DNA of 61,964 nucleotides, the filler included. It is 13 parts of 13 records of this genome, joined end to end, with 100 filler letters (N's around TTAATTAATTAA, not from the genome) between each part and the next. Parts side by side here need not be neighbours in the genome. Positions count along the whole stretch, not along the records: positions 11,829 to 16,045 come from SRR7504441_10221; 12 more parts are not named here. One strand, written 5' to 3'. Made by a program: the position numbers and the translations under genes. How positions within the stretch are numbered: position 1 is the stretch's first letter; every line of letters begins with the position of its first letter. Under the pieces are notes generated by a model. The model had not been told where the DNA came from. It did not search any database and saw only the letters and a program-made list of their open reading frames with translations. Shown here in pieces: positions 1-61,964 of this stretch.

Positions 1-313
1 CTTACGCTCTAACCCGGATACGACTTACGCCGCCTCTCAGCTACTAGGCCCATGACTAGGCCACCTTGGAAGGCAGGTCAACGCCGTATCACGGCCGTAT
101 GAAGTTGAGTCGTCCTTCCAAGACCATACATGTACGTAGTTGGAAACCCAAAGTCAACTTTTGAACCCGAGACTCTTTTCCTTTTTTGAACCTTCGCATT
201 GAATGCCAAAGGGGCACCTCTGCATTCGTATAATTAATTAATTAATAATATGCATGTATCAAAGCCAGCGCCGCTCAAGCCCAATGTCATACTATGCTCG
301 GTTTTTAGACTAA

Positions 314-3300
314 TCAATCAAGTCCTTGTGTCGACCAATTCGCGTGCAGTCGCATGAGTGAGCCCTTATCGTAGCACGAATCAATCTCTGCCTGGGGTAT
401 CCCTATGCTAGACAGGTGCCTTTTCAGCTTCATGAATGAGAGGCTCGTCAGATGCTGATCCGCTGGATCACCGTCCACAACAGCCTGGAGCTCTCTGTTG
501 TACGAATCGTTGGACTGCTTGATCAGATCGGCCGAATCGTCTAGCCAGGCCGTTTCTCCAGTCTCTCGGGCCCGTTCCTGCTGGAGATAAAGCGCGGTGT
601 TGCTAGCGACAGAGATCACCAGCGAGATGTCATTCAGCAGCCGCTGGAGCAAGTGCATTGGTCGCTTGACGGGACACAGCGGGTTGCGGACCCCTGACTT
701 GCCAGCACTGCAGTGGAATTGGAGCTCAGTCTCGTTCCAATCCTCGAGCATGAAGTCGCACAGCAGCTTGCACCGCTCACCAATCTGCTTCTGCATCGTG
801 CGCATCTTGACCAGCAAGTCCTGATGAGGCGCAGTCTCTCTCTCAATCCACGCCTTGAAGTTGTCCGGCCGCTGTAGGAGGTCAAAGTCGGCCGCTTCGA
901 TCTCGGCAACGGCATCATTCAATTGTCTGAGCACTTGCTCAGCTACGTCGATAGCTTCCTCGGCCTCCCAGATATCGATCTCCCCCACCGGAATGTTGCC
1001 GTGTTGGCTGCCTTGCATTTGGCTGTCGAGTTCGACCAGCTGCTTGGGATCAAACCCTTCAAACAACGGGTCATCCCACAAAACATCAAGAACAGCCTCG
1101 AGCGCAGCGCTTGTACCAGCCGGCCGGTTTTCACTGTCATCATTGCCATCATGCAGCCTCTCCTTTAGAGCTTTCATGTCGCCACCACTGAGGCGCTGCG
1201 CGTCTGGGAAGCCATCGGGGCCAAGAAACATCAGAAGTCCAAGCTCGCGGTTTCCACTTGCTCGAGCAATGGTTCTATAGCCGTACCGAAAAGGCTTGGT
1301 AAGCCGCTGGTACCGGCTTGAAGGATCGTCGTAGATCGGATCGCCTTTCTGCAACGCGTTGCACCAATTTGAAAATGCGAGAAGGCCTCGGAGCAGACAC
1401 GTCAGTGATCGGCTCTGCATGATACTATCCGCCGCTTTCACCACCCGGCGCATTCCTTGCAGGCCCTGTTGGACAGCTGCAAGTGTGCTGGGCATTTCTG
1501 CACAACTCAACACTCACAATGGACAAAACAGGTTGCACACCGTTCACTCGTTGAATGCATTCGAGCCGGGCCTTGGCATCGGGCACCTGCATCAAGTAAA
1601 GCATGGCTCTCTCCACGGCATTCGGCGTCGGCATCTTGTCGATCACATTGGGGTTGTTGTCGTCCCACACCCAGCCAAGCTCGGCCACCTCCTCCGGGCT
1701 GACTTCTTCCTCGGTCCCCTCTAGGACGTGATTGTAGTTCGGATAGAACATCTTCTTGAGGTCTTCATCCTCCTTGAAGTCGATCAAGCCTTGCCCAGGA
1801 ATCTTCTCCTTGCCAACCTTTGGACACATTCCACTAACTGTGGCAATGGCCTTGGGATCAGAGGTAAAGCGATGGTCCATAGTCAGCAACGCGTCCCGGA
1901 GCTCAAGACTGAGCGCGTCGCTAAAGTCGCTACGAGACAGGTGTGAATGGGTCTCTCTCATGTCTCTGCCTATCATGCTAAACATCCTGCCCCACCTTGC
2001 TAGCCGCTACCAGGCCGCCCGGGGGCACCGTGCATGCGCCATCTGCATTTCGATGGCCTTGTACCGAGGTTCGGCCTGGGCCTTGAGAGCCTTGACCTTA
2101 ATCTCTGGTGACACCATCTCAAGATGGTACGTGTAAACTGGGCCCTTCTCGTTTCGGTCCTCCACTTGAATCTCAAAACGATGAATCCTGAGCTGCTCAG
2201 GCGCATTCTTGGAAATCAAGACGATTTTTTCGGTTTTGTTCAGAGGGCCTTGCATCATTTCGTAGGGCTTCAAGGCTATAATCTTGTCTTCATTTTTCGG
2301 ATCGGGTCCGAAGGGCCGAACTGTGACATAGGCATCTTTCTTTTGCGTTGTCACAGATATTGCAGTGGTTTGATCTTGCTTCTCTGGATCACCTTGTTCA
2401 ACAATCTTGACGGAACAGCTATCGGTCGAAGCATCAAATTGGAATCCTAATGCAGACCTGAAGGCAATTTCTAGAATAGACGCATCTGCTCCTTCGACAT
2501 CTGTGTCCTCTTCACCTCCAAACGCGTAATATCTGATCATTCTCGCATTTTCTTTGAATCTTAGCCAAAGTAGCTCAGAATACTTTTTGAACTCTGGCCC
2601 TGGGTCCCCTTTGCCCTTGCCTCCTTTGCCCTTGCCTCCTTTGCCCTTACCTCCTTTGCCCTTGCCTTTACCCTTACCTCCTTTACCCTTGCCTCCTTTA
2701 CCCTTGCCGTCTTTGCCTTCATCGATTGTTGTCAAGATGGTGGGTGTAATATGTCGGACTGCCAGCGATTGCTCTGCCTTCCAGATTTCAATTTCAAAGT
2801 CAAGTTCTGCCCGACTGGCGTCCGAGCCGCCAGCAGCTCTGTACATCAGGGTCAATACATCCCTGCATTTGTTCAGCATCTCGTTCGCAAACTGATACTC
2901 CTGGGTCGACAGGCGAGCTTGTTCCTGCAGCAAAGTCCTTGAAGCCTTGAGAGCGTCCAGCAGATTTAATTGCTGAAGGCATTCATGCAGTCGCGCCACG
3001 CGCTCGAGCTCCTGCTCTGCTGGGAGGTGGTCACTCACTTGCTGGACGATGCTTTCGTAGAACCAAGTCCAGTACTCTGGGTCAATGTAACAGTCCCCAC
3101 CGCCGCTGGATCCAGTTTCGAAGATCCTGTCCACCGACTGATCTCAGCCACTAGGCGTTAATATCTAGGATTGTTTCACCCAGCAGTCAAGACGATTTGC
3201 ATCCCGGCAGTTCTAATCCTCTGGCCAGTTTTAAAGTCCTGTTGCATTCTCGAGCGCTGAGTCTGAATGTGTGCACTAATAGGCGCACTCGGATCCCCAA

Positions 3301-6300
3301 CCAATGCCTTTTGTGCATCAATCACCTTTGCAAGATTATCAAGGGCTATTCTCGAAGCACGCTGCTGTAGTGCATTTGGCAGATCCTCGATCCGCTTCAA
3401 CTCTCCTGTGAGATCATGCAAGCCATACAGGCTATCTTCTGCATCGGCAGACATCGAAAAGCCCTTTGAAGCTCCAGGCATATACGTCCAGAACTGCGTG
3501 TATGCAGCCCTGTCCCAAAGCGTCAGCCCACTGGTGGCTCATAGAGCACCCGGGAAGTTGGTGGAGCTGCTTCCCTTCCGGCCAGTGCCGCTCCACAGTG
3601 CCGCTAATGGCACCTCGCTTTCTCTTGAAGGGCTCACCTGGATCAGAAGCAAGCTCCTCGTCGATTGTGGGCCACTTGTCTGGCTTCACGTCTTGCAAAG
3701 TCAAGACTGTGATGTTGAGCAGGTCCTGGTTGACGTCGGCTTGTTTGGCCACGCTAGACAACTCTGGACGGAGAGACTCGGGAGTGCTAAGCCACTCGAC
3801 TGCAAACTTTTCTGCACCCACCTAAGTTACTCGCAAGCCAAGGACAACAGAAAGACCGGCGCGAAAGGGGTTAAAGCCAGCACGCCGATGGAGAGTTTGA
3901 TCCAGCGTAACACGCACACTTTCAAACTCTTTCTTGCGCCTTGAATCGTTCCAAACAGTGAGAATCTGCCTACACAAAAACCCACCCGGTCAATGAAACA
4001 CCACATGCACTCGATACCTGTCCACACGGCTCAGCTGCAGCATCGATATATCAGGTGTAGCCCAGGCCAGCTTTAGATCCACACCTGCTCTGTCCTGCAA
4101 GATCTTCTGTTCAAGCGCGGCCTCTCGCTGGGCTCTAGCCGCAGCGTCCTCAATCTTCTTTTGCTCTCTGGCCTTGGGCTTGATCAGACACTTAATCGCG
4201 AGAGGCAGAGCTTCAACAGTCTCAGGGTTATGATCCGCGATAATGTTGCCCATGACTGTGTTGGGTTCATCCTGCGGTGTCTGTATCCCCTTGGCACCCC
4301 ACCCACACTTGGGACAGTGAGGGAACGTAGTGCCGCTCCAGAACCGCTCGGTCGGGCAGTCCACGACCCCACGAGCCATTTCAGCCACTTCCTGGAAAGC
4401 AATGAAATCGTGACAACTGAAGGGCATCCGCTCCGGCACACCCTCCGCCTTCTTGCCTTTCTTCTTGCCTTTCTTCTTCTTTTTCTTCTCTTCTTTCTTC
4501 AAGTGACAAACTGAATCGCGCAAAACCAGGAGTACTCCGGCACGTTCGCCAATGGGCACGACTACAGCGTCGGTGAACGGGTTCTCTGAATCCTCACCAA
4601 AGCTGTCAATCACTGGATCGAAAGATTCATGCCCGTGCAGGTCATTTGTAAGCACTGGTCGCCTCTGTTGGGCTACGAGTCCCACGAGCCCAGCGCAATC
4701 AAAAGTCTGGCCAACCGCTCCAGGTATTTCGAGCTCCTTGGCGACCTTTGGGTCCTCTCTGTTGCTGTAGGCTGCGAGCCGTTGCAACTGGCTCCCCTCG
4801 GACACCACCTTGTACAGCACAACAGTCTGCTTAACGGGGTCATCGTCGCCATGTATCGGGTTGAGCACACAGGTCTCCTCCAAGATCGTCGCGAGTATCT
4901 GAGGCGAGGCGACTGAAGAGGGCTTCTCAAGAACGTCCTTAAAGTATTCCGGAATAGGGCCCAGCCCCGGCCCGCCAGCTGGCTCCTTGGACAGCTCTTC
5001 GATTTGCTGCTCGTACTTGGCCCTTTGATGCTCCAGCTGCCGCTCGAATTCGCGCCGCTCCTGATCGAATTTAGCCGCCTGGCTCTTGAGTTTTTGCTCC
5101 CAACCCCACGGGGACCTGCGGGTGAGCGCATCGCACGTGTTCTGCATCCGGCGCAATGCGGCCTTCAGGCTCTCCACGTGTGCCGCCTGCTGCTGTATAA
5201 TCTCGTCCTTGTCGCGCAGCTGCTGTTCGAACTCTTTGTACAGCATCTGATACGCCTTCCCGACAAGTTTGATCGACTCAAGATCGAGCTCAAACGCCTT
5301 CACAGGCTCGTCGCTGCCGCTAGGGTTGGCGTGCTCTACGACGAGCGATCTGAGCTGGGCCAGCAAATTGAGCACAGTAGCGCGGTTATAACCGTCTCTA
5401 GACAATACGGCCTCTACATGCGCCTCTGCGTAGCTGGAGAGCACTGCACGCACAATCATCTGGATGTGTTCCTCGACCGCCCAGCAGAGCTGAGCATCGT
5501 CCGGCACAGGACCCTGCCTGTCGAGCATGTCTCCCGACCAGATCGCCTGCTTGTGCGCCTGCGGCCACTGGACGAGTTGTTCTTTAATTGTTTGGTCCAG
5601 CTCGTTAGTCAAGAAGCTGATCCCATCTAGCAGCCCCATCCCAGCCAGCCGGTCCCACAGCGCAGCTTGCTCAACCGGGTCCGAGTGCTGCCTAGGCAGC
5701 CTGTGTACGAGCATCAAGGCGCGCGCGCAGCTGATCACCCCCGACGACGGGTTGATCAGCACTCGAACCAGCCAGCCGTATGCTGGGTCATTGCTGGCAA
5801 CCTTCCCGTCGTGAATGCCTCTTGTGCGCTCAAACATGTGATTAATTGGGTCGTGAGTCTCAGGTTGGTGCCACATTGCGAACAGGAGCTCGAATATAGT
5901 GCTATTGGCATTCCAGACCAGCTGCAGCTCACTCTCGCCACAGAGCTGCGGGGGACAGTAAGCCGAGGCGACTAGAGCCAGATCAAACAAGCCGCCTGGG
6001 CCTGTCTGCTCCACCAGCAGCCGCATCACCCTAGCGCTCTTCCGGGCCAAATGCGATAGCACAGTGACCAGGCTGCACCGCATCCACAGACACTCCGCAC
6101 TAGGCCGTTCCCTCGACGGGAACCCATACCGCTCGGTCGCCCGGAGCTCCTCAAACAAGCAAGTCACCCCGCCGAGCGCAACGAACTCGTTGGCGTCTTT
6201 CTGGCTCCACTGCATGGAGGATTGGTGTTTCTCGAGCCATCTGGTCAGCTCGCTCGGCCGGCTCGGGCTGTCTACCAGCGGATTAGTCAACGAGTCCACA

Positions 6301-6899
6301 AACTGCCGGAGTGCCAGCAGCCGAGGCTGCCCCAGCCGGCCAGAGTGACGCTGGATCGTATCCCGGTAGTACTCGGGCATGCCAGGCATCCGGAATCTGC
6401 GGTACAGTTGTCCGGCGTGCGAGAGCTTCTTGCTACGGGCAACACAAATCTGCAAGGCAGCCTCGCGCAGCTGATCCACCGACCAGCCCTCGTACTCCTC
6501 AGGTCGGATAGGCGGCAGCTCCGTCTCGGCCAGGCCCGGCCACAGCGCGGTCACCTGCTGGTCGGTATACCCGGGCAGCCGGCTGGCCTCCACCGCCCAG
6601 CGCGCCTGCTGCTCGGCCAGCTTGCGTCTCTCGTTCTCCTTGTAGCCCGCCTCGAGCAGCCCGCGCTGGGTGGCCTCGTCCAGCTGGCGCAGCTTGGGCA
6701 GCATCCGCGGATTAGTCTCAGTCCACAACGCCTCCAGCTCGGCCGACACCTCGCCCGGGCCCAGCGCGGCCACCAGCCGCCGGATCTCGGCCTTGCCCAG
6801 CGCCTCGACCACAGACGTATCCAGCAGCGCCGCCTGCCGCACAAACGTCTGCTCCCGCTGCAGCCGCCCCGTCGACCCGCTGCATGAGCTCAGGTCCAT
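314..6899 (-). CDS. Divergent formin (~2100 aa): GBD/FH3-like N-terminus, coiled coil, GAF domain, Gly/Lys repeat, FH2 domain; 6 exons; start could lie further upstream
   Basis: Five ORF-track pieces join in frame via GT-AG introns of 48, 45, 40, 53, 42 and 43 nt (e.g. 4017-3970, 3856-3812; one short exon is absent from the track, giving 7 exons if counted). FH2-like motifs ERAMLYLMQVPDAKARLECI and VVKAADSIMQSRSLTCLLRGLLAFSNWCN; FH3-like FVALGGVTCLFEEL; GAF-like GLVGLVAQQRRPVLTNDLHGHESFDPVID. Confidence 0.8.
2607..2718 (-). repeat. Coding low-complexity repeat (GKGKG)n inside the formin
   Basis: Tandem cctttgcccttgcct-type units on +, read as GKGKGGKGKGG on -. Confidence 0.95.
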
Positions 6900-7071
6900 C
6901 GCCGCGTTGTCCCCGTAGGCAGCACGAACACGCCTTGCTCTCTCGGAGCGGACACACAGCTGGAGCGGCAACGGACTTTTACTGGCAATCCACAAGGTAT
7001 GGACCCCCGGCGGCAACTCTCTCGTCTCTCTGAGCCCGAGCCTGAGCACGGGCGGCAGGCGATGGTGTCGG

Positions 7072-7171
7072 NNNNNNNNNNNNNNNNNNNNNNNNNNNNN
7101 NNNNNNNNNNNNNNNTTAATTAATTAANNNNNNNNNNNNNNNNNNNNNNNNNNNNNNNNNNNNNNNNNNNN
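7072..7171. other. Artificial contig linker (first of 12)
   Basis: 44 N + TTAATTAATTAA (stops in all six frames) + 44 N. Same linker at 11729-11828, 16046-16145, 21086-21185, 24711-24810, 29539-29638, 32930-33029, 39430-39529, 45767-45866, 49092-49191, 53873-53972, 57447-57546. Confidence 0.99.
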
Positions 7172-7203
7172 GCAGCAGCAGCAGCAGCAGCAACAACAAC
7201 AAT
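7172..7203 (+). repeat. (CAG)n(CAA)n microsatellite at contig start
   Basis: gcagcagcagcagcagcagcaacaacaacaat seen directly. Confidence 0.9.
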
Positions 7204-7644
7204 AGCCACCTACGAGCACCTAAGTGGTTCTCTGTGTCAGAGCACTGCAGTATGTACTGAGTAAGTACTGCTACGAGTACCGAGCGTGTTCATACTCGTA
7301 CTCATACGGTTAGGGTTAGCGCGCACGCACCGATTGGCTTGACTAAACCAAATTTTAATGAATTGAAGAATCAACGGCGTGTACCTACATGCAATCCTCT
7401 AGAGCACAGTTGTAGGCTCCAGATATTTACTAGAATAAGCCCACCTTTACTACTGATGTTATTACTAGTCGCGCGATTAAGTCGCAATCGAAAGTAAGTA
7501 CGTACTCGTACGAGTATTCGGTCCCGTTCCACGACACAACTCTGTCTACCAGGAGCTTTCCTGTCGACAGACCAGGCTGCAGACTCATCACGCCTTGTGA
7601 GCTGAGATCCTCCTGTGGCTGCTCCCAGCCGGGGCCTGACCAGA

Positions 7645-8175
7645 TCATTGATACTGCGAACAGGCTCCTCAGCACGAAGCTCAGCGGGCGTGGGCACCTG
7701 GAAAATGCTCTTTGTATTGCGCGGCATGTTGCTCAGGTTGTGCTGGTGCCTGCGAGCACAGATTGCTCAGTGGGAGCCAGCGCACGCGTTGAGGGGGGCA
7801 GCCAGCAGACCAATTACGGCCAAGCGCCACGACAGACTGGGCGACAGCGCGCTTTTACTTTTGGTTGAGCAGCGGGTGTCGCCAGAACCCCTCCTTCTTA
7901 GTCGGCGCGGCCCACTGCACCGCCCTGGGACAGCCGGGTCGGGCCTCGGATTGCTGGGCGGACGCACTGGGCTTGCGCGTTGGCGTGGATCGTCTGGAGG
8001 CGCTCCAGGTCTGAGGCATCCCGGGCGACTGGATCCTCCTGCCTGCCTGCTGAGCCCTCCACGCGCGGGCGGATGGGCGCTAGGGCGGGATACCATGCAG
8101 GAGGCGATCCAGTTGCCGATCAGACCCTGCGCACACCCCCTCAACCCCGCTGCATGCACTGCTCGCACTGACCAT
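7645..8175 (-). CDS. Putative ~77-aa six-exon microprotein, unknown function
   Basis: Five GT-AG introns give MGLIGNWIASCMEDPVARDASDLERLQTIHANAQAQAVQWAAPTKKEGFWRHPLLNQKHQHNLSNMPRNTKSIFQYQ*. No homologue recognised. Confidence 0.45.
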
Positions 8176-8277
8176 GCCAGCGAGTCGCTCTCAACGGAAG
8201 ACAGAAAATCGAAAGCCTCTCCTCTGATTTGTCGTTGCGCTGCCAGACGCACCCAGCACTCGCGAGAGCAGGAGGCA

Positions 8278-11198
8278 ATGCAGAGCCCGGAGGTCTGCCT
8301 TTCTCCGGCCGCGGAGCCGTTTGCGGCGTACCACACCCTGTGCGAAGATGACATGCTGGCGTCTGCTGCCCGCAAGATGGCGGAGTGCCGTGCGGAGGCC
8401 AAGAGCGCCACCTGGGAGACCTACGACTCGCCCAAGACCCGGCGCAGGCACCCGGACGGGCAGCTAGGTCCGGCTCACGGCTGGGGATCGCAGGAACCAG
8501 GAGTTGGTGGGGACGCATGGGGAGAAACTCAAGGAGCATCGCGAGCGGATCGACAAGCACAAGATGTACCTGATGCATATCGCACAGGAGGCCGACCTGG
8601 TGAAGCACAACGAGGACCAGGTGACCAGAATCACTGGGCCTGCCACCTGCCGACGCGCAGCCGTAGTGTGCACCCGTGCTGTGCTGATCGCCGGCGCTTT
8701 GTGGGCTGGGAGCCCGTGCTGATGACTGGGGGGCTGCAGTCGAGCGTGCCCACCATCAACGCTGTGTCGAAGCGCATCGAGCGCAACGACCGGGTAGAAA
8801 ATGTGCTGATTGCGAAGGGGAAGGACTACGAGCAGCACATCGACGGACTCAGGCAGACCCGCAAGGTGTGTCCCGGCAGTGAGTGCGGTGCTGAGCTGTG
8901 GCGCAGGATGAGGAGGACGTGGACCTGCTGTTCTCGCCGCGGATCTGCGAGCAATCAGCCAAAAACATGGCCAACCGGTCGGAGCCAGTGCACAAGCGGC
9001 TGATCAGCTGGGGCAAGGTCAGCTCCTGCCGCTGCTTGTTACTGACTGGTGCCGGCTAGATGAAAGACCAGGAGCGCCGGCTGGCTAAGAACCGGCAAGA
9101 GGAGCAGGAGGAAAACCGCAAGAAGATGGAGCTCAACACGGCGGACGATGCCAGCCACCCGCACCACCTGCCGGACGGGACCAAGCTGGGCAACCGCGTG
9201 CAGGATGTGCTCGGGATCCACGCCAAGGGGACCGCAGTGCCGCCCGAGCACGTCCCAGTGATCAACAAGGCCTCGAGCGTCAAGCACCGCGAGTACCAAG
9301 ACTGCTTGGAGTGGGGCGAACAGCTCAAGAAGCAGAAGGAGCACGTCAAGGAGATGTTCGAGGAGAACGAGATGGCCAACCTGCAGGACCAGCCGACCAT
9401 CTCGGCCCGCTCCAAGAAGCTGGTGGCTAAGGACACTGAGCGCGACTCAATGCCGATCGAGGACTCGCTGCTTAAGCGCGGCGTGGAGTGCGTGCCCCCG
9501 ACTGTGTGTGGCTGAGCGACAAGTGTGGCAGGGCCAAGCAGCGCTTCAAGGAGAAGGCCGACCAAGAGTCGTACAGGGAGTGCCCGCACAAGCCGCAGAT
9601 CACCAACTACGCCGCCGGGCTGGAGCGTGAGGGCGACGTGAGCGAGAGGCTGTACGCCAAGTCGTTCGAGTACCGTGCCAAGAAGCAGGAGATGGTATGC
9701 ACACACTGGGGCCAGTTGCTAATTGGGGGTGGTTGCAGCAAGAGCATCAGATGCGAGAGATCCAGGATATGGCCGCCCGTCGGCAGCCGGGCTCTCCTCA
9801 GGCGTCGCAGTACTCCCCGCACTACCTGAACCCGGCAGAGCCGCTGGTCCCAATCGAGATCGACCTACAGCGACGGGAGCAGGAGCGGCAGGCTCGGCGG
9901 GAGCAGGAGCAAGAACTGCGCGAGCAGGAGGAGGCCCTGCTGCACTACCCAAAGATCAACACCATGTCAGATCTGATCGCCAAGCAGCTGCCAGAGGACT
10001 CAATTGAGCGGCTGCTCAAGCCACGGAAGGAGTACGTGTATGAGCAGCCTGTGGACACCAACCTGACCTTCCATCCTCGGATCAACGCCCGTTCGGAGAC
10101 TATCAATGCCGAGAAGGTGAGCTGCCTTGCTGGGTGCAGCTCGCTCAGTTCGATTTGCTGCAGGTGGCTCGTGGCGAAGCAGTTGACTACAACAGGAACG
10201 AGTATCTTTACTCCAAGGATGAGGAGAACAAGTTTAAGATGGAGCAGGCACGCAGACAGGCTGAACAGCGCGAATTGGAGCACTGCACCTTCCAGCCCAC
10301 CATCAATCGGAACTCAGCCAACATGGCACCAACCTCTGCGCACTCGGTCGTGACCCGGACCAACCAGTGGCAGAAGCAGCGGATGGCTCGGTTGAGGCAG
10401 CAACGGGAGGAGCTGGAGCAGAAGGAGAAGGAGGCGTGCACCTTTCAGCCCACCATTCGGGAGTACAAGAAACCCCGAAGCAAGGCAATTCGGACCAAGC
10501 GTGCAAGCACTGCTCAACACGCTGGGATCAAGGAGCACGTTGATCGGCAAGCCAAGGCTCGCAACCAGAGGAAGGAGATCGAGGATGTGCCGCGCGCTAA
10601 GGGCGACAAGTGGACAAACGAGGTCACCACTCCCAAGGAGTTCACCTTCAGCCACAAAATCAAAATTAAGTCTCTGGACCAGCCCATTCACCAGCAGAAT
10701 GCTGCCAAGGAGGCTGTGGACTCGATGCAAGCAATCACAGCACCAGACCACAACAGAGTGGGCACTGGATATGTCTCCTCCAGGCCCATGTCAGCTCATC
10801 AGGCGGCCACTGTCGCCTCGCAGCTTGATGGTGACATCTCCAAGGTCCAGCTTGGAGGCACTGTGAGCTCAGAGTGGGCCAAGCGTGCTGCAGAAAAGCA
10901 TGCAGCTGAGGAGGCCCACTCGCTAGCAGGCATGAGCTCTCCACGATACTATGCAGGTGATGCCCTGCACTCAGAGCACAGTGGCAAGACTCCTCGTGGC
11001 TTGCGTGGGGAGGACGCCTTCATTGAGCGCATGCGACAAGCTCGTGTAGACCGTGAAACCAAGGAGGCAGCTGAGGATAGGCTGGGCTCGGGGCTTGGAT
11101 ATACCGGGAAAGTAACCAAGCCGAAGGAGTTCAACTTCGCTTCAGCTAGTGTGCGGGTCAAGGCATTGAGCCAGCCTGTCTCTCCAATGCACCGCTGA
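8278..11198 (+). CDS. Charged coiled-coil protein with repeated (C)TFxPxIN and TxPKEFxF motifs, probably cytoskeletal
   Basis: Multi-exon model (one GC-AG, about six GT-AG introns); motifs ECPHKPQIT, LTFHPRIN, CTFQPTIN, CTFQPTIR, VTTPKEFTF, VTKPKEFNF. Function is inference from similarity to TPX2/FAM161-type short motifs. Confidence 0.7.
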
Positions 11199-12119
11199 GT
11201 GCCGCATGGTGTTGATAGAGTTGTGGTTGATGTTCACTTGTGACGTCTCGACTTGATCGTGAGGTTTCAATAGTAGCAGGGCCGGCTTGCGACCATTAGA
11301 TGACGTGAATGATCTGGATTGGAGACTGGCATTTCTGGCTAGCTAGGTTATTAATGATTGATTTTAATAGTACTGACATTTATACTGATTTTCATTGGGT
11401 CTTGGGAATATTATAATTAGGGGAATATCGTACGAGTACCCCAAAGCCGTAGCACACCAGCTCTTGCTCTAGGAATTCCTTACATGTACCGTACATGTAT
11501 AGTACATGTAAATGATGTAATACATGCACATTGCACAATACATGTGCATGTTCAGCCAGTTCAGGATCCAGCTAGCTAGCTAGCTGTAGCACGACCGGTG
11601 AGGAACGCGTTGAGGCTCTTCTCGGCGGACGCCTTGACCTGCTTCCGGCTGGAGCTGCTGCCACCCAGCTCGATCATGGGCAGCGGTTGCTCCATCGCCG
11701 GCCGCGGTATCCGCGTCACGCGGCCGAGNNNNNNNNNNNNNNNNNNNNNNNNNNNNNNNNNNNNNNNNNNNNTTAATTAATTAANNNNNNNNNNNNNNNN
11801 NNNNNNNNNNNNNNNNNNNNNNNNNNNNAATATGCGTAAGCTAGCAGCAAGGGTTAATTAAGAGGGCCCGCGCCCCCACCATAAGGCGGATACACAAAGA
11901 AATCGGGTTATGTGAGCCTTTAATAAGGCCCCGATTCTCTAACAAATGTACTTATATGCCTATACATACAAAGAATTGGCTTTATTACAGGATGTACGCA
12001 TAAAGCAATGTTTGAAGTCCACTCTTCGGTTGGTACACTGACTCTTACTATTCACTAGCTTGCACATGCACAAAATTGAGTCTTCCGAGGTGCGTGCACG
12101 GTTGAACATGACACTGAGA

Positions 12120-15100
12120 CTAAACATCAGCCGCCTGCTCAGCCGCATCAGGCTCGTCGCCCAGGATGAGATCAGCAGCTTGCTCCGGGGTGGCGTTTGG
12201 CTCCTGGCTGCTCGTTGGAGTGGGGCTCTCAAGCCAATCAGTGACTTGCAACACTTGTTTCACCCGTTGCTTAATAGCCTGGGTGCTTGCTGGAGACAAA
12301 GACGCCTGAGCCGGCGATCTGGAGTGATCCAACTCCTGGCAAGACTCTGCTACGCCTTGCTCAGCCACGGGCCCGAGTAGCGGCTCTATAGCTGCGATGA
12401 TGTAGTCGGTTATACCGGCCGAAGTGGGGCACTCAGCCAAGATGTCTGGAGGCAGACAAACCGCCGTGCCCAGCTGCTCTTGCAGCGAGAAGACCAATTC
12501 ACGGGCCTGCTCTGCCCCCACGCCGCTCTCGGCTAGCAAGTCGTCCCTCCCGATGCTGAGCTCTGTCGCCCCGACGGCGTAGTGCACGAACCTGAGGACC
12601 ATTCTGTCCACACCATCCCGAACCTCCCGCGGCTCGAGGCCCTTTAAACTCGAGACGAACGATTCCTCCGAGAATGCCGGCTGAGCTGGCGATAGCGTGG
12701 CCTGAGGCGGCGTCCTGCCACCGAATCAAGCGAGGTCACAGTGCGGACTCACGACGCGGACCGCTGGCTCCTTGGGGAAGTCCGCTCAACTTCTTCGTTC
12801 GGAGACACCTGGTCGATCGCGTCCCTGACCCACAGAAAGTACATATGTGCGGGGATGCATCGAAGATCAGCGTCGAGCACCATTTGGTCGGCCAACTCCT
12901 CGGACCGACCGGATGCCGGATGCAACCGGAACTCGTCACGGTCCAGCCCGTCCGGATCCACAATAAACAGCTGGGCAAATTCAACCTGTCCAGCCTGCTC
13001 AGCTGGCATCGCCGGCGTATGCCGCGCCTGTGAGACTAACTGTTCACATTCAGCGTGGCAAGTGAGGAACATCACTAGCGACGGCATGTCTTCGGCCCCG
13101 ACCATCTGCACAGCTCGCTCGGGGGTACCACGGGCGGGGGGGCACCTCGCCAGGGGGCAGGAATGTATTGATGAGGTCGGCCGCCTGCAGGATGGATTCT
13201 GTCCAAAGCCTCACTTTCTGCACGGGCGTAGTGCATTTGACCATCGCCAGCACCTGCGCCAGCCGTCACGCTGCATCTGCATCGGTCTGACCATCTCAAG
13301 TGCTGGAGAGAGCAACCCAGCAAACTGCTCGAGCGTGTTGAACCGGTCTGGGTGCAGCTTATGCAGCATCTTGGCCCAACTCGTCTGTCCTTGCTACTGA
13401 GTCCACGCACGGGCGGGTGGCAAACCTCCCAGAATTCTGCCAACCTATTGCCGCGGAACTCTGCCAACCTATTGCAGTCCCAGTTCTGCTGAAGTTGGAT
13501 CACCCGCTGCTGCTTTGAAATCCCGCGCAGCAGCAGCTGAGACCAGGTGAGTGCCGGCTCTGGGAGGCCCCAGCTGCCATCTGGCGACCTGGCCAGCGCT
13601 CGGGCGGCCCTACGGTGCGTCGCACTTAAACTTAGCAAAGTCGACCTCGTCAGAGTCAGACCCGTTTATCTCGCCCTCAGCTGGAGCCGCCTCCTCTTCT
13701 CCTTCGGCTGGAGCTCCCCCACTGACACCAGCAGCGCTCAGCCCGCGCGGCTTGGATGCAGCCACCGCTCATCGCTAGGCCGCCTCCGGAATTTCCGTGG
13801 CCGAGCCATTATTGGGCCGCCCGTTATGTCGTGTGTGATTGGCAGGTAGCCCTTGTGCCCGTCCCAGGTGCTCGCGATCCGCACATAGCTGCATCACCGC
13901 CACTGAGTGGCATATTTGCGGCGGCATGCTCACTCATTGTTGTCCAAGCCTTTCACTAGTACCCCAGGCACCTTCATCCCATGCTTCGGCCCATGGCTCT
14001 CCAGGCTCGCTGGCCGGTCCTGCCCCCCACTCAGCCCGAGCCAGTGCAACTGCTACGTAGAACAGCGGCGAGGCTCGGATCGCAACCCCAGATTCGGCCA
14101 CCACCTCGAACATTTGGACAGCCTGCACCATTCAGACCGGCCGAGCCTGGGGCTCACCCGTCGGGGCTGAGCAAGCCAGGCCGGCGCTTGCTCATCGAAC
14201 ACGCAGGACTCGACCAGCTGGCGCAGCTGGTATTGCTGCAGCAGCGACATATATTGCCAGATACCACTGCCCCGCGCTCACTCACTGCACTCGACCGCAG
14301 CGCACCGTGGCTCGACATTCTCCGGCGGGTCTGTGCGGCAAAACAGCTCGTTAGCGATCGCACCCACGAAGGCAGTGACGTTCTTGGCGGCTCGGTTGTA
14401 TTCCTCTGGCGAGATGCTGTCGCAATCGATTACCGCAATCAGCCTGCTGTGGAACCACGCGAGCAAATCTCTCCCAACCTGTCGCGCGCGCTCAGGCGGC
14501 CCGAGCCAGGCCTGACCTCCCCCTGCGGGGCCGGCTGCGATTTGATGAAGTTCCGGGTGTACTGGACCAGGTCAGAGGGCAGTGCGTCCACCGCGTCGTC
14601 AAGGTAGGTTTCCCTATCAAACGCCCTGGCAAACTGCCTCGCGAGCTGGTTCTCCTCGCGGCAAAGTGTGACACACACGTTGGCAAAGTGTGACAGCTCC
14701 CTCTCCCCGTCGTCCTGCGCGCTCCGGAAGCAGAGCTCCGGAGTGGCTTCCGGGTCGGCGTGCGCTTGGACGGGGCACTGGAGGAAGATGGAGCATAGCC
14801 GGTCCTTGCGCATTAAGAGCTTGACGTTGGACACGTGTTGCCCGAGGCACAGACATCCTTTGAGCCGGGCCTGCGGCTGCTCGTCCGAGAAGTGGAAGAG
14901 CCAGCTGGCGGCTCCGGCGACTGCATACCCTGTGAAGTCGTTCTGCTTAGCTATCAGGATGTATCGGCGCTGCCACTGGTTGCGCCAACCCCAGGGCAGC
15001 TCCAGGTGGCCTGACCAGAGCACGGTGGCCGAGAGCGAGATGTTGATCCGGGTGATGTTTCCCGAGGGGCAACGGGCCCAGGTGTTGTCCGCCTGCAGCC

Positions 15101-15137
15101 CCCCCAGCGAGGCCCAGAAAGCGGCCACGTCAACCAT
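12120..15137 (-). CDS. PH + SH3-like + VPS9 (Rab5-family GEF) protein with C-terminal acyl-carrier-protein-like domain
   Basis: About 12 short introns restore one frame. PH: SGHLELPWGWRNQWQRRYILI...LKGCLCL. SH3-like: FEVVAESGVAIRASP...HKGYLPI. VPS9: TPVQKVRLW...MVGAEDMPSLVMFL...LVSQVEFAQLF. ACP-like: DDLLAESGVGAEQARELVFSLQEQLG...LPPDILAECPT. Confidence 0.75.
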
Positions 15138-15615
15138 CTTGGCCTCCCCCGCGGCCGAGCTTCGGTCAACCGACTGAGCCCGCCCGCCGGTGGCTTAGCG
15201 CTGGCCTGTATGGGGCCGATCCACAACCCGCGCGCTGCTGATGCTTAGGCCCTTAGTGACGCGCCATCCAACAGCACTTTTCTGTTGCCCTCACGTTGCT
15301 GCGATTTCCAAGCAGACAGACTTGACAGCCTGAGGGATTTCCAACTGAAGTGAAGGTGCAGTGCAGACGGTAAGGAGACGAGGATTTCCACGATTTCCAA
15401 GCAGACGATCATCTGCAACTATGAGTGGATCTCCAAATTAAAGCTGAGATTCGATGAGGTTCCCATAGGAACCCACAGCGAGTGCTAGGAGCGTTAGGAG
15501 GAAGAAGAAGGCCTTCGAACTTCTCCCGCAAGACTTTGCCCCAAGACACCTACAAGACACCTTCGAAGCGCATAGATGAAATTCGATTAATTTAACTACT
15601 TGTAGTCCTAGAAAT

Positions 15616-16045
15616 TCAGTCCGAATCTTCCTCGTCCGCCTCGCTATCGGTAGAACTATCCGAATCCTCATCGCTAGTCTCTACATGTGGGTCGGCCTCC
15701 TTCTCCTCCTCTTCATCGGGAGGCGGCGGAGGCGGCTGCTCGAGCTCTTCTTTGGCTACCTTGTTTTGCAGCTGCGGCTGCGCCCTCTTCTTCTGCGCAC
15801 TCTTCTTCAGCTGGGTCTGCGCCTTCCTCGTCTGCCTTTGCCACCTTGGCCTGGCCATCTTCCCCTAACCTCCTTTCCCTTAGAGCCTCCATCTCCGCAT
15901 GCTTCAGAACCGCCTCCTCAGCGAGTGTTTTCTGCCCTCCCCGCGGTACCTGCGTCACTTCCTCAACTTGCTCCTTCTTCTGCGTCTTCTTCGGCTGCGC
16001 TGTCTTCTTCTGCTCCTTCTTCTGCGTCTTCTTCTGCGTCTTCTT
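15616..16045 (-). CDS. 3' part of a low-complexity K/Q/E/D-rich hypothetical protein (5' cut by contig end)
   Basis: KKTQ repeats, polyP and acidic tail; two frames can be joined by a 34-nt GT-AG intron. Confidence 0.45.
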
Positions 16046-16281
16046 NNNNNNNNNNNNNNNNNNNNNNNNNNNNNNNNNNNNNNNNNNNNTTAATTAATTA
16101 ANNNNNNNNNNNNNNNNNNNNNNNNNNNNNNNNNNNNNNNNNNNNACGTTAGTTATCTAATAAAACCCGAGTTGTCGGTACTACGTTCAAGTTACGTTCA
16201 AGTCATGACTCGTATTGTAGTAGTATTGTAGAGTTTTCATCATGTTCTCTTTTACAAATTACAAATGCTCCCAAATGCACA

Positions 16282-19030
16282 TCAAATATGCATCGACCCA
16301 TGGTGTACGGGTGCCTTTGTTTGTACCGACGATTTATCTGATGTCACTAAGCACGCTTTCGCGTCACCTTTGGTAAACTTGCACTCGATCCATTCCTCTC
16401 CACCGTGTATAAATTGAACAATCAATCGGCCATCAAAGACGTGCTTCACCTACAGAGCCACAACAGTCACAAGACTAATAAGCCCAGGCTCAGGCTCACC
16501 TGCCCACTCATCCCAACCTCCAGTTCCCTAGGAAGCCTCGCCTTGCTCGTACGATAAACGCTCCTGAGCTGCACCATACAGCCCTTTGGAAATCCCCATA
16601 GTTCGGCCAAGTCGGCTCGAGCAGTGGTCTTGCCCACTGGCCGAGGTCGCACCGCTGCGTTACCACCAGCAGCCGCTGACGACGACTGAGATTGATTGTT
16701 TGCCCTTCCTGCCGTGGGCTTGCCCAGCGGCCTGTCGCTCGGATCCTCCCATTCTTGCTCCAAATCGGCCGTCGGCCTGCACGGCTTGCACACTTTCCCC
16801 TCCAAGCACAACCCGACGTACGTCTGCAGCCGCTTTGTCTCATTCGGGAGGTCGAACCGACTTCTAATCTGGAACTTCTGGTGGCAGTCACATGCGCAGC
16901 ACACACATTTCTGGCACTCCTCACAGTTGACCCTCACTCTGGATGGGTCGTGCGCTCGTCTAGTGGTGGGATAGTGCCCTCTACTCGAGGTCAGTTCGCC
17001 CATCGGGGGCGCGGCCTCTGTGTTTTCATAGTAGCACTTGATGCAGATGTTAAAGTCTCGCTGCAGTAGCGTCTCACACCCTTGGCAGTGCGCATACCTC
17101 TGGCTCAGCTCCCTCTTGCAGATCTTGCATTCAAACCCCTCCACCAGGTACGGATCGATCGACTGGGCCTCCAGCCCTACCCAGGTGTCAATTTTCTCTG
17201 GACCGACCAGTTTGAGATTCAGCGTCTGCTCGGGTTGAGACTGGATCAAGAAGTCTAGCGGAGCCTGCAGCCCCTTGAGCGTCTTGGTAGCATACACCCC
17301 GAGCGCTTTGGTGGCCGGCTGGAGGTTCTCTGTCCACGGCGGCATCATGTACGCTGCCCAATCCTGCTCATCCTGCCCAGTTTCCCCTGTATTGTCAGCC
17401 TGTGATGCCGCCTTTTCTGCTTGTGCTGGGGCCAGATTGTCTGCGCTAGCCTCAACACCCCCAGCTGGCAACGCGCCGCCGTTCTGCGGGGCCTCCTCGC
17501 GGGGCCTCTTGACCCCTCTAGCCTGTGAGCTCTCACGGGCCTCCATCGCCTTGACAACCTCGTACTTTGCGAGCGTAACCTTGATCATATTGATCAGGCA
17601 CAGCTCAGTCACCCCCAGCGAGCCCACTCTGGCGGCCTGGTTGTGCATTGCGCTGCACAGAGGCGCCAACAGCTCCCGCTGCAAGCCGGCCGGGGAACAG
17701 CCAGTGAACACCCAGTCCCAAGCCACACTCACGCAAACATCGTTGCCCGTAGTCCGGTCCGGAGGCCTAGCCTTGCGGAACGCATGCAGCCGGCCCTTGT
17801 TGATGTGCACGTATTCGCCCGGGCCCAGAGTGAACGCGGCCGGCATCGCGCCCATCTGCCTCAGCTTCTGCAGCTGCTCCTCAGTTGGCCACCCTGCCAC
17901 TGCCTCGCCCCCAGCCACCCCGCCCAGCGCACCAGGCTTGACAGTCCCATCGTCGTGCGGCAGCGCCCGTCGATCGTACACCGACTGCCCGCGCAGGATC
18001 TGTCCGCCGGCCTCACGATAGCCCCAGCCAGCCGCTGCCTCCATCGCCTTCTGCTTTTCTTTCTCATCGAGCCGCTGCAGCATCACGACCTCGTTGTACC
18101 CCTGCTGTCCGGTCAGCCGCCACCCGCCTGCCCATGCCCACCCGCAGACACTGGTGCGCCGAGTCGACCGTGCCGTGCCCATCCTCGTGAAACCAAGTGA
18201 AGCTGCCTGGCGGTGTCACGTACAGGTTTGGCCCCATCGCCGGACGAGAGTACTCGCTCACGTACTGCCGCCAGTCAGGCCGCACAGGCACCGCGCAGCT
18301 ACCTTGAGGGCGCAGTGCTCGCCCCCGGTGCGGAAGCCCCGGAGCGCGTGGTTCTGCGAGAGGTCGAGAACTAGCTCCGGCAGGTAGTACGACATGTTGA
18401 AATCCACCAGATATATGCTGGTCCGGCGCGTGTCGAACCTGACCGGCCGGCCCTCGTGGTTGGTCACCTGCCGCCCACTCAGGCCCAGCGCCCGCCCAGG
18501 CTCACCGTCACCCACGGGCTGCCCGCCGAATCGCCCGGGTGCGCCCCGAGCGCCCGGCTCCGGGCGTCCAGGTACCGGCCATAGTCGCTGATGGTCATCG
18601 ACGCCCACTCCGTCTCCTGCCAGGCGTCCGGCTGCGCGGCTGGCCCCGGCTCCTCCCGTCGGAAAACCCTGAACTTGTGGTACATGAGCGTGGCGCACCG
18701 GGCCCGCACATACTCCCAGTCCCACATGTGCCTGTCGAGCCGCTTGTGCGCGCCCTTGACGATCACCGTCACCCACGGCTCCATCATCCGCATCATCACC
18801 CACCGCAAATCCGCTGGCTCCAGCTCGCCCGAGCGTGAGACGTCCACCCGCACAATGTGCGGGTTCGCTGGGTCGACCCTGTACTCGGCGCCGGTCTGAG
18901 GGAAGGCCGGCAGCGGCCCCTTGCCCGCTGGCGGGGCCGCCGGCTCGGCACTGCTGGCAACAGCGGCCGCAGGCTCAGGCGCACTGCTGGCAACAGCTGT
19001 GTCCGCCTCAGCAGCTGCAGGGTCTACCAT
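16282..19030 (-). CDS. JmjC-domain 2OG/Fe(II) dioxygenase with Cys-rich Zn-finger region (putative demethylase/hydroxylase)
   Basis: Spliced NLYVTPPGSFTWFHEDGHG (HxD) and GEYVHINKGRLHAFRK (distal His), CVSVAWDW; several CxxC pairs; four GT-AG introns. Confidence 0.85.
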
Positions 19031-19104
19031 CGCCTCAGCAGCTCACGAGCTGTTCAGAGTGAGAGTAACGGACCCTTGACGACGCACCGGGTCTGCGGCC
19101 AACC

Positions 19105-20982
19105 ATGCTCCCGATACTAGCTGCTAGCGCTGACACGAGCCGGGCACTGCTGGCACCACTGCTCGCCCTGCTGGCCGCGGTCGCTTCATCGGCGACGTCA
19201 GGCTTCCCGCTGTACGACCCTCTCCCTCCGACTGGGGTCAGCTTCAACAGCTCGGACCGGGCTCTGCTCGGGCTCTATCAGCACGGGGCCGGGCAGGAGG
19301 CCAAGAACGGCCAGCTCTTCCTCCGCCAGCCGCCGATGCGGGTGATCGAGGAGGGCAAGCAATACACTGGGGCCTGGCTAGAGACCCAGCCAATGGCCGG
19401 CGCCATGTACGCCCCCCGCAGCGTCCGGCTCGCCCTGGACAACCAGCTTGTTTTCATCAGGGCCCAGAGGCAAGACGGCCGGCTTCCGCATCGAGTGGAT
19501 CCTTGCAACGGCGGCGGCGCCAGCTCTCCGGACCCGCGCTGCCTGAGCCTGCGGCCCGGCTGGTGCCTCACGCTGCAAGGGCTATACATGGCCAGCCCGG
19601 CGGTAGATGTGGCCTGGTTCATGCGGATGCAGCCGGGCAATCAGGCGCACAGCTACCTGGCGGAGCTGGCAGACTCCCTCGAGCGGTATGATCGCTACCT
19701 GTGGAGCACCCGCAACGACTCGGGCTGCTATGCGCTCTTTAACTTCACAACCAAGACTCCGAACTGCCCGGCCGCACCCTCGGCGGGGGCAGCTGATGCG
19801 CGCGGGCTGCTGTGGGCGGTCGGTACCAGGGGTGGCTCGACTGGTGACACAGGAGAAGACCACAGCACTAAGTACTGCAGGGAGCCCAGCCGGTCTGGGC
19901 CACCTACCAACTGCGATACACTGCCGGGTGTTCTGTCCATGGACATGATGGGCTACAGCTACGACATTCGGCGCTCGTTAGCCCGAATCGCGGCACTTGC
20001 CGGCGATCGAGCCACTGAGATAAAGTGGCTCAAATCAGCCGCCACAGTGGCCGCGCGGGCCACGGCCGGCCTGTGGAGGCCGGAGCTGTCTGCCATGTAT
20101 GATCGGTACGCGGACGACTCGTGGGTGCCTACGCTGCAGCACAATAACCTGCGCATGATGTGGCTTGGGTTGTTTACCCAGGCGCAAGCCGACGCCTTCG
20201 TTGCCAACAACCTGATGAACACCTCCAGATTCTGGACACGGATGCCACTCCCTTCAATATCCGTAGACGACTGGCACTTTTACGATGGAGAAGGTAACAA
20301 CTGGTCGGGAGCACCACAAGGTCTCACAGTACAGCGCGCCATCCGGGCACTCGAAGCGTACGGCCACCACGCTGAGAGCGTTATGCTTGGGCTGGCACTG
20401 ACCGGGGCACTGCTGACCCCCGCATGTGCTGCCGACGGTTCCAAGTGCGGATTCCCACAGCAGATCAATCCATTCACGGCCGTGCCCGAGCCCGGAGACG
20501 GGTACGGCCCAATGATAATCTCTCTGCTCGAGTACACTGCAAGGAGAGTGGGCGTGGTCCCTGTGCCCGGGGGTACGGGCGGTGTGCTGCTCTGGACCGG
20601 AGTATTCGAGGCCGGCAAGCCCACCACTTCTGAGTACACCCAACTTCTCGGAGAGAGCACGTTTATGCTGCAGAGCCGGAGCGACGGGAGCAGTGCGTAT
20701 GCAGTCGGGATCCAGAGTGTGGGCGGTCGGTCGGATGTGCTCTTTAACGCGACGGCAACCGGCGCTATGATGAACGGGGTAAGGGTGGTCACGTCTGAGA
20801 GCGGGGCTGTGCTCGGACTTCAAGGGGTAGCAAACTCGAGCCAACGGGTGCACATAGCGATCCGGGGGCTAACAAACCAGCTGGTGCTCGATGTGGCCCC
20901 AAATCAGGAGTTTGCATTCAATGCTACCTCAGCATCGATGCAGCTCGCGCGCGCCGTACCTTTCGTTGCTCCACATCCTTAG
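19105..20982 (+). CDS. Secreted six-hairpin glycoside hydrolase-like protein (GH63/MGH1-like), intronless
   Basis: 625-aa uninterrupted ORF, hydrophobic N-terminal signal, motifs GAWLETQPM, DNQLVFI..QR.DGRLP, FWTRMPLPSIS, NNWSGAPQGLT, GFPQQINPFT. Confidence 0.7.
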   Translation: MLPILAASADTSRALLAPLLALLAAVASSATSGFPLYDPLPPTGVSFNSSDRALLGLYQHGAGQEAKNGQLFLRQPPMRVIEEGKQYTGAWLETQPMAGAMYAPRSVRLALDNQLVFIRAQRQDGRLPHRVDPCNGGGASSPDPRCLSLRPGWCLTLQGLYMASPAVDVAWFMRMQPGNQAHSYLAELADSLERYDRYLWSTRNDSGCYALFNFTTKTPNCPAAPSAGAADARGLLWAVGTRGGSTGDTGEDHSTKYCREPSRSGPPTNCDTLPGVLSMDMMGYSYDIRRSLARIAALAGDRATEIKWLKSAATVAARATAGLWRPELSAMYDRYADDSWVPTLQHNNLRMMWLGLFTQAQADAFVANNLMNTSRFWTRMPLPSISVDDWHFYDGEGNNWSGAPQGLTVQRAIRALEAYGHHAESVMLGLALTGALLTPACAADGSKCGFPQQINPFTAVPEPGDGYGPMIISLLEYTARRVGVVPVPGGTGGVLLWTGVFEAGKPTTSEYTQLLGESTFMLQSRSDGSSAYAVGIQSVGGRSDVLFNATATGAMMNGVRVVTSESGAVLGLQGVANSSQRVHIAIRGLTNQLVLDVAPNQEFAFNATSASMQLARAVPFVAPHP

Positions 20983-21025
20983 ATCTGATGACCTACACTG
21001 GTACAAGTTCGTACGAGTACGGACA

Positions 21026-21081
21026 GTACTCGCGATCGCTACTGAAGGACCAGTACGGTACTCGCGATCGCCACTGAAGGA
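21026..21081 (+). repeat. Two copies of a 24-nt direct repeat (period 32) at contig end
   Basis: gtactcgcgatcgc(t/c)actgaagga at 21026-21049 and 21058-21081. Confidence 0.85.
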
Positions 21082-21185
21082 TACANNNNNNNNNNNNNNN
21101 NNNNNNNNNNNNNNNNNNNNNNNNNNNNNTTAATTAATTAANNNNNNNNNNNNNNNNNNNNNNNNNNNNNNNNNNNNNNNNNNNN

Positions 21186-21733
21186 GGTGGAGGGCCGCCA
21201 GGTGAGAAGGGTGATTGCCGGCGGCGTGCCTGCTGTGCACGTCGAGGGGGGTGGCTGCTGTTTGAGCATGAAGTGGACGGGACCCGACCACATCAGTTCG
21301 ATGGTGCAGGCTATCGATCTTGATATCGATGGCGAGCTGGCGGATGGCGCAAATACAGCCAGGGGCCGAGTGCGGCGTGAAGGGACCCGTGGATCACGCC
21401 GAGAGTTTGCCGATGCAGTCGAGCAGTCCAAGGCCACCGAACCCCTGGCTGCGCAAGAGGATGCGCAAATGGAAGAGGCCATACAGATGTCGCTGGATGC
21501 TGCTGCTGGGAGTTCCCTTGGGTACCCGCTCCGTGCAGGCGCGGGTAGAGGAGTTGAGGACCCAGCTCGGTGAGCTGGTGGACCTGCTTGGGAAGGCGCG
21601 TGCAGCGACTGCCCAGAGCACCCTGACGACAGGGAGGGCTAACTGGGTTTTGCGGTGTACCAAAGTTCAGACCCAACTATTTGACAATGTGGAGGTAGAA
21701 AAAATCATCCCGACATCTGGCAACGGACTTTGA
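21186..21733 (+). CDS. 3' part of a hypothetical protein with a UIM-like motif; splice and stop uncertain
   Basis: Open from contig start; EDAQMEEAIQMSL fits the ubiquitin-interacting motif pattern. Confidence 0.45.
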
Positions 21734-21741
21734 GACTCATC

Positions 21742-23254
21742 ATGCTGGGGCTGCTCTCGGCTGCTCTTGCGCTCGTGGGCGGGGCGGCGGCCAACTCAGC
21801 AGCGATCCAGGCGGCGGCCGACCGGGCAGAGATCGCGTCGTTCGGCGGGCGCGGCTTCGGGGACCGGCCGGGCTACTTTGAGGCCAGCGAGCTCCGGCGG
21901 TCCGGCAGATACCTGAAGGCCGCCCGCAAGTGGCACAAGGAGGCGGTCCGGGTGGCCGCGCTGGACACCGGGGAGGAGGAGCCCGAGGAGGACGTGGTGG
22001 TACCCAGCTGGCTCTCCCTCCAGGCGACTCCCCCCGACTGGCCGCCCCCCGAGCGGCTGGTCAGCACCTGGAGGCGGCCGCGCTGCTGGCCGGCAGCTCG
22101 TGGGAACACGCTCTGCAGGTGGCCGCCGTGGCGGTGGCGCTGCCGGCGGTGGCGGGGGCGGATGATGTGGACCCGCAGACGGTGCTCCGTCTGCTGCACA
22201 CCGCTTGTCAGCGAGCGCCGCGGGCCGAGCTCATTGCCAAGCTCAACCCGCTGGTCCGGGCCGCCGCCGATCCCGGGCTGCGGCGGGAGCTCCGGAGGCT
22301 CGCCACCGGCTGGGAGGCCGGCGCCGAGTGCAGGTTGGACGGGCCCGAGACGCTGGCAGCGCCCAGGAACCAGCTGACTGTGGAGCGAAAGTGCGACGCT
22401 GCAAGCTGGTGCCAGCCCCAGCCCAGCCCGGCCGAGCGGTGGCAGCGGGGGGCTCCAGCAGCATGCGCTCTGGCCGGTGCGCGTGGCCACCGCCCGGCTG
22501 GATCTGCCCGAAGGGGCGCACGCCGAGCTGAGTCAGATGGCTGTGGCCAAATACAGGCAGTTCACGGCAGCACACCCGCGAGACCGGCCTGAGGACATCA
22601 ACAACCTGTTCTTCGACCGGCAGCTCAAGGGCGCGGAGGCACTCACCGCCCGCGGTCGGTGGTCGGCCGGCTGTGGGCTGACTGTAGGCAGGCGGCACTG
22701 TATGGCCTGAGCTGTACAGAAGCGAGCTGTTCAGGACTCTCCGGAGCTCCATCCACAGGATGGCTGTGGAGCAGGCCGCCCGGGTCTCCAAGATGCCCCG
22801 CGAGCGGCTCGAGCGGTGGCCGCCCCCCGGCCGGGCTGAGCTTAGGGCAGCGCTGAGTTTATCCTGTGGGCTGCGGTCTACACGGCAGACACGCCCCACC
22901 TGACCCACGTGCACGAAAGCTCGGTGGTCTCAGGCTCGTACTACAGCCAGGCCGAGCCGGGCACCGCCCCGATCGTGTTCATGGACCCGCGGGGCGGGCA
23001 GCCGATGCACAACGACGCAATCCAGGTGCCACTCGCACGGACAGCCCGGCTCACCCGACCGGCAGCCCGAGACGGAGCCGGAGGCCCCATTCGTGCACTC
23101 GACTAGTTTCTTCCCGGACACGGGCGACATCGTGATCTTTCCCTCCTGGCTGCCGCACCGGGTGCCGCCGGCACCGCGTGGGCAGCAACCGCGAGTGTCC
23201 TGGGCGTTCAACCTGCAGGCCGGGCCTGATAGCTGGCTCGCCACCACCCACTGA
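21742..23254 (+). CDS. Signal-peptide-bearing 2OG-Fe(II) oxygenase (TIGR02466 / 2OG-FeII_Oxy_5-like)
   Basis: MLGLLSAALALVGGAAA leader; C-terminal HLTHVHESSVVSGSYY, IVFMDPRG, GDIVIFPSWLPHRVP, RVSWAFNL; multi-exon, internal splice sites not all resolved. Confidence 0.8.
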
Positions 23255-23435
23255 CCGATGGGTCAGGAAGACTCGGCCGAATAAAGCCGCGCGTACTCTG
23301 TACCGTAAGTTATATATCGTTTCTGCGAGTACCATGCAAAGTCTATGTACACGTAATGTTACTCATACACGTACTCATAGGTCAGCATTGATGCTGGTTT
23401 CACTGGCAGCCGCTATCACGAGCCGTCGCCAGCCG

Positions 23436-24002
23436 TCATAGTGAACTCTTGTGCTGGCCGCCCAGCCGCTCGACGGCGTCGCACAGCCGGCAGATCGAAT
23501 CGCGCAGCCACGGCCCGATCGCCAGCCGGTCGAAGCCTCGCAGTCGCGGCTCCACCAGCCGCAGCTCCAGCCGCGCCCCCACCGGCAGCCGGGCCAGCGC
23601 ATCCAGCCCCAGCGCCGGCCCGCCCCGCACTGGGTCAAACAGTACAGCCTCGGCCCGCTCGGACCGGCCGGACGTTGAGACCACCGCCACCGCCACCGCC
23701 GGCGCACCAGCCCCACCGCAGCGCACCAGCCCCACCCACGCCCCAGGGTCGGGCCGGTCGATCAGCCGGAGCAGCACGGTGGGACAGCGGATCTCCCGGC
23801 ACTCCGGGCTGCAGTAGCCGGCCACCACCGCCCGGAGCCTCGCCATCCCCGCCGCCGACCGCACCGCTGCGACCGCGGGGCGCGAGAGGAGGTAAGGGTA
23901 CCGGAGCTGGGAGGCGCCGACTGTGTGCGTCAGATCCGGCTGACCGGGCGAGCCGTGCCAGTCCAGCTCCGCCCCGAGGCTAGGCCCCGCCCAGCTCGGC
24001 AT
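23436..24002 (-). CDS. Hypothetical protein
   Basis: Open frame fills the gap between the oxygenase and myosin; no family recognised. Confidence 0.45.
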   Translation of the reverse strand: MPSWAGPSLGAELDWHGSPGQPDLTHTVGASQLRYPYLLSRPAVAAVRSAAGMARLRAVVAGYCSPECREIRCPTVLLRLIDRPDPGAWVGLVRCGGAGAPAVAVAVVSTSGRSERAEAVLFDPVRGGPALGLDALARLPVGARLELRLVEPRLRGFDRLAIGPWLRDSICRLCDAVERLGGQHKSSL

Positions 24003-24136
24003 GCCCCCCCCCGCCCGGCGAACTATGCCGCCGGCTGTCGCCGCCGCTGAGCGGTCACCTGAGCGGAGGACGTTTTGCCGTTGCTCCAACTCGCACTGCT
24101 GCGACAGGCTGCAGGGCAGCGGTCCAGGCAGCGGCG

Positions 24137-24710
24137 ATGCCCAAGGCTCTGCCGGGTGGGTCTGGTCGGGCGGCAGCGGCTGAGCCGGCTGCGCAGAATT
24201 TAAGCCTGGCGACCCGGTATGGTACGTGGAGACCTCGGGTGCGCCGCCGGGCCGGGCAGCCGGCTCAGTGCGCGCAGGCAAGCAGGAAGGCGAGGACGGG
24301 TGCCACGCTGGGGCGGTGCAGGCGGTGGACAGCGGCAAGGGAACGGTGCCGGCTGGCTGGCTGGGCGGGCCGAGGCTGCGGCAGTGCACGGTGCTGGTGG
24401 ATGACGACAGCAGCGTGTTCGACGGGGAGAGCAAGACGGCCGCGCTGCTGAAGAAGGACCCCAAGGGCAAGAGCGAGCTGCAGTACGCCGCCCTGCGCGA
24501 CCCAGACTTCTTCGAGCGAGGGTGCCCAGCCGGGCCGGCCGGGCGGCCAGCCGGGGGCAGTTATGACGACATGGTAGACCTGCAGTTTCTCAACGATGGC
24601 GAGCTCAACGCCAACCTGCGCACCCGGTGCGGCCCGGCCCGGCCAGGGCGGACGGCGGGCAGGTTCGCGCAGGACCTGTCCTACTGCTACTGCGGGAACA
24701 CGTGCGTGGC
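24137..24710 (+). CDS. Myosin heavy chain, 5' end only (N-terminal SH3-like + start of motor)
   Basis: Spliced MPKALPEFKPGDPVWYVET...YDDMVDLQFLNDGELNANLRTRFAQDLSYCYCGNTCV matches the start of the myosin head; five ~40-nt introns. Confidence 0.85.
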
Positions 24711-25022
24711 NNNNNNNNNNNNNNNNNNNNNNNNNNNNNNNNNNNNNNNNNNNNTTAATTAATTAANNNNNNNNNNNNNNNNNNNNNNNNNNNNNNNNNN
24801 NNNNNNNNNNCGGGGCGATAAAGAGGGGAAGGGGGCTGATGTGCCGTGGCCGGGCGGGCTGGAGTCTCCCGTTCGGGGGTGGCGTAGATGGACGTATAGT
24901 AATGCGGTTCGCCCCCTAGGGGACAGGCCTGGTAGGTGAACACTCCCACATGGCCAGCCGGAGCTGCCTGCCTGAAGACCCGAGGACGGGCCAAGGAAAT
25001 TCGCTACGATTACGGTTTGGAG

Positions 25023-28000
25023 ATGGCGGCCCTTTTGGGAGGCGACACCCTTGCGCGCAAGGAGTTAGCCGAAGGTGGCTCGGACGGGCTGTGCTGGTGT
25101 GATTCGGCGGGCAGAGAAAGGCCGGATCGACCAGCGGCTCAAGTCGATGGGCTGCAACATCGACCAGACCTCGATCCTGACCACCAAGCAGCGGCAGGCC
25201 GCCGTCGAGCTCTTCCGGGGTATCGACGAGGACAAGAACGGCTTCCTCTCCCAGGAGGTGTCGCCCGGCCGCGGGCATGACTGACCACTCCTGCAGGAGA
25301 TTGAGGACGCGTGCGGCAACTTGCTCGGCCTGACAAACGGGATGCGCGAGGCGGCGGAGGAGGCGGGAGCCCGGCGGGTGCGGCGGCTGAGGGCGGGCCA
25401 GATGATGGCCTCGCTGGATTCGAAGCTGTACAAGACCAAGTTCTCCAACTTCCGGACCGGCAGCGGGGAGGAGGTGGTCAAGCACCAGGAGACGCAGCTT
25501 GGGTGCCGGCCACCCTCGGCCCGGGGCCAGCGCCTGGGGCAGCGACGGGAACGTGGAGCTGGCCGAGTGGCTTCTGTACCTGCGGCGGGTGAAGCAGGAG
25601 AAGGTGAGCGACATGCTCAAGCACCCGATGTTCAGCACCGAGCAGGCAATCGTTGCTGCCAACAAGGGTGCCTGCCCGCCGGGGCCTCTGTTCACCCGCC
25701 GCAGGGATCGATAAGTGGTTTCGCAACATGACGATGGACCTCCGGATGTGGCAGCAGTATCGGCGCGAGGAGAAGATCGAGCGGCAGCAGGCCGTCCGCG
25801 AGCGGCAGTCGCTGGAGCGGACCAAGCCGGCCCGAGCGAGCAGCCCGCCGGCGCGGAGCTCGACAAGGACTGACCTCTACAACCTGGCCCCGATCACCCG
25901 CAAGACGGCCATACTGCTCTTCCGGCAGATGGATATGGACAAGAGCCATTCGCTCGAGCCCGAGGTGGGCGCCCAGCTGGCCTGCTGAGCCGGCTGCAGG
26001 AGGTTATCTGCCTCTTCTCGGCCGGAGGGCGCGCCGAGGAGATCAGCAGCCAGCTGGATCGGTCCGGGCCGGGCCGGGATCGGCTGAGTGCGGGGCAGCA
26101 ACGGGGACGGGGCGATTGGTCTGGACGAGTGGCTGGCCTTGCTCCGGAAGATCAAGCGGCACGCAGTCTCGGACGCGCTGGGCGAGGCCCCGGAAGAGTT
26201 CGGCCCCGCCTCGCACGCCGGCGAGCAGGCGGTGGCTGATGTGTTCGCTGAGGTGGAGCGGTGGGCCCGGCCGGTGGGCGGGCGGTGAGCCGTGCGGGCA
26301 GAGGGCTCAAGAGCGATCAAGTGCTCAAGACGAGGCGGATAGTCAGCCAGCGGAAGGCCGATATCAGCAAGGACAAGCGGCTGATGCGCCCGATGGGCAG
26401 CACCGGGCAGCTTGGGCTGGGCGAAGGCCGGAGGGCCGAGAGCCCAGATGTGAAGAAGAAGCGAGCCCAGCTGTACAAGGCCAAGACCGACAGGATCAAG
26501 CTGCAGTACACGCCCGCTCGCAGCCTCAACTACGACGGCGGCGAGCCACACCCGTTCAGCGGTCCGGGCTCGAGCGTTAGGGACTGGCACAAGCAGCCGC
26601 TCAAAAGCGTGGTGGAGACCAAGGCCAGGGAGAGCGCCATGGCCAAGGTGACCAGGCCGCTCAGCCGGCAAGTGAGCTGCGCTGCACAGGCCGCTGTGCA
26701 GTCCGCAATCCACAGAGCGGGCGCGCGTAGCTCAAGCCACCAAGAGTGAGGGCGCGAGCTGGCGGGCTGATTCGGGGCTGTAAAGGTACCTGCAGACCAC
26801 CGAAGCTCTCAACGTGCGGCTGGCCGACACCAAGCACGCCCAGTCGTCGCTGTATGCCAACCTCGAAGTGACTGACAAGGCGCTCCGGAGCATCACCGAG
26901 GTGCGGCCTTGTGACGAGCTCAGAGCTAGCCGCCGGGCAGGCCGCCGAGGCAGTGACTCAGACGCTCGAGCGTGAAGCCGACTACGTGGAGGAAATCCTC
27001 TTCCTCAAGGAGACCCGGGCCAAACGACCGGTGCCTGCCCGCAACTGAGGAGAGATCTGACTGACTTCCGATCCAGGAGAGCGAGAGGGTGGTGGACCGG
27101 GTCACATGGGCCATCAAGAGCCGCCAGGAGGAGCTCGGAGCCGAGTCGCACAGGCAGCTGTTGGGCAAGGTCGGGCCGAACGCCAGCTGGTGCTGAGTCT
27201 GTCCAGATGGACAAATTGCGCAAGTCGCTCAAAAAGCTGCAAAAGAAGCTCAACATCGAGCTCGGGACCAAGTTGGTGGCCGGGGTAGTCGACGTCGAGG
27301 TGTTGGCAATGGAACCGCAAAGCGACCCACCGGAGCAAGCAGCCTCGCCGGCAAAGGTCTGCGCGCGCGTGAGTTGCGACTGACAATTGATGCTTCAGGA
27401 AACAGTTGACGGCAGCGAGATGGTCACTTTACCAGCAGATAGGCGCAGACTGTTTGAACGGTATGCAGGGACACAGGTCAAGCCCCCAGCGCGTACAAAG
27501 TTGAGCTCCAGGGGCAGATATTGCGGGGAACGCATCTCAAGACTACGCCTACGTTTGCTGAAGTCCAGGAGTCGGTCACGCTGATGGATCCTACAGAGTT
27601 CATCAAGCTGTGCAGCCAGTTTGGGCTGGAGACAATCCTGGGCACTAGACAGCTCATGGACATCTTCCACGCACACTGTGTCGAGAACAAGGGCAACATG
27701 ACCGTCAATGAGTTCATGAGGTGTGCCAAAAAGCTAGAGGAGACGTGCCACAAGTACCAGAGGCAGTGGGCCATCAGCAAGCCGGACCCATCTCCAGGCC
27801 CGCGCCTGAGAGACACTAGCTTGAGTGTGCTGGAAAGCAAGGGGTCGATCAATTGGACAGGAGTGCAGCAGCGGAGTGGCTCCCCAAGGAAGAAGCCACT
27901 GCACGAGACAATAGAGTTGCCTCTTGCCGAGCCGACGTCCTGGAAAAGGGCCTTGCGTGAGCTGACTGAAGAGACCGAGAGATATGCCAAAGAGACAGCG

Positions 28001-28539
28001 CGTCTAATCAAGAAAGTGAGCGAATTTGTTGTAGTTGAAGAGAGCAAGGATGTGGAAGCAAGGAAACGAATTATTTCTGCTCTTCAGCAGAAGCTTCACC
28101 AGACTGAGGACCAGATTCCTCCACTGCAGAAGTCCATGACCAAGGCACAGACAGACATGGAGGAGGCAGTCGGGGAGCTGGAGAGAATCACAGGTCGACA
28201 GCAGGCAGTTGATGATTTCCTCGAGGTGAGATCCGTAGCTGTGAGAAGGCATGTGAGCTCAAAATTGATTGGCAGGTGGCTGTAGCTCGGCTTGGAAAGA
28301 GAGTTGAGCGGCCACTGGAAGAGCAGGCGAGGGATCCAGCACATTACTTGCTAGAGAAGGAGATTCGTCAAACAAAGAGCGAACTCAGCAAGCTCAAGGC
28401 TGACTATGATCGGATCTGTCGAAATATTCACGAGCTTGCAAAGTTGCGTGATCGCCTGGAAATCGAAGTGACGGAAAAGAGAGCGGCAGTCGACTTGGAC
28501 ACAGAATGTTTGACACATCTCTCAGCGCATGTGGCATGA
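25023..28539 (+). CDS. Tektin-like protein with N-terminal EF-hands and an internal EF-hand/p25alpha-like insert
   Basis: EF loops DEDKNGFLSQEE, DMDKSHSLEPEE, DRNGDGAIGLDE; tektin-like halves KETRAKRPESERVVD...ELGTKLVAGVVD and RLGKRVERPLEEQARDPAHYLL...EKRAAVDLDTECL; more than 15 short introns. Confidence 0.75.
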
Positions 28540-28968
28540 CGAAAGTGATTGCCAAGTTCCTAGCCCGAGCATTATACACCATATTTTCAAGAACACTTAG
28601 TTCAGAATCTGAATTGTGCAGCTCCACAGCTTCGTACAATAATTATCGTACAAGACTACATGACATTATAATAAAATGAGTGACCTTGTAATACCTTGGT
28701 AACCTTGGCTGTTGTTACGTCGATGTCAATCATGAATTGAATCAATCATTTAATAGGTGATAGACGTTGTATATTAGTTGTATATCAATCTTTAATGTGC
28801 GTAGATCAATCTTTGAACATCAATTAAAAGCTTAATTACAAGAAGCCGTGCAACATCAGATCCAAGAGCAAATCAAGGACACATGCAACATGCATTGGGA
28901 ATTTCACATGTTCCATTCAACGTAATGTATTACACCGACTCACAGAGTACCTTGGAAAATGCAAGCTG

Positions 28969-29538
28969 TCATCTTGATTCTCTCCGTGGCTTCTTGTGAC
29001 TGCTGTGGCGGAACGAGTCGCTTTCTCGTGGATAATCATTCCTCCTACCTGGCTGATAATGGTCGTTTCTGCGTGGACCCTTGGAGTTTAGCCTGTCTCC
29101 TCTATGCATGTTTCTACTGCTACTCTCGTGGCTCTCGTGATATGAATGATGGCTCCCTTTGTGCTGGTAAGACGACCGCGCTCCGGAGCGTCTCTGTGAA
29201 CTGTTCCGATGATCGCGGTCACGGTCCTCTCTAGACCGCTCTGGCCTCAGGGGTGCCTCGTCTGCACTTCTCTTGCCCCTCCGTATCTCGCCCTTCTCTG
29301 CCTCGTGTCGGTCCTTGGCAGGAGGCTCGGACTGATGCTGTGCTTTGCTTGGTGAGCTCATGTTGGGAAGCTCCTCCACAATAGCTTTTTGAGCGTCAAC
29401 AAGCTGCTTCAAATCTTGTATTGACACAGAGGCGCATTTCTCCCATTCTAAGGGCGGCTTGCTCAGACCGGCCTCGCAAGTGTGCTTAGAAACACTGTTC
29501 CATTCATCACACGCTTTGCCAAACAACTGCTTCATCTC
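28969..29538 (-). CDS. 3' part of a hypothetical protein with R/D/S/H-rich tail
   Basis: 188-aa frame open to contig end. Confidence 0.55.
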   Translation of the reverse strand, partial: EMKQLFGKACDEWNSVSKHTCEAGLSKPPLEWEKCASVSIQDLKQLVDAQKAIVEELPNMSSPSKAQHQSEPPAKDRHEAEKGEIRRGKRSADEAPLRPERSREDRDRDHRNSSQRRSGARSSYQHKGSHHSYHESHESSSRNMHRGDRLNSKGPRRNDHYQPGRRNDYPRESDSFRHSSHKKPRRESR

Positions 29539-29638
29539 NNNNNNNNNNNNNNNNNNNNNNNNNNNNNNNNNNNNNNNNNNNNTTAATTAATTAANNNNNN
29601 NNNNNNNNNNNNNNNNNNNNNNNNNNNNNNNNNNNNNN

Positions 29639-29917
29639 AGACCGGTGCACGCTCGCCGACGTGTTGCATGACCCGTGGGTCACCGGCAACTTTATGCCGT
29701 CGAGGGACTCAAGCACAGCATTATCATTGTCGAATGATGCAGCGTGGTTGCGGCCAGACACTCGAGTATCTGATCTGTGATCCCGATTAATATTGGCGTG
29801 TCTAGCATGCGATGTGGTTGTAGCGGGGTAGGGGCTAGGGTAGGGGCTTGATCTAGAGGCCGATTGAGCATTGCTCGAATAGCGGAATGAGCAGACTTGT
29901 AGAGGACGGAATGGCAT
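29639..29917 (-). CDS. Possible 5' part of a hypothetical protein
   Basis: Frame open into the linker; no motif. Confidence 0.25.
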
Positions 29918-30435
29918 CAGTAACTAGTGCCGATGCTGTAGAGGGTTTGACACTTTAATTAATTAACAATCATGTGTACACAATCATGACTTGTAACGAT
30001 TGTGTACAATATTTTTACAGTGACGATTGATCAGTTTCCTGCTTGTTTTCTGATTTCCTGCTAATTTCCTGCCAGGTCCTTGTATCAATTGAGCACACTG
30101 AAGAGGATAGATGTGTCATTGAAAGCTGATTGATTCAAACTCAGAGATCATCCTAAAAAATCTTGTGAGCGTATAGAGTATGTTGGTTCCTATGTTGAGT
30201 GAGCAATAGAGCATGCGGGTTTCTGTCAAAGAGGGCAGCAGCGCTGAGTACAAACAGGAACCCAACACCTGCCAATGATCTGTGGTTATTCTCGGTTCTG
30301 TGGGCTCTTCACCGTGTAAGTCTGTGTGGATGAGAAGGGGTCGCCTCGAGACAGTATCCCCGCGCACAGGAACAGCGGGAAACTCCATCGTGCGGCCTCC
30401 AGACCACCACCTGTACTTATACTGGTAAGAGGCCC

Positions 30436-32774
30436 TTATTGCCACGTACGATTGTATGTGCTATAGATCCCCGAAACCTTCCTTGGTACCTACCGCCACA
30501 GGGATCAAAGCAGTGCTCACTTGGGCGCAAACACCTGTAAGTTTGGTGCATTCCTCCGGATCGCCTTCCCAATTGGTTGGCGCCGCCAAACCTCCCGAAG
30601 GATGGTCCTCGCGCTCACTCCGCGCTTCATTACAACGAAAAAGTGCTTCCAGAACACAAGCACTCCCAGCAGCGTGTTGCTCAGGATAGCGGCATACCTG
30701 CAGTACGATTAAGCGCGGCAGCTCTGGTTTAGCCACCAGGCTAATTTGAAGAAGCTAGTCTTTCCACTTGAGGTGCCCTCCTGTTTATGAATTTGATTTC
30801 TGACACAGGTGCCACAGTGAGCTGTCGACCGGCGCCAGCAGAGCACCTGAGCTGGTTGATTTGATTATTTAATCGGATTAGATCCGCATTCTTAAGATTC
30901 GTCTCGGACTGCTGAAGTTCAGAGAGGGTAGCCATGCTGCGAGCTTTCTTCATTTTTGCCGCCTGATGGACCTGCAACTGAGTTGTGAGCGCTTAGCAGC
31001 AAGGGCGGCGACCATGCTCCGCTGAGTCTGACTGTCCATTCCCATCAGCGATGACGCACTCACATTCCTAGGAATCTGCCGCACCAGCCACTCAAGACAA
31101 CTATCATACCCCAGCGCGCACCATACTACGCGAGGCCTGGCCATCTGCCCCCATCTGCAGCCCGGGAGAGCCAGCGCCCCAAGACTGCCATTGCCCAGTG
31201 TGCAACTGACTGTCCATCGTCTTCAGTGACGCGCTGCTCCGGATCCGCGGCCCCTGTGTGCTACCGTTAGGCGGATGCAGCGAGCGTGGGTCCGACCATA
31301 TCACCCCTAGTCTGGCGGTCCATCCCCATGAGTGAGGTGGTGCTCCGCGGGCGAGGCATCTGCTCAGCCAACGCTAGCCAACAGGCCAGCACCGCGCCAC
31401 CTGTGGAGGCAGCAGCCACTCCGCGCCGTGCTCGGGGTAGTCCTCGTCCTGCTCATCCCGCCAGCTCGGGCTCCACATTGAGTGCGATGCGCCCGACAAA
31501 TCCGAGCCGGCTGCCCCGCCAACGCTCGCCTCCGAGCTACAGGGGGCAGCGCACAAGACATCGAGTTCGACGAACTGTTGCGGCTCCGCATCCCCATTCC
31601 ACTGCCCATTCCACTGCCCAGAACGCCCCTATGAGTCCGCATCCGAGGCTGGAGGCCCGTCTCCTCATCCCATTCCTCTGATAGTGGCAGCAAAGCCTGC
31701 GCTGACGCTTTGATCTGCCCCCAATGCATGAGCTGCAGCGAGCCGGCTCAGCGCCTGCCGAAACAACGGGTGGGCGGCAGCCAGCTGCTCCTCATTCTCA
31801 ATCACAGCCCAGGACAGCCCATCCGTGCTCAGTGCAAACAGCGCGTCGGCCGCCACAGCGCGCTCCAGCACCTGCATTCGAGCGCTACCGGGCCGCCCAG
31901 GTCGCAGTGGACACCTGCACCGCAGAGGACTGTTCGACGGCCTCGGGCTCTAGGGAGTCGACTAGCTCCCACACCGATTGATCCAGCACCATCAGCCTGC
32001 GCCGCTCTCTCAGTACAGCCCGCCGGGGCTGGCTACCCAGTCTCTACTGCTTCCCATTGCCCGGACCCCGGCCCTATGCCCTTCACCTGCGCCACGTAAG
32101 CGAGTGCCAGCACTGACCAGACCCACCGGCACCGCCGGTCCGGTCCCTGTGACAGGCGCAGCAAGCCTGAGCACGCTCAAGTCGGCTGCGAGCTTGTCTG
32201 CATCCCCCGCCGGCTCCACCAGCACCAGGCTGCACGGCAGATCGCTGTCGACATCCCCGGCGCAGCTGGCCGAGCACAGCCGCATTACCAGTTCGTTCTG
32301 GTACACCCGCTTCGAGCTCATCAACAGGAACCGCCTGTGCCCAGCTCGCAGGCTCCCCGGCCGTGGCGGGCACCGCCCGGCAAGGTATCGACGGCAGCTT
32401 TGGATGGCGGCCAGCGGGCTCCAACGCTCTGCTGGAAGCTGCACAAAGTGCGTGGTCAGGTGAGAGAGCGAGCGCTGAGCCTCGACGCAGTCCCGGACCT
32501 CCTGCCAGGCCGATCAGGGGGCGGCGCAGCGCGCCGGTGCACCCCATAGTGCTTGGGGTTGATCGCGAGGACCAGGTCGCTGACCCCACCCATGGCGACC
32601 GCGTGCAGCAGGTGCACGATCACGGGTGTCCCGTTCACTTTCAGGAGCTCACGCGGCCGGCCTGCCCGAGCACTCTAGCCCGCCGCCGCACCGAGCGCCA
32701 CCTTGGTGCAGCACCGATTCGCACAGCACCAGCGCGGTGTCGACAGCCGCCGGTGTCCGGCCTGGCGCCGACAT
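30436..32774 (-). CDS. Degenerate nucleotidyltransferase (NTP_transferase/GT-A fold)-like protein with coiled coil and C-terminal TM helix
   Basis: Spliced VDTALVLCESVLHQGRPRELLKVNGTPVIVHLLHAVAMGGVSDLVLAI...AVETGLMVLD...WAVIENEEQLAAA; tail WYAAILSNTLLGVLVFW. Middle exons only partly resolved. Confidence 0.65.
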
Positions 32775-33029
32775 GCTGCTCCCGTCGGCCGGGAGCGCGC
32801 CGCGTATGCTCGGCCGCCGCGTTCAGCGTCCCGCGGGGAGCGGTTGGTGGTGGTGGCCGAGATCCGTGCAGTCGCGGCCGGCCCTACGATCGACCCCGAG
32901 CAGCAGTGCCCGGAAGGCACGAATCTCTANNNNNNNNNNNNNNNNNNNNNNNNNNNNNNNNNNNNNNNNNNNNTTAATTAATTAANNNNNNNNNNNNNNN
33001 NNNNNNNNNNNNNNNNNNNNNNNNNNNNN

Positions 33030-33735
33030 GGGCGGGGTGCTGATGCTGTCGCTGCTGGTGCACGAGTCCATCACGCAGCTCAGCGGTGATATAAAAAAAT
33101 ACGACTGCAACCTAACCATTCCGGAGCTCGAGTCGATTGCGAGCCTGGTCAAGCGCACGGTGCAAGTGAAAGACGGGCCGGCGGTGCTCTGGGACGACCA
33201 AGCGGGCATGTTCAAGCCCTCTACTGCAGCTGTGGCAGGTGGGCTGGCTGATATATGGGGCAGCGCCTTCGCAGTGCACTATCGGATAGCGAGCGATTAT
33301 CAAATTAGCCGGATTCTCAACTGGTGGACGAACCGATCGAACAGCGATGGCGTGCTGCAGGCCGGGCAAGTCCGGCACCTCGCGGCGGGACAGCACTGGC
33401 CTGCGGGCTGGGCCAGATTCCAGCAGAACGGAGAGTACGAAGCCTATCAAAACGGGGGGTTTTGGGCGACGCCTGTCGGCTGGACGCTTCCAGTAATAGC
33501 CCAGGCAGACCCGGATCGCGCCAAGCAGCTCGTGCAGGAGGCGATCCTCGAGGCGCAGAAGCATTCGTTGTGCGAGTGGGTCAATTTGAATTACTGCGCC
33601 AGCTGTGCCAAAGCGGCTCGATTTGATATCGTCGGGCTTAGTCCGTATCCAACCACTGGCCAGTTGTTCGGAGTCAAGAACTATGGCGCTAGCATCGCCT
33701 CCGTGTGGAGCGCTGCCCGCGATCTCATGCCGTGA
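33030..33735 (+). CDS. 3' part of a six-hairpin glycosidase-like protein, intronless in the visible part
   Basis: DIWGSAFAV, GQVRHL, YQNGGFWATPVGW, KNYGAS motifs. Confidence 0.6.
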
Positions 33736-33851
33736 CCGGTTTGAAAGAGCGTACTGTCGGAGCCCTATGAGCTACCTATGAGCACGGTTAATTATTTTAT
33801 CAAACAACGGTTAGAAGTTTGATTTCAATGTATAATTGTATAACTATTGTG

Positions 33852-35087
33852 TTATGAAACGAGTTGGGCGGACCAATACGCGGCGTAGCAGACAGCTAGA
33901 CTCAGGCACGCTATCACCTTAGTTTTGTGCATCTTCCAGCCGTGCACAGGGTCGTGAAGCATCACAAACGGGAACGGGCACTCCGGGGCACTGCTGCCCA
34001 GCCCCAGAGGGCAAGCCGTCCCCGTAGCGCCGGTCAATGGACAGACGCCTTCCTTGCCCTCTGACGAGCTGATCGGACCGGTTGGTTCATCAGCCTCGAA
34101 AGCTGCCTCGGGTAAGAGTGCAGTCTGAGAGTATTCGGCTAGTGTCCCGATGCACGGATAGGCCGCCCCCAACTTGGCTGCCCAAGAGCAGCATCCAGAC
34201 GAATCATACTCAAGGTCGTCCAGATGCGCCGAATCCAACGACATTTCGGCCAGGCATCTGGTGACTTCGTGGCCTGCAAATAAGCAGTACGGGCCATCAG
34301 GCGAATACGAGGCTGACTCGCTCACATCCAGCACCCGTCCGCCCACGCTGAGCCAAATGGTCTCGCACAGCACCCCGTTATGCTGCTGGAGCTCAGCCAG
34401 CCCGATCAGACGGTCAAACTGGTGCACCGGTCGTTGAGCGCCCGCCCGGCTCCGGAGCACTGACGGCTGGAGCGCCTGAGCCTCGTCCATCACCGCCTCA
34501 GTCAGCTGATATATACGAACAAGCACCGGAATCAGCCGCTGCCTGTCCAGCCCTTCAACCCGATCGAGCCGCGCCATGTACTGCTGCACGTACTTGTGCG
34601 CCGGCACCCCGCCTAGCTCGAACTTGTAAGACTGGGCTGGCTTGTCCATCTTGCGCAGGCAGCCTCCCAGGAACATCCCCCCGGACAAGAAGGCATTGTA
34701 GTGCAGAAAGTGGTGGCAGAGCATCAACTGCGGCTCAGCCCGCTGTGCCGTGCTGAGGAGCTCGCTCAGATATTGCTGGGTCGCCCTGCTCTCCAGCGCC
34801 GCGGTCGGGTCGACGCCCCAGCCGGCCAGATCGCTGGCAAGGGCGCCGCACCGGGCGAGGGCTGGATCCACCAGCGCTGCTGGGATCTCGGCGTCGGTCT
34901 CGAGCACAGAAAAGATCTCGAGCATGCAGCGCAGGTAGTGGACGTATGCCTGGCTGGTGACCGTCTGGTCGTATATGGACTGCATCAGCGGGTGCTCCAT
35001 CGTCTTATCATGATGCTGGGCTGTGGCGGCCAGGAATGCCTTGCAGTGCCCGTCCCGGTCGGTCAGACCGCCGTACTTGCTGCTCAT
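33852..35087 (-). CDS. Heme oxygenase-like + MAPR-type cytochrome b5-like fusion with CP motifs and C-terminal anchor, intronless
   Basis: HO: ATAQHHDKTMEHPLM, YVHYLRCMLEIFSVLE, LARCGALASDL, CHHFLHYNAFLSGGMFLG. b5/MAPR: IWLSVGGRVLDVS..SYSPDGPYCLFAGHEVTRCLA...YPCIGTL. Start placed at MSSKYGG because the upstream extension overlaps mS34. Confidence 0.85.
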   Translation of the reverse strand: MSSKYGGLTDRDGHCKAFLAATAQHHDKTMEHPLMQSIYDQTVTSQAYVHYLRCMLEIFSVLETDAEIPAALVDPALARCGALASDLAGWGVDPTAALESRATQQYLSELLSTAQRAEPQLMLCHHFLHYNAFLSGGMFLGGCLRKMDKPAQSYKFELGGVPAHKYVQQYMARLDRVEGLDRQRLIPVLVRIYQLTEAVMDEAQALQPSVLRSRAGAQRPVHQFDRLIGLAELQQHNGVLCETIWLSVGGRVLDVSESASYSPDGPYCLFAGHEVTRCLAEMSLDSAHLDDLEYDSSGCCSWAAKLGAAYPCIGTLAEYSQTALLPEAAFEADEPTGPISSSEGKEGVCPLTGATGTACPLGLGSSAPECPFPFVMLHDPVHGWKMHKTKVIACLSLAVCYAAYWSAQLVS

Positions 35088-35237
35088 CCCGCCGGGCAGA
35101 GGCCGTGTGCCAGTCAGCCAGTCGTCAAAGACCAGCCCTCCGGCTCGATCCGTTGCCAGTGAGTTGGGGCGGCCGTGCTTTGGCCAAGAGCGCCGGAGGC
35201 AGTGAGTGCTTGAGGCCTCGGTGGAGCGCGGGCGGGG

Positions 35238-35569
35238 ATGCCGGCCCGGAGTAAAGCTAAGAACCTGTTCGAGCTGTGCCGGGTGCTCCCAGAATACGGT
35301 CTCGGACGCAAGCTCACCCGCACCTCGTGGAAGAACGAGGAGTCCTACTGGGTGCTCAACCGGGTCAAGCCGTCGCTGGTGCCCCCCGCGCCCGCGGGCA
35401 GGGCCGAGCGAGGGACAGGACGGGCGGCACGGCAAGGCCTGGGGACACCTGACCTGGCGAGGTGCGCGGCGGGCTGAGCCGGCCCCTGACCCGCTCGGCA
35501 GGCGTCAGTCAGCCCGAGGAGAAGAGGATTCGCGGCGTGCTCAAAAAGCCGTGGCGCTACGTTGATTGA
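35238..35569 (+). CDS. MRPS34: Mitochondrial ribosomal protein mS34
   Basis: Two 40-nt introns give KNLFELCRVLPEYGLGRKLTRTSWKNEESYWVLNRVKPSLDGRHGKAWGHLTWRG...IRGVLKKPWRYVD*. Confidence 0.85.
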
Positions 35570-36022
35570 GTCCGGCGTGGCGTCGGCCCGCGGCAGCGGA
35601 CGGTTCCAACTCGGACTGCTCTGTTGGCACGATGGGGGCTCCGGGCAGCGAGGCTGAATCAGTCGGCACAGGGAGTGCAGTGGGTTGCTTCCAGGCTGCC
35701 AGGCTCCTGCAGCATGTGCAGTCCGGAGCTCCAAGGCAGTCGGTTGCGCATGGCCACTAAGGGGCAGGAGGAGTTTGGGTCGTTGCTGACCCAGCACACT
35801 GAACGTGACTATAGTGACCATGACATTGTGCGGGTACAAAGCGGAGAATGGGGGAGAAATCATCTAGTACCCGAGACAATATCAATTGATTAAATCAATC
35901 GAAGGCTGCTTTTTATTTTTATGGTGGAAAGGCTATACGAGTACGCGTAAGCCACAACTGATCGCAGAGTTGCAACGGTATGCATGTGTGCTGTACTTTA
36001 TGCTGCGCTCTAACTATTGACG

Positions 36023-36046
36023 GTACATGATTGTACAATCATGTAC
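36023..36046. repeat. Perfect 24-bp palindrome in an intergenic region
   Basis: gtacatgattgtacaatcatgtac equals its own reverse complement. Confidence 0.95.
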
Positions 36047-36149
36047 TCGTACTCAGGATAATGATAAGTACGTGTAAGTAATCACGATACAATCAATGAA
36101 CACCGAGTCGGTGCAGAATGTTCCAGTGCTAGCAGTGTACCCAAAGGAA

Positions 36150-39100
36150 TTATGCACTAGATATCGCTTTCGAAAAGCCCACCGAAAACCCGCTACCCAA
36201 TATGGCGTTCTCCAAATGGATGTCAAACGTGTAGCCATTATCCTCCTCTTCGTTCACAACGAGAAGCATCGGCTTGGCGCCTGTGAGCGTTTGACCTACA
36301 CCATCCAATCAGCAAAGCTGGCCAACAAGGAGCACAAGCCTGCAAAATAGTAGGTGTTGTCTCCCTGGTGAACTGGGGCAAGGTTGGCGAATTCAGTCAC
36401 CATGTCCACCACTGAGATCTGCTTGTTGGCACGAGCTTGGCCAGAGGTCTTCTGCATGCCTTGCAGCTTGGCCTGAAGCTCCTTGAACGTGTCCAAGTCC
36501 ACACTGTATGGATTGAACAGCTCGCCAACCTGCGGCTGCAGCACCGCCGCGTGCTGTCCGTTGCAGTCACTAATCTCGAAGCGGGCTGCCTGAGCTTTCT
36601 GATTGAAGTCTACATTGATTGTGGCCTGAGTTTCACAGCCTGCGCCGAGTGACGTGATCGGAGCAAACGGTACCATCGACAACCCGCCACCTTCGACAGG
36701 TTTGCTCACCTGCGCAGGGCACTCAGATCAGGACCGAGCGGAATTAGAGCTCACCTTGATGGACTGTATCGTCATATTGGAGTGATTCTTGAAGAACAGC
36801 TGTATCACATTCACTTTGGCATCTCCTGTTAGGCCCCTGACAAACTGGTATTCCACCCCAAGCCCACGGGTTGCCACGTGGTTGAGCAGGACCAGCCGAG
36901 GCAAATTAGATGTGGTGCTCACGTTGGCCGCCAGGTTAGGTGCCATAAGCCCTGCTGAGCTCGAGCCCTCAGCCCCACTGCTAAAGATATCCTCGAGGCC
37001 AATCGCCTCAGAGCCGGCAGCAGCAGAAGGCTGGGCACCCATGTCGCCCAGCAAGTCCATCTCGTCGTCGGAATCCGAGTCCTGAGCTGGCTTAGTTGGC
37101 ACAGCCGATGACATTCCTCCCAGCAAGTCATCCGTGCCGTCCTTGCTGACATTGACTGGTGGTTTGGAGGCAGCTAGCTTGGCGACAGGCTCGTCAGAGC
37201 TGTCGTCGGAGCTGCTACTATCCTTCTCTTCGTCGTCGTCACTGTCTGCATCGCTGTCCTCCGACTCGCTCTCTTCATCCTCGTCGCTGTCCTCCTCGTC
37301 GCTCTCCTCGTCGCTGTCCTTGTCGCTGTCCTCCTCATCACTGGTTACTGAATCGTAAAACCCTTGCTGATTCACAAACCCTGACGCATCGCTCTCCTCA
37401 TCGCTCTCCTCGTCGCTCTCCTCGTCATCCTCTTCGTCATCCTCCTCGTCACTCTCGTCCTCGTCATCATAGAATCTGTCGAGATCGTCCATATCCTTTT
37501 TGCCCTTCTTCCCAGCTTTTTCTTTTTTGTTCTTCTTTGGCTTCTTTGAGCTCTTCCCATATGAATTTATCGGGGCATCGCGAACTGAAGGGTCCGGTCG
37601 CTCAGTCGGAAAGTCGGCTAGAGGCAAGTATCCTAGTGCTGTGTGGTTGACCAACTGTGACAGGGACCCAGTGCAGTACCTCTGGCGGTCCTTCATTGAA
37701 CTCGCCACCAGAGGTGGCGGTTTGGCTGTCCGAAGCAGCGCCACCGCTACGTCCTGGACGCCGTCCTCCTCACCAGGCAGCACAGCAGCCTTGAGCAGCC
37801 TGGCGCGGTCTCGCAGGTCGTAACTCATGTCGTATTTGCACAGGTCAAACAAGTATCGCACGTATGGCTCGGACTGCTCCGGGTTGTTCAGGTAGACTTT
37901 GCATCCCAGGTTGAGCGCCTGCATCTTAACTTCGAGCTCCTCGTTCGCAAAGTCCTTGAGCAGAATACGGAGCGCATCTGGTCCGAATTTGGGCACCTGA
38001 TCAATGAACTCTCCAAGCACCCATGCGATGCTCGCCCTTGCCCTAGGTACAGTGATGTTGGACAAATGCCGCGTCATCGCAGTGACGCCATCGGGCACAA
38101 ACTTGGAGTGGTGCTGGAGCAGATGGCGAATAGCCACGATGCTCTCAGCTACCACTGCATCCGATTTGCTCTTGATAAGGCTCATCAAGTACCTGACAGC
38201 GCCAATTATCTATGCCCAGCCTGGCGGCCGCGCGCCTGAGGCAGCTATCTGCCACGCTCTCCATGTCTGCCGCACACCGCCCGAGCGACTGAATCACCAG
38301 CCCCACAAATTTCTTGTCTGGGTGCCTTACATATGTCTGGAACTCTTTGAGCACAGCAGTGATGTTCTCCTGCCACCACCGCAGCTCAGCGCCAGCTACC
38401 ACAGCCACCAGCCACCTTGTCCACAATATGCACAAGGACCTCCAGCTTAAGCTCGCGCTGCATTTGGCCGTCGTCGCCTTTCACGAAGAAATCGTACAAG
38501 TAGGGTCGGAACAGCTCTGGTCGGATACAGGTCCAAGTGGCAATGTTGCTCAGCACAGCGTACTGCACCTCCCTGCCAGCCCAACCTAACCCACGCCGAC
38601 AGCTCGCAGGCGCACCTATGCCCGCGCAGCTGGCGTGTCAACGGTCGAGCCACCTTAGCGGCCTCTTCCTCCTCAGCCAAATGCCAATATAGCGCTGCGA
38701 CTGCCATCACAACGCCGCTGCAGAGCACAGCTGAGCCAGCAGGCAGGTGGCGCGGCCGACCTGTTGCGGCTTTGGAGCAGCGGCTGGGCACATTTGAGCA
38801 GCAGCCTGTGGTCCTCGTCCATCTGATACTCAGTCCCGTATTCATCGTCGTCGTTCGAACCCTCGTCGCTCGAGTAGAAAGATTTCTCCTTCTTGGGCTT
38901 CTTCTTCTTCCCTGGCTTCTCAGGCTTCTTGGGCTTGCACGGGTTGAGGAATTGGGTCCGCGCGTACCGCAGCAGCAGATTGAGTAGTGTGATTTGGCCC
39001 CACTCATCCATGTCGACTAACATATGGCACAGCTTGCGGTAGAACGGGTGCAGCATCTCCAGATTGGCCGGGCAGACCTCGGCGAACGTGGCCACCGCCC

Positions 39101-39429
39101 CGCTCAGCACCAGCACCATTCTGTCGTTCAGCAGCTGCTGCAACGTCTCCAGCAGCGCTGGCAACTGCTCCTGCCAGCCCAACCCGTCACCACCTGCACT
39201 GTCCCCCCCCCGCACCGCATCCATCCTGTACAGTTTGGGTATGGCGTACGCGGCTGTTTTGCGCACGTATGGCGACGGGTCGCTGGCCGCCTTTTTTATG
39301 GCCAAGAGCACCAGCTGATTGATCACCTGTCGCCACGCCTGAGTCTCTGCTGTCGACAGGGCTCCAGAGCCCGCAGCCGGCAACTAGCGGGGGTGGGCGC
39401 ACCGGCACGCGGATGCCAGACATGACCCG
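36150..39429 (-). CDS. AP3B: AP-3 complex subunit beta (5' truncated)
   Basis: IRVPVINQ...DPSPYVRKTAAYAIPKLY, LHPFYRKLCHMLVDMDEWGQ, MDEDHRLLL, YDMSYDLRDRAR, GSLSQLVNHTALGYLPL; acidic hinge; ear domain; many short introns. Confidence 0.95.
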
Positions 39430-39572
39430 NNNNNNNNNNNNNNNNNNNNNNNNNNNNNNNNNNNNNNNNNNNNTTAATTAATTAANNNNNNNNNNNNNNN
39501 NNNNNNNNNNNNNNNNNNNNNNNNNNNNNTAGGTCTCTTACACACTTGTACACACTCTAAGCTTATGCGCAC

Positions 39573-41084
39573 TCACAATTTGGCTTTGGCAAATGGGGGC
39601 GGCACTGGGCTGCTTCTGAGCGCCATTGAGACCCATTTTTGCTCGGTGAAATGCTCCATCGAGTAATGCCCGCCACTCTTACCTAGCCCGGACATCCGGA
39701 CTCCTCCTATCGGTGCGAGCGCATCGCTCTGGAACGAGTGCATCCCTACGTGCACCGAGCCGGCTTTAACTTCACGGACTGCCCTCATTGCCTTGACTAA
39801 GTCATTGGTCAGTACCCCCGCGCTCAGCCCATACTCAGTATCGTTGGCCACCCGGATCGCTTCTTCGAAGCTCTCCACCACCGTAACGCACGCCAGAGGC
39901 CCAAAACTTTCCTCAGTCCACGCCTCACACTCGCGCTGCCCCTCACCGAGCAGTATGAGCGTGGGCTGGTACACCAGTCCCTTGTGCACAGCCCCGCCGC
40001 ACAGCAGCCGGCCACCCGCCGCAAGCCCGCTCTTAGTGTGCCGGTGCACCTTGTCGAGCGCAGCGGCATTAATCAGCGGTCCGTACGCCGTGCTCGGCTC
40101 CCTGCAGCTGCCAAGTTTGAGCTGTTTCGTCTGCCGGATCAGCTCCGGAATGAACTTGTCGGCCGCCGCCCGCTCGACGATGATTCGGCTGGAGGCCATG
40201 CAGATCTGGCCCGCGTGGAAAAACGCGCCCAGCACCGCTTGCTCGGCTGCATTGGCCGTTTCGTTCTCAGTCCTCGCTGCGTCCGCGCACACAATCAGCG
40301 GGTTCTTGCCGCCCAGTTCGAGCTGGATCCGCTTCATGGTGCGCACCGCGGCCGAGCCGAGCGCGGCCCCGGTGGCGGTGCTGCCTGTGAAGGCCAGGCA
40401 GGCCACCTCTGGGTGCTCGCAGAGGGGCTGTCCGACCTCCTTTCCATACCCAGTGACCACATTGAACACGCCGGCTGGGAGCCCGGCCTCGTGCAGCAGC
40501 TTGGCGAACTGCACCGCCACCACCGGGGTCTCCTCCGACGGCTTGGCGACCACCGTGTTCCCGGCGGCCACTGCCAGGATGGCCATCTTTGCCAGCAGCA
40601 CCAGCGGCGCGTTGTACGGGGCAACCACCGCCACCACTCCGACCGGCTCTCGGATCACCATTGACATCCGGTTGGGCTTGTCGTTCGGGAAGGTCTCGCC
40701 ATACAGCCTGCGCGCCTCGCCGGCGTACGTCCGCAGCAGTTGGGCGGTGTACCGCGCCTCGAATCCGGCCTTTCCAGCTGTTGAACCGCTCTCTTCAATC
40801 AGCGCTTCGATGATCAGACCGTGCGGGTGCGAGGCTGGCGCGTCGCACGCCGCGTCGAGCAGCTCCGCGGCGGCCAGCAGCGGCTTCTCCCTCTCGCTCG
40901 GGGGCAGCCCCTTCCAGCCGTCCAACGCAGCCGCGGCCGCCTGCACTCCCGCGGCTGCCGTCTCCGCAGTGCCTCGCGCGGCAGTGGCGAACACGGCGCC
41001 GGTCTCCGGCGCCACGACGTCAAAGCTGCGGCCATCAAGCCGCTCGCGGCCATCGATGAAGTGTCCACACGCGATCGTCGGCAT
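39573..41084 (-). CDS. Aldehyde dehydrogenase, aromatic-aldehyde type, intronless, C-terminal PTS1 (AKL)
   Basis: KPSEETP, FTGST, LELGGKNP, FFHAGQICM (catalytic Cys), EESFGP, NDTEYGLSA; ends FAKAKL*. Confidence 0.93.
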   Translation of the reverse strand: MPTIACGHFIDGRERLDGRSFDVVAPETGAVFATAARGTAETAAAGVQAAAAALDGWKGLPPSEREKPLLAAAELLDAACDAPASHPHGLIIEALIEESGSTAGKAGFEARYTAQLLRTYAGEARRLYGETFPNDKPNRMSMVIREPVGVVAVVAPYNAPLVLLAKMAILAVAAGNTVVAKPSEETPVVAVQFAKLLHEAGLPAGVFNVVTGYGKEVGQPLCEHPEVACLAFTGSTATGAALGSAAVRTMKRIQLELGGKNPLIVCADAARTENETANAAEQAVLGAFFHAGQICMASSRIIVERAAADKFIPELIRQTKQLKLGSCREPSTAYGPLINAAALDKVHRHTKSGLAAGGRLLCGGAVHKGLVYQPTLILLGEGQRECEAWTEESFGPLACVTVVESFEEAIRVANDTEYGLSAGVLTNDLVKAMRAVREVKAGSVHVGMHSFQSDALAPIGGVRMSGLGKSGGHYSMEHFTEQKWVSMALRSSPVPPPFAKAKL

Positions 41085-41149
41085 GTCTCAAGTGCCGTTG
41101 CTGCGGGCCGGCTGCCGGAGCATTCGACCGGCGGCGGCAAACCGCGGGG

Positions 41150-43744
41150 ATGGCCTCGAGGGGGCGGGGGAAGGAGTCGCCGGACAAGGGAGCGCCGACG
41201 CTGGAGCAGGTGGTAGAATTCCTCAAGCAGAAGGGCTACCCGAGCGCGGCGCTGGTCGCTGGCAAAGAGCGGACCGTCACGCTCGAGCAGAAGGCACCGG
41301 CCACTCGAGCCGGGCGAGCCGGGGGCGCAGGTGGTGCAGGACGCGGCTATACATAACGCCAGCCAGAGGGGATCGATCCTGTATCACGAGGAGCCCAAGC
41401 CGCAGATTTACCTGGAGCAGTACCGGCTGCTGCGCGGCTATGTCTCCAACTCGCTGGACAAGTACAAAGTGGCCCAGCGGCCGGGCCGGCGGGCTGACCC
41501 CGGGTTAGGCCGAGCTGGAAAACCTCATGTTCCCCGTGTTCGTCCATTGCTTCCTAGAAATGATCCAGAAGGGCCATCCGGAGGTGCGCCCCCCTCGGCC
41601 CGGCCGACGGTCGGACCCAGGCCGCGGCCGATTTCTTCAAAGAGTTCGAGCACGACCACGTGCTGATGTACAAGACCGAGATCCAGGCGCTGCAGGTCAG
41701 TCGGACCGCGCGGGTGCAGCTGAGGAGCTGGGGCAGGGGCTGCGGACGCCTGAGCATGTGGAGGCGAGCAGCCAGGCAAAGATATATCAGGATCACAAGT
41801 TCGGACTGCGGATGGTCGAGCAGACCTTCCACACCTTCCGGAATTTCCTGCACACCAACAAACTCGTGCTGCTGCTCTCTATCCTGAATGAGGTGCCGCC
41901 GCCGCTGTTCTTGTGAGGTTACACCGTTTCAATCGCAGAGGATCAACATTGAGGTGTTCGCGGGGGACCCGGAGGCGGCCGGGGTGCAGGATACCATGGT
42001 GGTCGGGCTCACAGGGTGCGCGGCCGAGGGGCGGCCGGATGATTGTGGCTGCGGCAGACACTCTGAGGGCTCGGCCCACTCTCACCAACAGCTGAACAGC
42101 AAGTGCGCGCCGCCAATGCAGGCGGGCGCTGAGCCTGGGCAGCAAAATCCTGTGGGGCGCGCTCGAGACGCCCGCAGTGGCCACCCACCGGCATGAGCTG
42201 GAGGAAGCTTCACAGCCTGCGGTCCGCCCCCCGCCAGCACCCGCGTGAGAGCCCATGCCAGGACGGGATGCCCCCGCCGGCAAAGAAGAGCAAACCGGAC
42301 CAGCCGCCCAGTCTGACCATAGAAATGTCCGAGAGCCAGGTCAGCTCGAACTCACAGCCCGCGTGAGCCGGCTGGCAGGTACCGCTACCGGAGCTCTCGG
42401 ACGACGCCTGGGAACAAGAGTTGATCGAGCTGCGCAAGTCGGTGCGAGTCTCGTTGGCTGCTCTGCCGTCGGTCTGCTGCTACACGCTGTTCAACGCCAA
42501 CAATACCATGAGCAGCATAGACATCTCTCGGTGCGGCCACTCGGTGCTGTCAGGCCGAGCCCCGTGCAGCGACGCTTCAAAGGTGGTGATGGGCACCAGC
42601 GAATCTGTGGTCTACATGTGGGACCTCCAGCAGCTCGCCGCGCAGACTAAGGCGGCTTGCCTGCTAGTGCCCTGTGAGCCTGCGTTGCAGAGCCCTGCTG
42701 ACCCTGCTTCACGGGCCAAGCAAGAGGCGTGGGGTCCGCACGTGTTTGTGGGGCACGCAGGCAGCCAATCATCTGCCTGCTGCTGACCATCGCCGTGCGC
42801 AGGCCCGGTGTATGGCACGTGCTTTAGCCCGGACTCCAAGTACATGCTGAGCTCTTCCGAGGACAAGTCGGCGCGGCTGTGGAGTCTTGAGACTAACACG
42901 TGCCTCGTATCATACAGAGGCCACAACTACCCGGCAGCCACACTGCGCTCGGCTGGGCTGAGCCTGCCGGCCAGGTGTGGGATGTCGAGTTCGCGCCGCT
43001 CGGGATTTACTTTGCCACCGCGTCGCATGACAGAACCGCCCGGATATGGAGCTGTGATCAGATTCACCCTCTGAGGATCCTGGCCGGCCACTTGTCGGAC
43101 GTCGATTGCCTGGCCTGGCACCCCAATTGTAACTACCTTGCCACGGGATCGAGCGACAAGACGCTAAGGCTGTGGGACATCCAGTCTGGTCAGTGCGTCC
43201 GGCTGTTCACAGGTGCTGCGGGCCTGGCGCTGGGGCTCAAGCTATGGCAGGACACCATGGCTCACTCACTTGCTGCAAGATCTCGCCATGTGGCCGGTAC
43301 CTTGCCTCAGCTGGAGAAGACTCCAACATCATGCTCTGGGACCTCGGCTCCGGCCGGCGTGTGGGAGGCTACCAGGGGCACAGCAGCACGGTGCACGCTC
43401 ATCCCCAGGCCCAAATATGATTGGAGCGAGCAGGTCTGGACTCTGGACTTCTCCAGAGAGAGCAGCGTGTTGGCTTCGGGCGGGGCTGACAACACTGTGC
43501 GGCTATGGGTATGCGCCTGACATGGAACGCGCGACTGAGTGCTGGCTGTGCAGGACGTAGCCAGCAGCGCAAAGCCACTGACTGAGTTCCAAGAGCCGCT
43601 CAAGACCCTGCCGACCAAGAGCACGCCAATCAGCCTGGTCCGATTCAGGTGCGAGCGGCCAGGTCTAGTGCCAGTGGCCTGATCTTGGGGGTCAGCTCGC
43701 GCAATGTGCTGCTGTCAGCCGGAGTTTATGAGCCGGCGGAGTAG
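41150..43744 (+). CDS. TAF5: TFIID subunit TAF5 (LisH-like, NTD2, WD40)
   Basis: LMFPVFVHCFLEMI, LPSVCCYT, YRGHNYPVWDV, PLRILAGHLSDVD, WHPNCNYLATGSSD; about 16 introns. Confidence 0.95.
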
Positions 43745-44002
43745 ACACTGATAGGTGCATGGAGTAGTTCCGTCCATTTATAGCGCAATCTGAGCATGCA
43801 CTCTTGAAAATGAGAGCTCTTCCTCATACGTAATAGTGCTCAAACCATCCATAATAAATGTAAAAAAGATCATGAATCGAACGCCACCAATCATTTTCTT
43901 CATAGCTTCTTAATTGGTACATTTGTACTACATTTGTACGGTATCACTTATAATTAGTCTACGACCGATATCACTGTCCCGGTACACGTACTTATCACAG
44001 CA

Positions 44003-45766
44003 TCACTCTTCCGCTTCTACCAACTCTAATGCCAATTCCTCCCACAGCGTAGCCGTTGAAGGCAAAGATTGTTGCAAATTGGACAAATACGCAGTTAGCT
44101 TGTTGGCGCTATCTGGGGAACAGTGCGAAGGTGTTTGTTCTGGGAAGAGTGGGGAGGTATCTGCCGCACTGGTCGGGAACGCAACATCAACTTTGAGAAC
44201 CAGTCGATTTACGACTCGCCCCTCGTGACATAGCTTCTCGGGAGCTTTGTGAACTAAGCCACATCGACTCTCGGGCGCTGAGGTGAGACCCTTCATGAAC
44301 AAAATGTCACCCAGTCCGGCCGAGTGCACGCCGCTCTGATCTTTGATGACACACTTGTCGGCTCCGCAGCTCTCCAACTCAGCAAAGTCCACCACTGAGT
44401 CGTCAGCCCACATTGTGCCGGCGCCAGTGTAGCTCACGATGAAACGGCCGACCATATTGTCTTGATGCCATCGACAGCACACATTCTCGCCTAGTAGTTC
44501 CAGCCGGACTGTGATCTTGTCAGAGCGGGGGAACATGCCGCTGGCCGTGGTCCCGATTGCCAGGATGTCGGACTCAATCTGCTCCAGGAGAGTCGTCGGC
44601 AGGCGAACGGCTGAGAGGATTTCATCTGCAGCAGCCTTCAGACGGTCAGTAAACCCGTCGCCTCCACTCATTTGGATGTCAGCATGCATTGCACGCTGGC
44701 CGTAAGCATAGCCCATTATGGATCTGTCTATATTGGACTGGTACTCGCCCCAGTGAGATTGCGATGGCCGAGCAAGTAGAAGACCGTTGTAGCCCAGAGC
44801 CTCGGGCTTCAACCAGTCATTTAGTTGACTGAACACTGCAACTGCTGGTTTGGTCGAGTTCTCCTGTCGAGACATCAGGGCACGATCCCTAGCGCCCGTG
44901 CCAGCTACATGCGCATCATCATTGTCGCTATCACTCTCACTAGAACTGTGCGGAAGCACAAAGCTCGCCGTGTTCTTCTTTTTCTTCTTGGTCGGTGCTG
45001 GCAACGGCCTGACGAAGGCAGCTTTATCGTGAGGAACATAGAGGAGGTCCCCGGAATCCAGCTCCACCTGATACGGCGCATAGCGACCAGTCGCCCACGT
45101 ATCATCGCGGTACCAGAGCTTCACAACCTCTCCGCTTCTCCATTCGCCACAGTTACACTGGACTCTGTCGCCTACCTTGTAGGTCAATTTGTCAGTTGGC
45201 ACTGGGCCTGGCTCCGGCTCGCCATCGGCAAGTAGGAGCCATTCGTGTAGGAGCTGGTCCTTCACCCAGGGCGGTTGGGCTCCGCGAAAGATTTCGGTGT
45301 ACGCGGCCATCTCATCGTCGGTCACGAGACACATTTCTAGTGCTGTTGTCATGGCGCTATGATCCATGTCCTGCCCAATGACGACAAGTTCGGTGCGTCG
45401 ATCGCCCCAAGGCGGTTCCCAATGTAACTGCTGCTGCTCTGACGATGGCGCTAGCTCAGAATATTCAGACGCAGACCAAGGCTGGCCGTAGGCCACAGAG
45501 AAACTACGTCCGGCGAGCGACGCCATGCCTTGAAGCCAGTGGCCCTGCTGGTCGATATGGTTGGCGGTCCAGACCAGTCCTTTGGCTCGCACGACCTGCA
45601 GCGCAGCTCGGCGACCAGCATCAGACAGCCAGGACGGAGGTGGCGGCAATGGGGCGTTGTCCTCCACTTGGGTTTGCTGGGCGATCAGCTCTGTGCGCAT
45701 CTCCATGATCTCCGTCAGCTTACCAAACCGTGTTGGGTTGAAAGGCCGCCGGCTGCGGAAGGTGAT
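44003..45766 (-). CDS. CobW/COG0523 metallochaperone C-terminal domain + SH3/KOW-like domain + DUF1826 fusion (5' truncated), intronless in the visible part
   Basis: FRSRRPFNPTRF, VVRAKGLVW, WGDRRTELVVIG (CobW_C); YKVGDRVQC...APYQVELDSG; CCRWHQDN...SYTGAGTMW...GDILFMKG...GLVHKAP...RLVLKVD (DUF1826). Confidence 0.85.
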   Translation of the reverse strand: MTFRSRRPFNPTRFGKLTEIMEMRTELIAQQTQVEDNAPLPPPPSWLSDAGRRAALQVVRAKGLVWTANHIDQQGHWLQGMASLAGRSFSVAYGQPWSASEYSELAPSSEQQQLHWEPPWGDRRTELVVIGQDMDHSAMTTALEMCLVTDDEMAAYTEIFRGAQPPWVKDQLLHEWLLLADGEPEPGPVPTDKLTYKVGDRVQCNCGEWRSGEVVKLWYRDDTWATGRYAPYQVELDSGDLLYVPHDKAAFVRPLPAPTKKKKKNTASFVLPHSSSESDSDNDDAHVAGTGARDRALMSRQENSTKPAVAVFSQLNDWLKPEALGYNGLLLARPSQSHWGEYQSNIDRSIMGYAYGQRAMHADIQMSGGDGFTDRLKAAADEILSAVRLPTTLLEQIESDILAIGTTASGMFPRSDKITVRLELLGENVCCRWHQDNMVGRFIVSYTGAGTMWADDSVVDFAELESCGADKCVIKDQSGVHSAGLGDILFMKGLTSAPESRCGLVHKAPEKLCHEGRVVNRLVLKVDVAFPTSAADTSPLFPEQTPSHCSPDSANKLTAYLSNLQQSLPSTATLWEELALELVEAEE

Positions 45767-45866
45767 NNNNNNNNNNNNNNNNNNNNNNNNNNNNNNNNNN
45801 NNNNNNNNNNTTAATTAATTAANNNNNNNNNNNNNNNNNNNNNNNNNNNNNNNNNNNNNNNNNNNN

Positions 45867-46544
45867 GTGTACGACCTACACAAAGAGGAGCTGCACCTAT
45901 TGGGCCTGACTCTGGCCATCTTCAACCACGGGTTGCAGACGTGGATCCTCCGTGGCGACCCGGATCTGGGCCGGCAGGTATTCAAGTTTCTCGGGGAGGC
46001 TTGGAGGCAGTTGTTCAAGCTCCCGGAGGCGAAGCTGGCGTCCAAAGGCATCAGTAGTGATCTTAGAGAGTATGCAATGAAAGTGTGCGAAGGCACCCAG
46101 AAATATCTGAAGTCCTACGCTTCGAAGAGCTGGCAGGATAGCTGGGCAAACGTGTATGCTTTCAACTATATCGCTAAGAGCCGGGCAAAGCCTTCCAGCG
46201 ACTTGCCAACACCATCAGCGAAGCGCGCCAAGAAAGGAGACGCTCCCAAGACCGAGGCTAAACCCGAGAAGCTTAAGCTTGCAGGGCAGAACTTTGATGT
46301 TTGGCAAGCAGCTAACAACAACAAGGATGAGGTGGAGGGCAACGTGCCTGCAGATGTGCTAGGCAGGCACTTGTGGTTTCGATTCGAAGATGCCTGGTAC
46401 AGTGGCACTGTGACGAAGCAGATGGCGCGTGGGAAAGACAAGGGCATGTGGGATGTCAAGTGGGACTCTGATCGGTCGACATCAAGGCACTTCTTGCATG
46501 ATGAGGATTATGGGTGCAAGAATCATTGGGTAATTGTACGGTAA
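45867..46544 (+). CDS. 3' part of a hypothetical protein with Tudor-like C-terminus; first 30 nt probably foreign
   Basis: 225-aa frame; LGRHLWFRFEDAWYSGTV...WDVKWDSD. Confidence 0.6.
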   Translation: MYDLHKEELHLLGLTLAIFNHGLQTWILRGDPDLGRQVFKFLGEAWRQLFKLPEAKLASKGISSDLREYAMKVCEGTQKYLKSYASKSWQDSWANVYAFNYIAKSRAKPSSDLPTPSAKRAKKGDAPKTEAKPEKLKLAGQNFDVWQAANNNKDEVEGNVPADVLGRHLWFRFEDAWYSGTVTKQMARGKDKGMWDVKWDSDRSTSRHFLHDEDYGCKNHWVIVR

Positions 46545-46701
46545 AAAAGTTATAAACTTCTAGTAAACTTCAATTGTGGGACCATGTTAACACAATGCAC
46601 TACGTGAAAGCTCGGTGCCACTGTCTTCCGGCCTTGTGAATTAGAATCAGTGCATTGGACATCAGAGTATGCTCGCACGAACATAGTTATTGAAGCTGCA
46701 G

Positions 46702-49091
46702 CTAGGCGCTCCGCATTTGTGCCAGCAGCTGGTTGATCCCTGCCACCTTGCCCCCGAGCTCACACGCATCCAACAGCCAGCGGCTCACCAGCTGCGAGTC
46801 ATGCCCGGCCTCGCAGTCCTGCGGTGTCAGCTCCACCTGTTTGCAATGAGCCCAGGCCCAGCATGTCGCTACCTCGAAATCTGGAGCCACTCCATGATTC
46901 TCCACAGGGTCCTCGTCAAAGAACTCCATCCCACACGATGGGAAGCTCACCTGACCCGCCGCTCTGGCTGTGCCCTAGGGCCAGGCTCACCTCGCCTCCG
47001 TCCACCAGTTGCCCTTCCAGGTCGTTATCAATCCCAACCACACCTGTCATCCAACCCTGCCACGGTGCCCGCGCGCTGTGGCCCACCGCCCCAGCTCCTC
47101 TTGCCAACGAGCTTGCCTAACCCGAGCTTTTTGAAGGACATGGCAATTACATCACCGTCCGAGCACGTGTCTTCATTGATCAGCATCACCATCGGGCCAG
47201 CAGGCGCAGTGGCCGGGTGCGGCTCAGGACGCGAGTAGCGCTCCTTGCAGGTGGCAATCCGCTGTCGCATCAGTTTATCGAGCACCAGCTCCGACACGCA
47301 TCCACCTTGATTGAATCTGACGTCCAGCAGCAGCGCCTGCCTGTGACACTCGGGCAGGAAGCTCCGATGGAACTCCCCGTACCCAAGTCTTTCCATGTCA
47401 GGAATGTGCACATACCCAATCAACCCGCCCGACAGCTGGTGCACCTCCGCCCGGCGAGAGCTCACCCAGTCTCTGTAGCGGGCGACTTCGTCGCTTTCCA
47501 GCACTTTGACCCGGCGCGACCAAGTCCCCGGCGGCCCCTTGCTGCTCGCCTTGGGCCCAAATGGGTTCCGCCAGTCCTTCTTAGGCGCTGACTGCGGCGG
47601 TCCGCCCCGGCCGCGGCCGCGGCGTTTCTTTTTCTTGGCGTTGGTCCCTTCCAGCCACTCGTTTTCTGACTTGTTTTGGTCTTTCTTCTTGGGCGAGCCG
47701 CTCTTTGGCCGATTGAGGAAGGTCACGAGCACCTCGCTGTCTGGCGCACACGAGAGCAGCGCCCGCTCCGGGGACACAACAGCCGACAGCTGCTGCCTGT
47801 TCAGACCAACAAGCACGTCGCCCACCCGAATCCCGAGCCCGGCTGCCGCCAGAGGGCCGCCGCGCTCAGTGTCCCATACGTCGCCCCGCACCATGTGCGC
47901 GATCGCCCAGCCGCCCCGGGCTGGGTCCCACTTGAACTCGGCCCCAAGCGAAGCTGGGCACCTGGGCTTGCCCTCTGGCCTGTCAGGCCGGTCTGGGCCG
48001 TCAACAAAGGCATGCGAGGTGGACAGCTCAGCGACCATGTCCGTGAGCACGTCCGTCAGCTCGGACCGGCAGGCAACTCTGGGCAGCAGCCTGCTGTACC
48101 GAGCTCGGCAGTCGAGCCAATGCTGGCCGGTGACGGCTTGTGCGTTGTGAAATTTGTCGCGCATCCCTCGCCAGGTCTCTCCGAGCACATGCTGCCACTC
48201 AACAGCTGGGTCCACTTCCAACGTTATCCGACTCTCAATGTCCACATATCCGCTCTGGCGGCCGAATTCCTCCTCTTCGTCCTCCTCTTCCTCGTCGTCC
48301 TCCTCGTCGTCCTCTCCTGGTTTGCACCCGGCCGCAAGCACCTGGAGCTTGCCTTCATCTGTCTCAAGGACCATCACCTTCCGGTCACTCGACAAGCTCA
48401 GACCCACCACCCCGTCCTCGATCAGCGTCTTGACCTTCCTTTTCCGCAGAGAGAACGACTCGAGCGCACCGCCTTCCTCGTCTTCGTCCTCATCAGCAGA
48501 CGCCTGCTGGGTGTAGGAGACCCACAAGACTGTTTGCTCGCTGATCGCACAGATGTCCGAGTACATCCCCAACGGCACCGGCAGCCCCACAATCCGGTCC
48601 TCGATCCCCTTTAAGTCCAGCTCGCACGGCTCGGGCTCCTCCTCGTCGTCCTCCTCCTCGTCGTCCTCCTCGTCCTCTTCAGAGTCATACCCGGGTGGGG
48701 TCAGCTCCGGCATCAGCGGGCTCGGGAGGTCGTCCCTGAGCAGGAGCGCGTAAGGCCGCTGGCCATATGGAAAGCTCATGCCAAACTGCATGTGATCGTC
48801 CTGCGGCTCGAACTCGCGCGACGAGATGAAGTAGAGATAACGGCCTAAGGGGTCCCAGCTGGGGGAGCAGTCCTCGAGCACCGGCCGGGTCAGTTGGTGC
48901 ACCGCCCAGCTGCGGGTATCGCACGCCTTGATCACAGAGGTGCTCGGCGAAACCATGCAGCCATAGGCCAGCCAGGTGCCGCAAGCCGACCAGCTCAGCC
49001 CGGAGATCCCTCCGCATGAGTCTGCAGTCTGGCACGCCCCGAACTCGCACTGGTCCACTGTGTGCAGCTCCTCTTTGTGTAGGTCGTACAC
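46702..49091 (-). CDS. Tricorn protease homologue (propeller, C1, PDZ, peptidase S41), 5' truncated
   Basis: PSWDPLGRYLYFISSR, MVAELSTSHAFV (His), IGYVHIPDM, LDVRFNQGG, LINEDTCSDGD (Ser), LVGKRSWGGVVGI, VENHGVAPD; introns in the 3' part. Confidence 0.92.
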
Positions 49092-49191
49092 NNNNNNNNN
49101 NNNNNNNNNNNNNNNNNNNNNNNNNNNNNNNNNNNTTAATTAATTAANNNNNNNNNNNNNNNNNNNNNNNNNNNNNNNNNNNNNNNNNNNN

Positions 49192-51312
49192 TTCGGGTCC
49201 GGAGGCGTGACATCACCGACAGGTGTTGTACCGTCTCCCGGAACTGGCAGACCGACCTCTTTTGCATAGATCCGATAAAGCGTTGCATCTTCAGCGGATG
49301 GCTGCATTGGACGAAGTCCTTTCAACACATATTTTACGCTATTCTGTAGCTGTGAGATCTGATCCTCTGCTTGCTTCAATGAAAGCTTTCCTGCAGCTGT
49401 TTCTTGCAATGCTTTGTTAAGCTCATTCTGTCTCTCCTTGACCTTCGCTTGTTGGACTTCAACCTTACTTTTGAGATCCGCAACCTTCTCCTCCGCCTCT
49501 GGCAGTTGGTCAGTTTGAATGGAGGAAACCTCAGCCTCCGCAGATTGGTCACCTTCTTTTTGCTCTACTAGCTTTTTCAGTTTGTCAACCTCTCCTTGTG
49601 CATCGAAAAGTTTCTGCTTGAGCGTTTTTTCTTTATCCTGGTCGCCTTCTAGCTTAAATTCCTTTTTGGCAGCGGCTGCTTTCTCTTCTCCGAGACGGTT
49701 TTCATCTCCGGTCACAGTGGCTGCTGCACCACTCTCTGCAGCTTGTTCGTTCTTCTGAAGGGTTTGTTTCTCCTGTTCGAATCGTTCCATCCTTGCCTTC
49801 CTGATCTTGAGTTTCACCAATTTTTCTTTGGTGTTGTGCTCCTTGCCAGCTGTGATGGCTGATTTCAGGTCACGCTCACTCTGAGCAACGAGCTGGCTCT
49901 TGTCAACCATTTCATTGAGAAGCATGTCGAGGTTGCCTTTCATTTTCCGCTCATTCTTCTGTGCCCTCATCTGCTCGGCCTTCCGCGTCATTTGAGCCGC
50001 CAGCTCCTCATTGGCTTTCATCTGTTCTTTTGCTCCCTTCTCTTTCATACCTTTCTCCTTCTGCTGGACTCGTTTAGCTTGCATGCGGCGCTCCTTCTCC
50101 AAGTCCTTTTTGGTTGTTTCTTTCAAAGTCTGTTCCTGTGATGGCATCTTCTTCACTGGAGGAGCATTCTGTTGCTTTGCTTTCTGTTTTACCTGGGCAT
50201 CTGCTACTGCTTCTTCCTCGGCTTCTTGCTTCACCTTTGCTTGCTCTTTTTCTATCTGCTGGTTCTCCGCCTCTTTTTGTCCCTCTTTCTTCGCAGCCTC
50301 TTCCTTCTCCGCCTTCTCATCATCAGTTTTTGCAGCTGCCTTTTGGCCCTTTGCCTCACCATCTGATTCCTTCTCTGCAGCGCTTTGGTGAGACACAGCT
50401 GTATTTTCAACGCTGCGCTTTACAAAGTAGTTGTACCCTGGAGCATAAGCTACTGGATCTCCTTTCAGCAGGCATAGCTGTTGGCTTCTCGAATAGCTGA
50501 AGGCGCTGCAGCCATCGCCACGGTTGTAGTTCTTCTGATCAGGATTATGTTCATAGAGCCTTTCTTTGCTCGGTCGCTGCACTGGCGGACCTGTGGCAGA
50601 AAAGTGAGTGTAAACCCATTAAAGAGAGGCATCTTACCAGCGTCGCACATCTCCATGCAAGAATTCAGCGAAACACCCCATCTCTCCTGGAACTTTCCCC
50701 TTCGGGGGAAAATCATCCCTGCAAAGTGCACCTGTCAGTACGCGGCATGCCTCACAGCTGTCACCGGTAAACACGGCATAGTTGCCAAGCACGCTGCCCC
50801 ATGAAGCAGCTGCGAGCATCACCCATCAGGCACCCGACATCTGGCAGGGCAGAACCTCCTTCTTCGCGGGCCTTCTTCGAGATCCTGGAGTAGTAGTTGA
50901 AGGCTGGGTTGTACGAAATCGCCGACCGCGAGATGAAGCAGTCCTTCAGCTCTTGGTTCCAGCTGAACGAAGCGCACTTGATATCTGCCAGGGCTGGCTC
51001 AGGACAAGGCGCAGCAAGGCTTGGCACCCCCATCGCACTGCGCTTGGCAGTCGGCCTGAGTTTTGTGATACAATCGTTCCGAGTTGGCCACTTGCACGTA
51101 GCCTTGCAGCTCCTGGTAGCCCTCATCTGCCGTGCCCCGGCGTCAGCCGGCCAGCAGCAGCCGGCCACGATGCCTGTGGGGAGGCTTGGGGCTTGGGAAT
51201 TGGCGGAGTCGAGGCTAATCGCATCTCCACGGCTTTCCATAGCGGGCACATGCCCGATGAGCAACGCCGCGAATGCCACCAGCAGCCAGACCGTACCGCT
51301 GGGCACCGCCAT
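49192..51312 (-). CDS. Secreted or surface protein with PAN/apple-like domains and a long K/E coiled coil (3' truncated)
   Basis: Signal MAVPSGTVWLLVAFAALLIG; CASFSWNQELKDCFIS and CSAFSYSRSQQLCLLK. Confidence 0.7.
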
Positions 51313-51706
51313 CGCCCACTGCCCTCTTGGATCTGCAAGATCTCGTCTTTTCACACTTTGCAGGGGGGGGGGGGTCAACTAAAAAGTGCGCGGCTGCGGT
51401 GTGCAGCAGAACCAATCGTGCGCGATGCACCTCGGAGAACCGGCCTCGAGATCCGCCGGGAGGCAGCTTGGCGAGTATGTCTACCAGAACGCGCGCAACA
51501 TGTACATGAGGTGATCCCAGGTAATTCGGTACATCGACCCCTCCGGCTCGTGCTGTCGATGGACCTGTCAGCGCTTCATGATCAGGCTGGCCTGACAAGC
51601 TGTCGTTGGTTGCCCAATGGGCGCTGTCGTGGGCCTCACCTCATGAGGTGCAGGTGGCAGAGCACGCAGCGCAGGCGCGTCAGGGCATGTTAGACCGGTA
51701 GGCACA

Positions 51707-53809
51707 ATGGGCTGCAAAGGTTCAAAGGACAGCGACCTCAAGGCCAAGCGCGACGCCCACGTCCGGGCGGCGCTCGGGGCGGACGAGAAACCGCAGGCCG
51801 TGAAGGACAGGCAGCAGAAGAAGCGTGAGGAGAAGGAGAGGCTCAGGGAGGAGCGGGAGCAGCGGGAGCTGGACGATGAGGCCGAGCTGCCCAGCATGGG
51901 CGAGGACCCCAAGCCCAAGGAGAAGAAGCGTCCGAATAGCGACTGGACGCAGGGCGGCGGTGGGCGCAAGACCGAGCCAGAGAGCTCTGAGGACGAGGAG
52001 GTCCCGGTTGTGCGGCGGGGCGGCAGCAAGCAGCCGGAGCTGAGCCCCAAGAGCCGCGGTGACAGCTCGTCTGAGGCAGTGCGCGGGGGGCTGCTGCAGC
52101 AGCTGGCGGGCGAGAAGGAGAAGGCCAAGGCGGCCGAGAGCGAGCTCGATTACCTGCGGGGCGAGCTGCTGGCGATGCGGGAGCTGCGGGACCAGGAGCA
52201 GCAGGATGCCAAGAAGGGCAAGCGGCACGAGAAGACCGAGGTGGAGGCGTATCAGGAGATGGCGGACCAGGCCAACAGGCGGCACGACAAGCTCGAGGCT
52301 GAAATCACCCAGATTAAACGGACGCTCGGTGAACTCTTCTCGCCGGCCATCCTCGAGGAGCTCTTCCCCAAGGACCCGCAGGCGGCGGCGGCGCGCCGGC
52401 GGAAGAAGCAGGAGGAGGCTGCTAAGACTGCGAAGGCCGAGGGGAGCGGACTGATGGGGGGGCTGTTCGGGTCGGGGGGACGGAAGCCTAAGATGGCCCA
52501 GGGGATGGACGAGCTGCTGTCGGCGCTGCAGGACCAGACCAAGGAGCTCAAGGACGTCAAGCGCGAACGGGACAAGTGGCAGCGCACTGTGGCTCAATGG
52601 GAAAAGGAGGCTCAGCAGCAGCGCGAGGCCGGAGCCCAGGGGCACGGCTCGGTGCTCAGCATGTTCGGGAGCGTGGCGACTGCCCCGGGCGAGTGGGAGG
52701 ACAAGTTCCATGGCAAATCGCGCGAGTGTGAGGACCTAGCTCGGCAGCTGCAGTCAGCGCAGGATGCGGTCCGCTCACTCAGGGCAAACGCGGAGGCCAG
52801 TTCACCAGTATCTCAAGGGCTGGTGCCCGGGGTAGAGCCGGGCGAGATGGTGGCCTGCCCGGATCCTGAGGCCCCGGTCACTCCGGGCGGCCAGAATGGG
52901 TGGTTCAAGGGGCTGTTCAGTGCTGGATCAACGCCGCAGCCGCCCGATGAGCCGGCGCTTGCCATCGCGCCATCATCGGGGGCGGACCGGGCGCGCGGGG
53001 CACATCTGGAGGCGCAGGTCAAGGAGCTGAGCGAGAAGGTGGTCCAGTCCGAGGAAGAGACCAAGCTGAGGCTGCAGGAGCTGGTGCAGGGCACTGCGAG
53101 CGTGCTGGCGGCGAGGCAGGAGACTTGCGACATGCTCCAAGAACAGCGGGCCGGGGCTCTCGCCCAGCTGTCCCAGCTGCGGATGGAGCACGAGCAGCTG
53201 CGCGCCGAGCAGAGCGCGTTGGGGACTAGTGAGCTTTCGGAGCCGGAGCAGGCAGAGAAGCACAGAGTGATGGTGGACTCGCTGACCGAGCAGGTGAATG
53301 AGGTGGTGGCGGCCAATCAGGATCTGCTGGCCCAGACTGCGGAGGTAGCCACGCGGTCTGGCCGGTGGTTGATTGGGTTGTAGGTGATGGACGAGAATTC
53401 GACACTGCGCATGCACCTGGAGGAGAACTCGAGGGAGAGAGACTCGCTGCAGGATGGGCTGAGAGATGCGGAGGAGTCGTTCGATTGCCTGCGGGAGGAG
53501 CAGGCCGGGCTGATCAAACAGGTGAACGAGCTGCTGCAGAACCAGCAGGACAAGTCTAAGGAGCAGAGCGCTGCAGAAGGGGCCGACCCCGACCTTGTAC
53601 ATACAGTCGACTCACTCAACAGTTGCGTGGCAGTGCTCCAGTCGAGCAAGGCGCTCTCTGATATGGAGGCGCGCAGCGCGGGGATGTGGCGGAGTAGGTG
53701 CATCGAGTTGGAGGGCCAACGCGATGCGGCGCTTGAGGTGGCGGTATGCTTGACGCGAGCTTGTAGCGCCGAAGAAGCCACATCGATAGTAGAGAGTTAT
53801 TTATCTTAA
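51707..53809 (+). CDS. Coiled-coil protein with N-terminal myristoylation/palmitoylation-type motif
   Basis: MGCKGSK start; 558-aa and 141-aa ORFs joined by a ~39-nt GT-AG intron ending at 53383. Confidence 0.75.
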
Positions 53810-54136
53810 TATAATGTACTGTACGCTTGATCGATTGCACCTAACAATTAGTACATTGACCAGCATCCGGTANNNNNNNNNNNNNNNNNNNNNNNNNNNN
53901 NNNNNNNNNNNNNNNNTTAATTAATTAANNNNNNNNNNNNNNNNNNNNNNNNNNNNNNNNNNNNNNNNNNNNTGATTTCGGCGGGAATGATTTCGGCGGG
54001 AACGACTTTTAACGCGGGACGTTAATTAAGGAGGCTCGGGCACCCCGTAGCTAGGTTGCGTACATGGTATGCGCGTGACGTACATGTTGATTATATTGGG
54101 ATTTGTACTTTATTGTAACGAGACGTGACGTAATAT

Positions 54137-56872
54137 CTAGAGTTGAGCGTCCATATCCGTAGTTGTATCCTTGTCTTGACCTAGTTGTGAGCTAATAAGT
54201 GCGATAGATGTGGTTGCAGTTGGAGCCTCATCATGTTCGACTGTGTGGTCATCGTCTGGATGCCCACGAGTGTCCAACTCATTCCCGTCATCCTCGGCCT
54301 GCATGTGTTCGAATGCCACTGACTGTTGAAATATCCGGGTCTTAGCTGCCAGCTGCTGCAGCACCACACCCAGCTTGTCCAAGTGCGCAAACAGTCGCTG
54401 CAGAAGCAACAACGCGGTAGAGGTGGCCAAGAACAGCTTGTGGTCCGCTACCTGCGAGGTCTGGACCCAGTTCTTGCCCCAATACTCTGTCCAAAGCTCA
54501 TAGATCTTCGATTGCGCCGCCCGGCACTCCCTGAACGGCCCCAAGAGCTCAAATACGTTATCGGGGCGGTCTTCACATGGCAACCGCTTGTGCACCACAC
54601 CAGGTATGAGATCATTCTGCAGCAAGTGCTCAAATGTGATCGCACAAGTTGAGACTTTCTTGGCACAATCTTTCAATACCGAGTGAACAAACACCCGAAT
54701 GTTATGCTCGTCAAACGGGTGAGCCTGTGTCTCTTTGCCAGCTGGGCATTCTAAAATCTCGACGACTGACTCCACCGTTAGAGATAGGATTGTAGCCAAG
54801 GTGGCATAAGTGGCAGCTAGCGACGAGTATTCCTGTTGAGGGAAGTCAACGCGGAATCCGAAGTTTGGTTCGTCAGCTGCGCCAGGCAGGAGTGCGTTGA
54901 TCTTTTGTGACACGCCAGCACTGGTTTTGGCCTCTTTACTCATTTTCGCGATTAGAGCCTTGTCTGCCCCTGGCTCGACAGCTTGTTCTATTGAAGCGAT
55001 AGCGCAACTCATGCATGGGAGGAAGCGGCAAACCTGCACATTATCCAGTCAAACGCTAGGCCTTGCTAAACTGGCTGGCACCTCGCTTTCGAACTGTGAG
55101 CGAGGGCTGTCGGGCAGAATGGCCAACTCTATGAAGGTAAATATCAAGACTCCATACATGATCATCGCTATCCTGTTGATCACATATGAAGTGGTTGCGC
55201 CATAGGCAGTCCCTTCATACAGCAGCAAGATCGCAGTGGTCGCAGAGCATTGGGCGACGTATACATTCCGCGTGGTGTACTGCCGTAGAAGAAAGCATGC
55301 GAATGTCCACAGCACGAGCACAAATATAACGTACCACTTGTTCACGTCGGGCAGTTGGCCGACTTCCAAGGTGTCAGATTTAGTGATGTTAGAGAGCAGC
55401 ACCCCGAGCGTGCAAGCCAGCAGGGTGGCAGCCAGTCTGTTCTTGGCCTTGTGAAAGCTGGTGCTGGTGTTGGTCAAATTGATCACGCTGACCGTGATAC
55501 CGACCCAATTCCCATGGCCCGAGGTCCGGTTCCATAGCGCGTCTACTGAGATCCAGAGAGAGGCAACCGCTACCATAAGGCTGAACTTTGCTGCGCGCTT
55601 GACTGAGCTCGGATTGAACATATCCAGCTGAACCCCAATCATACTGGCCACTCGCACCATCATGCCGGTCTGTGGGGCTGCAGGCGGCTCAGGATCGGAA
55701 AGTTTGCTCACTTGGTTGGCTGTCGTTCGGGCGAGTTTGAGCAACGCGGCCATAAAGGCAGAGCGCCGCATCATCTCTGCTCCGTGCGGGGCCTCTGACA
55801 TCCTCGCGATCGTGTTCAGGGCCGCCTGAAACGCCGACGCGAGCCGTGCAGTACACTCGGATAGCTGCGCAGCAGCATCATCTGGGAGCGGACTCGACGG
55901 ATTTGTAACATCCGAGATGAGAGCTGTGAGCTCGAGCACGGTATCTGAGGTCATTTCGCTGATCTCCCGATGCCCACCCAGCGCGGGGCCGTTGGCCACG
56001 ACTAGTTTCATCAACCGTAGCGCTTGCTGCTGACTCTGGAGCAGCTTGACCCACGACTGCAGCTCTAGCAACATCCCCGAGCAGAAGCACAGCTTGAGCT
56101 CCATCCCAGCCGTGGGCAGCAGCGCCGCAAGCCCGCTGAGCGTTTCCGTCAGCTGCGCTTGGATCATCTCCACCGGCAGCGTATCCAGATCCTGCGGGCT
56201 CGCCAAGCTGCTGTGGGCCAGTGCACGCACCAGCGAGCTGGTGAGAGAGCGCGCTTTGGCAAGCAGAGGCCAGCAGCGCAGAGCAGCGCTAGACGGCATC
56301 GGGCACGGCGTGTCAGTCCGGCGGCCGCCGTAGGGCAGTGGCAGCAGCTGGCAGAGCATCCCGAGCACAACCGCGATGCTGGCCGCGGCCCAGACCTTCA
56401 TCGGGGCCCAGTCGTCCCGCTCATCCTGCGGCTGGCGGATCGGGCCAGTCCAATCGATGTAGAATATCATGCTCGACACCCCAGAGCCGCCCCCGAACAC
56501 CAGCTTGAACACGAACGCGAAGAAGCCGGCGATGAAAGGGTTGGCCACTTTGTACGTGTTGTCCGAGGCCCGGCTGAATCCGTAGCAGAGCAGTGAGGAA
56601 AACAGCGTGGCCGCCCCCAGCCCCGCAGTTAACCTGATCGCCATCCCAATTGCGATCCCAATGTGGGTGCAGGTGCCGGCCACCACCACCGCGATGGCGA
56701 TCCCGATGAATCCAGCCTCGAAGAAATCGTACGCCTCGCCGTACAGCCGGAAGAGGCTGATTGCGACCAGGCAGGCCACAGCCGGCCGAAAGGCCGCCAC
56801 GCACGAGCTCAGGAAGCTCAGTGGCGGCGGGCACGACTGGCCCGGATAGAGCACCGAGCACACCTTCGACAT
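54137..56872 (-). CDS. Aromatic acid exporter / FUSC / ALMT-superfamily membrane protein
   Basis: Two TM blocks each followed by a helical soluble region; AAKFSL, WVGITVSVI, KAKNRLAAT, RIAMIMYGV...ILP; one 48-nt intron. Confidence 0.75.
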
Positions 56873-56980
56873 CGCGTCCACCGACCCTGTGTGCTGGAGT
56901 GTCACTGCGAGCTCGGCGCAGCCGTTTGTCCGTTGTGATTTGAACCTGGCCACGCCTCCCGCCGCGACCTGCACTTGAAC

Positions 56981-57446
56981 ATGGCGCTCACGATGGCTCA
57001 TCACACCTACTTCCCTGTGGTCCGGGGCGCGTTTGAGCTCTGGGCTGAGCAGGAACTGACCCAGCGGAACAGCAACCCAGGCGCCCCGCGGTGCAAGCTC
57101 AAGACCTTCATGGCCGGGGCCCACGCCGAGTGGCAGGCCGTCGGGCAGGCGGCTCAGGCCAGGCACGAACAGCGGTACCTCGAGCTCTGCAAAGTGCAAG
57201 GCGTAGTAGCCACCCCCGCAGCAGTCAAGAAGAAGCGCGGCCGCCCATCGGCCGCCGCGGCCTCATCGATCTCCAAGAAGCACCGGAAAGAAGTGGTGCC
57301 GCCGGCCCCAGCAGAGCCCCAGTCTGTCCAGCTGCTGCTCGCCTCGGCACGACCCAGCGCCGGGCCGCCCGCTCAAAACAAGCCACTTGCGCCGGAAACC
57401 CCGCATGCCCCTGAAAAGGTGGAGGCTGCGGCCGAGCCGGCAGCTG
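56981..57446 (+). CDS. HMG-box-like + AT-hook protein, 5' end
   Basis: AFELWAEQE...AHAEWQAV...RYLE and KKKRGRP. Confidence 0.6.
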
Positions 57447-57905
57447 NNNNNNNNNNNNNNNNNNNNNNNNNNNNNNNNNNNNNNNNNNNNTTAATTAATT
57501 AANNNNNNNNNNNNNNNNNNNNNNNNNNNNNNNNNNNNNNNNNNNNCATGCCCGCCGTGCTGGCCATGGCGGCGCTCGAGGAACACCGGCGGCTGCGGCC
57601 AGAGGCACATCGTGAGCAACGGCTCAGTTAGTCAGTTGATGGCACACCTTCCATACTGATCAGGAGTCCCACGGCAACGGCGCCATAGTGCCCGCCCCCC
57701 TCGGTCAGCCTAGGCTACCTACACTCACCGGTGGGGAGCACGCCAGCGACTCAACCAGTCTTATTGCGACCCTTCGGTCTCCACTCTGCCGCTGGCTGGT
57801 ACCGGTACTTGGAAATAGTGTGTCCGGAACGAGGGGTACACCACCAGTAATCGAGCCGTCTCCACCTGCCTGCCTGGATCGCCCGTAGGAGGCCTCGTCA
57901 AGGCA

Positions 57906-60900
57906 ATGGAGGACCAGTCGAGAGGGACGACCGAGGACAACGCCAATAGTAACATCTGATTAGCACTATTGTTGAAAGTTGTACTAATCGTGTTTGGGTT
58001 CAGGGAGCGGGGAAGAGTCGCCACCAAAGAAAGTCAAATTTGCAGAAACTTCTTCATCGCATGCAGGAAGACATGATGGGATGACTTCAAACAGGCAGGA
58101 TGACTTCAGACAGAGAAAGCTGAAAGAGCTGCATGACTACCTCCAATCTGCAGGCTCGACCATCAAAGGTTGGGATGTCACCGTGACGATGAAATCAGAT
58201 AAGAAAGGGTTCGGAGCGCTTTTCAAAAGGTGCGATGATAGTGGCGCACGATTACAGTCCTTTCGATCCTTGAAGAGCGTCAAGGAGGCATATCCCTTGA
58301 AAGGGAAGCAGGACAAGACTCATGCTGTCCCGGAGAGAGGGCAGGGCAAACGAGATTTGTACCCTGATGACGAAGACGAAGGAAAGCGCTCTGTGAGACT
58401 TAGAGAAGATCCCGAACTCAGACTAGAGGAATATCTTGACGTGAATCCAAAACCCGTGATGAAACTTGACGATTTCCGTAGCAAACTAGATGAGTCCAAT
58501 GCACGCATTAAGAAGCTGTACCAAGCTCTGAGGAAGAACGGCATGCAGCAAATCGAGAAGGAATTCACGGCTGTTCCTCCCCTTGTCATCAAGCTTTCAA
58601 GCATCGAAGGGGACAGAGATGAAAATTTAATTTTATCCCAGAAGGATGGAATCCAGCTTCTTAAATTGAATCCTCCGACTTTCAGTTTCTCATTCATGGA
58701 TGGATCTCGACCCGAATGGCAGACTAGCGAACCAGACAAACTCTTGATTGAAGCAATCCGTGTGTTGCTGAATGTGGGTTACATTACACAGGTGAAGTTG
58801 ACTCAGCGGCAGGGAGTTACGGAAGCACACCTTGAGTTCTTGGGACTCGGAATGTATGGTGTGCTTTCGCAGCTCACAGTCGAAGATCACAACCGTGGAG
58901 TGTATAGTACGGCAGGCCAGCGCACCGCAGGCTTATCTCGACAATACAGTGGAGATAAAGTGTACACGCAGCGTGCCTTTGGAAGCTTGGCAGATCATCT
59001 CCAGCAGGATCAACAGCCTCTACCTCACATGGACAAAAGCTGTCTTTTTGGAGCAGTGAAGTTGCTCCTACTCACTGCAGCAGGTGTACACAGTGTGGAT
59101 AAGCTGAAGGCCAAATATGACAAAGATATCCTGAAGGCACGGTTCTTGTTGGATGGTCACATGCATGAACTGTGTGATAAGAAGATGACTGCTGGGTACA
59201 ACACACTTGAACGCAGCGGTAAGTTCAAAGACCTTGTTGAGATCTGCCAAGAAGGGGGTCTCAATACCAGACTCAAGCTGCTGCCACATCAAGTAGTTGC
59301 AATCCAACGTATGGTGAGCATCTGCCTTCAAAGTTTTGACATGTTTATAATTTTATGTCACAGGTTGAGCTGGAGAACGACCCGTTTCTGCGTGGAGGTC
59401 TGCAAGCTGAAGAGATGGGTATGGGAAAGACTGCTGCAATGTTTGGGCTCATCTGTTACCAAAGGGCCAAACGCACCCAGCAAGACTGCACTTACATTCG
59501 TCCTCAGGACGGAGGCATACACTTCAGCCCTCGCTTCAAGCACCTTGCACTGGAAAGGCACGAGGCTCATCTTTTAGATGACGAATGGGCTGGATACGAG
59601 GGAGGTGTTCAAACGGGTACATGGGAACACCAGGTAGGGACCCAAATCCGATATTTCGCCAGCAATACAACACTGTATATTACAGCTCCACATTTGACAG
59701 CACAAGTCAAACAGGAAGCTGAGCAATGGCTGAATCAAGAAGGTCCAAACAATGCAAAAGTACTTTGTTTGAGCTCATCAAATCTCTACAAGAAAACAGA
59801 AGCAGAGCACCTGAAGCTACTTGCACAGGTTGCAGAGTCTAACATCGTTATAATGGACTTTGAGTGTGCTTTACTAGCATCTGGAGTTGAATTCCCTACA
59901 AAAGCAGGACTGGGTCAGGGGGTGGATCGTTCTGAAACCAAGGGTACCACACATCGACTGAATAATAATGCCATAGGGCATGCGAGTCAAATTGTCCCCT
60001 GGAAGCCGACAGTTGGTGACAAGGTACGCATCTATGTGCAGAGAGGTAAGAAAAAGTCTCTCCTTAAAACCTTCAAGAAGCACCGCGATTCTGGCCTTGA
60101 AACGTATGACAATGTTGTCGTACGAAAGCCCAGTACAGAGGCCGATGGTTCTGCAGAGCAAGAAGAGACCGAAATTGCACAAGTGATTCATGTCCGCCAG
60201 ACTGCCAAAGGAATGCTTTACAAACTACGGACAGGGAATCTGATTACATTGAATACATCTTTTGAAGAAAACATTTCAGAAGAAGTTATTGCTGACGTCA
60301 TTGAGAAGGCCCACCAAGGGATGACAGAGTTTCGACTGAACATCTTCGATTGTATGCGTTTTGAGCGTGCTATTATTGATGAACCTCAAGAAGCAGAAGT
60401 AGTTGCAGCAGCACAGCATTCCAACATTTTTATGACCGAGGGTGCTTCACGTATCAATGCAGTCTATCGGTGGTGTGTCTCAGGAACTCCTTTCACAAAG
60501 AATAAGGATGTTCATGGCATTCTTAAATTTCTCCGCCATCCCCTGGCTGAAGCCATTGGGATTTGTCTTAGACCTCTGGCCACCGCACCAAACAAGTTTG
60601 AAGAAGGCATCCAGCTCAGGCTCCGCTCTGAATTAGGACATTTGTATTCCAACTCGTCTCTTGCAGACATGCAAGAGATTGAAGCTTTGGAAGATGAGAT
60701 TCGGTGCACAGCAATTTTGAAGCTTGCAATACAGGTGCTGCAGCCTCTTACTATTAGGCAGTTTGAACGGTCTTCGATCAATCCTGAAAAGGCATCTGCT
60801 TTAAGTTTGGATGTGAAGATCCATTATCCTAAACAGGCCCTTGATGCAAGAGGGACAAAGAGAATTCCAGAGAACTGTGAACCTCGTTTGCTCAAATGGA

Positions 60901-61841
60901 GCGTCAATAATCCTGAGCTATTCGCCCATCTGAATCCTCGCCAGTGTGTACAATACTACGCCTTATGCAAAGACATTGAAAATAAGTTGGTTTCTCAAAA
61001 GATCCATCACAAACGTTTGAAGATGAAGGATGCTCGGCAATTGTTTAAAGCCACATTTGACGTACCGTCTTATGAAGCCAAGTTTGAAGAAGATCTCAAT
61101 AAACACCTTGAAGAGATGGAAGAAAAGGTCGAGAGCCTTGGCATCGACGATTCCACGAAGCAGGCTGTAAGAGCCGCACTCATCGACCCACCACCACCCT
61201 GCGGCGGCAGCAAACGCGTGCAACAACGCCGTCTTACAATGGTGAGAGTACCACTTCCTGGGGAAGGGACCTTGAAGTACACTCTACAGCAGGCGATCCG
61301 AAAAATGGTACACAACACTCAGCAATGTGAGTGCGATTGGGTCAACGATGAAGCTTTTCTGTCCGGAATTGCAGCGAAATTGAAGGGAGCTGGTTGTAGT
61401 CTCAGAGATGCAGAGACCGTTGCTCAAGAAGTACAACCCAAGGCTCGCAATGAGCACGCGCAGAGTTATGGGGAAGATTTCGAAAATCTGTATAAAATTG
61501 GAAAAAATCATTTGACTGCAGTCTCACAGAAAATGATTGACAAGAAGGAGCAGGTGAGGGCCGAAGCAATGCAACACATCCAAAATGTGCATCTGACCCA
61601 ACAGGAGCAAACTGGGGCCGAAGGAATGCAAAACATCCAGACAGGTGGACAAGAGGAGAAGCCGCTGACCCTCAAGGAACGTCTCAAGGGTGTGGGAAGG
61701 GCATCAGGCATCCATTGTAGTGGTTCTATCCTGCAGCAAGTGGCACAACTGGAGTTGGAATTGCTCGAAAAGCAGCAATCTGGTACACTGATTCAACGGA
61801 TTGCTGAATTGGAGAAGCAAGTACTACTCGATAGTAATTAG
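57906..61841 (+). CDS. MBD-like + SNF2_N protein (Rad5/SHPRH-like first ATPase lobe only)
   Basis: Intron 59314-59363 joins LLPHQVVAIQRM to VELENDPFLRGGLQAEEMGMGKT; IIDEPQ; RWCVSGTP; N-terminal GWDVTV...SFRSLKSV. Confidence 0.75.
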
Positions 61842-61964
61842 TTTGTAACACACGCAGAACTAATCATTAATTGTAACATGAACCATCAGCGAGAGAAATA
61901 TTTTGATTTAATTAATCTACCAAATTCCTTTATTCGCGATACAGTTGGCTTGTTAGCCCTTCTA

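Follow-up and report, generated by a model that had tools for sequence, protein, structure and literature searches.

A predicted VPS9-type Rab exchange factor gene ending in a serine-less acyl carrier protein domain in an uncultured marine protist

Introduction

What defines a carrier protein is its prosthetic arm, and phosphopantetheinyl transferases recognise the Asp and Leu residues beside the Ser to which this arm is attached. Outside fatty-acid synthesis, the carrier fold also serves protein-protein interaction, in the mitochondrial acyl carrier protein (ACP) that is a structural subunit of respiratory complex I. The Ser is retained in this ACP, whose acyl-phosphopantetheine arm contributes to the binding. 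Some carrier domains of polyketide synthase (PKS) and PUFA-synthase lines are described as inactive, being phosphopantetheinylated not at all or not usefully, and these lie inside biosynthetic megasynthases; likewise, the only serine-less or pseudo-ACPs that we found in the literature are situated inside PKSs.

Rabex-5, Vps9p and AtVps9a share a helical bundle joined to a VPS9 fold. Among the residues described as key in Rabex-5 are Asp313, the catalytic acidic finger, and Tyr354 (PMC4379102), and the protein is described as having its own autoregulatory C-terminal region (PMC6855807). In Vps9 proteins, Herman et al. (2018) name the following additional domains: Zn finger, CUE, PDZ, PX, P-loop NTPase, RasGAP, CAP-Gly, PH and kelch (PMC6032885); a carrier domain is not among the architectures in the main text of that survey, the supplementary Table S1 of which may list more.

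Here, we describe a gene that is expressed in an uncultured marine protist, the nearest named relative of which is Telonema subtile. The gene combines a predicted VPS9 region with a serine-less ACP domain, a new combination of known domains.

Results

In the window, i.e., the whole stretch of DNA that was analysed (61,964 nt), positions 15137-12120 on the minus strand make up one 13-exon gene (all features given below lie on this strand), with 852 codons and a TAG stop codon (12122-12120). Its start codon, the ATG at 15137, is the first in-frame ATG past an upstream stop, and its 12 introns are all of the GT-AG type and 29-45 nt long (intron 1, 14516-14479). The exon model was built under the guidance of homologues and is co-linear with the T. 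subtile transcript proteins P0035 (EukProt EP00656, 838 aa) and P0030, as well as with P0020 and P0029; the VPS9 family relatives considered here further comprise the metagenomic P0031-P0034 and P0036. RNA confirmation is limited to intron 12, and intron 6 (29 nt) is uncertain. Intron models from an automatic search for the fewest or shortest introns were dropped as implausible.

Over residues 5-655, the model is 50.3% identical to residues 7-627 of P0035 (BLASTP), the domains following in the same order until the VPS9 region ends, and by this homology the gene is a predicted member of a conserved protist VPS9 protein family. The helical-bundle and VPS9 region (12753-13548, residues ~444-655, exons 8-12, with introns at 13425-13385, 13291-13254, 13145-13106 and 13036-12995) is 57-87% identical to P0020, exon by exon. 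That this region is of the VPS9 type had been proposed from the letters of the DNA alone, and the proposal is supported through the relatives: PF02204 (VPS9) matches in 8 of the 11 relatives scanned with Pfam (E 5.2e-6 to 0.031), and P0032 is the sole one of the 11 to reach the gathering score (27.2 bits, with the cut-off at 27). The fold was tested on P0020, the closest relative that is complete, in place of the window protein, using a model whose C-terminal half is of low confidence. The best seven of 350,542 chains in a Foldseek search with this model were all VPS9 structures, and VIA aligned it to Rabex-5 and AtVps9a (Z 10.7-12.6, rmsd 3.3-4.0 Å over 145-161 residues), the next fold having a Z of 3.2. 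Among PDB sequences, no VPS9 chain was found with P0020, P0029 or P0032 (phmmer) or with the VPS9 family profile (A2).

The acidic motif GAED noted earlier is present at residues 554-557 (13088-13099), where the predicted catalytic helix begins. In the family alignments, its fourth position (Asp) is invariant and its third is always Glu or Asp (G109 and D112 of P0020 being invariant), and the Tyr in the last helix (M-Y-F-L-W-V) is kept in six of the seven sequences covering it, our gene model included. The GAED motif and this Tyr were compared with Asp313 and Tyr354 of Rabex-5 without a residue-level alignment and are candidate equivalents only. The gene resembles Rabex-5, Vps9p and AtVps9a in its fold, as modelled in a relative, and in that its catalytic core is followed by a C-terminal extension of regulatory appearance; the acidic pair with which the predicted catalytic helix begins and the last-helix Tyr would be further likenesses. 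Unlike in these proteins, the sequence similarity of its family is at or below the Pfam threshold, there is no zinc finger, CUE domain or Rabaptin-binding helix, the N-terminus is different and possibly PH-like, and the C-terminus is a carrier domain.

This last assignment, an ACP-like last exon, had likewise been made in the sequence-only reading and is confirmed by homology searches. The terminal ORF (201 aa, 12725-12120) matched 19 proteins at E<=1e-3 (best 7.6e-17; phmmer, 1.84 billion representatives), all of which carry Pfam PP-binding (PF00550), with the matched stretches within or adjoining the PP-binding regions. The matched proteins are PKS fragments with KS, KR, ECH or HMGS domains. 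An HMM of 33 homologous ACP domains, built without the query sequence, gave 74.2 bits for model residues 670-766 (12381-12671), compared to 7.8 bits for the best of 1000 shuffles. The predicted structure of the domain (AF2 pLDDT 84.4, pTM 0.76) found only carrier proteins among the best 50 Foldseek matches listed, and VIA assigned it the four-helix carrier fold (Z up to 14.9, rmsd 1.7 Å over 91 residues), although the model leans toward this fold because true ACPs sat in its alignment. The complex I entry 7b93_T is also among its Foldseek matches. The Pfam PP-binding model is nevertheless silent: in scans that covered ten unspliced ORF pieces and trimmed exons, no Pfam family was found at E<=1 or E<=10, VPS9 and PP-binding included, and a phmmer search of PDB sequences with the last ORF gave no ACP chain. 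We conclude that the last exon is a homologue of modular type I PKS ACP domains. Like the ACPs of this class (mycolactone, DEBS, vicenistatin; PF00550), it has a predicted four-helix fold, and it is 30-41% identical to protist and metagenomic PKS ACPs, the linker ahead of the domain included. Unlike them, it is fused to a predicted membrane-traffic regulator, and no PKS or FAS catalytic domain was found in the gene or in the rest of the window.

A further difference lies in the phosphopantetheine site, where G-V-G-A-E (12510-12524) replaces G-x-D-S-L. As had been read from the sequence, an Ala codon (GCA, 12515-12513) stands at the position of the attachment Ser; it is covered by contigs of four other runs, with no differing letter listed. 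This column holds Ser in all 33 homologous domains (G-x-D-S in 32, the 33rd sequence being cut off just before the Ser), and D-S-L is found in 12 of 12 rows of the alignment A1 of ACP homologues. Since D-S-L is replaced by G-A-E, the attachment Ser is absent, with Asp and Leu gone along with it, and therefore the domain is an ACP homologue that is not classifiable as a functional carrier. Predicted helix II begins with the Ala (Ala58 of the modelled ACP), and the family-invariant residues flanking the lost motif, E-S-G-V and, further on, L-P, are retained. Given that the carrier fold is kept and that a Ser is left four residues upstream, in E-S-G-V, one could suppose that the domain is still a carrier, either modified at another residue or binding an acyl group or CoA non-covalently and so reporting lipid or polyketide status to the exchange factor. 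However, the Ser of E-S-G-V is invariant also in true ACPs, which use the Ser of D-S-L, and is therefore no attachment site there; moreover, the Asp, Ser and Leu have all been replaced, and we regard continued carrier function as very improbable.

As the window is strung together from short assembled contigs and the whole gene is spanned by no single DNA contig of another run, the joining of VPS9 and ACP exons could have been due to a chimeric contig, or the ACP exon could have belonged to a separate neighbouring gene, with no fusion protein being made. RNA contigs from two separate studies (one contig per run: X2, 801 nt; X3, 335 nt, from a polyA metatranscriptome) speak against this: they start inside the last VPS9 exon (at 12859 and 12844), cross the spliced junction and continue through the ACP, thereby making the connection that had been proposed as a check. 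Intron 12 (12715-12752, GTGAGT...CAG) is removed in both, and its splicing connects the VPS9 and ACP exons in frame, with GT..AG ends. The existence of an intron here, suggested earlier at about 47 nt near 12715-12760, is thus upheld, but its true length is 38 nt. The X2 contig also covers the acidic, Ser/Pro-rich C-terminal tail that follows the ACP (residues 767-852 and the stop codon, 12120-12380) and extends to 12021 in the 3′ UTR. The splicing of intron 12 in RNA from two studies shows that the fusion is transcribed and is no assembly artefact; the artefact explanation is largely refuted, and we find it barely credible.

The homology to the full-length Telonema protein stops at residue 655, which is the exon 12/13 junction and coincides exactly with intron 12. 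Contrary to the gene described here, P0035 and the other VPS9 relatives end in low-complexity tails, and none of 18 was matched by the ACP HMM. Since the homology ends at this intron and the relatives are without the ACP, the fusion looks like a lineage-specific capture of a terminal exon, judging from these alignments. Among metagenome loci related to the VPS9 family alignment, none of eight had an ACP-like frame, a negative result that is weak because only three of the eight have more than 300 nt downstream. Metagenome contigs probed with the ACP exon gave no related locus, and comparison of the last ORF with longer proteins gave no fused relative. A protein with both a VPS9 and a carrier domain was found neither in the literature nor in the database proteins searched, and the earlier view that this architecture is undescribed holds for the searches made.

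Contigs of other runs contain eight coding variants, seven of which are synonymous (four of five in the last exon), counts that are small and come from low-depth contigs; the predominance of synonymous variants fits with purifying selection. These data bear on whether the ACP exon could be a neutral passenger, that is, a recent and functionless acquisition from a PKS gene that is tolerated at the C-terminus and is decaying, with the loss of D-S-L as the first sign. Its occurrence in one lineage only, the destruction of the motif that the family conserves most strongly and the failure of the Pfam PP-binding model to detect the domain would all be in line with such decay. However, the reading frame is unbroken and the predicted fold is confident (pLDDT 84), the invariant E-S-G-V and L-P beside the lost motif are retained, and four-fifths of the variants in this exon are synonymous. 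In addition, even the nearest of the PKS ACPs found shares only 41% identity with the domain, which implies either a long divergence without breakage or an unsampled source. Hence, we consider a neutral passenger unlikely.

Discussion

Taken as a whole, the explanation that we consider probable is that of a VPS9-type Rab exchange factor with a captured, serine-less ACP as a regulatory or partner-binding module. The gene would encode a predicted VPS9-family guanine-nucleotide exchange factor for Rab5-type GTPases, in which the ancestral low-complexity C-terminal tail would have been swapped for a captured terminal exon of modular type I PKS origin. Without the Ser, Asp and Leu, the ACP domain would not be convertible to the holo form and would therefore carry no acyl group, but may have been retained in the form of a compact module of four helices, with helix II acidic. 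As an appendage of the exchange factor, it could then have a partner-binding or autoregulatory role, in the place where the autoregulatory C-terminal region lies in Rabex-5. We infer that the dead ACP most likely acts as such a regulatory or partner-binding module; its co-option for interaction would be favoured by the predicted intact fold, by the mostly synonymous variants in the last exon and by the replacement of the Telonema-type tail. This would be akin to the mitochondrial ACP of complex I as regards the use of the fold between proteins, except that the phosphopantetheine arm of the latter cannot exist in a serine-less ACP. The inactive ACPs of PKS and PUFA-synthase lines differ in their setting, since the domain described here has no acyl-transfer context.

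As a more specific variant, the dead ACP could be a decoy or docking handle that is still recognised by ACP-binding enzymes (PKS ketosynthase, acyltransferase, phosphopantetheinyl transferase), coupling the activation of Rab5-type endosomes to polyketide or lipid synthesis. We regard this as improbable. If it were true, a megasynthase or product-laden vesicles would be brought to Rab5-positive membranes or, alternatively, the exchange factor would be switched according to how far the ACP-binding enzymes are occupied.

A carrier fold that has no arm and yet is retained and expressed in a membrane-traffic regulator, apparently under purifying selection, would be a clear natural example of exaptation, in which a biosynthetic domain becomes a plain protein module, and would suggest that giant protist PKS genes can, through exon capture, seed genes unrelated to them. 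An ACP with G-A-E would also offer a defined handle for probing what ACP surfaces bind besides cargo, and Rab biology would gain a domain combination absent from the main text of the published Vps9 architecture survey (PMC6032885).

The PH and SH3-like labels given to the N-terminal half in the sequence-only reading are unproven, and what stands of them are weak language-model leads (0.82-0.88). The SH3-like region had no Pfam match, nor did exon 1 at E<=10, and P0030 and P0035 were likewise without a PH match in Pfam. Exon 1 (14517-15137, residues 1-207) retrieved PH-family clusters at 0.83-0.88 in the Atlas feature search, which is under the 0.9 from which the tool rates a match as more than a lead, and the part of P0030 equivalent to exons 4-6 retrieved SH3_3 clusters at 0.82-0.83, together with unnamed clusters (Atlas), also a lead only. 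Depth gaps over exons 1-7 in other runs are uninformative on the expression of these exons. The N-terminal region encoded by exon 1, possibly PH-like, aligns with the N-termini of P0030 and P0035, and the middle region encoded by exons 4-6 (13766-14122, residues ~302-392) is conserved with P0030, P0035 and P0036.

A transcribed gene with very short introns

The window is interrupted, within 7072-57546, by 12 spacer sites, each consisting of 12 bases flanked on both sides by 44 N, and is therefore a chain of 13 assembled contigs; features on either side of a spacer cannot be assumed to be neighbours. The gene lies entirely within the piece 11829-16045, and the sequencing runs in which parts of it occur are metagenomes and metatranscriptomes of marine or seawater origin. 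On the minus strand, the frame shifts repeatedly between unspliced ORF pieces, and the gene model was guided by the VPS9-family relatives P0020 and P0029-P0034 from databases, together with P0030 and P0035, two Telonema subtile proteins derived from transcripts. In this model, a coding sequence of 852 codons begins with the ATG at 15137 and closes with the stop codon at 12122-12120; its 13 exons are separated by 12 introns with GT-AG ends, 38, 39, 35, 37, 45, 29, 37, 41, 38, 40, 42 and 38 nt long (introns 1 to 12). A single BLASTP alignment links residues 5-655 of the model to 7-627 of full-length P0035 (50.3% identity), and this co-linearity supports every exon junction, fine detail excepted, with the 29-nt intron 6 the least certain. 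The introns span window 12715-14516 on the minus strand and are all very short (29-45 nt), with roughly one in every 250 nt of the gene. Predicted intron 11 (12995-13036, minus strand; 42 nt) contains no in-frame stop, and its retention would insert 14 residues, absent from the relatives, into the VPS9 domain with the frame unbroken.

Intron 12 (12752-12715) is the sole intron directly confirmed by RNA. One contig of run X2 (801 nt) and one of run X3 (335 nt) skip these 38 nt, whose ends read GT..AG on the strand of the gene; the two runs belong to different studies, X3 being a polyA metatranscriptome. Both contigs continue past the junction through the last exon, that of X2 reaching 12021 in the 3′-UTR, and the frame is maintained across the junction (...RSQRSAS|TPPQ...). 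The intron before the last exon proposed in the sequence-only reading is thus real, but is 38 nt long rather than about 47 nt. An artefact, with no true VPS9-ACP fusion, is largely excluded because of these spliced RNA contigs.

The last exon encodes a carrier domain without its serine

Searched against 1.84 billion representative proteins, the 201-residue terminal ORF matched 19 of them at E<=1e-3 (best 7.6e-17, 41% identity). All 19 are of metagenomic origin and carry Pfam PP-binding, with the aligned stretches in or beside the PP-binding regions. These proteins are fragments of modular type I PKSs that include ketosynthase, ketoreductase, enoyl-CoA hydratase or HMG-CoA synthase domains, and tandem ACPs are frequent. 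An ACP HMM built from 33 homologous ACP domains, with the query left out, gave 74.2 bits for model residues 670-766, whereas 1000 shuffled versions of the last-exon protein reached at most 7.8 bits. Counting against the ACP reading, the Pfam PP-binding model did not match the domain, even at E<=10, and phmmer of the last ORF against PDB sequences returned no match.

AlphaFold2, which leaned on the true ACPs in the input alignment (A1, the domain with homologous PKS ACPs), predicted the fold with a pLDDT of 84.4; in the query of 117 residues, it placed helices at 19-38, 58-72, 82-85 and 89-104. In a Foldseek search of the PDB, the best 50 matches listed were all carrier proteins, led by a mycolactone PKS ACP (E 2.7e-3, rmsd 2.4 Å), and VIA-align with the vicenistatin PKS loading ACP gave Z 14.9 and rmsd 1.7 Å over 91 residues. 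Carrier-protein-like chains of the Chlamydomonas Ycf2/Orf2971-FtsHi motor complexes were also among the matches (Z ~11), and are a further case of an ACP fold within a non-biosynthetic assembly.

The attachment Ser is present in 33/33 homologous domains, within G-(V/L/I/A)-D-S in 32, the remaining one being truncated just before the Ser; all 12 other rows of A1 read D-S-L. The gene reads G-V-G-A-E, with the Ala codon GCA (12515-12513) at the Ser position, where helix II of the AlphaFold2 model begins (Ala58). Contigs of four other runs span this codon with no alternative letter listed; an error private to this assembly is excluded. The family-invariant flanks are retained (E-S-G-V before the lost motif; G and L-P after it). 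Both the ACP-like exon and its serine-less site, including the codon position, are as the sequence-only reading described them, and the AlphaFold and Foldseek check that it proposed returned a carrier fold.

The VPS9 core

Pfam found no VPS9 match in unspliced pieces of the window. PF02204 matched 8 of the 11 relatives scanned, at 27.2 (P0032; cut-off 27), 26.2 (P0029), 23.6 (P0031), 23.0 (P0020), 22.0 (P0036), 19.6 (P0033), 18.8 (P0043) and 15.1 bits (P0035), and did not match P0030, P0034 and P0045. A family profile found no VPS9 chain among PDB sequences. The AF2 model of P0020 (mean pLDDT 60, good over residues 1-140) had as its top seven Foldseek matches Rabex-5 (2ot3, 1txu, 4q9u, 4n3z) and AtVps9a (2efc, 2efh, 4g01), at E of only 0.09-0.7; VIA-align with these seven gave Z 10.7-12.6 and rmsd 3.3-4.0 Å over 145-161 residues, the next fold reaching Z 3.2. 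The VPS9 exons of the window are 57-87% identical to P0020, and the predicted structure of this relative makes the VPS9 fold clear, in agreement with the proposed VPS9 region.

The G-A-E-D motif, with its proposed acidic residue, is present at 13099-13088, at the start of the helix corresponding by position to the catalytic helix. Its Asp is invariant across the family and is always preceded by Glu or Asp. A Tyr of the last helix is retained in six of the seven sequences covering it, the window's model included. The key residues of Rabex-5 are Asp313 and Tyr354 (PMC4379102); either of the two acidic residues in G-A-E-D may be the counterpart of Asp313.

Distribution, selection and possible role

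The ACP HMM matched none of 18 VPS9-family proteins and none of eight related metagenome loci, just three of which have >300 nt downstream of the match; VPS9 was found in none of the 19 ACP matches, and the window has no other ACP-like frame. Homology to P0035 ends at residue 655, precisely at the last intron, and the 211-residue tail of P0035 lacks an ACP. As far as could be seen, the fusion is not shared by relatives, which fits the capture of a terminal exon of PKS origin that replaced an ancestral low-complexity tail in this lineage. Of the two Telonema isoforms, P0035 (838 aa) is full length, whereas P0030 (564 aa) breaks off within the VPS9 domain and closes with a short tail of unrelated sequence; intron retention or mis-splicing of its transcript is the probable cause.

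A full-text literature search returned no paper on a protein that combines a VPS9 domain with an acyl carrier protein. In its main text, a eukaryote-wide Vps9 survey (PMC6032885) names no carrier domain among the added domains, which are Zn finger, CUE, PDZ, PX, P-loop NTPase, RasGAP, CAP-Gly, PH and kelch. In the literature as covered, reports of inactive ACP domains place them within PKS assembly lines and not elsewhere, whereas the present one lies in a predicted Rab GEF gene. A lineage-specific domain combination is well supported: the parts, a VPS9 core and a serine-less ACP domain, are known, their combination is new and its function is predicted.

The VPS9 core would most likely drive GDP release from a Rab5-type GTPase. 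Phosphopantetheinyl transferases recognise the attachment motif, and the carrier domain is predicted to escape phosphopantetheinylation because the Ser and both its neighbours are replaced. What is probably kept is a compact module of helices, helix II being acidic (A-E-Q-A-R-E-L-V-F-S-L-Q-E-Q), that serves the GEF as an appendage for partner binding or autoregulation; in Rabex-5, autoregulation acts through the C-terminal region (PMC6855807). The main rival is a neutral passenger, a captured ACP exon without function. Eight coding positions differ between the window and contigs of other runs, seven of them synonymously, and in the last exon four of five variants are synonymous, the exception being L681H; the counts are low, as is the depth of the contigs behind them. 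Being mostly synonymous, the variants favour purifying selection over decay.

N-terminal, middle and upstream regions

The PH and SH3-like labels given to the N-terminal and middle regions are unproven. Pfam did not match exon 1, whose nearest clusters in a language-model atlas are of the PH family (score 0.83-0.88, a lead only); those of the middle region are unnamed and SH3_3 clusters (0.82-0.83). Exon 8 contains a 20-nt direct repeat (13432-13475; 24-nt spacing, 95% identical) that doubles the peptide N-R-L-A-E-F and, compared with the Telonema protein, resembles a short tandem duplication that keeps the frame. The region upstream of the gene (15616-16045) contains a low-complexity ORF rich in Lys and Glu on the minus strand. 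Over a (CTT)n-like stretch at 15918-16045 the summed depth of run X8 contigs is very high (3293.7), and unrelated low-complexity transcripts are the most likely source.
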